NCBI GenBank assembly: GCA_944336975.1
Contig: CALVLH010000006.1
Span: 6,634-70,633 of the forward strand
From: an uncultured Clostridia bacterium
Lineage (GTDB): Bacteria > Bacillota > Clostridia > Christensenellales > Borkfalkiaceae
DNA length: 64,000 nucleotides
Reading direction: 5' to 3'
The position numbers and the translations under genes were made by a program. This document shows positions 1 to 64,000 of this stretch, piece by piece. Each line of letters begins with the position of its first letter. The stretch's first letter is position 1. Below the pieces are notes generated by a model. The model was not told the DNA's origin and did no database searches. It saw only the letters and a list, made by a program, of their open reading frames with translations.

Positions 1-232
1 GCAGACGGACGTGAAGAAAAAGACGGACTACGTCAAATTCGCGGAGAGCTTCGGCGCGACGGGGCTTTGCATCACGAAGGAGGAAGAGATCGAACCCGTG
101 CTCAAAAAGGCGTTCTCCCTCTCCTCGCCCGTGCTCGTGGACTGCCGCATCAGTTCGGACGAAAACGTCCTGCCCATGATCAAGCCGGGGCAGACGTACG
201 ACAAAATCATGACGGAAATGGAGGAGAAATAA
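1..232 (+). CDS. ilvB: acetolactate synthase large (catalytic) subunit, C-terminal fragment; gene starts upstream of window
   Basis: The reading frame is open to the window edge. The tail ...SPVLVDCRISSDENVLPMIKPGQTYDKIM resembles C-termini of TPP-dependent AHAS large subunits. The small-subunit gene starts 1 nt after the stop. Confidence 0.8.
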   Translation, partial: QTDVKKKTDYVKFAESFGATGLCITKEEEIEPVLKKAFSLSSPVLVDCRISSDENVLPMIKPGQTYDKIMTEMEEK

Positions 233-233
233 G

Positions 234-749
234 ATGAATCAGTATACGATCAGCGCGCTCGTCTCCAACAAAAGCGGCGTTCTGACGCGCGTCGCGTCCC
301 TGTTCGCCCGCCGCGGTTACAATATCGAGGCGCTCTCCGTCTGCAAGACGGAAGACCCCACCCTCTCCCGCATGACCATCGTCCTGAACGGCGACGACTA
401 TATCCTCGCGCAGATGATGAAGCAGATGGATAAGCTCATCGACGTGAAGAAGATCAAGCGCATGGAAGACGACGCGGTATACCGCGAACTTCTGCTCGTG
501 AAGATCCGCACGGATGCGGCAAAGCGCAGCGAGATCTTCGAGATCAGCCAGATCTTCCGCGCGAAGGTCGTGGACGTCTCCCCCGAGACGACCGTGCTCG
601 AACTGACGGGCAAGCCCTCCAAGCTGGACGGGTTCGTCGCCATGCTCCTCCCCTACGGGATCATCGAACTTGCGCGCACGGGCGTGACCGCGATCTCCCG
701 CGGCACCGAGTGCATCAAAGACGTCACCGATTACAAAGAAAAAATTTAA
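234..749 (+). CDS. ilvN: acetolactate synthase small (regulatory) subunit
   Basis: 171 aa. N-terminal ACT-domain signature ISALVSNKSGVLTRVASLFARRGYNIEALSV. Position directly after ilvB. Confidence 0.9.
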   Translation: MNQYTISALVSNKSGVLTRVASLFARRGYNIEALSVCKTEDPTLSRMTIVLNGDDYILAQMMKQMDKLIDVKKIKRMEDDAVYRELLLVKIRTDAAKRSEIFEISQIFRAKVVDVSPETTVLELTGKPSKLDGFVAMLLPYGIIELARTGVTAISRGTECIKDVTDYKEKI

Positions 750-754
750 GCGAG

Positions 755-783
755 AACGCGCCGCGCCGACGCGGCGCGTTTTT
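755..783 (+). terminator. intrinsic-terminator-like hairpin between ilvN and ilvD (possible attenuator)
   Basis: AACGCGCCGCG-ccga-CGCGGCGCGTT (755-780) runs into a T-tract ending at 783. The ilvD SD GAGG (787-790) and ATG (798) follow immediately. Confidence 0.5.
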
Positions 784-797
784 CATGAGGTCATATT

Positions 798-2465
798 ATG
801 AGCAATATCTTTACCGAAGGCACCAACATGGCGTCCCAGCGCTCCCTTCTTCGGGCGCTCGGGTGGACGGAAAGCGAAATGAAGAAACCCATCGTGGGCG
901 TCATCTGCGCCCAGAGCGACATCATTCCCGGGCACATGCACCTCGACATGATCGCGAAAGCAGTCTCCGAAGGCGTGCTCGCGGCGGGCGGCAAACCCGT
1001 CGTCGTCCCCTGCATCGGCGTATGCGACGGGCTTGCCATGGGACACAAGGGAATGCGCTATTCCCTCCCCTCCCGCGAGATCATCGCCGACAGCACGGAG
1101 ATCCTCGCCACCGCGCACGGCTTCGACGCGATCGTGTTCGTGGGAAACTGCGACAAGATCATCCCCGGGATGCTGATGGGCGCGGTGCGCGTGAACGTGC
1201 CCTCCGCGTTCGTCTCGGGCGGGCCTATGCTCGCGGGACACAAGAACGGCAAGAAGCTCTCCCTCTCCTCCATGTTCGAGGCGGTCGGGGCGTATACCTC
1301 GGGCAAGATCGGAGAAGACGAACTCAAAGAGTTCGAATGCACCTCCTGCCCTTCCTGCGGCTCGTGCTCGGGGATGTTCACGGCGAACTCGATGAACTGT
1401 CTCACCGAAGCGCTCGGCATGGCGCTGCCCGGCAACGGCACCGTGCCCATGGTCTATTCGGCGCGCCTCGCGCTCGCAAAGCAGACGGGCGAAGCGGTGA
1501 TGAAGCTGCTCGGACAGAACATCCGCCCGCGCGACATCCTTACCCCCGTCGCGATCAAGAACGCGGAACGCGTGGATATGGCGATCGGCGCTTCCTCCAA
1601 TTCGGTGCTCCACCTGCTCGCGCTCGCGAGCGAGCTGGGATTCACCAAGGAACAGCTCTCCGTAGACACGATGAACGAGATCTCCGCGACCACGCCCAAC
1701 CTCTGCCGCCTCGCGCCTGCGGGCGAGCACTACATCGAAGAACTCAACGAGGCGGGCGGCATTTCCGCCGTCATCCGCCAGCTCATCGACGCGAAGCTCT
1801 TTGACGGAAGCGCGATGACCGTCGCCTGCAAGACGCAGGACGAGCTCACCAAACACGCGCGCGTGAAAGACGCGGAGATCATCCGCCCCGTTTCCGCGCC
1901 CTATTCCCCTTACGGCGGGCTCGCCATCCTCAAAGGCAACCTCGCAAAGGACGGCTCCGTCGTCAAAAAGAGCGCGGTCGATCCCAAGATGTACCGCCAT
2001 TCCGGCCCCGCGCGCGTATTCGACTCGGAAGAAGAGGCGATGGAGGCGATCTCCCACAACAAGATCAGAAAGGGCGACGTCGTCGTCATCCGCTATGAAG
2101 GTCCCAAGGGCGGCCCCGGGATGCGCGAAATGCTCTCCCCCACCTCGTCCATCGTGGGCGCGGGGCTGGGCGACACCGTCGCGCTCATCACGGACGGGAG
2201 ATTCTCGGGCGCGACGCGCGGCGCGGCGATCGGGCACGTCTGCCCCGAAGCTGCGGCAGGCGGCGTGATCGGAATCGTGCAGGAAGGCGACGTCATCGAC
2301 ATCGACATCGAGAAGGGCGAGATCAATCTCCGCGTTCCCGAAGAAGAGATCGAAGCGCGCCTCAAAACGTTCGTTCCCAAGGAAAAACCCGTCGATGGAT
2401 ACCTCAGGCGCTATCGCGCGATGGTCGCGAGCGCGTCCGAAGGCGCGGTCCTCAAAAAGATCTGA
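798..2465 (+). CDS. ilvD: dihydroxy-acid dehydratase
   Basis: 555 aa. Typical IlvD/Edd features: [14 protein letters not shown]..., [36 protein letters not shown] lies 7 nt upstream. Confidence 0.97.
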
Positions 2466-2656
2466 CGTCTGCGGAAGCGCCCCTGCGCGCAATTCGGAAC
2501 GTTTGCGCGGCATCTCCTTCCGACGCTTTTCGGCTGAGCGCCGAACGGCATTGCGGAAGTTCGGCGCAGAAAAGTTTCCGCATGACCGCGCGCCCGAGCC
2601 GCGACTCCCGCACGAAAGGGCGGAATCTGCGCGCCCTGCCATAAAAAATAAAACGC

Positions 2657-2700
2657 CGCCCGCCTGCGTTTGCAGGCGGGCGAATCCTTTTTCTTCTTTT
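2657..2700. terminator. rho-independent terminator, probably bidirectional (ilvD / LysR-type regulator converge here)
   Basis: 11-bp GC stem CGCCCGCCTGC-gttt-GCAGGCGGGCG (2657-2682). A T-rich run follows to 2700 and an A-rich run (2641-2653) lies on the other side. Confidence 0.7.
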
Positions 2701-2769
2701 CTGCGATTTCAGGCGATCGGGCGAGCTTTACGGCGTCTGCGCACGGTGTCCGCCGCCTTTTCGTCCGCG

Positions 2770-3591
2770 TCAGAAATACCGCTTAGCTTCGTCGGCGCGG
2801 CAGACGCGGTAGCTTAAAATTTTCATGCGGTCGAAATCGAGCGGACTGACTTCGGACAGAAAACCGCTCTCCCGCTCCTCTTTCACGAGCCCGCGCGGGA
2901 GAAAGGCGTATCCCAGCCCCGCCGCGAGATAGTCCTTAACCTTGTTGGAGTTATCCACCTCGAAGGGAAAGACGTGCCCCGCGGGGAAGAGTTCCCTAAG
3001 GTACGAACCGATCTCCGCGAGCGAGAAATTGCACATCGCAAACGGCAGCCGCGCAAGCTCCGCGCGCGTAATACCCTCGGGAAACGCGTTTTTGTCCGCG
3101 CGCACCCAGAGCGCCAGCTCGTCTTCGGAAAAGGGCGCGCAATCGTATCCCACCCGCCTGACGTTCTGATAGACGTACGCCGCGTCCAGAAGCCCGTCGA
3201 ACAGCATTTCGACGAGCTCCGCGGAATGCCCGAGCGTCACGCGATATGCCTTCCCCTCCGCAACGCCCTGCAACACGTGCTCTTTGAGCGCGCCTTCGTA
3301 GACCGCATTGGTCGCGCCCAGGCGGATCTGACGGACGCCGCCCTTGACCGCGCTCAGGCACGCGTCCTCCATTTCCGCAATGCGGCGCGCGTAATCGTAA
3401 AAGGTCTTGCCCTCTTCCGTAAGCGCGACGTTGCGCGTTTCGCGGCGCAGGAGCCGCACCCCCGTTTCCCGTTCGAGTTCCGCAATGCGGTTGGTCACGG
3501 TGGATTGCGCGACAAAGAGCTGTTCCGCCGCGCGCGTGAAATTTTTCAGTTTGACGAGCAGGAGAAAAGTGCGCAGATTTTCCGTGTTCAT
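2770..3591 (-). CDS. LysR-family transcriptional regulator
   Basis: 273 aa. N-terminal wHTH LRTFLLLVKLKNFTRAAEQLFVAQSTVTNRIAELE followed by a LysR substrate-binding-like C-terminal half. Divergent from leuC. Confidence 0.9.
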   Translation of the reverse strand: MNTENLRTFLLLVKLKNFTRAAEQLFVAQSTVTNRIAELERETGVRLLRRETRNVALTEEGKTFYDYARRIAEMEDACLSAVKGGVRQIRLGATNAVYEGALKEHVLQGVAEGKAYRVTLGHSAELVEMLFDGLLDAAYVYQNVRRVGYDCAPFSEDELALWVRADKNAFPEGITRAELARLPFAMCNFSLAEIGSYLRELFPAGHVFPFEVDNSNKVKDYLAAGLGYAFLPRGLVKEERESGFLSEVSPLDFDRMKILSYRVCRADEAKRYF

Positions 3592-3639
3592 AATTCGTTT
3601 TATCGATTGCCCCTATGCAATAATTCATTTTATAAATGA

Positions 3640-3669
3640 TTGACGGCAGTATAACATATATGGTATACT
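3640..3669 (+). promoter_or_regulatory. sigma-A type promoter candidate for leuCDB-yggS
   Basis: TTGACG (3640-3645), 18-nt spacer ending in TGg, then TATACT (3664-3669). It lies about 35 nt upstream of the leuC ATG. Confidence 0.5.
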
Positions 3670-3704
3670 CTTGTCAAACAAAATCCCGAAGGAGACCAAC
3701 GGAA

Positions 3705-4961
3705 ATGGGAATGACCATGACGCAAAAAATTCTCGCCGCGCACGCAGGACTGGACAGCGTGAAGGCGGGGCAACTGATCATGGCGGATCTGGACATGGTG
3801 CTGGCAAACGACATCACCGCCCCCGTCGCGATCAAAGAATTTGAAAAGGCGGGCGCGACGTGCGTGCGCTGCAAAGACAAGATCAGCCTCGTGATGGACC
3901 ACTTCACGCCGAACAAGGACATCAAGGCGGCGTGCCAGGTGAAACTCACGCGCGAATTTGCCCAAAAACAGGGCATCGAACACTTCTATGACGTGGGACA
4001 GATGGGCATCGAACACGCGCTTTTACCCGAGCAGGGACTGGTCGGCGCGGGCGACTGCGTGATCGGCGCTGACAGCCATACCTGCACCTACGGCGCGCTC
4101 GGCGCGTTCTCGACGGGCGTCGGCTCGACGGACATGGCGGCGGGCATGATCGGGCAGAAATGCTGGTTCAAGGTGCCTGCGGCGATTCGCTTCGTCCTGC
4201 ACGGCAAACTGCCCCGCTTCGTGACGGGCAAAGATCTCATCCTGCACATCATCGGCATGATCGGCGTGGACGGCGCACTCTACCGCTCGATGGAATTTAC
4301 GGGCGACGGCGTGAAGTCCCTCTCCATGGACGACCGCTTCACCGTATGCAACATGGCGATCGAGGCGGGCGCGAAAAACGGCATTTTCCCCGTCGATGAA
4401 CTCACCCTCGACTATTTGAAAGGCAGATTCAAGCGCGAGATCCGCATCTTCGAAGCGGACGAGGACGCGGAATACGAGCGCACGGTCGAGATCGACCTTT
4501 CCTCGCTGCGCCCCACCGTCGCCTTCCCCCACCTGCCCGAAAACACGCGCACCGAATGGGAAGAGATCCCCGTTCAGCAGGCGGTCATCGGCTCCTGCAC
4601 CAACGGACGCATTTCCGATCTGTGCCAGGCGGCGGAGATCCTCAAAGGCAGAAAGGTGCATAAAAACGTGCGGTGCATCGTCATCCCCGCGACGCAGGAA
4701 GTGTATCTGCAGGCGATGAAGGAAGGACTGTTGGAGATCTTCATCAAGGCGGGCGCGATCGTATCCACCCCCACCTGCGGTCCCTGCCTCGGCGGGCACA
4801 TGGGCATCCTCGCGGACGGCGAGCGTTGCGTATCCACCACCAACCGCAATTTCGTGGGCAGAATGGGACACATCACGAGCGAGATCTACCTCGCTTCCCC
4901 TTACGTCGCGGCGGCGAGCGCCGTGACGGGAAAACTTTCCCTTCCCGAGGAGGTCATCTGA
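3705..4961 (+). CDS. leuC: 3-isopropylmalate dehydratase large subunit
   Basis: Aconitase-family large subunit ([11 protein letters not shown]..., [30 protein letters not shown]). Start chosen at the ATG 10 nt after AAGGAG (ORF track extends to 3636). Confidence 0.95.
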
Positions 4962-5447
4962 ATGAACGTCAAAGGCACGGTACACAAATACGGCAACGAC
5001 GTCGATACCGACGTCATCATCCCCGCCCGCTATCTCAACACCTCGTCCGAGGAAGAATTGGCGGCGCACTGCATGGAGGACATCGACAAGGACTTCGTGC
5101 GCACCGTGAAGAAGGGCGACATCATCGTCGCGCAGGATAACTTCGGCTGCGGCTCGTCGCGCGAGCACGCGCCCATCGCCATCAAGGCGAGCGGCGTCTC
5201 CCTCGTCATCGCGAACACGTTCGCGCGCATCTTCTACCGCAATTCGATCAACATCGGGCTTCCCATCCTCGAATGTCCCGAAGCGGTCGCGAACATCTCG
5301 GACGGAGACGTCGTCTCCTGCGATCTCTCCGCGGGCGTCATCGTTAACGAGACGACGGGCAAGAGCTTCCGCGCGGAACCCTTCCCCGCATTCATTCAGA
5401 ACATCATCGACGCGGGCGGACTCATGAAGTCGCTCGCCCAAAAATAA
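4962..5447 (+). CDS. leuD: 3-isopropylmalate dehydratase small subunit
   Basis: 161 aa. Aconitase swivel-domain motifs ([22 protein letters not shown]). The ATG abuts the leuC stop. Confidence 0.95.
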
Positions 5448-5480
5448 GCCCCGCCTTCGCGGAACTTTCAGGAGAATATC

Positions 5481-6557
5481 ATGAAAAAACATATCGCAGT
5501 ACTTGCCGGGGACGGGATCGGCCCCGAGATCACGGACGGCGCGATCGCCGTCCTCAAAAAGGTCGCCGAGAAATTCGGCCATGAATTTACCTTCGAGCCG
5601 CTGCTCATGGGCGGCTGCGCGATCGACGCGTGCGGCGAGCCGCTCCCCGCAAAGACGGTGGAACGGTGCCTCGCCTCCGACTCCGTGCTGTTGGGCGCGG
5701 TGGGCGGCCCCAAGTGGGATACGCTTCCCGGCGACAAGCGCCCCGAAAAGGGACTGCTCGGCATCCGCAAGGCGCTCGGGCTGTATTCCAACATCCGCCC
5801 CGCGAAGCTGTGGAAAGCGCTCGCGGACGCGTCCCCGCTCAAAAAACAGCTCGTGGAAAACGGCGTGGAGATCATCGTCGTGCGCGAACTGACGGGCGGC
5901 ATCTATTTCGGCGAACGCGGGAGATATGAGGACGAAGCGCTGGGCGAGACCGCATGGGATACCGAAAAGTATTCGGTGACGGAGATCCGCCGTATCGCAA
6001 AGATCGCCTGCGAACTCGCGCGCAAGCGCTCGGGAAAGGTCATCTCCGTGGACAAGGCGAACGTGCTGGAAAGCTCGCGCTTATGGCGCAAGACGGTGCA
6101 CGAATACGCGGAGGAGAACTATCCCGACGTGACCGTGACCGATATGCTCGTGGACAACACCGCGATGCAGATCGTCAAGAACCCCGCGCAGTTCGACGTC
6201 ATGCTCACTTCCAATATGTTCGGCGACATCCTCTCGGACGAGGCGGCGCAGGTGACGGGCTCCATCGGGATGCTCGCCTCCTCTTCCCTCGGCGACGGAA
6301 CGCGCGGGCTGTACGAGCCCATCCACGGCTCCGCGCCCGACATCGCGGGACAGGACGTGGCGAACCCCATCGCGACCATTCTCTCGGCGGCGATGATGCT
6401 GCGCGATTCCTTCTCGTTGACCGAGGAATACGCGGCGATCGAGAACGCGATCGCAAAGGTGCTCGACGAGGGATACCGCACCGCCGACATCATGTCGGAA
6501 GGCATGACAAAGGTCGGATGCAAAGAGATGACTCGGCTCATCGCGGAGCGGATATGA
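5481..6557 (+). CDS. leuB: 3-isopropylmalate dehydrogenase
   Basis: 358 aa. [39 protein letters not shown]. Confidence 0.97.
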
Positions 6558-7228
6558 TTTCAGATAACGTCCGCGCCCTGTTATCCCGTCTCCCCGAAAC
6601 CAACCCGTTCGGCGAGAAGATCACCCTCGTCGCCGCGACCAAGACGCGCACGGCGGACGAGATCAACGAGGCGATCGGAGCGGGCATTACGGACATCGGG
6701 GAAAACAAGGTGCAGGAATTCCGCGATAAGTACGACCTCGTGCACGGCGCAAATCGCCATTTCATCGGGCATTTGCAGACGAATAAGGTCAAATATCTCA
6801 TCGGAAAGACCTATCTTTATCACTCCGTCGACCGCGACGAACTGGCGCAAGAGATCGCCGTCCGTTCCTGCCGCGCGGGGATCGTATCCGACATCCTCAT
6901 ACAGGTGAACATCGGATGCGAAGAGAGCAAGGGCGGCTATGCCCTTGCGGAAACGCCCGCCGCCTACGAAACGCTCTCCCGCACGCAAGGGCTTCGCGTG
7001 CGCGGACTCATGGCGATGCTTCCCCTTTCCGACGATACCGCCCTTTTATCCCGCCTCTGCGACGAGATGCGCGCGCTGTACGACGCCCTGCGCGAACGGG
7101 ACGGAAATATCTCCTTCCTCTCCATGGGCATGAGCGGAGACTGGGAACTTTGCGTAAATCACGGCGCGAACATGATCCGCCTCGGTACCGCGATCTTCGG
7201 TCAGCGCGATTACTCGCACCATAACTGA
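6554..7228 (+). CDS. yggS: YggS-family pyridoxal-phosphate homeostasis protein
   Basis: 224 aa. [45 protein letters not shown]. The ATG overlaps the leuB stop (ATGA). The ORF-track N-terminal extension back to 5954 lies out of frame inside leuB. Confidence 0.9.
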
Positions 7229-7314
7229 CCGTCGGAAGCGCTCCGCGCGCTTCGCGAGCGCGATCGGGAAACGGGCGGCTCTGCGGCGCCCGACTATTGC
7301 AGACAATACAAAAC

Positions 7315-7353
7315 GCGCGGCGTTTTCGGTTTCCGAAAACGCCGCGCATTTTT
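7315..7353. terminator. bidirectional rho-independent terminator between converging yggS and PP2C phosphatase genes
   Basis: 15-bp stem GCGCGGCGTTTTCGG-ttt-CCGAAAACGCCGCGC (7315-7347) flanked by CAAAA upstream and ATTTTT downstream. Confidence 0.7.
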
Positions 7354-7398
7354 AATATCGCTATTTTGCGGTCGTGCATATTTTATCGCCCGATCCGC

Positions 7399-8466
7399 TT
7401 ATTTCAGATCGAAGGCGATCGCGGTGAGATCGTCGTCGAAGGTGCCGCAGAATTCCGTGAGCGCCGCTTTCAGCCGTTCGATGAAGTGCTCCGCGTCCCA
7501 CGAGTGCTGCAAGATGTTTTCCACCCGTTCGAGGGTGAACTGCTCTCCCGCCTCGTTCTTGCTCTCCGTGACGCCGTCCGTCAGAAGCACGAGGATGTCT
7601 CCCTCGCGGTAGCCGATGAGACGGTCCTGATATTCGAAATCGGGCATCCAGTTGGAGACGGGCGGCGAGTTCATGACGATCTCGTCGATGCCCGTGCTGC
7701 TTTTCAGAAGAATGGGCGCGTTGTGCCCCGCGACCGAATAATGGATCTCCCGTTTCGCGCTCTCCACGCGCACCGCCGCCAGCGTGATATATGATTTTTC
7801 GTCCAGGTTGAGTTCCTGGAATTTCGCATTGAGGCGCGTAAGGGCATGAGCGGGCGAGGGTTCCTCGCGGTCCCATCCCGCCTTGACGAACGCGGACAAC
7901 ATCCCCGCCGAGATGCCCTTGCCCGACACGTCCGCGATCACGCCCACCGTGTCCCCGTCCAGTTCATATACGTCGGGCAGATCCCCGCCGATCTCGCGGC
8001 AAGGAATATACATGAAGGAATACGGCACGCCGCCGGGGCATTTGGCGGGCGGCAGAAGGCGCTGTTGGATGTCCTGCGCCGAGTGCATTTCCCGCGCGAT
8101 CTCCATCTCGTAGGCGTTGTCCACGATGCCCAGATAATATTTGCCGAGCGGCTTGATCTTGATGCGCAGAGCGACGGTCTTACCTTCCTCCCCGCTCCGC
8201 ACGATGATGTTGCGGAAGGCGAGCCCGTTGTTGGCGACCGCGTCCGAAAATACGTTCCTGACGGGACAGTACGCGCATTTGATGCCCTTGCCGCATTCCT
8301 CTTCCCGTTCCCCGCAGTTGATCGCGTCGCGCAGGCTCCCACGCACTTTGTGCGCGGAAAAATATTCGCGGAACGCCCTGTTCGCATACCGCACCCGCAG
8401 ACTTTTATCCACGACGATCGCCGCCGTGGGAAGATTGTTGAGTATGTCTTTATACAGATTGGACAT
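7399..8466 (-). CDS. PP2C/SpoIIE-family serine phosphatase with N-terminal PAS-like sensor carrying a Cys4 cluster
   Basis: 355 aa. N-terminus LPTAAIVVDKSLRVRYANRAFREYF (PAS-like), CGEREEECGKGIKCAYC (C51, C58, C64, C67), then SpoIIE-type REIGGDLPDVY..., VIADVSGKGISAGML, VLLTDGVTE. Confidence 0.85.
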   Translation of the reverse strand: MSNLYKDILNNLPTAAIVVDKSLRVRYANRAFREYFSAHKVRGSLRDAINCGEREEECGKGIKCAYCPVRNVFSDAVANNGLAFRNIIVRSGEEGKTVALRIKIKPLGKYYLGIVDNAYEMEIAREMHSAQDIQQRLLPPAKCPGGVPYSFMYIPCREIGGDLPDVYELDGDTVGVIADVSGKGISAGMLSAFVKAGWDREEPSPAHALTRLNAKFQELNLDEKSYITLAAVRVESAKREIHYSVAGHNAPILLKSSTGIDEIVMNSPPVSNWMPDFEYQDRLIGYREGDILVLLTDGVTESKNEAGEQFTLERVENILQHSWDAEHFIERLKAALTEFCGTFDDDLTAIAFDLK

Positions 8467-8467
8467 T

Positions 8468-9337
8468 TCAGCCTCGGAACATTTTGAGTTTGCCCGTCAC
8501 GAGCGTCGCCGCAAGCACGTCCGTCTCCCGCAGCTCGCCGTCGTATTGTGCGACCGTGCGCGTTCTCGGCGTGATCACCGCCCGCTCGCAGCGCGTGTGA
8601 TGCGCGAACGGAAGGGACAGGATCTTGCCCCGCATCAGCCTGATGAGCGCGGGCAAGATCTTGCGGCGGGCGGGACAGTCCACCGTGATGAGATCCAGCT
8701 TGCCGTCCGCGACCTCCGCGGGCGGACAAAGCGGGATCCCGCCGCCCAGATATTTGCCGTTGCACACCGCCGCGATGAGCGCTTTGCCGACGGAAGTCCT
8801 CCCCTCCGCCTCGACGCAGACCGTGACGCCGCGGTATTTCATCAGCGAGACGAGCAGGCTCAGAAAATACTTGACCTTTTTGTGGAATCCCTTCATACGC
8901 TCGCAACGCTGCAAGACATCCACGTCGATACCGAGCCCCGCGATGTTCATCGAACGCCTGCCGTCGTCGAATTGGATGTAATCGGTGGGTTTTGCCTCGG
9001 AGGTAAGGATGAGTCCGAGCGCGTCGACTCCGTAAGGGATCTTCGCGGAAGCCGCAAAATCGTTGCCCGTGCCCGCGGGAACAAGCCCGAGAACGCATTC
9101 CTCCGCGTGCGTCAGTCCGCTCAGCACGTCGTTCAGCGTACCGTCACCGCCCACGGCTACGATCGTGCGCTCGCCTTCCTCGGTGAGGCGACGGGCAAGT
9201 TCGGTCGCCTCTCCCTGCTTTTCCGTGCGGAAAACGCGATACTCGCCGCCCCATGCGCGGAGCCGCTCTTCGATCTTATCCAAAAGCCGTTTCCCCGCGC
9301 CGCGCAGAGATCGCGGATTTACGATGACGTTCAGCAT
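8468..9337 (-). CDS. diacylglycerol/lipid kinase family protein (YegS/DagK-like)
   Basis: 289 aa. NP.S..G N-terminus, IVAVGGDGTLNDV, VPAGTGNDFA. The stop lies 1 nt before the phosphatase start. Confidence 0.85.
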   Translation of the reverse strand: MLNVIVNPRSLRGAGKRLLDKIEERLRAWGGEYRVFRTEKQGEATELARRLTEEGERTIVAVGGDGTLNDVLSGLTHAEECVLGLVPAGTGNDFAASAKIPYGVDALGLILTSEAKPTDYIQFDDGRRSMNIAGLGIDVDVLQRCERMKGFHKKVKYFLSLLVSLMKYRGVTVCVEAEGRTSVGKALIAAVCNGKYLGGGIPLCPPAEVADGKLDLITVDCPARRKILPALIRLMRGKILSLPFAHHTRCERAVITPRTRTVAQYDGELRETDVLAATLVTGKLKMFRG

Positions 9338-9447
9338 CCCCTTTCTCCCTTTTAATCATGTTTATTATATAACATTCCTCGACGAATTGCAATTTTTTTC
9401 ACAATCTGCTATACTGTTTTCAGGAAAATTTCATTCCGGGAGAAAAT

Positions 9448-10803
9448 ATGAGAAACTTATTGCCCGAAAATTTACTGAAATTGGCAGGCGTATGTCAGTT
9501 TTCTTTGTATATCATCGGGGGGAGCGTGCGCGATCACCTGTGCGGCTTCCCCATGCGGGAGACCGACCTGGACCTGTGCGCCGCCGCGGCGGAAGAGGAA
9601 CTGCTCGCCGCCGCCGCGCAATGCGGATTCCGCGTGCGCGCCGTCTATAAGAACACGGGCACGGTCAAGCTCGAGGACGCGGACGGCGTGGGCTACGAAT
9701 ATACCCGTTTCCGCTCGGATAAGTATGTGAGAGGCGTACATGCCCCCTCCGAGATCACCTTTACCTCGGACATGGGTATCGACGCGCGCCGCCGCGATTT
9801 CACCTGCAACGCGGTCTATTACGACATCGCGCGGGATGCGTTCTGCGATCCGCTCGGAGGCATGGCGGACATCGAAAAAAGGCGCCTTCGCACGGTCGCG
9901 CCCGCGAAAAAGGTGTTCGGCGAAGACGGGCTTCGGCTCATGCGGCTTTGCCGACTCGCGGCTCAGCTCGGCTTCTCCCCCGACGAAGAATGCCTCGAAG
10001 GGGCGCGCGAACACGCCGATCTCATCCGCGACATCGCGCCCGAACGCATCTTTCAGGAACTTACGCAACTTCTCCTCGCGGATACCAAGCACGCCATGAA
10101 AGACGCGCCCTACCGCGGGCTTTGCCTGATGCGGGAGACAGGCGTCCTTTCGCGCGTGTTGCCCGAACTCGCGCTCGGCGACGGCATGAAACAGCGCGCG
10201 GATTTTCACGATCACGACGTTCTGGAACACTCTTTCCGCTGCGTGCGCTACGCCCCGCCCGAGATCCGTTACGCCGCCCTTCTGCACGACGTAGGCAAGC
10301 CTTTCTGCATGCTCCGCGACGACAATTATCACGCCCATGCGGAAGAGGGAGAACGCCTGACGAAGGAGATCCTCCGCCGCCTCAAGGCGCCCAAAAAACT
10401 GACCGAAGAGACGGCACGGTTGGTCTCCCTGCACATGCGCGACCTCGACGGAAAGATGAAAGAGAGCAAGATCCGAAGGGAGATCGTGCGCGACTACGAC
10501 ATCCTGCCCCGCCTTTTCGCCCTGCGGCAGGCGGACTTTTCCGCATGCAAGGACGATCTCTCCCCCGCTCCTTCCGTCGTGAAATGGCAGGCGATCCTGC
10601 AAAAAATGATCGAGGAAGGCGTGCCTTTCGCCCTTTCCGAACTTGCGGTCAACGGACGGGAATTGCAGGCGGCAGGCGTGCCCGTGCGCAAGACTTCCGC
10701 CGCGCTTTCCGATCTTTTGCGCTATACCGCGGGAAACGGCGAGCGCAACCGCAAAGAAGAACTCATCGCACGCGCCGTATCCCTGTTCAAGGAGGAACCA
10801 TGA
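9448..10803 (+). CDS. cca: CCA-adding tRNA nucleotidyltransferase (PolyA-pol head + HD domain)
   Basis: 451 aa. YIIGGSVRDHL, RRDFTCNA, HDVLEHS, LLHDVGKP. Confidence 0.85.
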   Translation: MRNLLPENLLKLAGVCQFSLYIIGGSVRDHLCGFPMRETDLDLCAAAAEEELLAAAAQCGFRVRAVYKNTGTVKLEDADGVGYEYTRFRSDKYVRGVHAPSEITFTSDMGIDARRRDFTCNAVYYDIARDAFCDPLGGMADIEKRRLRTVAPAKKVFGEDGLRLMRLCRLAAQLGFSPDEECLEGAREHADLIRDIAPERIFQELTQLLLADTKHAMKDAPYRGLCLMRETGVLSRVLPELALGDGMKQRADFHDHDVLEHSFRCVRYAPPEIRYAALLHDVGKPFCMLRDDNYHAHAEEGERLTKEILRRLKAPKKLTEETARLVSLHMRDLDGKMKESKIRREIVRDYDILPRLFALRQADFSACKDDLSPAPSVVKWQAILQKMIEEGVPFALSELAVNGRELQAAGVPVRKTSAALSDLLRYTAGNGERNRKEELIARAVSLFKEEP

Positions 10804-11987
10804 CAGAACAGACTTTGCTCGTTATCCTTTGCATCCTCGCGGCAGTTTGTCTGCTGCTGCTCGTCGTCCTGCTCCTGCGCAAACCCGCGCAGAGCGCGGC
10901 GACCGACCTTACGCGCCTGGAAGAGGGATTGCGCCGCCTGGAAGAAAAGACGGACGCGATCGGCTCGATGTCGGACTTCAACGCGCGCGCGATGGAGAAC
11001 CTGAGCCGCGCCACGGAAAACAGACTCAACAACATCCAATCCCGCCTTGCGGAGGACTTCAAGTACATCGTGGACGCCAACGCCCATAACCTCGAACGCA
11101 TCCGCCGCACGGTGGACGACAAGCTCTCCGCTTCCCTCGACGGGAAACTGACGGAAAGCTATCGCCAGATCTCCGAACGACTGGAAAAGATGTATCGGAG
11201 CGTTGGCGAAATGAAAGGACTTGCCGACAACGTCGCGGACATCCGCCGCGTGTTCACCAACGTGAAACTGCGCGGAACGTGGGGAGAGACGCAGCTCGAC
11301 GCCCTGCTGGGACAGATGCTCGCGCCCAATCAGTACCGCGCGAGCGTAAAGCTCAATCCGCTGGACAATTCGCTCGTCGATTTTGCTATCTTCCTGCCCG
11401 CAAAAGACGGGGAGACCGTCTGCCTTCCCGTGGACAGCAAATTCCCCGTGGAGGAATATCAGCGCCTGGTCGAAGCGGGCGAACGCGGGGACAAGGAGGC
11501 GGAAGAGCGCGCGAGAAAAAATCTCGAACGCGCCGTAAAAGTACAGGCGGACTCCATCGCCAAAAAATATATCCTGCCGCCCGTGACGACCGACTTTGCG
11601 GTGATGTATCTGCCCATGGAAGCGCTGTACGCGGAAGTGCTGAAAATGCCGGGGCTTTCCGACTTCTTGCAGATGCGGAGAGTGATGGTGTGCGGCCCCA
11701 CCAATTTCGGCGCCCTTCTCTCCACGCTGCAGATCGGCTTCAAGACGGCGGCGATCGAACGAAGATCGGGCGAACTGAGGACGATGCTCACCTCTTTCCG
11801 CGCGGAATTCATCAAATTTTCGGAATTGTTGGAAAAGACAAGTAAAAAATTGCAGGAAGCGCAAGATACCATTGAAAGCGCGAGCAAAAAGACGCATACG
11901 ATCGGGAGGAAGCTGGACTCTTTCCGCGATCCGGATACTCCCGCGCAACTTCCGCCCGACGGAGAAGATGACGAGGGAAACGCTTGA
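10800..11987 (+). CDS. rmuC: DNA recombination protein RmuC
   Basis: 395 aa. N-terminal TM helix, coiled-coil region, RmuC nuclease-like core (VDFAIFLPAKDGETVCLPVDSKFPVEEYQRL, VMYLPMEALY). The ATG overlaps the cca stop (ATGA). The ORF-track extension back to 9948 is out of frame inside cca. Confidence 0.85.
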   Translation: MTEQTLLVILCILAAVCLLLLVVLLLRKPAQSAATDLTRLEEGLRRLEEKTDAIGSMSDFNARAMENLSRATENRLNNIQSRLAEDFKYIVDANAHNLERIRRTVDDKLSASLDGKLTESYRQISERLEKMYRSVGEMKGLADNVADIRRVFTNVKLRGTWGETQLDALLGQMLAPNQYRASVKLNPLDNSLVDFAIFLPAKDGETVCLPVDSKFPVEEYQRLVEAGERGDKEAEERARKNLERAVKVQADSIAKKYILPPVTTDFAVMYLPMEALYAEVLKMPGLSDFLQMRRVMVCGPTNFGALLSTLQIGFKTAAIERRSGELRTMLTSFRAEFIKFSELLEKTSKKLQEAQDTIESASKKTHTIGRKLDSFRDPDTPAQLPPDGEDDEGNA

Positions 11988-12018
11988 TTTTTTTTTGGGA
12001 TTATAATATAATGGAAAT

Positions 12019-12339
12019 ATGAAACGCATGAGCAAAATTACCGATCCCGAGATCCTTGCCTTGTTCTGCCGTTCCCCCGAAACGCTCGGCGAGCCCGTTT
12101 GCGTACAGGGCGGCAAAAAACGCGCGAAAGACGGCGTTTTATACGTCGAGAGCGGCGGGAGATACAAGCTGTTCACCGAAGGCGTCGATTATGTGAAGAT
12201 CCTTTCCCTGCAAGGGAAGGGATTTATCAAATGGGCGCGCGGAGAACTTCCCCTTTCCGAAGGGGACGTCGTCGCCGCGGAACAGCCGGGCGAATACGAG
12301 ATCAACGGAAAATGCGCCTTTATGGCGATCCGAAAATGA
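12019..12339 (+). CDS. hypothetical small protein (106 aa)
   Basis: Intact ORF with coding-like GC3-rich codon usage, 13 nt upstream of the repeat-protein gene. No motif recognised and the RBS is weak. Confidence 0.45.
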   Translation: MKRMSKITDPEILALFCRSPETLGEPVCVQGGKKRAKDGVLYVESGGRYKLFTEGVDYVKILSLQGKGFIKWARGELPLSEGDVVAAEQPGEYEINGKCAFMAIRK

Positions 12340-12352
12340 GGGGAGCGACGCT

Positions 12353-15300
12353 ATGAAAAAGAAGAAAAATCATCCCGAACAACCGGCAGAAGAAACGACG
12401 GAGAAACTCACCGCGCGGGAAAAGAAGGAGCGCAGAAAACAGCGCGAACAGGAACAGCGCGAGCTGGAAAAACGGCTCATCGCGGAAGGGCGGATCCCCG
12501 TCCGCACCAAATACCGCCCGCGCAGTTTTGTGTGGAACGTCTTTGCCGTGTGCATGGCGTTCATCTTCGGCATCGTCTTTACCATCGGCGCATTCATCGG
12601 CGGCGGTTATTTCGTCACGAGCAAATATTCGCTCAAAGACGTGCTCACCGCGATCAACGTCGATTATTCGCAGTATATCACCGAGGAATACGCGCAGAAG
12701 ACGCTGCTCGAGCTCTTCCAGGACGTGCGCTCCACGGAATTCACCAATCTCAATTCCATCGCAAAATACACCCCCTTCCTGCGCACGCAGCTTGACGCCG
12801 TCAACGAGCAGCTCGCCTCCCTCGGCGTCATCGTCGACGTGGATACGCTCATGCAGACCAATTTCGGCGACATCGGCACCTATTTCCAGGAAGAGGTCAT
12901 CGCCAATATCCAGCTCGGCGGCGTGCTCGGCGTGAAGCCCGACTCCTCGCCCCTCATGATCAACCTCTGCTACGGCAAAGAGGGCGTAGACTATACCGTC
13001 TCGGACGGGAAATTCGTACAGATAGAGGGCGGAAAGACGCCCACCACCATCCACGACCTCACCGAGGACGCGGAGGGCGTGCTCAACGGCATCGAACTCG
13101 CGACCGCGCTCAGCGTGACGCCCGAATCTTCCGATCTCGTCATTTCGCTCTGCTACGGCACGGAAGGCGTGGACTATGAGATCCGAGACGGGAAATTCGT
13201 CCTGCTCGAAGGCGGAAAGGCGCCCACCACGATCAGCGACCTCACGCAGAACTCGACGGAGATCGTCAACGCCATCCGTCTCGGCGACGTGCTCGGCGTG
13301 ACGCCCGAATCCTCCCCTCTCATGATCGCGCTCTGCTACGGCAAAGAGAACGCGGACTATACCGTCTCGGACGGGAAATTCGTACAGGTGGAAGGCGGAA
13401 AAGCGCCCACCACCATTCAGAACCTCACCGAGGACGCGGAAGGCGTGCTCAACGGCATCGAACTTGCGACCGCACTCAGCGTGACGCCGGAGTCTTCCGA
13501 ACTCATCATCTCCATCTGCTACGGCACGGAAGGCGTGGACTACGAGATCGTGGACGGGGAATTCGTCACCCTCGAAGGCGGAAAGGCTCCCGCCACGCTC
13601 AAAGACCTGACGGACAATTCCAACGAGATCATCAACGGCATCGAACTCGGCGCAGCGCTCGGCGTAACGCCCGAATCGGACGCGCTCACCATCTCTATTT
13701 GCTACGGCAAAGAGGGCGTGGACTACGAGATCGTGGACGGAAAATTCGTCCCGATCGAGGGCGGCAACGCGCCAAACACCATCGGCGACCTCTCCGAAAA
13801 CGCGACGGGCATCATCAACGGCATTGAACTCGGCACGGCGATGAGCGTGACCGCCGAATCGGACGCGGCGATCCGCTATCTCGCTTACGGCTCCGAAGGC
13901 ATCGATTACGAGATCGTGAACGGGGAGATCGTCATGCTCGGCGACAGCAAGCCCAACACCATCGGCGACCTCAATTCGGGAGAAAGCAGTCTCATCGAAG
14001 ACGCACGCATCTGCGATCTTCTGGATATGGAAACCGCGACCTCCGGCTTCCTGCTCGCCGTCAAGGACTGGACGATCGGCGATCTGAAACAGCAGAGCCG
14101 CATCGAACGGCTGAAGATCGGACAACTGTTCAACGTAGACGAGACTTCTTCCCTGCTCATGCAGGCGATCTCCGACTGGCGCGTCAAAGACCTCACCGAT
14201 CAGGCAAAGATCGACACGCTCACCATCGGCGACGTGCTCGCGGTGGACGAAACCTCCCCTCAGATCCTGCGCTCCGTCGCGGATACGCAGCTCGGCAAAT
14301 TCAGCGACAGGCTGGATACCCTTCGCCTTTCCGAGATCCTCCCCGAGGAAGAGCTCGCCGAAAACAAGATCCTCAAAAATCTCGCGGAAAGCACGCTCAA
14401 CACGCTCGCTTCCGATTTGCAGGCGCTCACCGTTCAGGATATGTTCGGCGACGACCTCTACCGCTATACGGAACATTATGTGGATGACGCGCGCCCCGTC
14501 GCCTATGAGGGAGAGGTGATCTCCCGCTCGTATATCGGCGAGACGCAGGTCGTTGCGGGATACTTCCTCATCGGCGCGGACGGCTATACCCTGCTCGCGG
14601 ACGAAGACGTCGTATATGACGCGGAGATCGCCATGGCAAACCGCGCGGAAGGCGCGGTATGGGCGACTCCTTACTACACGATGATCCGCCATACCGTCGC
14701 CCCTTCCTACACCTATTCCGTCGTCGATTACGAAAACGACGGCGCTCTCGTTCCCCTCGGCAAAGAGGTGCTCGAAGACGCGGACGGCGAGTACTATCTC
14801 GACGAAGAAAACGAAAAGGTCTATATTCTGGAAGACGGCGCAGGATACTACACGCTCCGCGGACGCGAGCGTACCGACCTCGAGCGCGTATACGCCTACT
14901 CGCTCGACGGCGTCGACGTGGACGAAAGCAAAGTGTTCTATGACGCGGAAGGCGGCGTTTATTACACGGAAGAACGCGCCGAGGCATTCCTCTTCTACTA
15001 TTCCCCCGCGGAATCGTCCTTCGACGAAAATACTCTCTACGAGGAAAGCGCGATCGAGACGAGATACGCGACGACGGACGGCGCGCCGCTGACGCGGTAC
15101 CTGACGGGCGTATGGCACATGATGCTCACCGATCCCGACACGGGCGAAGAGATGTTCACCCCCGTTCTGGAAATGACCGATCTCATGGACACGATGACCG
15201 TCAACATCAACCGCGCGACGCTGCTCGACCTTTACGTCTATGAGATCCTCTCTTCCGAACCGGACGTGGAGATCCCCGATTCCATCAAATACGATCCCGA

Positions 15301-15400
15301 CGGCGGTACGAATTACGTGACCAATCTCAACGAGCTGACCGTTTCGGAAACCATAAATTTCGTAACATACCTGGTCGAACGCATCGAGATGTTCGGCTGA
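12353..15400 (+). CDS. membrane-anchored tandem-repeat protein (1015 aa), function unknown
   Basis: SD GAGGGGAG upstream. Lys/Arg/Glu-rich N-terminus, one TM helix (FVWNVFAVCMAFIFGIVFTIGAFIGGGYFV). Six 61-aa repeats follow (LGxVLGVTPESSxLxIxLCYGxEGVDYxIxDGKFVxxEGGKAPTTIxDLT...), then shorter degenerate repeats and an acidic Tyr/Asp/Glu-rich C-terminal region. Confidence 0.8.
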   Translation: MKKKKNHPEQPAEETTEKLTAREKKERRKQREQEQRELEKRLIAEGRIPVRTKYRPRSFVWNVFAVCMAFIFGIVFTIGAFIGGGYFVTSKYSLKDVLTAINVDYSQYITEEYAQKTLLELFQDVRSTEFTNLNSIAKYTPFLRTQLDAVNEQLASLGVIVDVDTLMQTNFGDIGTYFQEEVIANIQLGGVLGVKPDSSPLMINLCYGKEGVDYTVSDGKFVQIEGGKTPTTIHDLTEDAEGVLNGIELATALSVTPESSDLVISLCYGTEGVDYEIRDGKFVLLEGGKAPTTISDLTQNSTEIVNAIRLGDVLGVTPESSPLMIALCYGKENADYTVSDGKFVQVEGGKAPTTIQNLTEDAEGVLNGIELATALSVTPESSELIISICYGTEGVDYEIVDGEFVTLEGGKAPATLKDLTDNSNEIINGIELGAALGVTPESDALTISICYGKEGVDYEIVDGKFVPIEGGNAPNTIGDLSENATGIINGIELGTAMSVTAESDAAIRYLAYGSEGIDYEIVNGEIVMLGDSKPNTIGDLNSGESSLIEDARICDLLDMETATSGFLLAVKDWTIGDLKQQSRIERLKIGQLFNVDETSSLLMQAISDWRVKDLTDQAKIDTLTIGDVLAVDETSPQILRSVADTQLGKFSDRLDTLRLSEILPEEELAENKILKNLAESTLNTLASDLQALTVQDMFGDDLYRYTEHYVDDARPVAYEGEVISRSYIGETQVVAGYFLIGADGYTLLADEDVVYDAEIAMANRAEGAVWATPYYTMIRHTVAPSYTYSVVDYENDGALVPLGKEVLEDADGEYYLDEENEKVYILEDGAGYYTLRGRERTDLERVYAYSLDGVDVDESKVFYDAEGGVYYTEERAEAFLFYYSPAESSFDENTLYEESAIETRYATTDGAPLTRYLTGVWHMMLTDPDTGEEMFTPVLEMTDLMDTMTVNINRATLLDLYVYEILSSEPDVEIPDSIKYDPDGGTNYVTNLNELTVSETINFVTYLVERIEMFG
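12914..14011 (+). repeat. six in-phase 183-bp tandem coding repeats (61 aa each) with A/B alternation
   Basis: The first Leu codon of each unit falls at 12914, 13097, 13280, 13463, 13646 and 13829, an exact 183-nt period. Units 1/3 and 2/4 resemble each other most, giving a 366-bp super-period. Unit 6 is degenerate. Confidence 0.95.
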
Positions 15401-15401
15401 C

Positions 15402-15430
15402 AAAAAAGCGGATTTTCTCCGCTTTTTTCT
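15402..15430 (+). terminator. rho-independent terminator after the repeat-protein gene
   Basis: AAAAAAGCGGA-ttttc-TCCGCTTTTTT directly after the stop at 15400. Confidence 0.7.
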
Positions 15431-15450
15431 CTTTTGCGGGGAGAAAGTCG

Positions 15451-15479
15451 TTGACTTGTCCGCGCAAATATAGTATAAT
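15451..15479 (+). promoter_or_regulatory. sigma-A promoter candidate for rpsF-ssb-rpsR
   Basis: TTGACT (15451-15456), 17-nt spacer, TATAAT (15474-15479). Confidence 0.6.
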
Positions 15480-15561
15480 GGCAAAGCGACGGAAAAATCC
15501 GCCGCTTTATTACCTTGCATACCGAGAAGGTATGCCGAACAGACCGGGAGGTGAAATTATT

Positions 15562-15846
15562 ATGGCAAAGTATGAAATGCTCTATTTGCTCAACAGCGAG
15601 ATGAGCGAAGAGGCGAGAGAAGCGGAAATCAAAAAGTACGCGGATATCGTCACGTCCATGGGCGGCGCCGTTGAGGCGATCGACAAGTGGGGCGTCAAGA
15701 AGACGGCTTACCCCATCCGCTTCAAGACGGACGCTTTCTTCGTTCTGATGACGTTCTCCGCTGAGGGCGCCGTCGTTGCGGAACTTGACCGCGTGGCGGG
15801 AATTTCGGGCGACGTATTGAGACGCATGATAACCAAGATTGCGTAA
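15562..15846 (+). CDS. rpsF: 30S ribosomal protein S6
   Basis: 94 aa, MAKYEMLYLLNSEM... Typical S6. SD GGAGGTGA lies upstream. The ORF-track start at 15451 is upstream of the promoter -10 and was rejected. Confidence 0.95.
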   Translation: MAKYEMLYLLNSEMSEEAREAEIKKYADIVTSMGGAVEAIDKWGVKKTAYPIRFKTDAFFVLMTFSAEGAVVAELDRVAGISGDVLRRMITKIA

Positions 15847-15858
15847 AGCGAGGCAAAC

Positions 15859-16284
15859 ATGAACAAGGTGTTTTTGATCGGAAATCTGACGCGGGATCCC
15901 GAGATCTCGGAAACGTCCGGCGGAGTCAGCGTCTGCCACTTCTCCATCGCCGTGAACAGGAACTATTCCTCTTCCGACGGGGAACGCCAGACCGACTTCT
16001 TCAACGTGACCGCTTGGCGCGGTCTTGCGGATACCATCGCGCGCTTTACGAAAAAGGGACATAAGGTCGCAGTGGTCGGCAGCATTCAGATGAGAACGTA
16101 CGAGGGGAACGACGGCGTCAAACGTACCGCCGTGGACGTCATCGCGCAGGACATCGAATTCCTGACCGCAAAGAATTCGTCTTCCGACGAAGGATTTTAC
16201 GACGCGCCGCAGGCGCAGAGTGCGCCCGCGAAGAAAAAGCCCACCTTGCAGTCGTTTGACGACGACGGAGACATCCCCTTCTGA
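15859..16284 (+). CDS. ssb: single-stranded DNA-binding protein
   Basis: 141 aa. MNKVFLIGNLTRDPE OB-fold N-terminus and acidic C-terminal tip DDDGDIPF. Confidence 0.95.
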   Translation: MNKVFLIGNLTRDPEISETSGGVSVCHFSIAVNRNYSSSDGERQTDFFNVTAWRGLADTIARFTKKGHKVAVVGSIQMRTYEGNDGVKRTAVDVIAQDIEFLTAKNSSSDEGFYDAPQAQSAPAKKKPTLQSFDDDGDIPF

Positions 16285-16309
16285 TAAGGGCAAATAAGGA
16301 GTATTGATC

Positions 16310-16561
16310 ATGGAAGAAAAAGAAAAACCCGTAAAAAAGAATTACAAAAAGCAGCCTCATAAGAAGGTCTGCGCGTTCTGCCAGGAAAAGGTCGAGGTCA
16401 TCGACTATAAAGACGTCGCACGCCTGAAAAAATTCATCACCGAGGGAGGAAAGATCCTTCCCCGCAGAATGAGCGGCGTGTGCGCAAAGCACCAGAGAGA
16501 GCTTGCGACGGCGATCAAGCGCGCAAGAGTTGCGGCGCTTCTTCCCTTCAAGGCAGAGTAA
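16310..16561 (+). CDS. rpsR: 30S ribosomal protein S18
   Basis: [53 protein letters not shown]. The ATG at 16310 lies 7 nt after AAGGAG (ORF track starts at the TTG at 16304). Confidence 0.95.
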
Positions 16562-16572
16562 CACACGACATA

Positions 16573-16606
16573 AAAAACGGTTTCCTTCGGGAAACCGTTT
16601 TTTATA
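16573..16606 (+). terminator. rho-independent terminator of rpsF-ssb-rpsR
   Basis: AAAAACGGTTTCC-ttcg-GGAAACCGTTTTT followed by TAT. Confidence 0.8.
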
Positions 16607-16736
16607 TTCCGGATCTTCCGCGGCGATCCTTGCCGCATTCTGCCGAACGGGAGACCGACGCCCTCTTCGCTCCCCTTTCCGCTCATTTCTCCCGCGATAA
16701 CGCGCCGCCGACGGTCAGAGGTTCAGACAAAAATGA

Positions 16737-16777
16737 AGCGCCCGCCGCAGAGAACTGCGGCGGGCGCACTTCCGTTC
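16737..16777 (-). terminator. rho-independent terminator after lysC
   Basis: 13-bp stem GCGCCCGCCGCAG-agaa-CTGCGGCGGGCGC (16748-16777). On the minus strand it is followed by TTCATTTTT. Confidence 0.7.
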
Positions 16778-16780
16778 GGA

Positions 16781-18121
16781 TCAAAGCCCGAACGTCGCTT
16801 CGCTTTTCTTGAAAAACTCCTCGTAGATCGCGCGGATGGCGCGTTCGCAGTTATCGTTGTCCACGCCGACGATGATGTTCAGCTCGGAAGAGCCCTGATC
16901 GATCATCCGCACGTTGATGCCCGCGCGCGCGATCGCGTCGAACAATTTCGCGCTCGTACCGACGTTCTTGCTCATGCCGTGCCCCACGGTCGCAATCAGC
17001 GCGATGTCGTCGAAGACGCGCAAATTGTCGGGATTGACCGCCTTGCGAATATCTTCGAGCAGTTCTTCCAAAATGCCGTGTTTGAGCGACTCGCTGTCGA
17101 TGACGAAAGACATCGTATCGATCCCCGATGGCATATGCTCGAAGGAGACGCCGTGCTTTTCCATGGCGGAAAGCACCTTGCGCGCGAAGCCGATCTCGGC
17201 GTTCATGAGCGACTTTTCGATGAAGATGACGGCAAAATTCTTCTTGCCCGCGATCCCGGTCACGATCCTGCCGCTGTATGTATACTTGCTGATGGGCAAG
17301 ATCATCGTGCCTTCGTCCGTCGGACGGAAGGTATTCTTGATCTGAATGGGGATATTCGCCGCGCGCACGGGGAAAATGGACTCGCTGTGCAGCACGTTCG
17401 CCCCCATATAGGAAAGCTCGCGCAGTTCCTTATACGACATCGCGCGGATGCCGACGGGATTTTCCACGATCCTCGGATCACAGGCGAGGAACCCGCTCAC
17501 GTCCGTCCAGTTTTCATAGAGGTCCGCCATCGCCGCACGCGCCACGATCGCGCCGGAAATATCGCTCCCGCCGCGGGAAAACGTCTTGATCCTGCCATCC
17601 GCGCCTTCGCCGTAGAAGCCGGACACGACGGCATACTTCTTCCCTTTGAGCGCCTGCGCCGTCAGATCGAAGGTCAGTTCGCTGTCCAACTGCCCGTCGG
17701 CGCGGAACTTGACCACGTCGCGCGCGTCGATGAACTCAAAGCCCAGAAGCGCCGCCATCACGCGGGCGGAAAGATATTCCCCGCGGGAAGCGGTAAAATC
17801 CGCGCTGCGTTCCCGCTCGATGGCGCGGCGGGTATCGTCGAGAACATCCTCGATCGCCATTTTCAACCCGAGTTCCGCGACGATGCCGCGGAAACGGTCG
17901 GCGATCTTCGCAAACGCGTCCCCGCAGGATCCCGTCTCCTTCACGCTCTCGTAGCAGGCGTAAAGCAAATCGGTGATCTTGACGTCACCGCCGAAGCGCT
18001 TTCCGGGCGCGGATACGACGACGTATCTGCGCGAATCGTCGCTCTTGATGATAGACGCGACGCGCTTCATCATATTTCCGTCCGCCATCGACGTGCCGCC
18101 GAATTTGCAAACTTTAATCAT
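16781..18121 (-). CDS. lysC: aspartate kinase
   Basis: 446 aa. MIKVCKFGGTSMAD, VVVSAPG, C-terminal ACT repeats (IALIATVGHGM..., INVRMIDQGSSELNIIVGV). The ATG at 18121 overlaps the upstream gene by 8 nt. The ORF-track extension to 18220 was rejected. Confidence 0.93.
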   Translation of the reverse strand: MIKVCKFGGTSMADGNMMKRVASIIKSDDSRRYVVVSAPGKRFGGDVKITDLLYACYESVKETGSCGDAFAKIADRFRGIVAELGLKMAIEDVLDDTRRAIERERSADFTASRGEYLSARVMAALLGFEFIDARDVVKFRADGQLDSELTFDLTAQALKGKKYAVVSGFYGEGADGRIKTFSRGGSDISGAIVARAAMADLYENWTDVSGFLACDPRIVENPVGIRAMSYKELRELSYMGANVLHSESIFPVRAANIPIQIKNTFRPTDEGTMILPISKYTYSGRIVTGIAGKKNFAVIFIEKSLMNAEIGFARKVLSAMEKHGVSFEHMPSGIDTMSFVIDSESLKHGILEELLEDIRKAVNPDNLRVFDDIALIATVGHGMSKNVGTSAKLFDAIARAGINVRMIDQGSSELNIIVGVDNDNCERAIRAIYEEFFKKSEATFGL

Positions 18122-19280
18122 AACTGATCTCCCTTCCTTCCAGGTAATATCTCTTTTCTGTGGCTTCGCCGATGGAAAACGTCTTCTTCGGGAAATTTCT
18201 GCCGCCTTTGAGCTGTGCAAAGAACTTTTCTTTTTCGAGCGCTTTCAGCAGCACCCCCGCGCAGTCCTCCTGCGCGGCGAGGCGATACAGTTCTTCGTGT
18301 CCGTGGATGTAATCGATCTTACCGCCGTTCGCGCGGACATAGCGCTCGACGATCTCGTCCGTCGCCGTCACGCCCTCAACGCCTGCGGGCAGGTCGGGGA
18401 TGAGCACATGCCCTTCCCTTCTGCAACGCACCTGCGAGGAAAAAAAGGAACAGAACGCTTCCGCGTCCGTTTCCTTGACGAGGCGATGGATGGGATGAAA
18501 GACGACGGCGGGATCGTAGAGATTGACCGCCTCGATGAGCGCGAACCGCGCGGGATGAAGCCTGCGCTCGCGTTCGGTGAGTTCCTGCTTCTTTTCTTCC
18601 CAAAACGCCTTTGCCGCCGCGATCGAATGGTTGCCGTCGGCGATCGCAAAACAGGGATCGCCGCGCGAATACAGATCCTGAACGATGTCCGCCGCGATAA
18701 ATTCGGGCACGAAGTACCCTTTCAGGTTTCCGCCGCCCAACATGAGATCGAAATCGTACAGCTTTTCCAGATCTTCTCTGAGCAGATCTCTCATCACGCG
18801 GTCCTTTTTGTCGCGATAAAACATGATCGCGTGCGGAAATTCGAGCGTCGCTTCCCTGCGCAGGGCGATCCGCACGGGAAGGCGGTCGGGCACGACTTCT
18901 TCCGAGGAACGGATGGGCGTCACTTCGCCGGGACGGCAGGAATACGCTTCGAGGTCGATCGCGACGACGAGCCCGCGGCGGATCCCGGAGGAAACGGTGC
19001 GCTCGGTGAGGATGAACCCCCTCTCCAGCTTTTCCGTCCACTCCTCCACCAGGGCGGCGCGCATCCACTCCCCCGCCTCTTTGATCCGCGCCTCGTCGTC
19101 CTCGCCGAGATCGATCTCGGGGAGGATGAATTGCAGCGTGGACGGACGGTTGCGCACTTCCTGCGCCACTCTGTCCCAATACGCGCGGTCGGACGTAAAC
19201 TGATCGCACGCGATCACCGCCCAATGGCGGAAATCCTTTCTGGGCAATATGATTCTCGGGATTCGGATGCAGTTTCTCAT
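18114..19280 (-). CDS. DUF1015-like protein (function unknown)
   Basis: 388 aa. Recalled DUF1015 hallmarks are present in divergent form: N-terminal IxPxxxLPR...CDQFTS, central ADGNHS (ADGHHR-like), C-terminal FPKKTFSIGE...YYLEGR. The family assignment is from memory only. Confidence 0.65.
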   Translation of the reverse strand: MRNCIRIPRIILPRKDFRHWAVIACDQFTSDRAYWDRVAQEVRNRPSTLQFILPEIDLGEDDEARIKEAGEWMRAALVEEWTEKLERGFILTERTVSSGIRRGLVVAIDLEAYSCRPGEVTPIRSSEEVVPDRLPVRIALRREATLEFPHAIMFYRDKKDRVMRDLLREDLEKLYDFDLMLGGGNLKGYFVPEFIAADIVQDLYSRGDPCFAIADGNHSIAAAKAFWEEKKQELTERERRLHPARFALIEAVNLYDPAVVFHPIHRLVKETDAEAFCSFFSSQVRCRREGHVLIPDLPAGVEGVTATDEIVERYVRANGGKIDYIHGHEELYRLAAQEDCAGVLLKALEKEKFFAQLKGGRNFPKKTFSIGEATEKRYYLEGREISYD

Positions 19281-19387
19281 AACGCGCTGTTGATGAAGAT
19301 GACGGAAAGGACCGCGAGCACAAGCGCGATGAGTTTCAGCGGGATGTTGCGCGTGAACGCGTTTTTCAGCGCTTTTAAGAACTTCAT
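19277..19387 (-). CDS. 36-aa single-TM peptide, possible remnant or minimal form of CdaR (YbbR)
   Basis: Not in the ORF track (too short). Hand translation: MKFLKALKNAFTRNIPLKLIALVLAVLSVIFINSAL. The ATG overlaps the cdaA stop (ATGA) and its TGA overlaps the DUF1015 ATG (ATGA), so it exactly fills the gap between the two genes. Confidence 0.4.
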   Translation of the reverse strand: MKFLKALKNAFTRNIPLKLIALVLAVLSVIFINSAL

Positions 19388-20202
19388 TTCGCCTTTACCT
19401 CCGCGGAAAATTCTTTCCAGTAATATTCTCTGAGGAATTTACGGAGCAGATCGGAATCGACATAGCGGGTGATGGAACCGCGCTTGACGACGGATACGAT
19501 GCCCGTCTCTTCCGAAACGATGATGGTCATGACGTCCGCGACCTCGGTCACGCCGATGCCCGCGCGGTGACGGGTGCCGTAGTCCTTGGGATAGTCCTTC
19601 TGCGTGAGAGGCAGGAAACATCCCGCCGCCTGGATCTTATCCCCGTAAATGATCATCGCGCCGTCGTGGAGGGGCGCCTTCGGGAAGAAGATGCCCTCGA
19701 CGAGCTGCGAGGAAATGGTCGCGTTCAAAGAGACGCCGCTCTCGAGGATCTCCTTGGGCAGGTTGCCGTTGGAGAGCACGATGAGCGCGCCGATATTGTT
19801 CTTGGACATGTTCTGCACCGCTTTGACGATGCCGGAAACGCACTCTTCCGCACGGACGCGCGCCTTCGGCTCGCTCGTTGCGGGCGCACGCGAGATCTTT
19901 TTCACGTTCCAGATGCTCCGCTTGATCTCCACGCTGAACAAAAGGAGGAAAAATTCGGAAACGAGCATGACGAACACGCAGAAGAAAGCAGCGTTGAGCC
20001 CGTCGGAGAACAGCGTGATCACGCCCATGCACAATACGAGCAGGACGTAAATGGAGATGAGTTTTTTCGCGTTGTTGTCGGAGAGGATCTTGACGACGTA
20101 GTACACGAGCAAGTAGATGACCAACCCTTCGAGGAGGTATATCCACTTGAAATCGGTAACTACGCCCGCGATCGCCTCCCATGCCTGAGCAAAAGTACGC
20201 AT
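19384..20202 (-). CDS. cdaA: diadenylate cyclase (c-di-AMP synthase), membrane-anchored CdaA type
   Basis: 272 aa. Three N-terminal TM helices and a DAC domain with GALIVL, PLHDGAMII, GTRHRAGIG, IIVSEETG. Confidence 0.92.
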   Translation of the reverse strand: MRTFAQAWEAIAGVVTDFKWIYLLEGLVIYLLVYYVVKILSDNNAKKLISIYVLLVLCMGVITLFSDGLNAAFFCVFVMLVSEFFLLLFSVEIKRSIWNVKKISRAPATSEPKARVRAEECVSGIVKAVQNMSKNNIGALIVLSNGNLPKEILESGVSLNATISSQLVEGIFFPKAPLHDGAMIIYGDKIQAAGCFLPLTQKDYPKDYGTRHRAGIGVTEVADVMTIIVSEETGIVSVVKRGSITRYVDSDLLRKFLREYYWKEFSAEVKAK

Positions 20203-20308
20203 GGCAAGCTCCTTTTTGCGCGTCTTCGGTAGTTTTACCCTCTGTCTGTCACTGTTATTATAGCGATTTCGGGGGGAAAAAGAAAGTGTTTTTCCTTCTT
20301 ATTTTGCG

Positions 20309-21289
20309 CTATTCGAAAAATATTTTGGCGACCGCTTCTTTCAGCGCGCTTTCCTTGCTCATCTGCCCGCTCTTGGACGCGCAAGAGAGCTCGTACAGCC
20401 TCAGATAAAACGCCTCCACGCGCTCCTTCCCGAACCGCGCCGCCGTCTCGCGGTTCTTCTGCACCGCATACGGCTTGATCCCCAGCGCTTTGGCGATTTC
20501 CGCGTCCGAACCGCTCATCGCGGATACATCGTACAGGGTGCGGAAATGGGAAGACAACGCGCCCAGCGCCGCCGTCTCGTCGAAGCCCTTTTCGATCAGA
20601 TCGCCGAGAATCTCCGAAAAAGCGGCGAACGACCGCCGCGACGCCGCCTGCGTCATTTCGTAGATCTTGTATTCGGCGCTGCGGTAAACGTTCTCCTCCA
20701 CGATCGCGCGCGTGACGGTGCCTCCCGCGCCGACGAGGAGCATGAGCTTTTCCGTCTCGCGGGAAACGCGCGCCATGTCGCAGGAGCAGAATTGCGCGAG
20801 CGCGAGCGCCGCGTCCCCTTCCGTCTTCACGCCCGCCCGCCGCGTCGTACCCGTGATCCAACGGCAGACGGTATCCTCGTCCGCGCGGGAACAGTCCACA
20901 TAGGTCACGTTCGGCTTTTTTTTCAGATCGGCCGCGCCGCTCTTTTTCTGCGCGTTGACGATGAGGAGAACCGTCGTCGGGCAGGGATCGGCAAAATAGC
21001 GGGCGAGATACGTTTCGTATTCCCGCTCCGTCGGATACAGCCCGTACACCCGCACGAGCCGTTTCTCGCTCAGGAAGGGATAGACATAGAGCGAATCGCG
21101 GAAGGAAGCGAGGGCGTCCCCCTTGAGGGACTCCCCTTCCAGGCGCACGTCGTTGAGCGACGGCTGCTGCACGCAGCGCTCGCGCAACGTCTTTTCCGCG
21201 CTCGCGTGGAAATAAGCCTCTTCCCCTTCGAGAAGATATACGGGAGCGACGCCCCCGTCCAGGCTCTTTTTGAACTCGGTAAATTTCAT
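20309..21289 (-). CDS. holA: DNA polymerase III delta subunit
   Basis: 326 aa. N-terminus APVYLLEGEEAYF and overall delta-subunit layout. Classic position directly after comEC. Confidence 0.85.
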   Translation of the reverse strand: MKFTEFKKSLDGGVAPVYLLEGEEAYFHASAEKTLRERCVQQPSLNDVRLEGESLKGDALASFRDSLYVYPFLSEKRLVRVYGLYPTEREYETYLARYFADPCPTTVLLIVNAQKKSGAADLKKKPNVTYVDCSRADEDTVCRWITGTTRRAGVKTEGDAALALAQFCSCDMARVSRETEKLMLLVGAGGTVTRAIVEENVYRSAEYKIYEMTQAASRRSFAAFSEILGDLIEKGFDETAALGALSSHFRTLYDVSAMSGSDAEIAKALGIKPYAVQKNRETAARFGKERVEAFYLRLYELSCASKSGQMSKESALKEAVAKIFFE

Positions 21290-23248
21290 CTATCTGATTA
21301 TACCATCTTTCAGCCGTAAAATCAAGCCGCCGCAGCTTTCATCGACAAAGAAATCGGCGCCCATCGCCGGCAATCCCTCAAAATCCACTTCCACCGCAGA
21401 GCCTTCCGCGACGATCATGAGCTTTTCCGCGCTTTCGTAGCGATACGTCACGCCGTCGACGGTAAACGTGCAGGCGATCGTGAGTTCCGTCTCCCGCAAG
21501 CCCGTTTCCGCGTATTCGCAAAGATAGATGCGCTCCGCGCGGAGAAACGCCGCCGTATTGACCGCGTCGACGATGTCCTCGTCCAGCACGATCACGGCAG
21601 ACAGCGTGCCGCACGCGTTGCGGCGGAAAAGGTCCTCGCATTCCCGCACGGTGACGTCGCCGTCGATGACGAGCGTCGAGCCGGACGGCGATCGGATGAG
21701 CACCGCCGAAGACTCGCCTTCGGAATATACGGAGATCTTGCACCCCGCGAACACGGCGTTTTCGAACACCATGCACATCGCGAACAGAGCGCAGAACACG
21801 CACGCCGTCGCCGCCCTGCCGCGCGGCGTCATGCGGAAGCGTTCGGAAAGCGCGACGCAGGCGATCAGCCAGACCGTTCCGCCCGCGCCCAGCGAAAACC
21901 CCGCGATCACATAAGTCAGATCGACGGAAGAAAACATCCACACGAGCAACGCCAGCACGCTTTCGGGACACAGCATGAGCACGGACGCCGCCGCGGGAAA
22001 AATAAGCGACAGCGCGGCGCACGCCAGGATCGCGGGGAAGACGACGCCGAGCGCAGGGATGACGAAGAAGTTCAGCGCCATTCCCCAGACGGAATAATAG
22101 CCGAACGACTGTATGAGGATGGGAAACGTGAAGATCTGCACGGCGAGCGATACGGAGAGATAGGAACGCAGGAAGGCGGGCAGACGGCGCAGGGCGCGCG
22201 AGAACTGTCCGGAAAAGAGCGCCATGCCGAGACACGCCCCGAATGAAAGGCGGAACCCGACGGCGAAAAACTGTGCGGGGCGCACGATGAGCAGACAGAC
22301 CGCCGCAAAGGAAATGCTCTCCAAAAAGTCATACTTCTTCCCGAACGTGCGAAAGAGCGCCGCCGAAGCGCACATCACCAAAGCGCGGACGGACGATACG
22401 GTGAACGCGCAAAGCCCGCAATAAAACCACGAGACCGCCAGCGCGGGCAGGACGCGCCACCGCCCGAGCGGTCTGCCCGCGAGGTATACCGCCGAAAACA
22501 GGATGCCGATGTGCAGTCCCGACACGGCGAAGATATGCGCGATGCCGCCCTCGCGCACCGCCTGCAACAGCCCGTCGTCCACGCTCTGCGAATTGCCCGT
22601 TAAAAGCGCGAGCGCCAGCCCGTATTCCTCCCCCGTCATCGTCCTTCCGAGCAGATCCCGCACCGCCGCGTTGAGCCTCAGGAAGGGTGAAGCGCTGCTT
22701 CCCGCGATCTCTGCGGAAGAACTCCGCGCCTCATAGCGGATGTCGCCGATCAGTTCGTACCATTCCCCCGCATCCGTCCCGTCGGGCAGGGCAAGTCTGA
22801 CCGCTTCTCCGCGGAAGCGCAGGATGTCGCCCACTTCCGCCGTCGCGCCCGAAAGCGTGAGCCGCAGATTGCCGCCCGAAGAGACGCCGTCGAAGGAGAG
22901 ATCGCAAAGCAGGACGGAGGAATAGCCGTTCCCCTCGGAAACGGACGAGACCGTCCCCGAGATCTCATAGTCGCCCGTCGGCACGCCCGATTGGTAAGAA
23001 GAGAGGTAGCAGGACATACAAAACGAGCCCGTCAGGATGAGGAGGAGAAAGACGGCGGCTCTCCCGACGCTCCGCGCCGCCTCCTTCGGGCGGCGCACGA
23101 AAAACAGACAAAACAGCGCGGGAAAGAGCAGATCGAGCGCGGAAAAACCGCCCAGAGTAATCCTCGCAAACAGGAAAATGCCCGCGGCGATGCCGAACGC
23201 GGCAAAGACCAACGGGCGAAAATTCATCCTTGGCAAAGGCGGCAGCAT
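21290..23248 (-). CDS. comEC: ComEC/Rec2 family DNA internalisation channel protein with degenerate C-terminal metallo-beta-lactamase-like domain
   Basis: 652 aa, polytopic. Competence-domain signature ALLTGNSQSVDDGLLQAVREGGIAHIFAVSGLHIGIL. The C-terminal about 150 aa aligns to the MBL domain start, but the HxHxDH position reads LDEDIVD. The start codon is uncertain (ATG 23248 or 23227). Confidence 0.88.
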   Translation of the reverse strand: MLPPLPRMNFRPLVFAAFGIAAGIFLFARITLGGFSALDLLFPALFCLFFVRRPKEAARSVGRAAVFLLLILTGSFCMSCYLSSYQSGVPTGDYEISGTVSSVSEGNGYSSVLLCDLSFDGVSSGGNLRLTLSGATAEVGDILRFRGEAVRLALPDGTDAGEWYELIGDIRYEARSSSAEIAGSSASPFLRLNAAVRDLLGRTMTGEEYGLALALLTGNSQSVDDGLLQAVREGGIAHIFAVSGLHIGILFSAVYLAGRPLGRWRVLPALAVSWFYCGLCAFTVSSVRALVMCASAALFRTFGKKYDFLESISFAAVCLLIVRPAQFFAVGFRLSFGACLGMALFSGQFSRALRRLPAFLRSYLSVSLAVQIFTFPILIQSFGYYSVWGMALNFFVIPALGVVFPAILACAALSLIFPAAASVLMLCPESVLALLVWMFSSVDLTYVIAGFSLGAGGTVWLIACVALSERFRMTPRGRAATACVFCALFAMCMVFENAVFAGCKISVYSEGESSAVLIRSPSGSTLVIDGDVTVRECEDLFRRNACGTLSAVIVLDEDIVDAVNTAAFLRAERIYLCEYAETGLRETELTIACTFTVDGVTYRYESAEKLMIVAEGSAVEVDFEGLPAMGADFFVDESCGGLILRLKDGIIR

Positions 23249-23257
23249 AAGGCGCCG

Positions 23258-26200
23258 TCAGGCGAGCGAGATGCGGTCGGACACGGAGCGCACGAACAAT
23301 CCCTTGTCCTCGCCGAGCGAAATGCAGTCGCGCACGAAAGAGGTAAACTTCTCCCCCGGGCGGATGACATGGAAAATGTTGCACAAAATGACCATCACCT
23401 CGTCCATGTACAGAGCGACGCGGTCCTCGAGCGCCCCGCGGACGAAGGAGACGATCTCGAAGGGCGTGAAGTCCTCTTCCGTCTTGCGAAGGACGGGCGC
23501 ATTCTCCACGCGGAAGCGGTCAAGGCTGAGCGCGCGGTCGTTTTTATAGAAATAATCGTCGCCGAACACGCGCTCGCGTCGGAAGGCGCAGGCGTCGATG
23601 AGCGAATCCAGGCGGCTTTCCACCTTGGCGCCGCTCTTGGCGATGCCGAACGTCGCGAGACACCGCTTTTTGAGGAACGCGCGGGAGATGGGCTCTTCCG
23701 TCGCGACGATCTCTTTCAGCCGCGCCATGATCGCCGCGTCGTTCTCGCCGCCCGTGACGAATACCGCCGTCTCCGCGCCCGTCTCCTTGACCGCGCGGTA
23801 AGGCCTGCGGTATTTATTCAGCCATGCCCCCGCCTTCTTGTCCGCGCCCGTCAGACGGTCGAGCATCTCCTTGATGCGCTTGATCTCGCGCTTGGGATTG
23901 TTGTAATAGTTGACCGCATACACGCGCATGATGTTCCAGTTGCCGCGCTTGAGCGTCTGCACTTGCAGGACGTTGCGGTCTTTGACGGAAAACTGCGTCG
24001 TCCCGTCGCAGAGCACGGCAAGGATGAAGCGGTGTTTGTTCTTGGGATCGACGACGGCGACGTCGATCTTGAAATCGGACGCGCCCACGTCGCAGCGGCA
24101 GTCGTACCCGCAGCCCGTAAGCTCCGCGGCGATGAACTTGCCGATGCCCGCGCCGCCCTTGACGAAGGCGGAATTGACGGCGAGCGTCGTTCTGCCCTTT
24201 TCCGCAAATTCGAGGAAGGCTTTGAGCCCCGCCACGCCTTTGGACGAAGTCTTGCCGAGATCGATCATCGCGGAGGTCATCGTCGAGAAGATGAGCATCT
24301 CCTCCCTCGCACGGGAAACCGCCACGTTGAGGCGGCGCCAGCCGCCCGTCTGGTTGAGCGGACCGAAGTTCAGAGAGACGCGCCCCGTCTGATCGGGCCC
24401 GTAACACACGGAGAAGAGGATGACGTCGCGCTCGTCGCCCTGTACGTTTTCGAGGTTCTTGACGAAGAGCGGCTCTTCGCGCTCGTACGCCGCGCTCTCG
24501 AGATGCCGTGCGGCAATGGCGCGGGAGAGCAGTTTGTCGATGTCGTCGCGCTGTGCGCTGGAAAACGTGACCACGCCCATGCTCGAACGCGCGAGGGCGG
24601 GATCGGACAGGCGGCGGATAACTTCCGCGACCAGCGCCTCCGCTTCCTTGCGGTTGCGCTTGGTGAAGCCCCTGTCGTAAGTGCCGTCCACCTGAATGAA
24701 TTTCACCTTGCTTTCCAGCGAATCGGGCGAAGGGAAGGTGCACAGCTTGTTGTCGTAATACATGATGTTGGAGAACGCGATCAGGCTCTCGTGCTTGCTG
24801 CGGTAATGCCACAGCAGGTGCCGCTCGGGCATCCCCAGGGCGAGGCAGTCGTCGAGGATGCTCTCCAGATCTTCGTTTTCCAGATTTTCCTCATCCACAT
24901 AAGCGGAATGGAAGAAACTCGTCGGCGGGAGCTGTTTGGGATCGCCCACGACGATCGCCGACTTCGCTCTCGCAATGGAACCGATCGCCTCCGCCGTGGA
25001 CATCTGCGACGCTTCGTCGAAGATGACGAGATCGAACTGATCGGCGACGGGTTGCAGATACTGCGCCACGGTAATCGGGCTCATGAGCATACAGGGCGCG
25101 ACGCGGCGCACAAGCTCGGGGATCTCCTCAAACAGCCCGCGCAGCCCCACGCCGCGCAGATTGCTCTTGGAAAGGCGGGTGAAGGCGGAAACCTCCACGC
25201 TCAGGCTCCCCTCCGCGTCCGCCGCAGGGAGGCGGGAAATGAGGTCGGCGCGGATCTTGTCGCGCGAGAGCCGAGAGAACTCCTCCCACTCCAACCTGAA
25301 TTTTTCGATGGTATCTTCCAGCGTCCCCACCGTCATGCGGGACAGGCAGGGATCGGCGGGGATGTTGATCTCCAAAAAGTTCTTATAGACGTTCTTCTCG
25401 AAGCCGGAAAGGATGTTTTCCCCGCGCAGTCTGCCGCTTTCCAGCGCGTCGGAGATGAATGTGAGCCCCGCCTTGCCGAGCTGTTCCGCCGTCGCGCGGT
25501 ACATGCACCAGTTGGGGAGCATATCAATGTTATCCAACAGCGCGCTCGCCTTGGAAGAATAATAATCGAGCACGTCCTCTTCGCGGATCTGATCGCGGTC
25601 GGCGTTGGTGACGGTGAGAAAATGCCCCTGCGCCGCCGCAAAGCTCGCCGAAGCCTTCCTGTACCCGTCCAGGACGGGCGCGGTATACCCGTTCGCCGCG
25701 CGGATGCACATCCCGTTGAACGCGTCCGGATTATAGTCCATGAACACGCTCGAGCACATCTCGTGCAGGCGGTACAGATCGGCGAGGAATTCGCTCCTGC
25801 GCTTGAAGTTGACGTTCCCCGCGCGGTCGCAGAAATTCGCGGAGAGCGCGGTGTTCTTGCGTACGCGATCGATCGCCTCGTAGATCTCCACGAGCGTCTG
25901 CAAAAACTTGGGGATGTCCTCCTCGTCGGGCTTGTTGATCGCCGCGCGGCTGAGCCGCTTCGCCGCCGAGACCGCGGCTTTGCACAGGCGGTAGTCGCCT
26001 CCCTCTTCGCAGAAGCGTTTGAGTTCGGCAAAATCCTTCCCCGGCTCGACGAGCGTGCGGAAATATTTGAAATAGTAGGCAAGACAATCGTCCAGCCGCT
26101 TATTTGCGTTAAAGAAGAGATAGAACTCGTGCTCGTCCACGCGGGAGAAATATTTCTGATACATCCCCGAAGAGAGATTTTCCGCGATCACCGCGAGCAA

Positions 26201-28873
26201 GTCCAGCTTTCTCTGCGTGAGCGTGCTGATCTTCTGGCGGTAAAATTCGAGGAAGAGCGCGAGATAGGCTTTGAGGTGACGGATCTCCGTGAGCACCACT
26301 TCGCACGAGCAGTACACGGTATCGCGCAGGCCTTGCGAATATTGGGTGAGGTTGACGTTCTCGAAGGGAGAATTGCAAACCCCGCCGCACTCCTTCGCCG
26401 CCGCCGCCGCGGAGAGGATCATGCTCTTGCACTCGGCGAGTCGCTGTTCGGTGAGCGTGTCGTAGAACGAACTCTCGATGTCGAGGATGTCGGGCGCCGA
26501 TTTGTTCTGAAGATAATACAGGATCGCCTGATACACGGAAATCCCGAGACGGCGCTTTTTGTGCAATGCGACAAGCGGCTCTTTGAGCTGTTCGCGCAGA
26601 CGGACGATCTCTTCCGCGCGTTCGGAGTACCCGTATTCCCCCTCTTCGCGTTTAAGTTCGAGGGTGTTCTCCATCCGACGGAGCACGTCCGCCTTATCCG
26701 CCTTGTTGGAATGCAGTTCGAGGCAGAAATCGCCGATCCCGAGCGTATCCAGGCGCTTTTTGACCACGTCGAGCGCGGCTTTCTTTTCCGCGACGAAGAG
26801 CACGCGCTTTCCGTCTTCGAGCGCGTTGGCGATGATGTTCGTGATCGTCTGGCTCTTGCCCGTCCCGGGAGGACCGTGCAAGACGAAGCTCGTTCCCGTC
26901 TGCGAAAGGGAGATCGCCGAAAACTGCGAGCTGTCCGCAGGCAGAGGCGTGAGCGTTTCGGTGGGATAGCTCTCGTCCTCTTCCGTCGCTTCCGCCGCCC
27001 TGTAATCGGCGCGGTTGCTCATCAGCGCCGAGACGAGGGCGTTCTTTTTCAACTCGGCGAAGTTCCTGCGCAGATCGTTCCACATCAGATAACGCTGGAA
27101 AGAGAAGGTGGCGAGATAGACGTCCCCGCACACGTCCCAGCCCTTCATGTTCGCCGTTTCCGCGCGTACCATGGCGAGGATCTCGGAGATCTTGAGAGCG
27201 GACACGTCGCCGCCCAGGCCGCGCACGTCGATGTTGAATTCCTGTTTGAGGAATTCGAGCAGCGTGGAGTTGACCGAATATTCCTTTTCCCCCGCGTCGA
27301 GCGCAAAGTCCTCGTTGCCCTTCGCGCGGCGGATGTTGACGGGCATGAGCACGAGCGGCGCATGCTTGGGCTGTCCGTCCTCTTTGCTGACGTATTTGAG
27401 GAAGCCGAAGGCGAGATAGAGGATCTTCGCCCCCGTCTCTTCGTCCGCTTCCTTGTTTTTCCGCATGAGACGCTGCGTCACTTCGCCCAACGTCTTGGCG
27501 TCGCAGAAGGCGCGCACGATGCCCTTCCCCTGTTCCAGTTCGATGAGCTCGCGTTCCAGCCCGAGCGCCCCCTCCGCGCCGAACGCGGGTTCGGGCAATT
27601 CGCGCGGCGCGCTGCCGCGGAGACGGACGGAATCTTCTTTGGCAAACACGCCGTACAGCGCGTCGGCGTTCGCCGAGCACAGATGAAGCGCGTTCCTGCC
27701 CGAAAAGTTAAGCAGTTGGTTTTTGGCGGTCATGTCCAGAAGACGGCGTTCCCACTGCTTGTTCTTAGGCTGTTTCCCCTCCAGGTTCAGCTTGCGGAAG
27801 CTGGGCAGAGGCGCGGGCGCGTTTTCGTCCGTCGCGTCCTCCTCTTTGATGAGTTCGTACCCGTGCAAGCCGCTCCCGCGCAGGGGAAGGGGCATGATGC
27901 GCCCGATCCTGCAACGGCGTATATCGACGAAATATTCGTAATAGCTCTCCTGCAATTTCTGCTTAAAATGCGTTTCGGAAGGCGTAAAGGCGATATTGCG
28001 CGCGCTGAACAGGTCGGATACGTCGAAAAAGCTGAGGTTGTTGATGCCGTCGGAAACATACTTCCCGACGATCTCGGCGTCGTCCGTGACGGTATCCAGA
28101 AAACAGCTGTCGTACAGCCAGACACCGACGGAAACGGCGTTTTTGCCCACCGCGATGACGGGATGCAGGCGGGCGGCTTCCAGACAAGCCGCGGCGAGCA
28201 CGGCGAGCTGCAATTCGTTCGCCTTGCCCTCTTTGAGGATGAGTTCTTTCCCCGCGGCGGCGGGAAGGGAGAGGTCGGTCTCCTCCGTCCGCTCGATCGC
28301 GCGGCTCTTCAATGCGGCGTACACCGCCGCGACGATCTGCCGTACCGTGTTTTTATCCGTACCCGCATATCCGTAAAATTCCGTATTCACCTTCCACTTT
28401 TTCAGCCTTGCGCCTGCGTCGGCGAGGATGTTCGCGCAGTCGGCAAGCTTGGGACGGACATAAGCGGCGAGAAATTCGGCATTGGATTCCAACCCGCCCC
28501 ACCAGTCATAGGGCAGGACGGAGACCTGCGCGCTCGCACGGCAGATCTCGGCGTCTTCGGCAAAGAGCATGACCTCCGCGGCGCACTCGCGCAGTTCGTC
28601 GTTTTCCGCGAGGAAAAGGGGCGAAAAAATGCCCTCGGCATTGAGTTCCACCGAGCTTTCGAAGGGCACCTCCGCCGTCGTCTCGTAAGGGACGAGAAGC
28701 CCGTCGGCATTCTCCGCTTTGACTTTTACGTTGACCGCTTCCGCTCCGTCGTTCTTGATCTGAATGGCGGCAAATGTCTTGTAGTAATAATCCGCATATC
28801 CGACGACTTTCGGAAATTGGACAAAAAGCGACAACTTATCTTTGAGTAAATTCTTTGCTTTCTGTGCAGCCAT
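23258..28873 (-). CDS. 1871-aa multidomain protein: unknown N-terminal region + DUF4011-like + Upf1-like SF1 helicase (AAA_11/AAA_12) with large insertion + PD-(D/E)XK-type nuclease-like module + DUF3320-like tail
   Basis: SD AAGGAG lies 5 nt before the ATG. WERRLLDMTAKNQLLNF (aa ~373-390, DUF4011-like). Walker A LHGPPGTGKSQ (aa 665-675, nt 26875-26852 for GPPGTGKS). Motif II VIFDEASQ (aa 1283-1290). VVGDPKQLPP, LWHYRSKHESLIAFSN, QGDERDVILFS, RRLNVAVSRAREEMLIFS. Nuclease-like GYDCRCDVGASDFKIDVAVVD...ILAVLCDG (aa ~1589-1624). Confidence 0.9.
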   Translation of the reverse strand: MAAQKAKNLLKDKLSLFVQFPKVVGYADYYYKTFAAIQIKNDGAEAVNVKVKAENADGLLVPYETTAEVPFESSVELNAEGIFSPLFLAENDELRECAAEVMLFAEDAEICRASAQVSVLPYDWWGGLESNAEFLAAYVRPKLADCANILADAGARLKKWKVNTEFYGYAGTDKNTVRQIVAAVYAALKSRAIERTEETDLSLPAAAGKELILKEGKANELQLAVLAAACLEAARLHPVIAVGKNAVSVGVWLYDSCFLDTVTDDAEIVGKYVSDGINNLSFFDVSDLFSARNIAFTPSETHFKQKLQESYYEYFVDIRRCRIGRIMPLPLRGSGLHGYELIKEEDATDENAPAPLPSFRKLNLEGKQPKNKQWERRLLDMTAKNQLLNFSGRNALHLCSANADALYGVFAKEDSVRLRGSAPRELPEPAFGAEGALGLERELIELEQGKGIVRAFCDAKTLGEVTQRLMRKNKEADEETGAKILYLAFGFLKYVSKEDGQPKHAPLVLMPVNIRRAKGNEDFALDAGEKEYSVNSTLLEFLKQEFNIDVRGLGGDVSALKISEILAMVRAETANMKGWDVCGDVYLATFSFQRYLMWNDLRRNFAELKKNALVSALMSNRADYRAAEATEEDESYPTETLTPLPADSSQFSAISLSQTGTSFVLHGPPGTGKSQTITNIIANALEDGKRVLFVAEKKAALDVVKKRLDTLGIGDFCLELHSNKADKADVLRRMENTLELKREEGEYGYSERAEEIVRLREQLKEPLVALHKKRRLGISVYQAILYYLQNKSAPDILDIESSFYDTLTEQRLAECKSMILSAAAAAKECGGVCNSPFENVNLTQYSQGLRDTVYCSCEVVLTEIRHLKAYLALFLEFYRQKISTLTQRKLDLLAVIAENLSSGMYQKYFSRVDEHEFYLFFNANKRLDDCLAYYFKYFRTLVEPGKDFAELKRFCEEGGDYRLCKAAVSAAKRLSRAAINKPDEEDIPKFLQTLVEIYEAIDRVRKNTALSANFCDRAGNVNFKRRSEFLADLYRLHEMCSSVFMDYNPDAFNGMCIRAANGYTAPVLDGYRKASASFAAAQGHFLTVTNADRDQIREEDVLDYYSSKASALLDNIDMLPNWCMYRATAEQLGKAGLTFISDALESGRLRGENILSGFEKNVYKNFLEINIPADPCLSRMTVGTLEDTIEKFRLEWEEFSRLSRDKIRADLISRLPAADAEGSLSVEVSAFTRLSKSNLRGVGLRGLFEEIPELVRRVAPCMLMSPITVAQYLQPVADQFDLVIFDEASQMSTAEAIGSIARAKSAIVVGDPKQLPPTSFFHSAYVDEENLENEDLESILDDCLALGMPERHLLWHYRSKHESLIAFSNIMYYDNKLCTFPSPDSLESKVKFIQVDGTYDRGFTKRNRKEAEALVAEVIRRLSDPALARSSMGVVTFSSAQRDDIDKLLSRAIAARHLESAAYEREEPLFVKNLENVQGDERDVILFSVCYGPDQTGRVSLNFGPLNQTGGWRRLNVAVSRAREEMLIFSTMTSAMIDLGKTSSKGVAGLKAFLEFAEKGRTTLAVNSAFVKGGAGIGKFIAAELTGCGYDCRCDVGASDFKIDVAVVDPKNKHRFILAVLCDGTTQFSVKDRNVLQVQTLKRGNWNIMRVYAVNYYNNPKREIKRIKEMLDRLTGADKKAGAWLNKYRRPYRAVKETGAETAVFVTGGENDAAIMARLKEIVATEEPISRAFLKKRCLATFGIAKSGAKVESRLDSLIDACAFRRERVFGDDYFYKNDRALSLDRFRVENAPVLRKTEEDFTPFEIVSFVRGALEDRVALYMDEVMVILCNIFHVIRPGEKFTSFVRDCISLGEDKGLFVRSVSDRISLA

Positions 28874-28886
28874 GGTTCTCCTTTTT

Positions 28887-28911
28887 CCGCCCTGCGCACG
28901 GCGCAGGGCGG
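28887..28911 (-). promoter_or_regulatory. perfect 11-bp GC hairpin in the 5' UTR of the helicase-nuclease gene
   Basis: CCGCCCTGCGC-acg-GCGCAGGGCGG. On the minus strand it ends 5 nt before the AAAAAGGAG SD. No U-tract follows, so it is not a terminator. Confidence 0.5.
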
Positions 28912-28927
28912 GATTCCGTTCCTGTCT

Positions 28928-28956
28928 ATTATACCATATTTTTCTGTCCTTGGCAA
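28928..28956 (-). promoter_or_regulatory. sigma-A promoter candidate for the helicase-nuclease gene
   Basis: Minus strand: TTGCCA (28956-28951), 17-nt spacer ending in TGg, TATAAT (28933-28928). Confidence 0.55.
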
Positions 28957-29021
28957 CCGTTGAGAGAAGGCGCCGCTCTTCTTTTCAAAGAAGAGCGCGA
29001 CGGAGATTATTCCCTTCCGCG

Positions 29022-29052
29022 CAAAAAAACATCCGCGCCCGGGCGCGGATGT
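29022..29052 (-). terminator. rho-independent terminator after yraN
   Basis: Minus strand: ACATCCGCGCC-cg-GGCGCGGATGT followed by TTTTTTT (29029-23), 14 nt after the yraN stop. Confidence 0.75.
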
Positions 29053-29065
29053 CCTCCGTATTTTG

Positions 29066-29422
29066 TCAGAATGCGTTTTCGATGTATTCCAGCCCCTGCT
29101 CCGTCAGTGCGGCGACGTCGAAGCGGACGGGAAGCTCCTCCCCTTTCGAAAGGCAGAAATACTGCGCGATCGCGCGGTAGCGCTTTCTCTTCGCCGCCGT
29201 CACCCCCTCGCCGGGGGAGCCGTATTCGTCGGAAGAGCGCGTCTTCACCTCGACGAAGGCGTAGATCCCGCCGCGCAGCGCGACGATGTCCGCTTCCCCG
29301 AACGGCGTCTTGTAATTGCGTTCGAGGATGCGGTATCCCTCTCGTTTCAGGTATCGGCAGACGGCGTTTTCTCCCCGCCTGCCCAGAATTTTTGCGCGAA
29401 GGTCTTGCGATGGATCTCGCAT
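29066..29422 (-). CDS. yraN: YraN-family (UPF0102) endonuclease-like protein
   Basis: 118 aa. LGRRGENAVCRYLKREGYRILERNY....GEADIVA....YAFVEVKTR is the typical UPF0102 core. The only ATG/GTG/TTG start in frame (29422) overlaps rnhB by 76 nt, so the start is uncertain. Confidence 0.8.
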   Translation of the reverse strand: MRDPSQDLRAKILGRRGENAVCRYLKREGYRILERNYKTPFGEADIVALRGGIYAFVEVKTRSSDEYGSPGEGVTAAKRKRYRAIAQYFCLSKGEELPVRFDVAALTEQGLEYIENAF

Positions 29423-29982
29423 AATCCGTACTCCCCGATGGCGCGGATGTGCTCCGCCGTCCCGTATCCCGCATTGCGCTCGAAGCCGTATTGCGGGTAT
29501 CTTTCCGCATAGCGGCGCATCAGCCCGTCCCGATACACCTTGGCGAGGATGCTCGCCGCGCCGATGGAACACACGAGCGTGTCGCCCTTGACGATGCTCT
29601 GCTGCGGAACGGCGATGTCCAGCGTCATGTTTCCGTCGGTGAGGACCATGTCCGGGGTTGCGGACAAGCCCTCCACCGCGCGTTTCATGCACAGCCGCGT
29701 CGCCTGTAAGATGTTGATCTCGTCTATGGTCCCCGCGTCCGCTTCCGCGATCGACCATGCCCGCGCCCTTTCGCGGATGAGCGCGGCGAGCGCTTCCCGC
29801 TTTTTGGGCGAAAGTTTCTTGCTGTCGTTTATGCCGAGGATGCGATCCTCTTCCCGTACGGATAGGATGACCGCCGCGCACACGACGGGTCCCGCGAGCG
29901 GTCCCCGCCCCACTTCGTCCACGCCCGCGACGGCGGCATATCCCGCGGACAAGAGTTCTCTTTCGTAATCGAGTGCGTCCAT
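29347..29982 (-). CDS. rnhB: ribonuclease HII
   Basis: 211 aa. VAGVDEVGRGPLAGPVV, NDSKKLS, ILAKVYRD. Confidence 0.95.
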   Translation of the reverse strand: MDALDYERELLSAGYAAVAGVDEVGRGPLAGPVVCAAVILSVREEDRILGINDSKKLSPKKREALAALIRERARAWSIAEADAGTIDEINILQATRLCMKRAVEGLSATPDMVLTDGNMTLDIAVPQQSIVKGDTLVCSIGAASILAKVYRDGLMRRYAERYPQYGFERNAGYGTAEHIRAIGEYGLCEIHRKTFAQKFWAGGEKTPSADT

Positions 29983-29983
29983 T

Positions 29984-30445
29984 TTATTCCCAGCGCTCCG
30001 CCACGGTCAGCGCGAGCGCCGCCGCGAGCACGTCTTCGCGATCGTCTTCCGCGTCGACGACGAGAATGTTTTTCTTGCGGAACACCGCCGCGAGCACCTC
30101 TTTCCCTTCGTAAATGCGAAAGCTCGTCGCCCCCGCGATCTTCCCCACCGTCTTCCAGCCGTTGGAAAAGAGATATTCTCGTTTCCCGCGCCGCGAGACA
30201 ATGCGGCACACCTTTCCGTCCTCCGTCACGAGCGAGATCTTGCGCGCGAGCGAGAATTTTTTCACGCGAACGGAGACCGTTTCCGTCTTTTCATCCGCGC
30301 GATAAAGCCCGTAACGGAAACGGAAGAACGTAGAATGATTTTTGAGGACGTATAAGCGGTTCCCGCCCACGCCGAGCACTTCGATCATGCTGGAAAACGC
30401 CGTCTTCAACTGCGTGGAAAAGTTTTCGTCGACAAAATATCTCAT
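29984..30445 (-). CDS. hypothetical protein (153 aa), possibly tubby-C-terminal-like (LURP-one-related / YxjI-type)
   Basis: The ATG overlaps the ylqF stop (ATGA) and the stop lies 1 nt before the rnhB ATG. A beta-rich sequence ends in DAEDDREDVLAAALALTV, loosely like the YxjI/LOR family C-termini I recall. Weak assignment. Confidence 0.55.
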   Translation of the reverse strand: MRYFVDENFSTQLKTAFSSMIEVLGVGGNRLYVLKNHSTFFRFRYGLYRADEKTETVSVRVKKFSLARKISLVTEDGKVCRIVSRRGKREYLFSNGWKTVGKIAGATSFRIYEGKEVLAAVFRKKNILVVDAEDDREDVLAAALALTVAERWE

Positions 30446-31302
30446 GCGAGCCCCGCCTCCTTTGCGTCGGCGACGGTATCGAGACACACGCGCCCGATCC
30501 GCCCCTTTCTGAAATCGTCGATGAGCGCCAGTGCGCCCCGTTCGTAATCCGCTTCGCCGCCGCGCACGATCAGACCGCGCCTGCGGCATACCCCTTCGAG
30601 CATGGCGAGCTTATCGTCGAACTGCGTTAGAGCGTAACGCTCCCGCAACAGATCGGGATATTTTTCGCCCAGCTCCCCGAGCAATTCAAGCGCGATCTCG
30701 TCCTTTTCGAGGATGTCGTCGTTCACGCTCCCGATAAACGCAAGCCGCCGCGCGAGCCTCTGATCGTCGAAGGACGGAGGCATGGTGCCGGGAGTATCCA
30801 TGAGATCGAACGCCCCGCAATGCACCCACTGCTTACCGCGCGTGACGCCTGCCTTATCCCCCGTGACGGCTCTCTTCGAGCCGCTCAAAAGGTTGATGAC
30901 CGTGCTTTTGCCTGTATTGGGGACGCCCGCGACGAGAAAACGCATCGCCCTGCGGTTGCCTTTTTCCGCTTCCCGCTCCGCTTTTTGCGCCACGGTCGCC
31001 TGCATGGCGGCAACGAGTGCGCGGGAAGAACCGCCCGACGTCGCGGATACGCACACCGCCCTGCCGCCCGAAGCCGCGATCGCCGCGCGGATGCGTTCCG
31101 CGCCCGCGTCGGACAGATCGGATTTGTTGAGGATCCACAAGAGGGGCTTGTTTCCCGCCATATCGCGCAGGCGGCGGTTATACGTCGCCGCAGGCGCGCG
31201 CGCGTCGAGGACGAACGCCACCGCGTCGACCAGGGAAAGATTTTCTTCCATCATGCGCATCGCTTTCGCCATATGCCCCGGGAACCATTGTATCGTCTTC
31301 AA
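30442..31302 (-). CDS. rbgA: ribosome biogenesis GTPase A (YlqF/RbgA)
   Basis: 286 aa. IQWFPGHMAKA, circularly permuted GTPase motifs (NKSDL ... GVPNTGKST ... DTPG). TTG start preceded by a G-rich SD. Confidence 0.92.
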   Translation of the reverse strand: MKTIQWFPGHMAKAMRMMEENLSLVDAVAFVLDARAPAATYNRRLRDMAGNKPLLWILNKSDLSDAGAERIRAAIAASGGRAVCVSATSGGSSRALVAAMQATVAQKAEREAEKGNRRAMRFLVAGVPNTGKSTVINLLSGSKRAVTGDKAGVTRGKQWVHCGAFDLMDTPGTMPPSFDDQRLARRLAFIGSVNDDILEKDEIALELLGELGEKYPDLLRERYALTQFDDKLAMLEGVCRRRGLIVRGGEADYERGALALIDDFRKGRIGRVCLDTVADAKEAGLA

Positions 31303-31323
31303 CGACTCACCCCCCCTTTTTTA

Positions 31324-31350
31324 GGAAAAACGCCGCGAAAAATCGCGGCG
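31324..31350 (-). terminator. rho-independent terminator after trmD
   Basis: Minus strand: CGCCGCGA-tttt-TCGCGGCG followed by TTTTTCC, 3 nt after the trmD stop. Confidence 0.7.
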
Positions 31351-31353
31351 CGA

Positions 31354-32019
31354 TCAGGAAAGCAGGTCGGGCCTCATCTTTTTTGTGGTAAGTTCCGCCT
31401 GCTCCCTGCGCCATTTGTCGATCTCCGCGTGATTTCCGCTGCGCAGGACGTCGGGAACGCGGAGCCCGCGATATTCCACGGGCCTCGTATATTGAGGATA
31501 TTCGAGCAGATTCTCCGAAAAGCTCTCCTGCACCAGCGATTCGGGGGAAAGCACCCCGTCCACATAGCGGGAAACGCAGTCGGCGACGACCATTGCGGGC
31601 AGTTCCCCGCCCGTCAGGACATAGTCCCCGATGGAGAGCTCCTCGTCGATGAACAGATCGATCGCCCGCTGATCCACGCCTTCGTAATGCCCGCACAACA
31701 GCACGAGATGTTCGTATTCCAGCAATTCGTACACCTTCTGCTGACGGAAGACCTCGCCTTTGGGCGAAAGATAGATCCTGCGCGCCTTATGCTCGGGATC
31801 CACCGCCTCGATCGCGCTGCCGACGGGCTGAGCCATCATGACCATGCCCGCGCCGCCGCCGAAGGGATAGTCGTCGCATTTGAGGTGCTTATCCTCGGTA
31901 TAATCGCGGATGTTCACCACGTCGATCTGCAATTTGCCTTCTTTCTGCGCCCGCCCGAGGATGCTCGCCTGCAATGCGGAAAACATCTCGGGAAACAGCG
32001 TCAAAATCGTGATCTTCAT
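31354..32019 (-). CDS. trmD: tRNA (guanine37-N1)-methyltransferase
   Basis: 221 aa. ILTLFPEMF, DDYPFGGGAGMVM, LLCGHYEGVDQR, SIGDYVLTGGELPAM. Confidence 0.97.
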   Translation of the reverse strand: MKITILTLFPEMFSALQASILGRAQKEGKLQIDVVNIRDYTEDKHLKCDDYPFGGGAGMVMMAQPVGSAIEAVDPEHKARRIYLSPKGEVFRQQKVYELLEYEHLVLLCGHYEGVDQRAIDLFIDEELSIGDYVLTGGELPAMVVADCVSRYVDGVLSPESLVQESFSENLLEYPQYTRPVEYRGLRVPDVLRSGNHAEIDKWRREQAELTTKKMRPDLLS

Positions 32020-32031
32020 AAGCCCCTCCGC

Positions 32032-32538
32032 TCAGTCGGGGAATACCGCGACTTCTCCGAACCGCTTTTTATCCACCGTGACGCGCTTGTTTTCGACGTC
32101 CACCGCCAACACGACGCCCTTCGCCGCGGGGAAGAGGATCTCCTTCCCGCCCGCGATCAGGGTGTAGATGTCCGTCGCCGCCTGACGGATGTCGGCGAGC
32201 TCGCCCAGCTTTTCCCCCGTCTCCGTGACGATCTCGCTCCCCAAAAGATCGACGATGTAGTACGTCCCCTCTTCGGGTTCGGGCGCGTCCTCGCGCCGCA
32301 CGACGATCTTTTTGCCGCGCAGAAGTTCCGCCGCGTTGCGGTCGGGCACGCCGCGCAAGCCCAGATATACCGCCCCGTCGCCCACGCGCACGGAGAGCAC
32401 GCGGTATTCTTCCCCGTCCAGGTACACGCGCTTAAAGGCGCGGAAATCCTCCGCGCTGTCCGTGAACGCGCGCACTTTGAGTTCGCCGCGGATGCCCTGC
32501 GGCTTTAAGATTTCTCCGACGATGAGTTCGCTTTGCAT
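32032..32538 (-). CDS. rimM: 16S rRNA processing protein RimM
   Basis: 168 aa. VGEILKPQGIRGELKV N-terminus and PRC-barrel C-terminus. Upstream of trmD. Confidence 0.9.
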   Translation of the reverse strand: MQSELIVGEILKPQGIRGELKVRAFTDSAEDFRAFKRVYLDGEEYRVLSVRVGDGAVYLGLRGVPDRNAAELLRGKKIVVRREDAPEPEEGTYYIVDLLGSEIVTETGEKLGELADIRQAATDIYTLIAGGKEILFPAAKGVVLAVDVENKRVTVDKKRFGEVAVFPD

Positions 32539-33167
32539 CAGAATCCGTATAATTCGTCCGCCGCCCTGCGGACCCCTTTCTGCGTTTCCGCCTTTTCCGT
32601 CTCGCTCTTCACGACGACGACGTGCTCCTCTTCCCCGAAACGGCGGAAGAGTTCGAAATAATTCTCGCGCAGTTTGCGCTGAAATTCCAGCTTTTCATAG
32701 CGTTCTCTGTCCCCGCGCCGCTCCACGCGCGTCATCCCCTCTTCGGGCAACACGTCCAAAAAGACGGTGAGGTCGGGGCGGAGCGCATCCCGCGCCTGAG
32801 CATTGAGCGCGATCACCCATTCGGTGGGCACCAGCCCGCCGTTGTAGGCAAACGACGAGAGATAATACCGATCGCACAGCACGCTGACGCCTTCGTCCAG
32901 CTTCTTTTTGATCCCGTTGACCTCGTTGAAGATATGATCCAAACGATCGGCGGCGAACAGCGCCGCGATGGCGCGCTCGTCCGTCTGCACCCTGCCCGTC
33001 ATGCAGGTATGCACGAGACTGCCGAACGGGGAATCGGTCGGCTCGCGCGTCTGATAACAGCAGATCCCCTTTTCGGAGAGATATGCGGAGAGCATCTTGA
33101 TCTGCGTGCTCTTGCCGCTCCCGTCGATGCCCTCGAATACGATAAATTTTCCTCTTTCTTTCATCAC
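32538..33167 (-). CDS. tmk: thymidylate kinase
   Basis: 209 aa. KFIVFEGIDGSGKSTQ P-loop, DRY-like CDRYYLSS. The stop overlaps the rimM start by 1 nt. Confidence 0.93.
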   Translation of the reverse strand: MMKERGKFIVFEGIDGSGKSTQIKMLSAYLSEKGICCYQTREPTDSPFGSLVHTCMTGRVQTDERAIAALFAADRLDHIFNEVNGIKKKLDEGVSVLCDRYYLSSFAYNGGLVPTEWVIALNAQARDALRPDLTVFLDVLPEEGMTRVERRGDRERYEKLEFQRKLRENYFELFRRFGEEEHVVVVKSETEKAETQKGVRRAADELYGF

Positions 33168-33209
33168 CCGTATATTTTAGCAGAAACGCGCCTGTTTGTC
33201 AATGCGCGT

Positions 33210-34094
33210 TCAATCCTTTTTGAGGGGAATGGGACGGCGGTCTGCGACGAAGATGACGCCCAGCGTGCCGGGACCGCAATGCGATCCGATGACGGGCCCC
33301 ACGATCTGCCGCACGATCTGCGCTTCGGGACGCTTTTCCAAGATGAGATCGCGCAGGCGGTCTCCGTCCTCCTTGCAGTCCGCGTCCACGATGTAGACGG
33401 AATATTTGTCCGCGTCGCGCAGTTCCTCGACGACGTGCGCCGCAAGCGTGGAGATCGCCTTCTTCCTGCCGCCCACTTTCGTAAGCACGCTCAGTCCGCC
33501 CTCCTCGTTGAAGGTGAGGACGGGTTTGAGGCTCAGGAGCGTCCCCGCGACGGCGGCAAAGCCCGAAAGCCGCCCGCCGCGCTTCAAGTGCATGAGATCG
33601 TCCACGACGAAGTAGACCGCGACGCGGTCGGTAAACTCTTTCAGGAACGCGAGGATCTCCTCGTCGGAAGCGCCCGCCTTCTTCATGAGCGCCGCCTGTT
33701 CCACCTGGATGCCCGCGCCCAGCGAAATGCCGTTGGTGTTGAATACCGTGCATTTGCGCTCGGGATACTTCTCTTTGAGTTCGCGGAGCGCGATGTCGAG
33801 GTAGTTGAACGTGCCGCTCATCTTATGGGAAAAGCTGACGTAGAGCACATCCTCTCCCTTTTCGAAATAGGGCGTAAGGATCTCTTTATAATCCTCGGGA
33901 TTGAGCGCCTGCGTCTTGGGCACGGCGCCGCCGCGGACGGCGTCGTAAAACGCCCTGAAATCGGTGTTTTTTCCCAAGTCATACCGATATTCCTTCTCTT
34001 CCACGTAATAGGGCATGGAAATATAGTCCAGCCCGAGCTCCTCGGCACGCGTATGCCAAAGCTCGCAGTTTGAATCGCACAATAATACGCTCAT
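33210..34094 (-). CDS. DegV-family fatty-acid-binding protein
   Basis: 294 aa from the ATG at 34094 (SD GAGGAG upstream; ORF-track extension to 34148 rejected). DegV-like layout: SGTFN, HLKRGGR. Confidence 0.9.
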   Translation of the reverse strand: MSVLLCDSNCELWHTRAEELGLDYISMPYYVEEKEYRYDLGKNTDFRAFYDAVRGGAVPKTQALNPEDYKEILTPYFEKGEDVLYVSFSHKMSGTFNYLDIALRELKEKYPERKCTVFNTNGISLGAGIQVEQAALMKKAGASDEEILAFLKEFTDRVAVYFVVDDLMHLKRGGRLSGFAAVAGTLLSLKPVLTFNEEGGLSVLTKVGGRKKAISTLAAHVVEELRDADKYSVYIVDADCKEDGDRLRDLILEKRPEAQIVRQIVGPVIGSHCGPGTLGVIFVADRRPIPLKKD

Positions 34095-34169
34095 TCTTTC
34101 TCTCCTCAAATATAGCTTGGGGCGTTTCCGCGGCTCCCGCCTCTCCATCTCCCCGATGCCCCTGCGATT

Positions 34170-34198
34170 ATTTTACTATATTTTCCGCCAATTATCAA
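34170..34198 (-). promoter_or_regulatory. sigma-A promoter candidate for degV-tmk-rimM-trmD
   Basis: Minus strand: TTGATA (34198-34193), 17-nt spacer, TAAAAT (34175-34170). Confidence 0.45.
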
Positions 34199-34360
34199 GT
34201 CTTTTGACAAAAATTCGCGCGTTCCCGCGAAAAACGGCGCGGCTCTCACGCACGGCGGGCGGGCCTTTCCGCCGCGAAAAGCGCGTTCGGAAAAGAACTT
34301 TCTCGCCGCGCCTTACGGAATGCGCGCCGCAGAGGCTCTGCGGCACGCAACGTGTCCTAT

Positions 34361-35362
34361 CTATTTTACCCACTCAAAAAACGCCTTCAAGGCGGACGGA
34401 AGCGCATAACGCTTCCCGATCTCCTCCGCCGTCGCCCACACGAAGCGCTCATCCCTTTCGGGCACGCGGACGAGATACCCCGTCATTTCCCACTCCTTAT
34501 GCGTGAAGATGTGAACGGCGCGCTTTTGTGCGAGCACCTCGCCCCTGTCGGGCGGCGCGTCCCTACCCTCGACGAGCGGGAACTGCCACAAGCCCGCCAG
34601 AAGCCCTTTGTCCTTCCTGCGTTCCAGGGCAAACTCCCCGCCGCATTGCAGGACGTATACGCTCACGGGGATCCTCTCCCGCGCCTTTTTTTCCGCGCGG
34701 ACGGGATAACGTTCCTCTTCGCCCGCCGCGTGCGCGAGACACAGCGTTTCCCACGGGCATTCCCCGCACAGCGGCGCCCCGTTGGGCAGGCAGACGAGCG
34801 CGCCCAACTCCATGAGCGCCTGCGCGAAATCGCCCGCCTCGGGGGGATATACCGCGCGGAGCGCTTCCGCAAAGCGCGATCTCGTCGCCGCGTCCCCGAT
34901 CTCGCCCGGATCGGCGAGCAGGCGCGTCAGCACGCGCAGGACGTTCCCGTCCACCGCGGGACAGGGCAGATCGTACGCGATGGAGCAGATCGCCCCCGCC
35001 GTATAATCCCCCACGCCCGGGAGAGCGCGCACGTCCGCGAACGTCTCGGGAAAGGCGCCCGCCGCCGCGATCGCCTTGGCGGCGCGGTGAAGATTGCGCG
35101 CGCGGGAATAGTATCCCAACCCCTCCCACGCTTTGAGCACCTCGTCTTCGGGCGCCGCCGCGAGCGCGGACACGGTCGGGAATTTTTCCAGAAAACGGAT
35201 ATAGTACCCCTTGACCGCCTCTACGCGCGTCTGTTGGAGCATGATCTCCGAAACCCAAACATGGTACGGCTCTTTATCCTTGCGCCAGGGCAGGTCGCGT
35301 CTGAAAAGGCGGTACCATGCCAGAAGATGCGGTACCGCCTGCTCTAATCTTTCCCGTTCCAT
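34361..35362 (-). CDS. mutY: A/G-specific adenine DNA glycosylase
   Basis: 333 aa. PYHVWVSEIMLQQTRV, HhH-GPD LPGVGDYTAGAI, 4Fe-4S loop C....C..CP....C, NUDIX-like C-terminal domain. The ATG overlaps the fhs stop by 1 nt. Confidence 0.92.
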   Translation of the reverse strand: MERERLEQAVPHLLAWYRLFRRDLPWRKDKEPYHVWVSEIMLQQTRVEAVKGYYIRFLEKFPTVSALAAAPEDEVLKAWEGLGYYSRARNLHRAAKAIAAAGAFPETFADVRALPGVGDYTAGAICSIAYDLPCPAVDGNVLRVLTRLLADPGEIGDAATRSRFAEALRAVYPPEAGDFAQALMELGALVCLPNGAPLCGECPWETLCLAHAAGEEERYPVRAEKKARERIPVSVYVLQCGGEFALERRKDKGLLAGLWQFPLVEGRDAPPDRGEVLAQKRAVHIFTHKEWEMTGYLVRVPERDERFVWATAEEIGKRYALPSALKAFFEWVK

Positions 35363-37026
35363 CAGAAGAGTCCGACGATCTTTCCCGTCTCGTCCACGTC
35401 GATGCGCTCCGCGGCGGGAGACTTGGGAAGCCCGGGCATGGTCATGATGTTTCCCGTCAGAGCGACGATGAACCCCGCCCCCGCGGACACCTTGACATTG
35501 CGGACCGTTATTTCGAAATGCTCGGGCGCGCCGAGTTTGGTCATGTCGTCCGAGAAGGAATACTGCGTCTTTGCCATGCAGACGGGGATCTTGTCGAACC
35601 CGAGCGCGGTGAGCTGCGCGATCTGCTTTTCCGCGTCCGCGGTATAGATGACGCCGTCGCCGCCGTAGATCTTTGTGACGATGGCTCCGATCTTCTCCTT
35701 GATGGAAAGTTTCTCGTCATAGCAGAAGCGGAAGTCGGACTTCTCTCCGCACAGGCGCACGACCTCTTCGGCGAGCGCTTCGCCGCCCTTGCCCCCTTCC
35801 GCCCAGACGGTGGAGAGGATGACGTTCACCCCGAGCGCTCTGCACTTTTCCATGACGAGCGCGATCTCGGCGTCCGTATCCGTCGGGAAGCGGTTGACCG
35901 CCACGACGGAGGGAAGCCCGTAGACGTTTCTGATGTTGGAGACGTGGCGCAGGAGGTTGGGAAGCCCCTTTTCGAGCGCGGCGAGGTTTTCGCCGTTCAG
36001 CTCCGTCTTTGCAAGCCCGCCGTGCATTTTGAGCGCACGGACGGTCGCCACGATGACCACCGCCGACGGCTTCAAGCCCGCCACGCGGCACTTGATGTCG
36101 AGGAATTTTTCCGCGCCGAGATCGGCGCCGAAGCCCGCTTCCGTCACGACGTAATCGCCCGATCTGAGCGCGACGCGCGTCGCCATCACCGAATTGCACC
36201 CGTGCGCGATGTTCGCAAACGGCCCGCCGTGCACGAACGCGGGCGTGCCTTCCAGCGTCTGCGCGAGGTTGGGTTTCAGCGCGTCTTTTAAAAGCGCGGT
36301 CATCGCGCCCGCCGCTTTGAGCTGCCCCGCCGTGACGGGCTTATCGTCATAGGTATAGCCGACGATGATGCGCGAAAGGCGCGCTTTGAGGTCGGAAAGC
36401 GAGGTCGCAAGGCAGAGCACCGCCATGATCTCGCTCGCGACGGTGATGTCGTATCCGTCCTCGCGCGGCACGCCGTTCTTGTTCCCGCCCAACCCGTCGA
36501 CGACGAAGCGGAGCTGACGGTCGTTCATGTCCACGCAGCGGCGCCAGGTGATCTTCCTCGGATCGATGTTGAGCGCGTTGCCCTGGAAGATGTGATTGTC
36601 CAGCATCGCCGCGAGCAGGTTGTTCGCCGCGCCGATGGCGTGGAAATCGCCCGTGAAATGCAGGTTGATGTCCTCCATGGGCACGACCTGCGCATACCCG
36701 CCGCCTGCCGCGCCGCCCTTTACGCCGAACACAGGGCCGAGCGACGGCTCGCGGAGCGCGACGACGACGTCCTTCCCGATGCGGGCAAGCCCGTCGGCAA
36801 GCCCGATCGTGGTCGTCGTCTTCCCTTCGCCCGCGGGCGTGGGATTGATCGCCGTGACCAGGATGAGTTTTCCGTCCTTTTTCTTCTTTTCCAAGACGGA
36901 CAGGTCCACTTTCGCCTTATATTTGCCGTAATATTCGATCTCGTCTTCCGAAAGATGCGCACGTTTCGCGATCTCGGAAATATGCCTGAGTTTCGCCTCC
37001 TGAGCGATCTCGATGTCCGTTTTCAT
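35362..37026 (-). CDS. fhs: formate-tetrahydrofolate ligase
   Basis: 554 aa from [46 protein letters not shown]. The ORF-track extension to 37068 was rejected. Confidence 0.97.
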
Positions 37027-37039
37027 CTCTTTCCCCCAC

Positions 37040-40000
37040 TTATCTGAAATATCTGACCGCGCTTTCAAAGAGCTTCATGTCGTATTCGCCGGGCACGTTG
37101 CGATAAAGTCCCGCGCCCTTGCGCTCGGAATGCCCCATCTTGCCGAAGACCCTGCCGTCGGGCGAGAGGATGCCCTCGATCGCCGCCGCACTGCCGTTGG
37201 GATTGAAGCGCACGTCCATCGTCGCCTTGCCGTCGAGATCGACGTATTGCGTCATGATCTGTCCCTTACGGGCAAGCTCCGTTACGAGCGCGTCGGAAGC
37301 GACGAATTTGCCCTCGCCGTGCGAAACGGGAACGGTGAAGACGTCCCCTGCGTTCACGCCCGAAAGCCAGGGCGAATGCACGGAAGCGACGCGCACGCGC
37401 ACCATGCGCGACTGGTGTCTGCCGATGTCGTTATAAGTGAGCGTCGGGCAGGTCTCGTCCGTGTCGACGATCTTGCCGTACGGCACCAAACCGAGCTTGA
37501 TGAGCGCCTGGAAGCCGTTGCAGATGCCGCCCATCAGCCCGTCGCGCGAGCCGAGCAGGCGCGCGACCTGCTCCCTGACCGCCTCGTTGCGGAAGAACGC
37601 CGTGATGAATTTGCCCGAGCCGTCCGGCTCGTCGCCGCCCGAGAATCCGCCGGGGATAAAGACGATCTGGCTCTCCTTCATGCGGGAAGCGAACGCCTCG
37701 ACCGAACGGGAAACGTCGTCGGCAGTAGTGTTGCGGATGACGAAGATGTCCGCCGCCGCGCCCGCGTCCTCGAACGCCTTTGCCGTATCGTATTCGCAGT
37801 TGGTGCCGGGGAACACGGGGATGAGGACTCTGGGGAGCGCGCACTTGTGCGAACAGACCGCCTCGCTGCGCGTTTCAAAGGTGTAATTTTCCGCGCTCTT
37901 CCCCGCGGGCGCGGGGATGTTGCACGCATACACGGGTTCCAGCTTGTCCTCGTACGCCTTCTGCAATTCGGCAAGCGACAGCGAGACGTCGCCGAGGGAG
38001 ATGTTCCCGTCCGACGTCGTCACGCCGACGACCGTCCCCTCCGAAGCCGAACCCGTGAGTTCGACGAGGAAACTGCCGTAAGCGTAATCGAAGAGAGAAG
38101 AGACGTCGGTGCCGCACGCATAGCGGAAACCGATCTTGTTGCCGAAGCACATCTTGAGCACCGCTTCCGCGACGCCGCCGAAGCCGGGCGTATATGCCGC
38201 GACCGCCTTGCCCGAGCGCAGGAGCTCTGTCACTTTGCGGAAGATTTCGACAAGAGACTTCGTCACGGGAAGCCCGTCTTTGTCGTATTCGGGACGAAGC
38301 GCGACGACGGTATGTCCCGCGCCCTTGAATTCGGGGGACACGACCTCGCCCGCCTTACCCGTCGTCACCGCGAAGGAAACGAGGGTGGGCGGCACGTCGA
38401 TGTGCTCGAACGTCCCGCTCATGGAGTCCTTGCCGCCGATCGCCGCACAGCCGAGTTCGAGCTGCGCCTTGAACGCGCCGAGGAGCGCGGAGAGCGGCTG
38501 TCCCCACCGCGCGGGATCGTGCATGGGCTTTTCGAAATATTCCTGGAAGGTGAGGTACACGTCCTCGAAATCCGCGCCCGAGGCGATGAGTTTGGAGATG
38601 CTCTCCACCACCGCGAGATAGGCGCCGTGATAGGGGCTTTTCTCCGCGATATAGGGATTGCCGCCCCACGCCATGTAGGAGACGGTATCCGTATGCCCGC
38701 GCTCGACGGACACGAGGTGTACCATCGCCTGCGAGGGCGTCATCTGATATTTCCCGCCGAAGGGCATCAGAACGGTGCCCGCGCCGATGGTCGAGTCGAA
38801 CCGCTCGGAAAGCCCGCGCTTGGAGCAGACGTTGAGATCGGACGCCAGCGCGAGATACCCCGCCTTAAAGTCCGTCACTTTTTCCCTGCGGTAATCTCTG
38901 ATCTTTTCGGGCGCGACGTCGATGTGCTTTTCCGCGCCGTTGGAGTTGAGGAATTCGCGGGAGACGTCCACGATCGTCTTGCCGTTCCACTTCATCACGA
39001 GGCGGGGCGACTCGGTTACCGTCGCGACGACGGTCGCTTCCAGGTTCTCCCGTGCGGCGAGCGCGATGAACTCCTCCGTTTTATCAGGCTCGACGACGAC
39101 CGCCATTCTCTCCTGCGATTCGGAAATGGCGAGTTCCGTCCCGTCCAGACCGTCGTATTTCTTGGGGACTGCGTTGAGGTCGATCTCCAACCCGTCGGCA
39201 AGTTCGCCGATCGCCACGGATACGCCGCCCGCGCCGAAGTCGTTACAGCGCTTGACGAGCAGCATCGCCTCGCGGTTGCGGAACAGGCGCTGCAATTTGC
39301 GCTCCTCGGGCGCGTTGCCCTTCTGCACCTCCGCGCCGCACGCGGTCAGAGATTGCAGGGTATGCGATTTGGAGGAACCCGTCGCGCCGCCGCAGCCGTC
39401 GCGCCCCGTCCTTCCGCCGAGCAGGATGACCTTGTCGCCGGGCGCGGGGACTTCTCTGCGCACGTTTTCCGCGGGCGTCGCCGCGATGACCGCGCCGATC
39501 TCCAACCGCTTCGCCGCATACCCTTCATGGTACATCTCGTCCACCTGACCGGTCGCAAGTCCGATCTGATTGCCGTACGAAGAATACCCCGCCGCCGCGG
39601 TCGTGACGATCTTGCGCTGGGGAAGTTTGCCTTTGAGCGTTTCGCTGACGGGACGGAGCGGATCCGCCGCGCCCGTCACGCGCATCGCCGCATAAACATA
39701 GCTTCTTCCCGAAAGCGGATCGCGGATGGCGCCGCCGATACAGGTCGCCGCGCCGCCGAACGGTTCGATCTCCGTCGGGTGATTGTGCGTTTCGTTCTTG
39801 AACAGGAGCAGCCAGTCCTCTTCCCTGCCGTCCACGTTCACTTTGATCTTGACCGTGCAGGCGTTGATCTCTTCCGATTCGTCCAGCTTATCCAAAAGCC
39901 CCTTCTTTTTGAGGTATTTCGCCGCCAGTGTGCCGATGTCCATGAGGTTGACGGGCTTGGTCCTGCCCAGCTCTTTCCTCGCCGCGAGATATTCGTCATA

Positions 40001-40732
40001 CGCCTTCTGCAACAGCTCGTCCTCGAATCTGACCGAGTCGATCGTCGTGAGGAAGGTGGTATGGCGGCAGTGATCCGACCAATAGGTGTCGATCATGCGG
40101 ATCTCGGTGAGCGTGGGATCGCGCCGTTCGGTGCGGAAATATTCCTGACAGAAGGCGATGTCGTCCGCGTCCATCGCGAGCGCGTATTTCTTCACGAACG
40201 CTTCCAATCCCGCGCGGTCGAGCTGTAAAAAGCCGTGGAGCGTCGCCACTTCCGTGGGCACGGGGTGGGCGATTTTCAGCGTTTCCGCCCTTTCCAGGCT
40301 CGCCTCGCGGCTCTCGACGGGGTTGATGACGTATTTTCTGATCGCCTGCATCTGCTCGTCGGTCACGTCCCCGTACACCGCGTATACCTTGGCGGTGCGC
40401 ACGAGCGGTCGTTCCTTCTGCGAAATGAGCTGGATGCACTGCGCCGCGGAATCCGCCCGCTGATCGAACTGACCGGGGAGATATTCCACCGCGAACACCT
40501 TCGCGCCTGAAAGATCGACCTCTTCCGTCGCGCGATCCATCTGCGGCTCGGAGAACACCGTCTTGACGCAATCGTCGAAGAGCGATCTCTCGATGTCCTC
40601 CACGTCGTAGCGGTTGATGACGCGGATCTTCTCCACGCCCGGGATCTCCAGAAATTCGGTGACGTTTTCGCGCAGAGAACGCGCTTCCGCGTCAAATCCC
40701 GCTTTCTTTTCCACATATACCCTGTAAACCAT
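37040..40732 (-). CDS. purL: phosphoribosylformylglycinamidine synthase, single-chain large form
   Basis: About 1230 aa from [17 protein letters not shown] synthetase domains plus a C-terminal glutaminase ([18 protein letters not shown]). The start is placed from the ORF-track frame (residue 29 of the tracked ORF). Confidence 0.97.
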
Positions 40733-40733
40733 G

Positions 40734-42008
40734 TCAGTCCTCCCGCTTGCAGGCGAGCGCGCGCCTGCCGATGTCCTTTCTGTAATAGGCATTTCCGAAG
40801 CGGATCTTTTCCGCAAGGCGATAGGCGCCGTCCACCGCTTCTTTGAGCGTGTCCGCCGTCGCGACCGCGCCCACGACGCGTCCGCCCGCCGTTTTCAGTT
40901 TGCCGTCTTCCCGCTTTGCGCCCGCCACATAGATATATTCGTCCTTTCCCGTTTCGGGAAGCGTCATCTCGAAGCCTGATTCGTACTTTTTCGGGTACCC
41001 CTCGGACGCGAGCACCACGCAGCACGCCGCGCCCTTTTTAAAGCGCACCATGTCTGGCGTCAGGCGCACCTCGCGCACCGCCAGCATGATGTCCAGAAGA
41101 TCGCTCTCCAAAAGCGGGAGCACGACCTGCGTTTCGGGATCGCCGAAACGGCAGTTGTATTCGATGACCTTGGGGCCCTTGGGCGTGAGCATCAGCCCGA
41201 AATACAGGCACCCGCGGAAAGGCCTGCCCTCCGCGTTCATCGCGGACACGGTCGGGTGGAAGATGCGCTCCATGCACTCCTTTGCCACCGCTTCCGTATA
41301 GTAGGGATTGGGCGCGACCGTGCCCATGCCGCCCGTATTCAGCCCTTCGTCGTGATCGAGCGCGCGCTTGTGGTCCATGGAAGAGACCATGGGGACGATG
41401 GTCTTGCCATCGGTGAAGGAGAGAACGGAGACCTCGGGCCCCGTCAGGAACTCCTCGATCAGGATCTTGTTCCCGCTTTCCCCGAACACCTTGTCGCACA
41501 TGATCTCGCGGACGGCATTTTCCGCCTCTTCGAAGTTCTGCGCGATGATGACGCCCTTTCCAAGCGCCAGCCCGTCCGCCTTGATGACGGCGGGATAGGA
41601 ACTGCGTTTGAGATAGGCGATCGCCGCTTCCGCGTCCGTGAACGTCTCGCTGTCCGCGGTCGGGATGCCGTATTTTTTCATGAGGTTCTTGGAAAATACC
41701 TTGCTCCCCTCGATGATCGCCGCGTTTTTCAGCGGTCCGAAACAGTGTACGCCCAGCTTTTCCAGGCGGTCGACGCAGCCTAAGACGAGCGGATCGTCGG
41801 GCGCGACCACCGCAAAATCCACTCTATGCGTGCGTGCGAACTCCACGATCCCGTCCACGTCGTTCGCCTTGATCGGATAGCACTCCGCGTCCGCCGCGAT
41901 CCCGCCGTTACCGGGGAGCGCGTAGATCTTCTCCACGGACGCGTTCTTTCTGAGGCTCTTGATGATGGCGTGCTCTCTTCCGCCGCCGCCGATGACCAGA
42001 ATATCCAT
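40734..42008 (-). CDS. purD: phosphoribosylamine-glycine ligase
   Basis: 424 aa from MDILVIGGGGREHAI (SD GGAGGG upstream). ATP-grasp motifs. The ORF-track extension to 42218 was rejected. Confidence 0.97.
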   Translation of the reverse strand: MDILVIGGGGREHAIIKSLRKNASVEKIYALPGNGGIAADAECYPIKANDVDGIVEFARTHRVDFAVVAPDDPLVLGCVDRLEKLGVHCFGPLKNAAIIEGSKVFSKNLMKKYGIPTADSETFTDAEAAIAYLKRSSYPAVIKADGLALGKGVIIAQNFEEAENAVREIMCDKVFGESGNKILIEEFLTGPEVSVLSFTDGKTIVPMVSSMDHKRALDHDEGLNTGGMGTVAPNPYYTEAVAKECMERIFHPTVSAMNAEGRPFRGCLYFGLMLTPKGPKVIEYNCRFGDPETQVVLPLLESDLLDIMLAVREVRLTPDMVRFKKGAACCVVLASEGYPKKYESGFEMTLPETGKDEYIYVAGAKREDGKLKTAGGRVVGAVATADTLKEAVDGAYRLAEKIRFGNAYYRKDIGRRALACKRED

Positions 42009-42059
42009 AATCCCTCCTGCGTATAAGTTTGCCGCCGCAAAGGGCGGCGGGAAATGTTT

Positions 42060-42096
42060 CAGAAAACGGGGCAAGGCGGAATCGCTTCCGCCCCGT
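42060..42096 (-). terminator. terminator-like hairpin between the AICAR transformylase gene and purD (possible internal attenuator)
   Basis: Minus strand: ACGGGGC-(GGAAgcgaTTCC gcctt)-GCCCCGT followed by TTTCT. It sits in the 103-nt gap, the largest intergenic gap inside the pur operon. Confidence 0.35.
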
Positions 42097-42111
42097 AAGT
42101 CAGAAATAAGA

Positions 42112-43299
42112 TCAGTGATGGAACAGACGCATCCCCGTGAACGCCATGACCATATTATGCGCGTCCGCCGCGTCGATGACGAGCTGATCGCGGATGGATC
42201 CGCCCGGCTCCGCCACATAGCTCACGCCGCTGCGGAACGCCCGTTCGATGTTGTCCGAGAACGGGAAGAACGCGTCGCTCCCGAGCGAAACGCCCGTGAT
42301 CGTCTTGAGGTACGCCGCCTTCTCTTCGCGCGTGAAGGGTTCGGGACGGACGGCGAAGTTCTTGCGCCATACGTCGTCGCCGAGCACCTCTTCCGCCTCG
42401 TCGGAGAGATACAGGTCGATGATGTTGTTCATCTCGGGCCTGCCCACCCCTTCCGCGAATTGCAGGGAAAGCACCTTCTCGTGCTGACGCAGGTGCCAGA
42501 GGTCGGCTTTCTGCGCCGCAAGGCGGGTGCAGTGGATGCGCGACTGCTGTCCTGCGCCCACGCCGATCGCCTGTCCGTCCGCCGCAAAGCACACGGAGTT
42601 GGACTGCGTGTATTTGAGGGTGATGAGCGAGATGATGAGATCGATCGCCTTGTCCTCGGGAAGCTCTTTGTTCTTCGTCACGATGTTATGAAGAAGCGCC
42701 CTGTCGATGCGGAAATTGTTTCTCCCCTGCTCGAAGGTGATACCGAACACTTGCTTGCGCTCGATCTCTTCGGGTACGTATGCAGGGTCAATCCTGACGA
42801 TATTATAGTTGCCCTTGCGCTTGGTGAGCAGCAGGGCGAACGCCTCGTCGGTATAGCCGGGCGCGATGACGCCGTCGGACACCTCGCGCGCGATGATCTT
42901 CGCCGTGGTCAGATCGCACACGTCGGAAAGCGCGATCCAGTCGCCGAAGGAGGACATCCTGTCCGTGCCGCGGGCGCGGGCATACGCGCAGGCGAGAGGA
43001 GAATCGTCGAGCCCCTCGATGTCGTCCACGAAGCACGCCTTTTTGAGCGCGGGAGAGAGCTTTTTGCCCACCGCCGCGGACGTCGGGGAAACGTGCTTGA
43101 AGCTGGTCGCGCAGGGAAGCCCCGTCGCCTCTTTCAGCTCTTTGACGAGCTGCCAGGAGTTGAACGCGTCCAGAAAGTTGATATACCCGGGTCTGCCGTT
43201 GAGTACCTCGACAGGCAGTTCCGCGCCGTTCGCCATGTAGATGCGCGCGGGTTTCTGATTGGGGTTGCAACCGTATTTTAAGGAAAATTCGTTCATCAT
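42112..43299 (-). CDS. purH: AICAR transformylase (PurH formyltransferase domain only)
   Basis: 395 aa. SLKYGCNPNQ, SFKHVSPTSAAVG, GVGAGQQSRIHCTRLA, SDAFFPFSDNIERA. It lacks the N-terminal MGS-like IMP cyclohydrolase domain of bifunctional PurH. Confidence 0.9.
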   Translation of the reverse strand: MMNEFSLKYGCNPNQKPARIYMANGAELPVEVLNGRPGYINFLDAFNSWQLVKELKEATGLPCATSFKHVSPTSAAVGKKLSPALKKACFVDDIEGLDDSPLACAYARARGTDRMSSFGDWIALSDVCDLTTAKIIAREVSDGVIAPGYTDEAFALLLTKRKGNYNIVRIDPAYVPEEIERKQVFGITFEQGRNNFRIDRALLHNIVTKNKELPEDKAIDLIISLITLKYTQSNSVCFAADGQAIGVGAGQQSRIHCTRLAAQKADLWHLRQHEKVLSLQFAEGVGRPEMNNIIDLYLSDEAEEVLGDDVWRKNFAVRPEPFTREEKAAYLKTITGVSLGSDAFFPFSDNIERAFRSGVSYVAEPGGSIRDQLVIDAADAHNMVMAFTGMRLFHH

Positions 43300-44015
43300 T
43301 TCACCTCGTGTTTGTTATACATCACGTTCTCCGTCTTTCCGCTCGCGAGATCGATGCTGCGGCAGTAGAGGGAGATCTTGTTGTTTTCGTCCAGATTGTT
43401 CCAGATCTCTTCCGCGAACGCCGTGAGATCGTTCGGGATGCTCACGCGCTCGGGCTCGCCCATAAAGGTCGGGAGCGGGTTCCCGTCGGTGACATAGGTG
43501 TGGATGAAATGCCCCACGCCGTCGAGCGGCTCATAGTCGAAGGTATAGCGGTTGCACGCCGTGCCCTTTTCGTCCGCGCTCTTTAAGATGGACATCTGAT
43601 AGGTATAGCCCCCGTCGAGATGCAGGATCGCGCTGATGCGGGGGGTAAAGTTGGGCGCGTCCGGCTCGAACGCGCGCGTTTTCAGCGCACAGCGGAAGCA
43701 CTTGCCCGCTTTGAGGAATTCTTCGATCGTATCCGTCTGATCGCCGTTGGTGACGATGACGTCCTTTCCCACCGCCTTGACGGGGGAATAGATGATGAGA
43801 GAAGGATCTTCCACCTTGCTCTCGTCGAAGGGATAGATGACGACCTCGCCCCCTTTCTCCACGAACACGCGGTTGCGGCTGTTCTCGCTTCGCCCCATGA
43901 TGAAGTAGGCGAACACCGCCTTCCTGCCGTCCGCCGATTTGCCGACGACGATCCCTCTGCCCACATACGGATTGCCCGCGATGCGCTCTTTCATGCTCTT
44001 CGTCTCATAGCTCAT
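43296..44015 (-). CDS. IMP cyclohydrolase, stand-alone (PurO-like / IMP_cyclohyd family)
   Basis: 239 aa. NPYVGRGIVVGKSADGRKAVFAYFIMGRSENSRNRVF resembles the archaeal-type IMP cyclohydrolase family as I recall it. Overlaps purN (stop) and purH (start) by 4 nt each. Confidence 0.8.
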   Translation of the reverse strand: MSYETKSMKERIAGNPYVGRGIVVGKSADGRKAVFAYFIMGRSENSRNRVFVEKGGEVVIYPFDESKVEDPSLIIYSPVKAVGKDVIVTNGDQTDTIEEFLKAGKCFRCALKTRAFEPDAPNFTPRISAILHLDGGYTYQMSILKSADEKGTACNRYTFDYEPLDGVGHFIHTYVTDGNPLPTFMGEPERVSIPNDLTAFAEEIWNNLDENNKISLYCRSIDLASGKTENVMYNKHEVK

Positions 44016-44629
44016 TTCTCTTCACCTCTCAGTTTTTTGCACACGATCTCGCAGGCGCGGGGCAGAATTTTCCACTCCGCCTGCCGCATCACCCGCTTTT
44101 GCAGGCGTTCGGGCGTATCCCCTTCGCGCACGCCGACCGCCTTTTGCAGGATGATCTGCCCGCCGTCGGGGATCTCGTTGACGTAATGCACCGTCGCGCC
44201 CGTCACCTTCACGCCGTAGGAAAGCGCCGCTTCGTGCACTTTCAGCCCGTAAAAGCCCTTTCCGCAGAAGGAAGGGATGAGCGACGGGTGGATGTTGATC
44301 ATCCTGCCCGCATATTCCGCCGTGAACGCCTCGCTCAGGATGGAAAGATACCCCGCGAGCACGACCAGCTCCACGCCCTTCTCCCGAAGAACGCGCCGCA
44401 TCTCGCCCTCGCGCGCGGCGGGATCGGGATATTGCGCGCGGTCCACGCAGACCGCCTCCACGCCCGCCTTTCTCGCGCGTTCGAGCGCATAGGCGTCGGG
44501 GCGGTTGGAAAGCACGAGCACGATCTCCCCGTCGGGGAGGTTGCCCGCGCGCTCCTCGTCCAAGAGCGCCTGTAAATTGGTGCCGCCGCCCGATACCAGG
44601 ACGGCGATGCGCACTTTTTCCGTTAACAT
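44012..44629 (-). CDS. purN: phosphoribosylglycinamide formyltransferase
   Basis: 205 aa. [37 protein letters not shown]. Confidence 0.93.
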
Positions 44630-45663
44630 AACACGACTCCGTCGTCGCTCTTTACGATTTCGCCCACGACGTAAGCCTCTTCGCCGTTCGCGCGCAGGAT
44701 CTCCACCGCGCGGTCGGCGTCCTTTTTCGCCACGACGACGCTCATGCCCACACCCATGTTGAACGTGTTGAACATATCGCGCTCGCCGATGTTGCCCTCT
44801 TTCTGAATCAGACGGAAAATGGGAAGCACCTTCACGTCCTCTTTTCTGATCTTCACGCCCAGCCCCTTGGGAATGGAACGGGGCATATTTTCATAGAACC
44901 CGCCGCCCGTGATGTGCGACACGCCCTTGACCTTCACCTGTCCGAACAGCGCGAGCATGGGCTTCACATAGATCTTGGTCGGGGTGAGCAGCGTTTCGCC
45001 CAGCGATCTGCCGCCCAGCTCTTCGCGGGGAGAAGTAAGATCGCAGTGTTCGATGTCGAGCACCTTTCTCACCAGCGAGAACCCGTTGGAATGCACGCCC
45101 GAGGAGGGAAGCGCGATCATGACGTCCCCTTCCTTCATGCTCTTGTTGTCCACCACCTTGTCGCGGTCGACGATGCCCACCGAAAATCCCGCGAGGTCGT
45201 ACTCGTCCTCGGGATAGAATCCGGGCATTTCCGCCGTCTCGCCGCCGATGAGCGCGCTGCCCGACTGCACGCAGCCTTCCGCGACGCCGCTCACGATCGC
45301 CGCGATCTTTTCGGGAACGTTCTTCCCGCAGGCGATATAATCGAGGAAGAAGAGCGGTTTCGCGCCGCAGCAGATGACGTCGTTCACGCACATCGCCACG
45401 CAGTCGATGCCCACCGTGTCGTGCTTGTCCATGAGGAAGGCGAGTTTGAGTTTGGTGCCCACGCCGTCCGTGCCCGAGACGAGGACGGGCTTCGCATAAC
45501 CCGTCAGATCGAGCGCGAACAGCCCGCCGAATCCGCCGATGTCGGAAGCGGTGCCCGCCGTCATCGTGCGAGCGATGTGCTTTTTCATGAGCTCCACCGC
45601 TTTATAACCCGCGGTGATGTCTACGCCCGCCTCTTTATAGCTTTCCGAAAAACTCTTTTCCAT
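44623..45663 (-). CDS. purM: phosphoribosylformylglycinamidine cyclo-ligase
   Basis: 346 aa. [41 protein letters not shown]. Confidence 0.97.
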
Positions 45664-45673
45664 GTCTGCTCCT

Positions 45674-47119
45674 TCAGTTCTTCTTCTGGAATTTGGGGTT
45701 GGTGCTGATCTTCTGTTCGAAGCGGTTTTTGTTCGTAGACGTGGGGATGTCCGTGGGATAATTCCCGTCGAAGCAAGCGGCGCAGAACCCCGTGCCGTCC
45801 CCGCCCGTCAGCCGCATCGCGTGCTCGATGTCGAGATACCCGAGCGAATCGGTGCCGATGATCTTGGAGATCTCCTCCACCGAATGATGGCAGGCGATGA
45901 GATTTTCGCGCGAATCGATGTCCGTGCCGTAATAGCAGGGATTGAGGAAGGGCGGCGCGGAAGAGAGCATATGCACTTCCTTGGCGCCCGCGTCGCGCAG
46001 AAGCTTGACGATGCGCGCGCTCGTCGTGCCGCGGACGATGGAGTCGTCCACGAGGATCACCCTCTTATCCTTGATGACGGAAGTCACGACGTTGAGCTTG
46101 ATGCGCACTTTATCCTCGCGCACCTTCTGCCCGGGCGCGATGAACGTCCTGCCGATGTATTTGTTCTTGATGAACCCGATCCCGTACGGGATGCCCGATT
46201 TCTGCGAATAGCCGAGCGCGGCGTCCAGCCCGGAATCGGGCACGCCGATGACGATGTCCGCGTCGATGGGATACATCTCCGCGAGATACGCGCCCGCGCG
46301 GCGGCGCGCGTCGTGCACGCAGCAGCCGTCGATGACCGAATCGGGACGGGCAAAGTAGATATATTCGAACACGCACAGCGTCTTTTTGCAGCCGCAATGC
46401 TCGGTGTAGCTTTTGAGTCCGTCCTTGGAGATGACGAGCACTTCTCCCGGCTCGATCTCGCGCACCTTCTTCGCGCCGACGGAATCGAGCGCGCACGATT
46501 CGGAAGCGACGACGTAAGCGCCGTCCTCGCGCACCCCGTAGCACAGGGGGCGGAAGCCGTTGGGATCGCGCGCGGCTATGAGTTTGGACGGAGACATGAC
46601 GACGAGGGAATACGCCCCTTTGAGCTTGTCCATCGCCGCGATGACCGCCTGCTCGATGGAGCGCGACTTCACGCGCTCTTTGGTGATGATGTAGGAGATG
46701 ACTTCAGTATCCGACGTCGTGTGGAAAATGCTGCCCTCTTCTTCGAGCGCCGAACGCAGTTCGGAGGAATTGACGAGGTTCCCGTTGTGGGCGAGCGCCA
46801 TATTGCCTTTGAGGTGATTGACGACGATGGGTTGCGCGTTCTCTCTGCCGCCCGTGCCCGTCGTGCCGTAACGGACGTGCCCGATCGCCATGTTGCCTTC
46901 GCCCAGCCGTTCGAGGACGTCCGCCGTGAATACGTCGTTGACGAGCCCCACGTCTTTATAAGCCGAGAACACGCCGTCGTCGTTGACGACGATGCCCGCC
47001 GATTCCTGCCCGCGGTGTTGCAGCGCGAACAGCGCGTAATAGGTCGTGGACGCAAGGGGAAGCGTTTCCTGCGCGAAGATCCCGAATACGCCGCACTCTT
47101 CGTGAATGCTATTGCTCAT
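45674..47119 (-). CDS. purF: amidophosphoribosyltransferase
   Basis: 481 aa. N-terminus ...ECGVFGI (Ntn Cys), [19 protein letters not shown]-terminal Fe-S Cys residues. Confidence 0.97.
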
Positions 47120-47125
47120 ATCCGC

Positions 47126-47836
47126 TCATTCCCCCATCAGGCGCTTGAAAACTTCCTTGTATGCGTCCTCGACGCCGCCCATATCCCTTCTGAAACGGTC
47201 CTTGTCCAGCTTTTCGTTGGTCTTGAGGTCCCAGAGGCGGCAGGTATCGGGAGAGATCTCGTCCGCGAGCACGATGATGCCGTCGGGCAGTCTGCCGAAT
47301 TCCAGCTTGAAGTCGACGAGGCGGATGCCGAGCGTCTTGAAATAAGCGATGAGCACTTCGTTGACCTTGAACGCGAGGCGTTTGATCGTCTCGATCTCTT
47401 CCTTGGTCGCGAGCTTTAACGCGAGCGCGTGATAGGAGTTGAGCAGAGGATCGCCCAGTTCGTCGTTCTTATAGGAAAACTCGATGGTCGGTTCGTCGAA
47501 CTGAATGCCCTCTGCCACGCCGTAGTGCTTCGCGAACGAACCCGCGGAGACGTTGCGGATGATGACTTCGAGCGGAACGATGGAGACCTTCTTCACGAGC
47601 GTGTCGCGGTCGGAAAGCTCCTTGACGAAATGGGTGGGAACGCCCTGCTTTTCTAAAAGCTGCATGAGCATATTGGACATCCTGTTGTTGACGATGCCCT
47701 TTCCGACGATCGTGCCCTTTTTCAGCCCGTTGAACGCCGTCGCGTCGTCCTTGTAGGACACGATGCACAGGTTCTCGTCTTCGGTCGCAAACACCTTCTT
47801 TGCCTTGCCTTCGTACAACTGAACGGTCTTTTCCAT
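47126..47836 (-). CDS. purC: phosphoribosylaminoimidazole-succinocarboxamide synthase
   Basis: 236 aa. LYEGKAKKV, PLEVIIRN, LVDFKLEFG, ADEISPDTCRLWD. Confidence 0.97.
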   Translation of the reverse strand: MEKTVQLYEGKAKKVFATEDENLCIVSYKDDATAFNGLKKGTIVGKGIVNNRMSNMLMQLLEKQGVPTHFVKELSDRDTLVKKVSIVPLEVIIRNVSAGSFAKHYGVAEGIQFDEPTIEFSYKNDELGDPLLNSYHALALKLATKEEIETIKRLAFKVNEVLIAYFKTLGIRLVDFKLEFGRLPDGIIVLADEISPDTCRLWDLKTNEKLDKDRFRRDMGGVEDAYKEVFKRLMGE

Positions 47837-47859
47837 AAAATTTCTTCTCCTTTGTCAGA

Positions 47860-48354
47860 TTATAAACCGTATTTCGCCGAGATCTCGGCGTTTTTTGCAA
47901 GTACCTTTTCCGCCGCGGACTTTCTCGCCGCGACGAGTTTCGCGCGCAGTCCCTCATCGCTCACCGCGAGGATCTCCGCCGCGAGGAGCGCCGCGTTCGC
48001 CGCGCCGTCGATCGCCACCGTCGCCACGGGGATGCCGGAGGGCATCTGCACGGTGGAAAGAAGGGCGTCCAGCCCGTCCAGCGTGGAGCTCTTGACAGGG
48101 ATCCCGATGACGGGAAGCACCGTATTCGCCGCGAGCGCACCCGCCAGGTGCGCCGCTTTGCCCGCCGCCGCGATGATCGCGCCGAAGCCGTTTTCCGCGG
48201 CGTTCGCCGAGAACGCGCGCGCCTCTTCGGGCGTCCTGTGCGCCGAATAGACGTGCACCTCGAAGGGAATGCCGTACGTGCGGAAGACCTCGAACGCCTT
48301 TTCCACAACGGGAAGATCGCTGTCGCTGCCCATGATAACCGCTACTTTCTTCAT
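47860..48354 (-). CDS. purE: 5-(carboxyamino)imidazole ribonucleotide mutase
   Basis: 164 aa from MKKVAVIMGSDSDLPV (SD GGAGGT upstream). AHRTP, AGKAAHLAG. The ORF-track extension to 48426 runs into the leader or riboswitch and was rejected. Confidence 0.95.
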   Translation of the reverse strand: MKKVAVIMGSDSDLPVVEKAFEVFRTYGIPFEVHVYSAHRTPEEARAFSANAAENGFGAIIAAAGKAAHLAGALAANTVLPVIGIPVKSSTLDGLDALLSTVQMPSGIPVATVAIDGAANAALLAAEILAVSDEGLRAKLVAARKSAAEKVLAKNAEISAKYGL

Positions 48355-48370
48355 AAAAATACCTCCGTAA

Positions 48371-48413
48371 ACGCAAAACAGGGCAGTTCTATCCCTCACG
48401 AATAGAACTGCCC
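48371..48413 (-). terminator. rho-independent terminator forming the expression platform of the leader upstream of purE
   Basis: Minus strand: GGGCAGTTCTAT-tcgtgaggg-ATAGAACTGCCC followed by TGTTTTGCGTTT. Its 5' arm overlaps the CUGGGCAG element of the candidate aptamer. Confidence 0.65.
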
Positions 48414-48480
48414 AGTCGGACGACATAAAATTTCTGCTCTTTGCTCCCTTGCGGTGTCCCGCTTTCCGACAGTCGCAAAA
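48405..48480 (-). ncRNA. candidate ZTP (pfl-motif) riboswitch aptamer
   Basis: Minus-strand RNA: UUUGC-GACUGUCGGAAA-GCGG-gaca-CCGC-AAGGGA-GCAAA ... GUCGUCCGACUGGGCAG. This matches the recalled pfl hallmarks: GACUGnCGG, a short P2 hairpin, P1 closure (UUUGC/GCAAA) and the 3' CCGnCUGGGC element. It is compared from memory with the Fusobacterium ulcerans ZTP aptamer. Context (pur operon incl. purH and fhs) fits. Confidence 0.6.
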
Positions 48481-48505
48481 AACAATTGATGAAATTCATG
48501 TCTAT

Positions 48506-48535
48506 ATTATATCCTAACCCGCCCCCGCAAGTCAA
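48506..48535 (-). promoter_or_regulatory. sigma-A promoter candidate for the pur-fhs-mutY operon
   Basis: Minus strand: TTGACT (48535-48530), 18-nt spacer, TATAAT (48511-48506). Confidence 0.6.
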
Positions 48536-48582
48536 GCGTTCCGCCGCCCCTTTCGGCGAAATTCTCCCGCGCGCGGGGCGTT

Positions 48583-49356
48583 TTATCCGAACGCGACGTC
48601 GAGGATCATCATCAGGCAAAACCCGAGCACGACGCCCGCGCTTGCGACCGTCTTGTTTCCCGAAAAGCATTCGGGGATGAGCTCGGAACAGACGACCGCG
48701 ATCATCGCGCCCGCAGAAAAGGCGAGCGCCCACGGCATGAGCCCCGCGATCGCCGCCGCGGCGACCGCCCCCAGCACGCACGCGGGGATCTCCACCGCGC
48801 CCGAGCCTTGCGAAAAGAGAAAACTGCGCACGGGGCTCAGCCCCTTCTGCCGCAGGGGAAAGGCGACGCACATCCCCTCGGGAAAATTCTGCACCCCGAT
48901 GCCGAACGCGAGGAGAAGCGCCGAAACCGCGGCGCCCTCCGCGCCCGCCGCTTGCGCGAACGCCACCCCTACCGCCATCCCCTCGGGAATGTTATGTAAG
49001 GTGACGGCAAAATACAGCAACGCGCTCTTGCTGTCCCCGATCGCCGTGAAGCGGAACTGCGCGCGAGAGAGCGCGAGATCGGACAGAACGATGAAGGCGC
49101 CGCCCAGAAAGAACGCGATCGTGACGGCGAGCCCGTCGGGAAGCGGCGTATCGTATTCGAGCGCGGGCAGAAGGAGCGAGAAAAAGCTCGCCGCGATCAT
49201 GATCCCCGCCGCCGCGCCCGTGAGCGCCGTCAGAAAATTCTTCCCGATCCTGCCCGAAAAAAAGACAAACGAGGCGCCGAGCGTTGTCATCGCGTACATG
49301 AACAGAGACGCGAGCAGCGCCTGCAACGCCGTATCCAGCGAACAAAACCATTGCAT
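48583..49356 (-). CDS. ZIP-family divalent metal (zinc) transporter
   Basis: 257 aa, about 8 TM helices. Signature HNIPEGMAVGVAF and second QNFPEGM motif (ZupT/GufA-like). Confidence 0.88.
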   Translation of the reverse strand: MQWFCSLDTALQALLASLFMYAMTTLGASFVFFSGRIGKNFLTALTGAAAGIMIAASFFSLLLPALEYDTPLPDGLAVTIAFFLGGAFIVLSDLALSRAQFRFTAIGDSKSALLYFAVTLHNIPEGMAVGVAFAQAAGAEGAAVSALLLAFGIGVQNFPEGMCVAFPLRQKGLSPVRSFLFSQGSGAVEIPACVLGAVAAAAIAGLMPWALAFSAGAMIAVVCSELIPECFSGNKTVASAGVVLGFCLMMILDVAFG

Positions 49357-49475
49357 TGGTGAAATACCCCCGAAAAATCACAGTCATTTCATCCTATGCC
49401 GAGGCCGTGCGAAAGGTACCGTCCCCTTTCGGACAATTTCCATCGTTTTTTTGCGGGAAAATTTTGCTGTGAACC

Positions 49476-49504
49476 TTGACAATTATCCGATTGTGTACTA
49501 TAAT
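49476..49504 (+). promoter_or_regulatory. sigma-A promoter candidate for the 49538 membrane-protein gene
   Basis: TTGACA (49476-49481), 17-nt spacer, TATAAT (49499-49504). Confidence 0.55.
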
Positions 49505-49537
49505 GTGAGAAAGGATTATAAGATAGGGGAGTATATT

Positions 49538-50038
49538 ATGGAATTTTTGAATGTGTTGTCCTTGCTCGTTCTCGGTTTCATGCTCATATTCTACGGATTC
49601 ATGGCAAACCGCTCCGAGAACAACGTTTCGTTTTTCCTCTGCGTGGGGCTGATCTGCTTCATCGCAAACCTGTGCACTATTTCCGGAGGCGCTTGGCTGG
49701 CGGCGATCCTCTTCCTCATCATCGGGCTTGGGTTCCTCGGCCTCGGCTTTGTCGTAAACCGCCACAAAGCGACCGAATTCTACACCTCCATCGGCCCTTG
49801 GTTCAAGAAGACGTTCACCAACAAATCTCTGATCGGCTGGCAGGCGCTTTCCATGATCGTCCCTCCCGCAGGCGCAGTTCTCTACTTCGTTTGGTATAAA
49901 AACGAAGCAAAGCACGACGTTTGCCTCGAATGCGGCAGAAACGCGCTTTGGGGGATCCTCCTCTGGCTGTGCCTGATCTGGCTCATCGTCGGCATGATCA
50001 ACGGTCATGCGGCTCCCGAGGTCACCGCGCTTCTCTGA
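49538..50038 (+). CDS. hypothetical small membrane protein (166 aa, about 4 TM)
   Basis: MEFLNVLSLLVLGFMLIFYGF... Hydrophobic segments. It has its own promoter and terminator. The ORF-track extension back to 48653 is antisense to the ZIP gene and was rejected. Confidence 0.6.
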   Translation: MEFLNVLSLLVLGFMLIFYGFMANRSENNVSFFLCVGLICFIANLCTISGGAWLAAILFLIIGLGFLGLGFVVNRHKATEFYTSIGPWFKKTFTNKSLIGWQALSMIVPPAGAVLYFVWYKNEAKHDVCLECGRNALWGILLWLCLIWLIVGMINGHAAPEVTALL

Positions 50039-50051
50039 TTTTATAAAAACC

Positions 50052-50085
50052 ACGCCTCCGTCTGCAGACGGAGGCGTTTTCTTTT
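50052..50085. terminator. rho-independent terminator (usable in both directions)
   Basis: ACGCCTCCGTC-tgca-GACGGAGGCGT followed by TTTTCTTTT, preceded by ATAAAAAC. Confidence 0.75.
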
Positions 50086-50150
50086 GGGTGAATTATGCTA
50101 TTAAGTGTAGCACTTGGTTTGACAATTCGCCTTTTGCCTGCGGCGGCTGC

Positions 50151-50678
50151 TTACGACGGGCCGTATTTCCCCGTTCTCCCGTCGCGGAAGAGAAAGTTTT
50201 CGGGCGGATGAAACGTGAACGTCAGGTAACAGATCGCGATGAGCGCGATCCCGACCGCCGCGGCAATCGCGCACCACGGCGGCAAAGCTTCGCCCGTCAG
50301 TGCGCGAAAGCTCAGTCCGAACGCGATCGCCACGGAACAAAAATAGATGAGTATATCCGCGGGCAGTTTCGCCTCCCCCGTCAGGGCGGTATAGGAATAA
50401 AAGACCGCGGGGATGAGGAGCATCGGCGCGGCAAGCGCGAGAAAAAAACTCACCGCCTTGTTTTCCCCCTCGATCAGCGGCAGCCCGACGGCAAAAAACA
50501 GAAACGTGGGAAAGAGCGCGAGTTTAAGGTGTTCCCAGGTACTCTCGTTCGCGGCGAACAGAAGAGCGGCGGATTTCTTTTTCCCGCTCCATTTGTAAAA
50601 GAAATGCGACAGAGCGCCGAATGCGGAGACGAAAAGAAATCCCGCGAGACAGAAAATGACGGCATGCATTCGTTCCAT
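50151..50678 (-). CDS. hypothetical polytopic membrane protein (175 aa; possibly DUF6512-like)
   Basis: Five hydrophobic segments. The conserved-looking motif NESTWEHLKLALFP matches my recollection of a Firmicutes DUF family. The family name is unverified. Confidence 0.6.
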   Translation of the reverse strand: MERMHAVIFCLAGFLFVSAFGALSHFFYKWSGKKKSAALLFAANESTWEHLKLALFPTFLFFAVGLPLIEGENKAVSFFLALAAPMLLIPAVFYSYTALTGEAKLPADILIYFCSVAIAFGLSFRALTGEALPPWCAIAAAVGIALIAICYLTFTFHPPENFLFRDGRTGKYGPS

Positions 50679-50789
50679 GAAAAGATTGTATGCTTTTGCG
50701 CGGCGCCGTATTCCTCTCCTCTCTCCCGCAACGCCTGTCTTTGAAAAAGGCGCTTGCCTCCGAACAGATCAGTTCAGTGCTGTCATCTT

Positions 50790-50829
50790 CAAAAAACGGA
50801 GCGCACCCCCATCGGGCGGTGCGCTCCGT
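50790..50829 (-). terminator. rho-independent terminator after the GH43 gene
   Basis: Stem ACGGAGCGCAC ... GTGCGCTCCGT (50796-50829). On the minus strand it is followed by TTTTTT (50796-50791). Confidence 0.7.
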
Positions 50830-50847
50830 TTTCTCCCTGCAGGAGTT

Positions 50848-52395
50848 TTATTTCGCCTTTTTGTGATAGGAATTGAGATACAGCGCCATGCCGTTCTTCG
50901 TTCCCATGGCGGAGACGGTGATCCCCGCGCGGTTCTGTTCGACGATCCATGCGGGCATGATCCTGCCGAGATATTCCTTCCCGTCCGCGACGATGCGCAT
51001 ATATTTCCCGCCGTACAGTTCCCACGTCCCCTTATGCGCGCCGCCCAGCTTTCCGTTCGCATACAGGCGCACGCGCGCCGCCTTGGTAAGGTGTTCCTGT
51101 TCGGCGTCCTGTTTGAATACGACCATGCTGAACGCGCCGCCGCTGACCGCGAGGAATTCCTCTTTCGTGATCTCCTGTCCGACGTCCTCTCCCGCAAAGC
51201 GGTTGGGGTTCATCACGGGCCATCCGTCCGAATTGAAGGAATACTGATTGACGAACAGGAAATGGGGCACGAACTTCTTGCGGATCTTGGCGGGCACGTC
51301 CGCGGGCACGGGAAGCCCGTGCGTGCGGCAATGGTAGGAAATGACGTTGCGCCCGTCCTTCGTGATCATCATGTCATTGTGCCCGGGGCAGAAATAATCG
51401 AACTTGCTGTGTTCCCAGCGGAAAGAGCCCATCATCTTGTTCCCGCTTCCGACGTCCGTCGCGCAGACGAGCGTATTCCCGTTCACGTCCACATACGGCC
51501 CGTAAACGCTCTCGCTCCTGCCGCAACGCATATTATAGACGGTGGAAAGCGAACCGAAGGAGCACATCAGATAGTAATAATTTTTCTTCTTGCGCTCCCC
51601 GTTCTCGATGACCTCCACTCCTTCGTGATACTTGATGACGCCCCCTTCCATGGAACCGCTCGTGAGGTGTACGCCGAAATACTCGTCGAACGAACAGCGC
51701 CCTTCGTCGTAATCGGCGCGGACGCGTCCGTCCGCACGGCGTCCCGTCGCCTTGTCGAGATCGATGAGATACAGCCCCATGCCGTAAGAGCCGTAAATCA
51801 TGTGCATCCCGCCCTCCGCGTCATAGACGATCTGAGGATCGATCGCGTTGGGGCTGCGCCAGCCCGCCGCCGAGCAGACGATGAGATCGTCAAAGACGTA
51901 CGGCCCCGTCACGCAGTCGGACTTTGCCACGCCGATGCACGAGCGCGAACCGCCGAAATATCCCGTCAGGCAGAAATACAGCCAGTATTTCCCGTCCGCG
52001 CCCTTGGTAACATAGGGCGCCCAGAAGCTCATCTCGCCGCTCTCTTTGGTGCAGATCTGCAAAGGAGATTCCTCTTTTTTGGTCACGCACCAGTCGTAGG
52101 CGGTCTGTAACCCGCCGAAGCAATCGTGCGCCCTGCGCTCGGCATAAGCCTCTTCCGAGCCCTTCAGCTCGAACGCCGTGCCGAGAAACGTCCAATGGAT
52201 GAGGTCGGGCGAGCGCCGCACCTGATACCCTCTCGTCCCGAACGTATCCGTCGAAAAGGCGTAATACATCCCGTCGTCGTCCTGAAAGAGCGAGGGATCG
52301 TGCGCCCAGCATTCTTTGATGTCCTGATCCGCGTCCGTCCGTCTCTTCACCACGAGGGGATCGAACGCGGGATCATTGGGAAAACGGTAACTCAT
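50848..52395 (-). CDS. glycoside hydrolase family 43 protein (arabinanase/arabinofuranosidase/xylosidase-like), no signal peptide
   Basis: 515 aa. WAHDPSLFQDDDGMYYAFSTD, IGVAKSD...GPY, NAIDPQIVYDAEGG, MEGGVIKYHEG...YYLMCSFG (5-bladed propeller catalytic Asp/Asp/Glu pattern) plus a C-terminal beta-sandwich-like region. Confidence 0.85.
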   Translation of the reverse strand: MSYRFPNDPAFDPLVVKRRTDADQDIKECWAHDPSLFQDDDGMYYAFSTDTFGTRGYQVRRSPDLIHWTFLGTAFELKGSEEAYAERRAHDCFGGLQTAYDWCVTKKEESPLQICTKESGEMSFWAPYVTKGADGKYWLYFCLTGYFGGSRSCIGVAKSDCVTGPYVFDDLIVCSAAGWRSPNAIDPQIVYDAEGGMHMIYGSYGMGLYLIDLDKATGRRADGRVRADYDEGRCSFDEYFGVHLTSGSMEGGVIKYHEGVEVIENGERKKKNYYYLMCSFGSLSTVYNMRCGRSESVYGPYVDVNGNTLVCATDVGSGNKMMGSFRWEHSKFDYFCPGHNDMMITKDGRNVISYHCRTHGLPVPADVPAKIRKKFVPHFLFVNQYSFNSDGWPVMNPNRFAGEDVGQEITKEEFLAVSGGAFSMVVFKQDAEQEHLTKAARVRLYANGKLGGAHKGTWELYGGKYMRIVADGKEYLGRIMPAWIVEQNRAGITVSAMGTKNGMALYLNSYHKKAK

Positions 52396-53789
52396 TTTTC
52401 TTCACACTCCTCTGCGGGCTTTTCTTCCGCCGCAGAAACGTTTTTTGTTTTTTTCTTCCATTGCACGAAGAAGGCGACAATCAGGAAGAGGAAAGCCGCC
52501 ACGAGCGCACAGGGCGTCGCAAAGCTCAGCCCCATGAAGCCGAAATGCTCGCCGAGCACCCACGCCGTCGCACAGCGCATGGGAAGTTCGACCAGGCAGG
52601 AAAGGAAGGGCAACAGGGAATTGTGCATGCTCTGTATGGCGCATCGCAATACGGGCACGGGCACCCAGATGAGATAGAACGCGGTATTGATATAGAGGAA
52701 CGTCCGCACGTTGAGGAAGAGTTCCTCGTTCCACTCTTTGAGAAACAGTCCCACAATGGGACGCGCACAGAGCAAGAGCGCGGCGGCGAGCAGAGCGCTG
52801 ACCGCCCACGAACAGACGAGGATCCAACCCATGCCCTTTTTGATGCGGTCGAAGCGCCGTGCGCCGAAATTCTGCGCGACGAAGCCCGAGATGACCGTGC
52901 CGAAGGTGTTGATGACCGTGCCCGCCATGTTGTTGACGCTGTTGCTCGTCGCATACGCCGCCATGACGGAAGAACCCATGTCGTTGACCTTCGCCTGCAC
53001 GATGACCGCGCCGAGCATGATCATGGACTGCTGGAATGCCATGGGGATCGCCATCTTGATCTCCTCCGCCCATACCTTGCCCGAAGCCCCTTCCGCGCGG
53101 CGGCGGAAGAAGTTGAACTGCGGATAGTGCCGAAGGAAAAACACGAGCGCGAGCGCCGCGCTGACGAGCTGGGAGATCACCGTCGCGATCGCCACGCCCG
53201 CCACGCCCCATCGGAACCAGAGCATGAACACGAGATTGAGCACCACGTTGATGACCGCAGACGCCACGAGCATGATGACGGGCGAACGGCTGTCGCCCAG
53301 CGTGCGCAGGAGATTGGTGTGCGCGTTGTTGAACATGGTGACGACCGCGCAACCGACGATGATATAGAGATACGTCCGCGAATACCCCATGCACTCGTCC
53401 GGCACGTTGGTCACGCGGAGCAGAGGCTCCGCGCACAGCACGCCCGCGAGCGTGAAGAAAACGCCTGCGATCAGGCTGAGCTTTTCGCTTACAACGATCG
53501 CCCGCAACGTTCCCTCTTCGTTGCCCGCGCCGTAGTTGATGCCGACGATGACCACGATCCCCGCGGAAAATCCGCCGATCAGCGAGGTGAGAAGCCCGCT
53601 CGTCGTACCCGCGGCGTTGACCGCCGCCATCTGCGTTTCGCCCAGCCATTTCCCGACCATCGCCGTATCGAACACGTTGTACAGATATTGGATGAGCGCA
53701 CTGACGAGGATGGGCACGGCATAGACGAGCATCGTCTGCAATATGGGACCTTTCGTAAGGTCATATCCCGATTTTTTTACCCGTTCCAT
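52392..53789 (-). CDS. MATE-family efflux transporter
   Basis: 465 aa, 12 TM. DLTKGPILQTMLVYAVPILVS N-terminus typical of MATE/NorM-like proteins. The stop overlaps the GH43 start by 4 nt. Confidence 0.92.
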   Translation of the reverse strand: MERVKKSGYDLTKGPILQTMLVYAVPILVSALIQYLYNVFDTAMVGKWLGETQMAAVNAAGTTSGLLTSLIGGFSAGIVVIVGINYGAGNEEGTLRAIVVSEKLSLIAGVFFTLAGVLCAEPLLRVTNVPDECMGYSRTYLYIIVGCAVVTMFNNAHTNLLRTLGDSRSPVIMLVASAVINVVLNLVFMLWFRWGVAGVAIATVISQLVSAALALVFFLRHYPQFNFFRRRAEGASGKVWAEEIKMAIPMAFQQSMIMLGAVIVQAKVNDMGSSVMAAYATSNSVNNMAGTVINTFGTVISGFVAQNFGARRFDRIKKGMGWILVCSWAVSALLAAALLLCARPIVGLFLKEWNEELFLNVRTFLYINTAFYLIWVPVPVLRCAIQSMHNSLLPFLSCLVELPMRCATAWVLGEHFGFMGLSFATPCALVAAFLFLIVAFFVQWKKKTKNVSAAEEKPAEECEEK

Positions 53790-53799
53790 TTCCGATCCG

Positions 53800-53826
53800 A
53801 AAAAAAAGATGCGGTATCACCGCATC
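53800..53826 (-). promoter_or_regulatory. promoter-proximal hairpin + U8 (terminator-like) in the leader of the MATE gene
   Basis: Minus strand: GATGCGGT-gat-ACCGCATC followed by TTTTTTTT (53807-53800). It starts within about 8 nt of the -10 box and ends 10 nt before the ATG. Confidence 0.45.
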
Positions 53827-53833
53827 TGCCGCT

Positions 53834-53861
53834 ATTATAGCACGCAAAAAAAGATTGTCAA
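53834..53861 (-). promoter_or_regulatory. sigma-A promoter candidate for MATE-GH43
   Basis: Minus strand: TTGACA (53861-53856), 16-nt spacer, TATAAT (53839-53834). Confidence 0.55.
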
Positions 53862-53891
53862 CCGAAAAAGCGCATTTTTTATTATTTTACG

Positions 53892-53923
53892 CAAAAATAA
53901 ACGGGAGCGCGGCGCGCCCCCGT
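53892..53923 (-). terminator. rho-independent terminator after galM
   Basis: Stem ACGGGAGCGC/GCGCCCCCGT region (53901-53923). On the minus strand it is followed by TTTATTTTT. Confidence 0.65.
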
Positions 53924-53943
53924 TTTCTGCGCCCGAAGGCGGA

Positions 53944-54978
53944 TTACGCTTCAAAACGATATGCCGCGGTGAAATCGTACGCTTCGCCCGCATCGAGATA
54001 GGAACTGCCCAGAGCGGCGTATTCGGGCACGTTCACGTTGTTGGGGATCGCCTGCGTTTCCAGGCAGAAGCCCGCGCGCTTGCCGTAATAGACGCTCTTG
54101 CCCTGCTGATGCAATCCGTTGCCCGCATAGAACTGCACGGCGGGCATATCGGTATAGCAGATCATGCGGATGCCCGTCTTTCTGCTCTCCGCGACCGCAT
54201 ACTGCGCATATTCGCCGCACTTATTTCTAAGGACGTGACAATGATCGTACCCGTTGCCCTGTTTCAGGTCGGGATCGTCCGCTCCGATGTCCTGCCCGAT
54301 CTCCTTGGGCGCGTTGAAATCAAACGCGGTGCCCTTGACGGCACGGAACCCGCCCACGGGGATCATCGTGGGATTGGTGGGCGTGATACGGTCGCAGTCA
54401 ATCTGCAGGACGTTATCGAGGATGCTCCCGTCCCCTTCGCCGTTGAGATTGAAATAAGCGTGATTGGTGAGGTTGATCGCCGTCTTTTTGTCAGTCGTCG
54501 CGTGATAACGGATCTTCAACTCCCCGTCGCGGAACGTATACGTCACCGTTACTTTGAGCGTGCCGGGATAATTCTCTTCTCCGTCGGGCGAGACGATAGA
54601 CAGTCTGAGCTCGTCCCCCACGATCTCGTGCGCCCACGTCTTGCGATTGAAGCCGACCTTGCCGCCGTGAAGATGGTTGCCGCGGTCGTTGCAGTAGAGC
54701 TGATACTCCTTGCCGTCCACCGTGAGTTTGCCCTCGCCGATGCGGTTGCCGAATCTGCCGATGAGCGCCCCAAGATAGCCGCCGTTATCCTCATACCCCG
54801 CCACGTCGTTATAGCCGAGGATGACGTCCACGGGCTTGCCGTCCCTGTCGGGAACGACGACGGACTGGATGATCCCGCCGTAATCGAGGATCACCGCCCT
54901 GCGCGCTCCGTCCTCCAACGTAAACGCGAGGACCTCTCTTCCGTCTTTGGTTGTTCCGAATACTTTGCTTGTAATCAT
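53944..54978 (-). CDS. galM: aldose 1-epimerase (galactose mutarotase)
   Basis: 344 aa. GNRIGEGK, NHLHGG, LTNHAYFNL, GYDHC, FCLETQ. Confidence 0.93.
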   Translation of the reverse strand: MITSKVFGTTKDGREVLAFTLEDGARRAVILDYGGIIQSVVVPDRDGKPVDVILGYNDVAGYEDNGGYLGALIGRFGNRIGEGKLTVDGKEYQLYCNDRGNHLHGGKVGFNRKTWAHEIVGDELRLSIVSPDGEENYPGTLKVTVTYTFRDGELKIRYHATTDKKTAINLTNHAYFNLNGEGDGSILDNVLQIDCDRITPTNPTMIPVGGFRAVKGTAFDFNAPKEIGQDIGADDPDLKQGNGYDHCHVLRNKCGEYAQYAVAESRKTGIRMICYTDMPAVQFYAGNGLHQQGKSVYYGKRAGFCLETQAIPNNVNVPEYAALGSSYLDAGEAYDFTAAYRFEA

Positions 54979-55008
54979 ATCGTACTCCTTCCATATCCGC
55001 CGAAGCGG

Positions 55009-56220
55009 TCAATTTTTCCATTCGCAGGCGCCCTGCTCGCGCAAAGACGCAAAAAAGACGTTTTCCGCGCCGAACACGCGCGCCATCTCGGCGGCATAGC
55101 CGCCCTCTTCCCCTTCTTTGAGGAACGCGAGCACCGTCCCCGCAAATCCGCCTCCCATCATGCGGAACGCCCCCGCGCCGCGGTATCGCTCGGCAAGTTT
55201 GAGCGCGAGCACGACGGGCTGGACGGTGCTCCCGGGGATTGCACAGTTCTGCAACCAGCACAGACTGCTCCGCCCGCTCTCTTCGATGCAGGACAGGAAC
55301 TTGTCCGTATCCCCCTCTTTCAGCGCGCGCACCCCCGCGTCCACCCTCTCGTTTTCCTCGAAGAAGTGGAGGGCGCGCAAGACGGCGCGATCGCCCGCCT
55401 TTTGCCTCAGGGACGGGAGCGCGTCGCAAAGCGCCCCGAAGGATACCTCCCGCAGACAGCGCTTGTTGAAGTGACGGGCGATCTGCTCCATCTCCTTCCG
55501 CACCTCCGCGTAATGCGCGGTCAGCGAAGAATGCGAGCCGCCCGTATTGGTCAGGACGGCGGTATATCCCCGCGGGCGCGGGATCCGTTCGTATGAAGGC
55601 ACGTTCGGGCGGAGAAAGTCGATCGCGTGCAATCCGCCCAGGGCGACCGCGGACTGATCGAGCAATCCGCACGGTTTTCCGAAATAGGAGTTTTCGGCGA
55701 ACTGCCCCGCCTTCGCCTTTTCGGACGGCGCGAGTTCCCCCCCGAAGCAGAGCGCGTTGAAGATCTCGGCGACGAGCACTTCGAACGCCGCCGACGAAGA
55801 GATGCCCGCACCGCGGGGGATATTCCCCGACGTGCAGGCGGAAAATCCGCACAGTTTCCCTTTCTCCGACAGGTACGCGGCGACGCCCCGCGCCAGCGCG
55901 GCGGATTTCCCGCGTTCGCGCTCCCGCCTCGAAAGATCGCGCAAAGAAAAGCGGATGGGATAGAACTTTTCCGAACAGATCTCCACCAGATCATCCTTCC
56001 GACGCCGCACGGCGCAGAGGATGTCGCGGGAGAGCGCGGCGACGAGCGCCTTGCCGCAGTTGTGGTCGGTATGGTTGCCCAGGATCTCCGCCCTGCCGGG
56101 CGAAGTGAACCAGCGCTCTGGCGCGGAATGACAGCGGGCGCGGAAAAAGAACTCTAATTCCTCTTTCCGCTTTCGCGCCCTTTCCGCATCTTTTCCGTAA
56201 CGATCTTCCATCCGTTCCAT
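55009..56220 (-). CDS. galK: galactokinase-family GHMP sugar kinase
   Basis: 403 aa. SPGRAEILGNHTDHNCG (GRVNLIGEHTDY-like), GHMP motif IPRGAGISSSAA, C-terminal MMGGGFAGT. Sugar specificity is not certain. Confidence 0.8.
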   Translation of the reverse strand: MERMEDRYGKDAERARKRKEELEFFFRARCHSAPERWFTSPGRAEILGNHTDHNCGKALVAALSRDILCAVRRRKDDLVEICSEKFYPIRFSLRDLSRRERERGKSAALARGVAAYLSEKGKLCGFSACTSGNIPRGAGISSSAAFEVLVAEIFNALCFGGELAPSEKAKAGQFAENSYFGKPCGLLDQSAVALGGLHAIDFLRPNVPSYERIPRPRGYTAVLTNTGGSHSSLTAHYAEVRKEMEQIARHFNKRCLREVSFGALCDALPSLRQKAGDRAVLRALHFFEENERVDAGVRALKEGDTDKFLSCIEESGRSSLCWLQNCAIPGSTVQPVVLALKLAERYRGAGAFRMMGGGFAGTVLAFLKEGEEGGYAAEMARVFGAENVFFASLREQGACEWKN

Positions 56221-56288
56221 ACGCGGATATTATAGCATATCCCCGCCGCTTTGTAAATAAATTTCCAAAAATTCGGCAAATTACGGTT

Positions 56289-56972
56289 ATGCAGAAAAAG
56301 TATCGCGCCGCCGTGCTCGCCTTCCTTGCAGCGCTCCTTCTCGTCGGTCATCTCGGAGCGCGCCTCGCCCGCGCCGTTCCCGCATTCAGTTTCGCCGCGG
56401 AACAGAAATGCATCTATCTCACTTTCGACGACGGTCCCAGCACCGTCGTGACCAATCGCGTGCTCGACATCCTCGCCGAAGAGAACGTCAAGGCGACCTT
56501 CTTCATCGTCGGGGCGCAGATCGACGGGCGGGAAGAGACGCTCCGCCGCGCCGTCGCCGAAGGCCATACGCTCGGCGTGCATTCGGATACGCATCGCTAT
56601 CCGCTCATCTATGCTTCCGATCGGGCGCTTCTCGACGACATCCGTTCCTGCGCGGAACATATCCGCGCGGTCACGGGCGTGACGCCCCGCGTCTACCGCT
56701 TCCCCGGCGGAGGCGTTCACCGCACCGCCCAACGGAAGCTCGTGGAGCGGGAGGGATACCGCATCGTCGACTGGAATGCCGGTTGCGGCGACGAAGAGAT
56801 CGCAGGAGCGGACGCCGCGCGGCTGCTCGAAGAGGCGAAGCGCACTTCCGCAGGAAAAAACCGCGTCGTCTTCCTCTCCCACGATTCTCCCCATCACAAG
56901 GAGACCGCCGCGGCGCTCCCTCAGATCATCGCGTACTTCCGCGAACAGGGATACGAATTCCGCGCGTTCTGA
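56289..56972 (+). CDS. polysaccharide deacetylase (NodB/CE4) family protein with N-terminal signal/anchor
   Basis: 227 aa. Hydrophobic N-terminus, YLTFDDGPS, ATFFIVG, LGVHSDTH. Confidence 0.88.
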   Translation: MQKKYRAAVLAFLAALLLVGHLGARLARAVPAFSFAAEQKCIYLTFDDGPSTVVTNRVLDILAEENVKATFFIVGAQIDGREETLRRAVAEGHTLGVHSDTHRYPLIYASDRALLDDIRSCAEHIRAVTGVTPRVYRFPGGGVHRTAQRKLVEREGYRIVDWNAGCGDEEIAGADAARLLEEAKRTSAGKNRVVFLSHDSPHHKETAAALPQIIAYFREQGYEFRAF

Positions 56973-59559
56973 CGGCGCGGCGTTCGCGGGCGCGGCGAAG
57001 GAGTTTATACGCCTCTCCGACGGGGATGACGGCGGCGGAACAGAGAAACACCGCCGTCCACTGCGCACCCGTGAGCGCGGTGAGGGAAAACGCCTCGCGG
57101 AAGACGGGCACGACGCCGAGCAGGACGTTGACCGCCACGCCGAACAGGACGGTAAGAAGCAGGACGCGATTGCCCGCAAACCCGCTCAATCCGAGCGCGT
57201 TCTCCTCCTTGCGCACGTTGAAAGCATGAAAGAGCTCGCAGAAGGACAGCGCGAAGAAGGCGGCGGCGGACGCCGCGTCGTTCCCCCACGCGTGCACGCC
57301 GTAAGCGAAGATCCCGATCACGATCGCCGTCTGCACGATCCCGAAAAACAAGATCGCCGTCAGCGAGCGCCTGCCGAAGATCTCCTCCGCGGAGACGGGC
57401 GGGCGCTTCATCGCGCCCTGCGTGCGTTCCACGCCCAGCGCGAGCACGGGCAGGGAATCGGTGATGAGGTTGATCCACAAGAGTTGCGTGGAAGTGAGAA
57501 AGGCGTATCTCCACAAAAACAGCGTGGCGATGAGCACGGAGAACACCTCGGCGAGGTTGGTCGCGAGGAAGAATTGCACTGTGCGCTTGACGTTGAAAAA
57601 GACGTTTCGCCCCTCTTCCGCGGCGCGCACGACGGTGGAAAAGTCGTCGTCCGAAATGACCATGTCGGCGGCGTCCTTGGTCACGTCCGTCCCCGAACCC
57701 ATCGCGACGCCGATGTCCGCCGTGCGGAGAGAAGGCGCGTCGTTGACGCCGTCCCCCGTCATCGCGACCACCTCTCCGCTCTTTTGCAGGGCGCGTACGA
57801 TCTGCGTCTTATGCCTCGGCGAAACGCGGGCGAACACGGAAAACTCCTTCGAGCGGGAGAGGAGCGCTTCCCCGCCCTCGTCCAGCTCTTCGCCCGTGAT
57901 CACCTCGCTCCGCTCTTCGGCGATGCCCAGCCGCCGGGCGATGGCGAACGCCGTGTCCGCGTGATCGCCCGTGATCATGACCGTGCGGATCCCCGCGCCC
58001 TTGCAGGCGGCGACCGCCTCCTTCGCGCCTTCGCGCGGGGGATCGAGCATCGCCGCGATCCCGAGAAACGTGAGCCCCTCTTCCCTGACCGCGCCGCGGT
58101 ATTCCCCCTTCGCAAACGCCAGAACGCGCATCGCGCGGGAAGCGCAGTTGTCGATCGCCGCCGTGATGGCCCTGCGGTCGGAAGCGGTCAGTTCCCGCTC
58201 TCCCGCTTGCGTCAGGATGCGCGTGCATCTCGACAGCAGGACGTCGGCGCCGCCCTTGACGTACAGGGTGCGTCCCTCCTTCGTCTCCGCCGCCACGCTC
58301 ATCATCTTTCGCTCGGAAGAGAACGGTTCCCCGCCGAGCGAGCGGAACGCGCAGTCGAAGCGACAGCGGTCGGCATATTCGACGAGCGCGATCTCCGTGG
58401 GATCGCCAAGATAGTTCCCCGCGGCGCCGCGCACCGTATTGCAGACGCGGATACAGCGCAGGAGCTCCGATTGCGCCTTCGTCCCCGCATATCGCTCTTC
58501 CCCGCGGGAAAAATCGGTGCGGATCTCCTCCACCGTCATGCGGTTCTGCGTGAGCGTACCCGTCTTATCCGAGCAGATACAGGTGCAATTCCCCAGCGTT
58601 TCCACCGCCGAGAGCTTGCGCACGACCGCGCGCGCGGCGCTCATGCGTTTCACGCCCATCGCGAGGATGACCGTGACGACCGCGCCCATGCCCTCGGGGA
58701 TCGCCGCAACCGCGACGGCGACCGCCGTCATCAGGTTTTCCAAAAATCCCGTGCGGCGGGAGATAAGCCCGCCGACAAAAAGGATCGCCGCCACCGCGAG
58801 CACCGTGACCGTGATGAGTTTGCCAAGCCGCGCGATCGTTTTATCCAGCGGCGTGGGTACCGTCTCCGCGCGATCGAGCATCCGCGCGATCTTGCCCATT
58901 TCCGTGTCCATGCCCGTCGCGACGACGACGCACCTCGCACGCCCCGATACGCAGAACGTGGAAAAATGCGCCGTATTTTCCCGTTCCCCGAGCGCGGAAC
59001 GGGTCACGGCGCAGTCGCGCTTCGCGACGGGGTGGGATTCCCCCGTCAGCGCACTCTCGTCGCAACAGAACCGTTCGGACGAGAGCACGCGGCAATCGGC
59101 GGGGATACGGTCCCCCTCTTCGAGCTCCACCACGTCTCCGGGAACGAGATCGGCGGCGTCGACGAGGACGACTTTGCCGTCGCGCACCGTCTTGGCGCGG
59201 CAGACGGAGAGTTTTTTGAGCTTGGCGAGCGCGGCGTCGGCGCGATACTGCTGGATAAGCCCCACCGTCGCGTTGAGCAGGATGATGAAGAGCAGGATGG
59301 CGGTATCCGTAAGCTGATCGACGTCGCCCGTCACGAAGGCGAGTACGGCTGACAAAAACGCCGCGGCGATGAGGATGAGCGTCATCAGATCGGCAAACTG
59401 CGCGAAAAAGAGGGCAAGCAAGCCCTTTTTCTTTTCCTCGCGCAGGGCATTTTTCCCGAAGCGTTCCAGCCGCCGCGCCGCTTCTTCGCCTGTCAGCCCC
59501 GCCTCCGTCGCATTCAGCCGCCGAAGGACTTCCCGCTTGTCAAGAGAATACGTTTCCAT
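56926..59559 (-). CDS. cation-translocating P-type ATPase (P2-type, Ca2+-ATPase-like)
   Basis: 877 aa. LTGES, ICSDKTGTLTQN, MITGDH, MTGDGVNDAPSL, 10-TM layout. Confidence 0.95.
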   Translation of the reverse strand: METYSLDKREVLRRLNATEAGLTGEEAARRLERFGKNALREEKKKGLLALFFAQFADLMTLILIAAAFLSAVLAFVTGDVDQLTDTAILLFIILLNATVGLIQQYRADAALAKLKKLSVCRAKTVRDGKVVLVDAADLVPGDVVELEEGDRIPADCRVLSSERFCCDESALTGESHPVAKRDCAVTRSALGERENTAHFSTFCVSGRARCVVVATGMDTEMGKIARMLDRAETVPTPLDKTIARLGKLITVTVLAVAAILFVGGLISRRTGFLENLMTAVAVAVAAIPEGMGAVVTVILAMGVKRMSAARAVVRKLSAVETLGNCTCICSDKTGTLTQNRMTVEEIRTDFSRGEERYAGTKAQSELLRCIRVCNTVRGAAGNYLGDPTEIALVEYADRCRFDCAFRSLGGEPFSSERKMMSVAAETKEGRTLYVKGGADVLLSRCTRILTQAGERELTASDRRAITAAIDNCASRAMRVLAFAKGEYRGAVREEGLTFLGIAAMLDPPREGAKEAVAACKGAGIRTVMITGDHADTAFAIARRLGIAEERSEVITGEELDEGGEALLSRSKEFSVFARVSPRHKTQIVRALQKSGEVVAMTGDGVNDAPSLRTADIGVAMGSGTDVTKDAADMVISDDDFSTVVRAAEEGRNVFFNVKRTVQFFLATNLAEVFSVLIATLFLWRYAFLTSTQLLWINLITDSLPVLALGVERTQGAMKRPPVSAEEIFGRRSLTAILFFGIVQTAIVIGIFAYGVHAWGNDAASAAAFFALSFCELFHAFNVRKEENALGLSGFAGNRVLLLTVLFGVAVNVLLGVVPVFREAFSLTALTGAQWTAVFLCSAAVIPVGEAYKLLRRARERRAVRTRGIRIPVRGSTR

Positions 59560-59640
59560 GCTCCTAATGTATGGACGGAGAGCAGCGATTATGATAGCGG
59601 CGTCCGCAAAATCCCGCCCCGCGAAAATGAACGAAAATAA

Positions 59641-59686
59641 GGCGGCGCGGTTGCATCGGCAACCGCGCCGCCCTGTTTTCGCTTTT
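59641..59686. terminator. rho-independent terminator between pyrE and the ATPase gene (hairpin flanked by T-runs on both strands)
   Basis: 14-bp stem GGCGGCGCGGTTGC-atcg-GCAACCGCGCCGCC, then CTGTTTTCGCTTTTT on plus. On minus it is followed by TTATTTTCG. Confidence 0.7.
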
Positions 59687-59696
59687 TGTCCCGATC

Positions 59697-60362
59697 TCAG
59701 CCCTGCACGCCGTACTGCGCACGATACGCCTTCATCGCTTCGAGGTATTCCTTCCCGCCGATGACGCCCTTTTCGATCGCGTCGATGATGTCCTGCATGG
59801 TGACGATGGAATACACCTTCACCCCGAATTCGTCGTACACTTCCTGCACGGCGGATTTCTCGCTCGTCAGCCCCTTTTCCATTCGGTCGACGGAGATGAT
59901 CATCGCTTCCACTTTGACGTCCGCCGCCTCTCTGAGCTTGGGCAGGATCTCGCGGAGCGCCTTGCCCGACGTCATCACGTCCTCGATGATGGCGATCCTC
60001 TCGCCGTCGGCGAGCGTCTTGCCGACGAACAGCCCGCCCTCGCCGTGATCCTTGACTTCCTTGCGGTCAAAGCAGTAATTGACCTCTTCGCCGAACTTCT
60101 CGTACAGCGCGACGCTCGCCGCGACGGCAAGCGGGATGCCCTTATAGGCAGGCCCCACGAGCGTTTCCGCCTTCACGCCGTGCGCGCGGATGCATTCCGC
60201 GTAATACTCGCCCAGACGCGCGATCTGCTTGCCCGTGCGGTATTTGCCCGCATTGATGAAATACGGCGCCTTTCTGCCGCTTTTGAGCGTAAATTCGCCG
60301 AAGCAGAGCACCTCGTTCTCCACCATGAAACGGATGAATTTTTCCTTATAAGTAAGTTCCAT
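59697..60362 (-). CDS. pyrE: orotate phosphoribosyltransferase
   Basis: 221 aa from MELTYKEKFIRFM. FTLKSGRKAPYFIN, PRPP loop IAIIEDVMTSGKA. The ORF-track extension to 61043 is out of frame inside pyrD. Confidence 0.95.
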   Translation of the reverse strand: MELTYKEKFIRFMVENEVLCFGEFTLKSGRKAPYFINAGKYRTGKQIARLGEYYAECIRAHGVKAETLVGPAYKGIPLAVAASVALYEKFGEEVNYCFDRKEVKDHGEGGLFVGKTLADGERIAIIEDVMTSGKALREILPKLREAADVKVEAMIISVDRMEKGLTSEKSAVQEVYDEFGVKVYSIVTMQDIIDAIEKGVIGGKEYLEAMKAYRAQYGVQG

Positions 60363-60394
60363 ATCCTTCTCCTTTGCGCATTTTTTGGCGCCGA

Positions 60395-61303
60395 TCAGTT
60401 GAGTTTCAGCGCACCCGTCAGTTCGGAAACGCTCTTCACGCCATGGTTGTCGCACCACGCGTTGAGTCCTTCGATGATATGAGGGCAGGCGAGCGTATCG
60501 GTGAAGTTCGCCGTCCCCACCTGTACCGCCGTCGCGCCCGCCAGGAGGAATTCCACCGCGTCCTCCGCGCAGGCGATCCCGCCCATGCCGATGACGGGGA
60601 TATCCACCGCGTGCGCCGCTTCGTATACCATGCGCACCGCGATCGGTTTGATCCCCGCGCCCGAAACGCCGCCCGTGTTGTTGGCGATGATCGGCTTCCT
60701 CTTTTCGATGTCGATCGCCATGCCCGTGAAGGTGTTGACGAGGGAAATGCAGTCCGCGCCCCCTTCCCGCGCCGCGCGCGCGTTGGCGGGGATGCTCTCC
60801 ACGTTGGGGGAAAGTTTGACGATGAGCGGGGTCTTCTTTAAGGAAGCCTTCGCCGCCGCCGTCACCTCGCGGATGGTCTCGGGACGGATCCCGAACGCCA
60901 TGCCGCCGCTTTTCACGTTGGGGCAGGAGATGTTCAGCTCGACGAAATCGACGAGCCCGTCCAGTTTCGCGCAGATGAGCGCGTAATCCTCCACCGTCCT
61001 GCCCGCGACGTTGGCGAGGACGCGCGTCTTGCCGCGCAGCCATAAAAGATCGTTTTTGAGAAATTCTTCCACGCCCGGATTCTGCAAGCCGACGGCGTTG
61101 AGGATGACGCCGCGGCTCTCCGCGATGCGCGGCACGGGATTGCCCATGCGCGCATCTAACGTGAGCCCCTTGGTCGCCACGCCGCCGAGCACGGAGATGT
61201 CGTAGATCTCGTCGAATTCGCGCCCGAAGCCGAACGTGCCCGAAGCGGGAATGACGGGATTTCTGAGTTTTACGCCACAGAGACTGACCGAAAGATCTGC
61301 CAT
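60395..61303 (-). CDS. pyrD: dihydroorotate dehydrogenase, catalytic subunit (class 1B)
   Basis: 302 aa from MADLSVSLCGVKLRNPVIPASGTFGFG. ELNISCPN, NTGGVSGAGIKPIA, IGMGGI. Confidence 0.95.
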   Translation of the reverse strand: MADLSVSLCGVKLRNPVIPASGTFGFGREFDEIYDISVLGGVATKGLTLDARMGNPVPRIAESRGVILNAVGLQNPGVEEFLKNDLLWLRGKTRVLANVAGRTVEDYALICAKLDGLVDFVELNISCPNVKSGGMAFGIRPETIREVTAAAKASLKKTPLIVKLSPNVESIPANARAAREGGADCISLVNTFTGMAIDIEKRKPIIANNTGGVSGAGIKPIAVRMVYEAAHAVDIPVIGMGGIACAEDAVEFLLAGATAVQVGTANFTDTLACPHIIEGLNAWCDNHGVKSVSELTGALKLN

Positions 61304-62058
61304 CAGAGTATCACCTCCCCGATCTCGAACACGGGCCCGTCCTTGCAGACGCGCGCGTGTTTGCCGTCCGTCCTGTCGCACACGCACACGAGGCAGGCGC
61401 CGATGCCGCACCCCATGCGCTCTTCCAGCGAGACATAGACGGGGATGCCCTTGCCCGTCATCGCGTTTTTCAGCGCACGGAGCATGGGCGTGGGTCCGCA
61501 GGCGAGCACGACGTCGGGGCGCTCCCCTTCGAGATCTTCCATGAACGCCTGCACCGCCGTGCCGTGATAGCCGACGCTGCCGTCGTCCGTGGCGATGACC
61601 AGCTTGTCGCTGCGCTGCATTTCATATTCCATGCACAGCGCGCGCTTGTTGCGGAACCCCATATACGCGCTGATGTGTTTTTTGCCCGCATATTCGCGGA
61701 TGACGGAGATGAGGGGGAAGATCCCCACGCCGCCGCCCACGACCGCGACGCGCTGTTCCTCGTCCTTCACATAAAAGCCGTTGCCGAGGGGCAGGAGCAC
61801 GGAGATCGTCTCCCCCGCCTTGTATTCCTTGGCGAGACGGCGCGTGCCCTCGCCTTTGAGCTGATAACAGACGGTCACGCGCTCCCCTTCCGCCTTGCAT
61901 ACGGCGATCGGGCGGCGCAGAAGCTGCTGTCCGCCCACGCCGAGCATGGCGAACTGTCCGCAGCGGATCCTGATGTCGTCGCCCGCAGAAAAGGTGAGCG
62001 ACCAGATGTTCTCCGCGATCTTTTTGTTTTCCAGTACGGTAGCCGTTATCTCGCGCAT
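61303..62058 (-). CDS. pyrK: dihydroorotate dehydrogenase electron-transfer subunit (FAD/2Fe-2S)
   Basis: 251 aa from MREITATVLENKKI. RPIAV, VVGGGVGIFP, C-terminal C.GIGACLVC cluster. The stop overlaps the pyrD ATG by 1 nt. Confidence 0.92.
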   Translation of the reverse strand: MREITATVLENKKIAENIWSLTFSAGDDIRIRCGQFAMLGVGGQQLLRRPIAVCKAEGERVTVCYQLKGEGTRRLAKEYKAGETISVLLPLGNGFYVKDEEQRVAVVGGGVGIFPLISVIREYAGKKHISAYMGFRNKRALCMEYEMQRSDKLVIATDDGSVGYHGTAVQAFMEDLEGERPDVVLACGPTPMLRALKNAMTGKGIPVYVSLEERMGCGIGACLVCVCDRTDGKHARVCKDGPVFEIGEVIL

Positions 62059-62957
62059 ATCTCCCCCAACACGGAAAGAAGATCCGCCTTCATGTCCAGG
62101 CACGCCTGACGCGCCGCGCCGAAATAGGTGCCGCCCTTCTTCTGATACGCGCAAAGGATGCCGCGCGAGTTGTTGACGATCCCGCCCAGCCCGTTTTCGT
62201 CGAAACAGCAGCGGAGCATTTCCGCCTTGCCGCCCTGCGCGCCGTAACCGGGGATGAGGAAGAAGGTATGGGAAAGGCGCTTTCTCAGGATCGCCGCCTC
62301 TTCGGGGTGCGTCGCGCCCACGACCGCGCCGACCGCGGAATAGCCGTATTTCCCGACCGTATCCGCGCCCCAGCGCTCGACCATGTCGCCCATGCACTCG
62401 AACACGGTGCGCCCGTCCTCCAACTTAAGGTTCTGCAATTCGCCCGAGGAGGGATTGCTCGTCTTGACGAGCACGAAAATGCCCTTATCCGATTTTTTGC
62501 AATCGTCGACAAACGGCGCAATGCCGTCCGTGCCGAGATATCCGTTCACCGTCACGAAATCGGAAGGAAACGCGGAGATCTTGTCCCCGTTCACGTCCGT
62601 TTCGCCGAGAAACGCCGCCGAATAGCACGCCGCCGTCGAACCGATGTCGTTGCGCTTGGCGTCCGCGATCACGAACAGCCCCTTCTTCTTCGCATAATTC
62701 AGCGTTTCCGTGAACGCGCGCAGTCCTTCCGTGCCGTAAGCCTCGTAATACGCGATCTGCACTTTGACCGCGGGGACGATGTCGCAGATGTTGTCAACGA
62801 GCGTCTTGTTGAACTCGACGATCGCGTCCGCGACGCCTTTGAAGTCCTTCACGCCCGCGCGCATCTCCTCGGGAAGGTAGGCAAAAGAGGTATCCAGCCC
62901 CACCGCGGTGGGATTCTGCATCCGAACGATTCTTTCAATGAGTGCGTCGACGATCAC
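62046..62957 (-). CDS. pyrF: orotidine 5'-phosphate decarboxylase (long, type 2)
   Basis: 303 aa. GTG start overlaps the pyrC stop (GTGA), with SD GAGGAG 8 nt upstream. VGLDT, DAKRNDIGST, FLIPGYGAQGG. Confidence 0.9.
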   Translation of the reverse strand: MIVDALIERIVRMQNPTAVGLDTSFAYLPEEMRAGVKDFKGVADAIVEFNKTLVDNICDIVPAVKVQIAYYEAYGTEGLRAFTETLNYAKKKGLFVIADAKRNDIGSTAACYSAAFLGETDVNGDKISAFPSDFVTVNGYLGTDGIAPFVDDCKKSDKGIFVLVKTSNPSSGELQNLKLEDGRTVFECMGDMVERWGADTVGKYGYSAVGAVVGATHPEEAAILRKRLSHTFFLIPGYGAQGGKAEMLRCCFDENGLGGIVNNSRGILCAYQKKGGTYFGAARQACLDMKADLLSVLGEICAR

Positions 62958-64000
62958 TTTCTTTTCTCCTCGTATTTGATTTTTCCGTCTACGACGGTCA
63001 TTTTTACCCTGCCGAACACCTTTCTGCCCGCAAACGGCGTGTTCTTGCCCTTGGAGACGAACTCCGCGGGATCCACCGTCCACTCTTCGTTAAGGTCGGC
63101 GAAGGTGAGGTCGGCGGGTTTCCCGACCGCGATCTCGCCCCCTTCGAGGGAGAGAATGCGGGCGGGCGCGCCGCTCATTTTCTCCGCGAGCGCGGGAAGT
63201 CCGAGCACCCCGCCGCGCACGAGCATGGTATAGGAGAGCGCAAAGGACGTCTCCAACCCGCTGATCCCGAACGCCGCGAGGTTATATTCCACGTTCTTGT
63301 CGTCCTCATGATGGGGCGCGTGATCGGTCACGATACAGTCGAGCGTGCCGTCTTTGAGCCCTTCGACGATCGCGAGGCGGTCCTTCTCCTCGCGCAGGGG
63401 CGGATTCACCTTGGTGTCGGTGTCAAAGGAAGCGATGACCTCGTCCGTGAGCGTGAAGTAATGTGGGCAGGTCTCCGCCGTGACGGCGACGCCGCGCGCC
63501 TTCGCCTCGCGGATGAGCTGCACGCCGCTATATGTGGAGACGTGGCAGATATGCACGGGCAGTTCCAGGCTCTCGGCAAGGCAGATCTCGCGGGCGATGA
63601 CGATGTCCTCCGCCGCGCGGATGCTCCCTTTGAGCCCCGTCAGCGTGGAATAATATCCCTCGTTGACGACTCCCCCGTCTACCAGACCCGCGTCCTCGCA
63701 GTGGCACAGGCATTTGAGTCCGAAATCGGAGGCGTACTGCATGGCGAGCGCCATGATCTTGGTGTCGGGCACCGACTTTCCGTCCTCGGAAAGCGCGACC
63801 GCGCCCGCCGCCTTCATCGCGCCGATCGCGGCAAGTTCCTTGCCCTCCTGGCCCTTGGTGATCGCGCCGACGGGATGAACCTTGCACAGATCCACTTCCT
63901 TCGCGCGCGCTTTGATATACGTTACGACCACTTTATTGTCCGTCACGGGATTGGTGTTGGGCATACAGCAGATCTGCGTGAACCCGCCCTTGACCGCCGC
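62954..64000 (-). CDS. pyrC: dihydroorotase, partial (N-terminus beyond window end)
   Basis: The frame is open to base 64000 (...AAVKGGFTQICCMPNTNP...). HICHVST, DHAPH motifs. Confidence 0.9.
   Translation of the reverse strand, partial: AAVKGGFTQICCMPNTNPVTDNKVVVTYIKARAKEVDLCKVHPVGAITKGQEGKELAAIGAMKAAGAVALSEDGKSVPDTKIMALAMQYASDFGLKCLCHCEDAGLVDGGVVNEGYYSTLTGLKGSIRAAEDIVIAREICLAESLELPVHICHVSTYSGVQLIREAKARGVAVTAETCPHYFTLTDEVIASFDTDTKVNPPLREEKDRLAIVEGLKDGTLDCIVTDHAPHHEDDKNVEYNLAAFGISGLETSFALSYTMLVRGGVLGLPALAEKMSGAPARILSLEGGEIAVGKPADLTFADLNEEWTVDPAEFVSKGKNTPFAGRKVFGRVKMTVVDGKIKYEEKRK

What the first reader, a model, noticed from the sequence alone, without database searches (positions are those of the whole stretch)
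23258..28873. Stand-alone 1871-aa DUF4011 / Upf1-like helicase / PD-(D/E)XK nuclease / DUF3320 protein: candidate single-gene nucleic-acid surveillance system
All SF1 Upf1-like motifs are intact: GPPGTGKS at aa 667-674, DEASQ at 1286-1290, VVGDPKQLPP, QGDERD and NVAVSRAR. After the helicase comes a restriction-endonuclease-like module (GASDFKIDVAVVD...ILAVLCDG, aa ~1589-1624, nt ~23864-24151). A C-terminal region (aa ~1715-1871) looks like DUF3320. Helicase + nuclease on one polypeptide is the logic of several anti-phage proteins. For example, type II Mokosh combines a COG1112-type helicase with a PLD nuclease. Here the nuclease fold differs, and DUF4011 and DUF3320 are uncharacterised. I know of no experimentally defined function for this architecture. 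It interrupts two otherwise conserved housekeeping blocks (ylqF-rnhB-yraN and comEC-holA) and has its own promoter.
Basis: partly seen in the sequence, partly recalled or inferred. Interest (0 to 1): 0.7.

Follow-up and report, generated by a model that had tools for sequence, protein, structure and literature searches.

The report
Core-inherited ProA-type helicase defence protein
This 1871-residue gene belongs to a family of single-protein helicase/nuclease-like anti-phage proteins that is already catalogued (ProA / PDC-S37, sister of Hhe), but in this group of gut Clostridia it behaves like a stable housekeeping gene rather than a mobile defence gene.

Summary
The ORF (23258-28873, minus strand) and all quoted motifs are real. 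Pfam finds DUF4011, a split Upf1-like helicase and an MTES_1575 nuclease-like domain. DUF3320 is only sub-threshold.

The architecture is not uncharacterised:
- PADLOC PDC-S37 matches at E 1e-295.
- NCBIfam 'anti-phage protein ProA' scores 1477 bits against a cut-off of 1500.
- Hhe, a validated single-gene defence, is the sister family.

So this is a divergent ProA-family member.

It is not a recent insertion. About 45 species-level relatives (46-89% identity) carry it in one of three housekeeping contexts. Six of six relatives sampled through TrmD have it after rnhB-yraN. Its divergence tracks its neighbours (rho 0.62-0.93). dN/dS is 0.10, like the flanking genes. It is probably co-transcribed with comEC-holA.

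True ProA genes elsewhere are patchy, lie on 466 plasmids, or sit beside Cas9 or GmrSD.

The nuclease-like domain lacks the canonical Glu and His (L1621, F1628), as do most ProA-like proteins. A putative nuclease active-site Glu (E1731, not mapped onto this protein) is essential in Hhe.

Most likely it is a chromosomally fixed ProA-type DNA-surveillance helicase. The rival is domestication for host DNA metabolism. Verdict: new member of a known kind, moderate interest.

The parts
23258..28873 (-). CDS of the 1871-aa ProA-family protein, stop codon included
   Evidence: NCBIfam ProA scores 1477 bits and PADLOC PDC-S37 gives E 1.3e-295.
28928..28956 (-). Sigma-70-type promoter TTGCCA-17-TATAAT with an extended -10 TG
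   Evidence: 11 of 12 positions match. The -35 and TGGTATAAT elements are conserved in 6 of 8 relatives.
28878..28883 (-). Ribosome-binding site AAGGAG, 4 nt before the ATG
   Evidence: Read from the sequence. It is conserved in the alignment.
29023..29051 (-). Intrinsic terminator of the upstream rnhB-yraN unit: hairpin plus U7
   Evidence: -22.4 kcal/mol, z = -3.3, 0 of 200 shuffles fold as well.
28514..28834 (-). N-terminal beta-sandwich (Ig/CARDB/MG-like), aa 14-120
   Evidence: AF2 model pLDDT is about 90. Foldseek PDB hits to MG, CARDB and FnIII-type sandwiches have E 1e-5 to 1e-3. Pfam finds nothing.
27848..28486 (-). Alpha/beta domain of unassigned fold, aa 130-342. The ProA profile covers it.
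   Evidence: pLDDT is 85-95. There are no Pfam or PDB sequence matches. The NCBIfam ProA match starts at aa 35.
27248..27745 (-). DUF4011 domain, aa 377-542
   Evidence: Pfam, 99.4 bits.
26714..26941 (-). Helicase domain 1A, first part, with Walker A GPPGTGKS (K673), aa 645-720
   Evidence: The PDB match is IGHMBP2. The motif is invariant in homologues.
25064..26713 (-). About 550-aa helical insertion between Walker A and motif II, aa 721-1270
   Evidence: No Pfam family matches. The PDC-S37, ProA and Hhe profiles cover it. dN/dS is 0.095.
24284..25057 (-). Helicase motifs II-VI (DEASQ, GDPKQLPP, QGDERD, NVAVSRAR), aa 1273-1530
   Evidence: Pfam AAA_11 and AAA_12. PDB matches are Sen1 and Upf1.
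23861..24133 (-). MTES_1575 (Vsr/DUF559-like) restriction-endonuclease-fold domain, aa 1581-1671. The canonical Glu is replaced by L1621 and the canonical His by F1628.
   Evidence: Pfam, 63 bits. Motif comparison. dN/dS is 0.066.
23261..23776 (-). C-terminal DUF3320-like region, aa 1700-1871. It is predicted as helix/hairpin units, possibly winged-helix.
   Evidence: Pfam DUF3320 scores 18-22 bits, below GA 25. AF2 pLDDT is 80-90. Foldseek gives only weak winged-helix hits with E >= 0.015.
21290..23248 (-). comEC (652 aa; Competence plus DUF4131, no Lactamase_B domain). It starts 9 nt after the helicase stop and is probably co-transcribed.
   Evidence: The same adjacency occurs in 21 relatives with gaps mostly 6-76 nt.
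20309..21289 (-). holA (DNA polymerase III delta), abutting comEC
29066..29422 (-). yraN (UPF0102 family), overlapping the 3' end of rnhB (29347-29982)
   Evidence: The orthologue in L003 and L093 carries PF02021.

Best explanation
**Identity (shown).** The gene encodes a divergent member of the ProA family, which is PADLOC candidate PDC-S37 and the sister of the validated Hhe system. These are large stand-alone proteins. From N to C terminus they contain:
- a beta-sandwich plus alpha/beta module
- DUF4011
- an Upf1-like SF1 helicase split by a roughly 550-aa insertion
- a Vsr/MTES_1575-type endonuclease-fold domain
- a DUF3320 tail

**Status in this lineage (shown).** The lineage is Gallimonas / 'Christensenella'-type gut Clostridia. 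Here the gene is an old, vertically inherited, strongly constrained chromosomal gene. It has its own conserved promoter and lies directly upstream of comEC-holA.

**Mechanism (inferred).** The ATPase core, with all motifs intact, translocates on nucleic acid like other Upf1-like SF1B helicases. The N-terminal module and DUF4011 act as the sensor or regulator that licenses loading on invading or aberrantly replicating DNA. The C-terminal endonuclease-fold plus DUF3320 module engages the DNA. The result is restriction of phage or other incoming DNA, as in Hhe.

**Open point.** L1621 and F1628 replace the canonical Glu and His, and a putative nuclease active-site Glu (E1731, not mapped onto this protein) is essential in Hhe. 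Direct cleavage by the canonical chemistry is therefore doubtful. The module may cut with the retained D1604, D1623 and D1632-R1633, or it may act only as a DNA clamp.
For: **Family assignment.**
- PDC-S37: E 1.3e-295 over profile positions 11-1533 of 1550.
- ProA equivalog: 1477 bits, covering aa 35-1680.
- Relatives of 31-35% identity in Bacteroidota, Paenibacillus, Lentisphaeria and a Klebsiella plasmid score 2000-2270 bits on ProA over the full profile.
- Hhe profile: 696 bits.

**Helicase.** The motifs are invariant. The best solved relatives are IGHMBP2, Sen1 and Upf1.

**Defence character of the wider family.**
- No conserved partner gene appears in 15 ProA loci.
- Neighbours include Cas9, two GmrSD genes and DUF2130.
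- 466 plasmids carry a relative, 212 of them conjugative.
- The Klebsiella plasmid copy is flanked by IS110 elements.
- Hhe is experimentally anti-phage and depends on its nuclease Glu. Its triggers are phage DNA-metabolism genes.

**Constraint.** dN/dS is 0.097 overall and 0.056-0.126 in every domain.

**Expression signals.** Promoter, ribosome-binding site and upstream terminator are present.

**Precedent for a 'core' DUF4011 gene.** Such a gene is present in every P. aeruginosa isolate (PMC10250203).
Against: - The score is just below NCBIfam's ProA cut-off, and the last 190 or so profile positions are not matched.
- I could not find the paper behind the ProA name. 'Anti-phage' for ProA therefore rests on the NCBIfam label alone.
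- In this clade the gene shows none of the population signatures of defence genes.
  - It sits in housekeeping arrays.
  - It is present in 6 of 6 independently sampled relatives.
  - It co-diverges with its neighbours.
  - It is more conserved than ComEC, HolA and CdaA.
- The canonical Glu and His of the nuclease fold are missing in 43 of 43 close relatives.
- No phenotype can be tested here.
Confidence: 0.55

Rival explanations
1. Domesticated housekeeping helicase. A ProA-type gene was captured early in this order. It now serves host DNA or RNA-DNA transactions, for example clearing R-loops or replication-transcription conflicts, or processing replication or repair intermediates. The endonuclease-fold domain has been reduced to a DNA-binding module.
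For: - Three different housekeeping contexts are each conserved within sub-lineages. Their neighbours are DNA-metabolism genes: rnhB, yraN, holA, nrnA and a UvrD-like helicase.
- The gene is present in 6 of 6 unbiased relatives.
- Co-divergence with neighbours gives rho 0.62-0.93.
- It is more conserved than HolA, CdaA and ComEC.
- dN/dS of 0.097 equals that of neighbours.
- It is probably in one transcript with the essential holA.
- The Glu and His are lost.
- Eukaryotic relatives of the helicase core (Sen1, IGHMBP2, Upf1) are housekeeping enzymes.
Against: - Loss of the Glu and His is not specific to this clade. Most bona fide ProA proteins of Bacteroidota and Firmicutes share it, including ones next to Cas9 or GmrSD.
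- The whole architecture, putative sensor domains included, is retained unchanged.
- Neighbouring housekeeping genes can reflect nothing more than low genome flux in small genomes.
- Coreness was sampled, not shown genome-wide.
Confidence: 0.3
2. Competence-linked function. The protein works with ComEC, acting as a gatekeeper that unwinds, checks or degrades DNA taken up through the ComEC channel. It is co-expressed from one promoter.
For: - The helicase gene lies directly upstream of comEC on the same strand in 21 species-level genomes. Gaps are mostly 6-76 nt, and ComEC identity falls as low as 28-34%.
- In the window the gap is 9 nt with no terminator.
- ComEC here has no Lactamase_B nuclease domain.
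Against: - The adjacency is lost in many close relatives. The helicase stays with rnhB-yraN and is followed by trkH-trkA instead.
- It is absent from the roughly 50%-identity sub-clade and from every bona fide ProA locus examined.
- No other competence genes are linked.
- The missing ComEC domain faces the outside of the cell, while this protein is cytoplasmic (inference).
Confidence: 0.1
3. One reading: a recently inserted, functionally uncharacterised kind of single-gene surveillance system that forms a small defence islet between two housekeeping blocks.
For: - It has its own promoter, and a terminator lies upstream.
- The architecture is of the defence type.
Against: - The family is already catalogued as PDC-S37, ProA and Hhe.
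- There is no compositional break: GC is 0.57-0.62 across the gene and its flanks.
- The locus is conserved and vertically inherited.
Confidence: 0.03

Closest known systems
ProA ('anti-phage protein ProA', NCBIfam NF058533; PADLOC candidate PDC-S37)
   Same: - The overall architecture and order of domains match, from the N-terminal module to DUF3320.
- Profile matches run over aa 35-1680 (ProA) and 372-1854 (PDC-S37).
- Both are stand-alone genes without a conserved partner.
- The same conserved D...D...(K/R)DR...W core is found in the nuclease-fold domain. As in most non-proteobacterial ProA proteins, a hydrophobic residue sits at the canonical Glu position.
   Different: - The score of 1477 is below the 1500 cut-off, and the C-terminal 190 or so profile positions are unmatched.
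- Identity to bona fide ProA is only 31-35%.
- Here the gene is vertically inherited in housekeeping operons. Bona fide ProA is taxonomically patchy, plasmid-borne, IS-flanked, or sits next to Cas9 or GmrSD.
- Proteobacterial ProA keeps the Glu and His ('VECDGATYHS').
Hhe (Gao et al. 2020 system, cited from my own knowledge; NCBIfam NF042953, PADLOC Hhe)
   Same: - It is a single polypeptide with DUF4011, an Upf1-like helicase and a Vsr-type endonuclease-fold domain.
- The profile matches over the C-terminal 600 or so residues.
- Anti-phage activity has been shown experimentally for Hhe.
   Different: - The score is 696 bits against a cut-off of 2000. The N-terminal 1070 residues do not match the Hhe profile.
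- Hhe needs a putative nuclease active-site Glu (E1731A abolishes defence). I could not map E1731 onto this protein, but the canonical Glu position of the fold here is Leu.
Mokosh type II (MkoC)
   Same: It pairs a COG1112/Upf1-like helicase with a nuclease on one polypeptide. There is a partial profile hit of E 7e-33 over the helicase C-terminal half.
   Different: There is no PLD nuclease domain. The N- and C-terminal domains differ. The profile hit covers only aa 1356-1534.
Eukaryotic Upf1-like SF1B helicases (IGHMBP2, Sen1, Upf1)
   Same: The helicase motifs match, and these are the best solved-structure matches.
   Different: Only the two RecA-like halves are shared. This protein has a 550-aa insertion, DUF4011, the nuclease fold and DUF3320, all of which those enzymes lack.

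Membership tests
ProA (NCBIfam NF058533 equivalog) | Whole-protein HMM score at or above the curated cut-off (1500 bits) | tested here: not met
   1477 bits, 98% of the cut-off. Profile positions 13-1712 of 1903 are matched. Bona fide members score 2000-2270 over positions 1-1903.
ProA (NCBIfam NF058533 equivalog) | Architecture: N-terminal module, DUF4011, split Upf1-like helicase, MTES_1575 fold, DUF3320 | tested here: met
   DUF3320 is only sub-threshold (18-22 bits against GA 25), but it aligns with the ProA DUF3320 region.
ProA (NCBIfam NF058533 equivalog) | Protection against phage | not testable with these tools
   No experiment was possible. The source paper for the ProA name was not found in ten literature searches.
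PADLOC PDC-S37 (candidate single-gene system) | Match to the PDC-S37 profile over most of its length | tested here: met
   E 1.3e-295, 982 bits, profile positions 11-1533 of 1550, protein aa 372-1854.
Hhe (NCBIfam NF042953) | Whole-protein HMM score at or above 2000 bits | tested here: not met
   696 bits. Only aa 1073-1680 align.
Hhe (NCBIfam NF042953) | Catalytic Glu of the Vsr-type nuclease domain (E1731 in Hhe, required for defence) | tested here: inconclusive
   The canonical 'IECDG..YH' motif reads 'VLCDG..QF' here (L1621, F1628). I could not obtain the Hhe sequence to confirm that E1731 is this Glu.
Mokosh type II (MkoC) | PLD-family nuclease domain fused to the helicase | tested here: not met
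   There is no PLD family among the Pfam hits. The MkoC profile hit is limited to aa 1356-1534.
Upf1-like SF1 helicases | Walker A, DEAxQ, and motifs III, V and VI intact | tested here: met
   The motifs are invariant in 24 homologues.
Canonical MTES_1575 / DUF559 / Vsr-like endonucleases | Conserved Asp, Glu (IExDG) and His (YH) of the active site | tested here: not met
   - D1604 and D1623 are kept.
- The Glu is replaced by L, M, V or I in 43 of 43 close relatives.
- The His is replaced by F in 38 of 43.
- Among 145 representative clusters, the Glu is present in only 7 and the His in only 8.
Accessory or mobile defence gene (defence-island behaviour) | Patchy presence, variable or mobile context, association with other defence genes | tested here: not met
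   - For this clade: housekeeping synteny, presence in 6 of 6 TrmD-anchored relatives, and co-divergence with neighbours.
- The feature is met only by distant ProA genes.

The most novel reading that the evidence does not exclude
A ProA-type defence helicase has been domesticated in a whole order of small-genome gut Clostridia. It became a core gene, lost the canonical nuclease chemistry, and was wired into the comEC-holA transcription unit. It now acts on the cell's own or incoming DNA, in replication or R-loop maintenance or in gatekeeping of ComEC-imported DNA, rather than as a classical accessory anti-phage gene.
Probability: 0.22. Interest if true: 0.65.

Novelty: new member of a known kind. 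Interest (0 to 1): 0.36.

Why it matters
The protein itself is not a new kind of system. Its family is already in PADLOC and NCBIfam, and its sister family Hhe has been tested.

What is worth keeping is the contrast within one family. Elsewhere, ProA genes are patchy and plasmid-borne or sit in defence neighbourhoods. In this lineage of uncultured gut Clostridia, the gene is as stable and as constrained as tRNA-modification and replication genes, and it probably shares a transcript with holA.

If that reflects 'core immunity', it is a useful case for asking why some defence genes become fixed. If it reflects domestication, it would show a defence helicase recruited to genome maintenance.

The replacement of the canonical Glu and His in most ProA-like proteins also bears on how this family works. 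A putative nuclease active-site Glu is essential in Hhe.

Tried and rejected
- **ProA source paper.** Ten full-text searches found nothing. Two candidate papers were checked and did not mention it.
- **ComEC-anchored scan** of species genomes, meant to look for empty junctions. The patterns matched no true relative. It was replaced by TrmD-anchored sampling.
- **Transglutaminase-like reading of aa 130-342.** The idea came from a Cys/His/Asp pattern and from Foldseek hits to the N-terminal sandwich of protein 4.2. Pfam and PDB profile searches gave no support, so I dropped it.
- **Solved structures.** Only generic Upf1-like helicase cores match by sequence. The N- and C-terminal profiles hit nothing.
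- **Fold of the C-terminal 340 aa.** Model confidence is modest (pLDDT 65). No Foldseek hit has E <= 1e-3, and there are only weak winged-helix similarities. The nuclease-fold part was too poorly modelled to judge active-site geometry.
- **Conserved partner gene** among bona fide ProA loci. None was found.
- **Phage carriage.** Only 3 weak hits in 2.9 million viral contigs.
- **A second 'large ORF' in L037.** It is an antisense artefact, not a paralogue.
Full report
**1. Observation**

ORF 23258..28873 on the minus strand encodes 1871 aa. A mirror ORF of 1952 aa on the plus strand is a high-GC artefact. Only the minus-strand product matches protein families.

Each is invariant in 24 homologues of 59-100% identity.

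Pfam gives these hits:
- DUF4011, aa 377-542, 99 bits.
- AAA_11, split into a Walker-A part near aa 660 and a motif-II part at aa 1273-1319.
- AAA_12, aa 1344-1530.
- MTES_1575, aa 1581-1671, 63 bits against a gathering score of 38.
- DUF3320 stays below threshold: 18.3 bits in the whole protein and 21.8 bits when the C-terminus is scanned alone, against GA 25.

The first 375 residues and the roughly 550-residue insertion between Walker A and DEASQ have no Pfam family.

The upstream signals are as follows:
- yraN ends at 29066. It is followed by a perfect hairpin plus U7, with -22.4 kcal/mol and z = -3.3.
- A TTGCCA-17-TGnTATAAT promoter lies at 28956-28928.
- An AAGGAG ribosome-binding site follows.
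- The -35 and extended -10 elements are conserved in 6 of 8 relatives while the spacer around them is not.

**2. What the protein is**

- PADLOC: PDC-S37 at E 1.3e-295 (aa 372-1854 against profile 11-1533 of 1550), then Hhe at E 2e-142. MkoC and MkoA match only over the helicase core.
- NCBIfam: 'anti-phage protein ProA' (equivalog NF058533) scores 1477 bits against a cut-off of 1500, covering aa 35-1680 and profile positions 13-1712 of 1903. 'DUF4011 domain-containing anti-phage protein Hhe' scores 696 bits against 2000.
- Relatives of only 31-35% identity score 2000-2270 bits on ProA over the whole profile. They come from Apibacter, Flavihumibacter, Pedobacter, Paenibacillus, a Lentisphaeria MAG and a Klebsiella IncFIB plasmid.

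The window protein is therefore a divergent branch of the ProA family with a diverged C-terminus. It is not Hhe and not Mokosh.

Hhe has been tested experimentally. It is a single gene with helicase and Vsr-type nuclease domains. It is active against lambda, T3, T7 and PhiV-1, and it loses activity in an E1731A mutant (bioRxiv 10.1101/2022.06.16.496414). Phage DNA-metabolism genes act as its triggers (PMC11482910). From memory, the original description is Gao et al. 2020.

I could not find the paper behind the name ProA. That label rests on NCBIfam alone.

**3. Anatomy beyond Pfam**

An AlphaFold2 model of aa 1-640, built from a 13-sequence alignment, is confident for aa 10-335 (pLDDT about 90).
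- Aa 14-120 form a beta-sandwich. Its Foldseek matches are MG, CARDB and FnIII-type sandwiches with E 1e-5 to 1e-3.
- Aa 130-342 form an alpha/beta domain for which I found no relative.

The C-terminal model (aa 1530-1871) is mediocre over the nuclease fold (pLDDT 55-70). It is good over aa 1700-1860 or so (pLDDT 80-90), which form helix/hairpin units. Foldseek gives only weak winged-helix similarities, with E >= 0.015.

By sequence, only the helicase core has solved relatives: IGHMBP2, Sen1 and Upf1.

**4. The nuclease-fold domain**

Canonical members read '...IDL..(18)..L.GIECDG..YHS...RDRD.R'. Examples are representatives P0226 and P0240 and the Klebsiella ProA 'VECDGATYHSAATARDRD'.

The window protein reads 'KIDVAVVD...FILAVLCDGTTQFS---VKDRN'. 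The Glu is L1621, the His is F1628, and three residues are deleted.

The counts at these positions are:

| Set | Glu position | His position |
|---|---|---|
| 43 close relatives | L, M, V or I in all 43 | F in 38 |
| 40 more distant genome loci | Glu in 2 | not counted |
| 145 representative clusters of the C-terminal module | Glu in 7 | His in 8 |

D1604, D1623, D1632, R1633 and W1646 are at least 96% conserved everywhere. The domain is under strong constraint, with dN/dS 0.066.

So the domain is functional, but canonical cleavage chemistry is doubtful. This feature is shared with most non-proteobacterial ProA proteins and is not special to this window.

**5. Genomic behaviour**

The exact protein lies on a 192-kb metagenome scaffold. 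More than 120 full-length homologues of 59-100% identity exist. Those that carry names come from Clostridia MAGs, Ca. Gallimonas and Ca. Borkfalkiaceae.

A scan of species-representative genomes found at least 588 species with a relative.
- The 46-76% identity tier is all Christensenellales-type gut MAGs.
- The 31-43% tier is scattered over Bacteroidota, Paenibacillus, Lachnospiraceae, Collinsella, Akkermansia, Synergistes and others.

In the close tier the gene sits in three housekeeping contexts:
- (a) rimM-trmD-ylqF-rnhB-yraN | gene | comEC-holA-cdaA. This is the window's arrangement.
- (b) The same left flank, but followed by trkH-trkA. Alternatively, rimP-nusA-infB-rbfA-nrnA | gene | comEC-holA-cdaA.
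- (c) guaB-guaA-UvrD-like helicase | gene | ... dapB-dapA-asd.

The gene stays with one flank or the other when rearrangements occur, so it is an old resident and not an insertion.

Further evidence for stable inheritance:
- In 21 genomes it lies directly upstream of comEC on the same strand, with gaps mostly 6-76 nt. Its identity to the window protein correlates with that of CdaA (rho 0.93), HolA (0.80) and ComEC (0.62).
- It is more conserved than those neighbours. For example, it is 60% identical where ComEC, HolA and CdaA are 34%, 46% and 55%.
- Against the 89%-identical orthologue, dN/dS is 0.097. Neighbours range from 0.04 to 0.16, and ComEC is 0.24. Every domain lies between 0.056 and 0.126.
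- Six relatives were chosen through TrmD (86-90% identity), without regard to the helicase. All six carry the gene after rnhB-yraN.
- GC content shows no break across the gene.
- In the window, the stop codon is 9 nt from the comEC ATG with no terminator, and holA abuts comEC. The conserved promoter probably drives all three genes (inference).

By contrast, bona fide ProA loci behave like mobile defence genes:
- They share no partner gene.
- Their neighbours include Cas9, two GmrSD genes, DUF2130, SbcCD and another Upf1-like helicase.
- 466 plasmids carry a relative: Klebsiella 242, Ralstonia 105; 212 are conjugative.
- The Klebsiella copy is flanked by IS110 elements.
- Phage carriage is negligible.

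**6. Interpretation**

Homology to a catalogued defence family is firm. What the protein does in this lineage is not.

I favour a chromosomally fixed ProA-type surveillance helicase (0.55).
- The whole sensor-motor-effector architecture is retained under constraint.
- The family's only tested relative, Hhe, is anti-phage.
- Core DUF4011 genes have a precedent: one is present in every P. aeruginosa isolate (PMC10250203).

The main rival is domestication for host DNA metabolism (0.30). It is supported by the synteny, the coreness, the conservation above HolA, and the DNA-metabolism neighbours. It is weakened because the Glu/His loss and the architecture are shared with ProA genes that sit in defence neighbourhoods.

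A ComEC-linked gatekeeper role (0.10) is suggested by the 21-genome adjacency and by a ComEC without its Lactamase_B domain. However, the adjacency is lost in many close relatives.

**7. Verdict**

This is a new member of a known kind. The finding is real and was correctly recognised as a defence-type architecture. It is already catalogued, though, and it is not an island.

Residual interest is moderate. It lies in the core-like, vertically inherited status of a defence-family gene across a gut Clostridia lineage, and in the unresolved chemistry of its nuclease-fold domain.

Noticed in passing
window 48403-48486 (-): A ZMP/ZTP riboswitch (Rfam RF01750) scores 58.7 bits against a gathering score of 39. 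It lies in the purine/folate gene region of the scaffold, near the purL and FTHFS genes.
   Followed up: no
window 22991-28849 (+): A 1952-aa open reading frame runs antisense to the helicase gene. Its product is Arg/Glu/Ala-rich and low in complexity. It is a shadow ORF typical of high-GC coding DNA, not a gene. A similar artefact of 1536 aa occurs in L037.
   Followed up: yes
window 21290-23248 (-): ComEC here is 652 aa and has only the Competence and (weak) DUF4131 domains. The metallo-beta-lactamase nuclease domain of B. subtilis-type ComEC is absent. Orthologues in relatives are 517-646 aa. A strong AT-skew peak (0.33-0.42) covers this membrane-protein gene.
   Followed up: partly
L095 12486-13040 and L096 12486-13040: In two relatives a 184-aa GNAT acetyltransferase gene is inserted between yraN and the helicase gene. 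This is the only variable cargo seen at that junction.
   Followed up: no
L019 5461-7827, and the same position in L021, L023, L024, L026, L027, L077: In the roughly 50%-identity sub-clade, a UvrD-family helicase of about 800 aa lies immediately upstream of the ProA-like gene in 7 genomes. It sits between guaA and the gene.
   Followed up: partly
L088 (Klebsiella michiganensis IncFIB plasmid NZ_OP378641.1, 147576-153467): A bona fide ProA (2222 bits) with canonical Glu and His is flanked by IS110-family transposases. Relatives occur on 242 Klebsiella and 105 Ralstonia plasmids. RefSeq still names them 'DUF3320 domain-containing protein'.
   Followed up: partly
L081 734-5056 and L071 14118-18274: Bona fide ProA genes lie next to a Cas9 gene in a Bergeyella MAG and next to two GmrSD-type restriction genes in Pedobacter. 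L080 and L085 have SbcCD directly downstream.
   Followed up: no
L001 19487-19597, and the same position in L002, L006, L087: A conserved 35-36-codon ORF follows cdaA in the four gene-annotated loci that include cdaA (L001, L002, L006, L087). It has no Pfam family.
   Followed up: no
window 29347-29422: The yraN start overlaps the 3' end of rnhB by about 76 nt in another frame. The same overlap, about 60 nt, is seen in relatives (L003, L093, L097). The gene caller missed yraN in L001 and L087.
   Followed up: no
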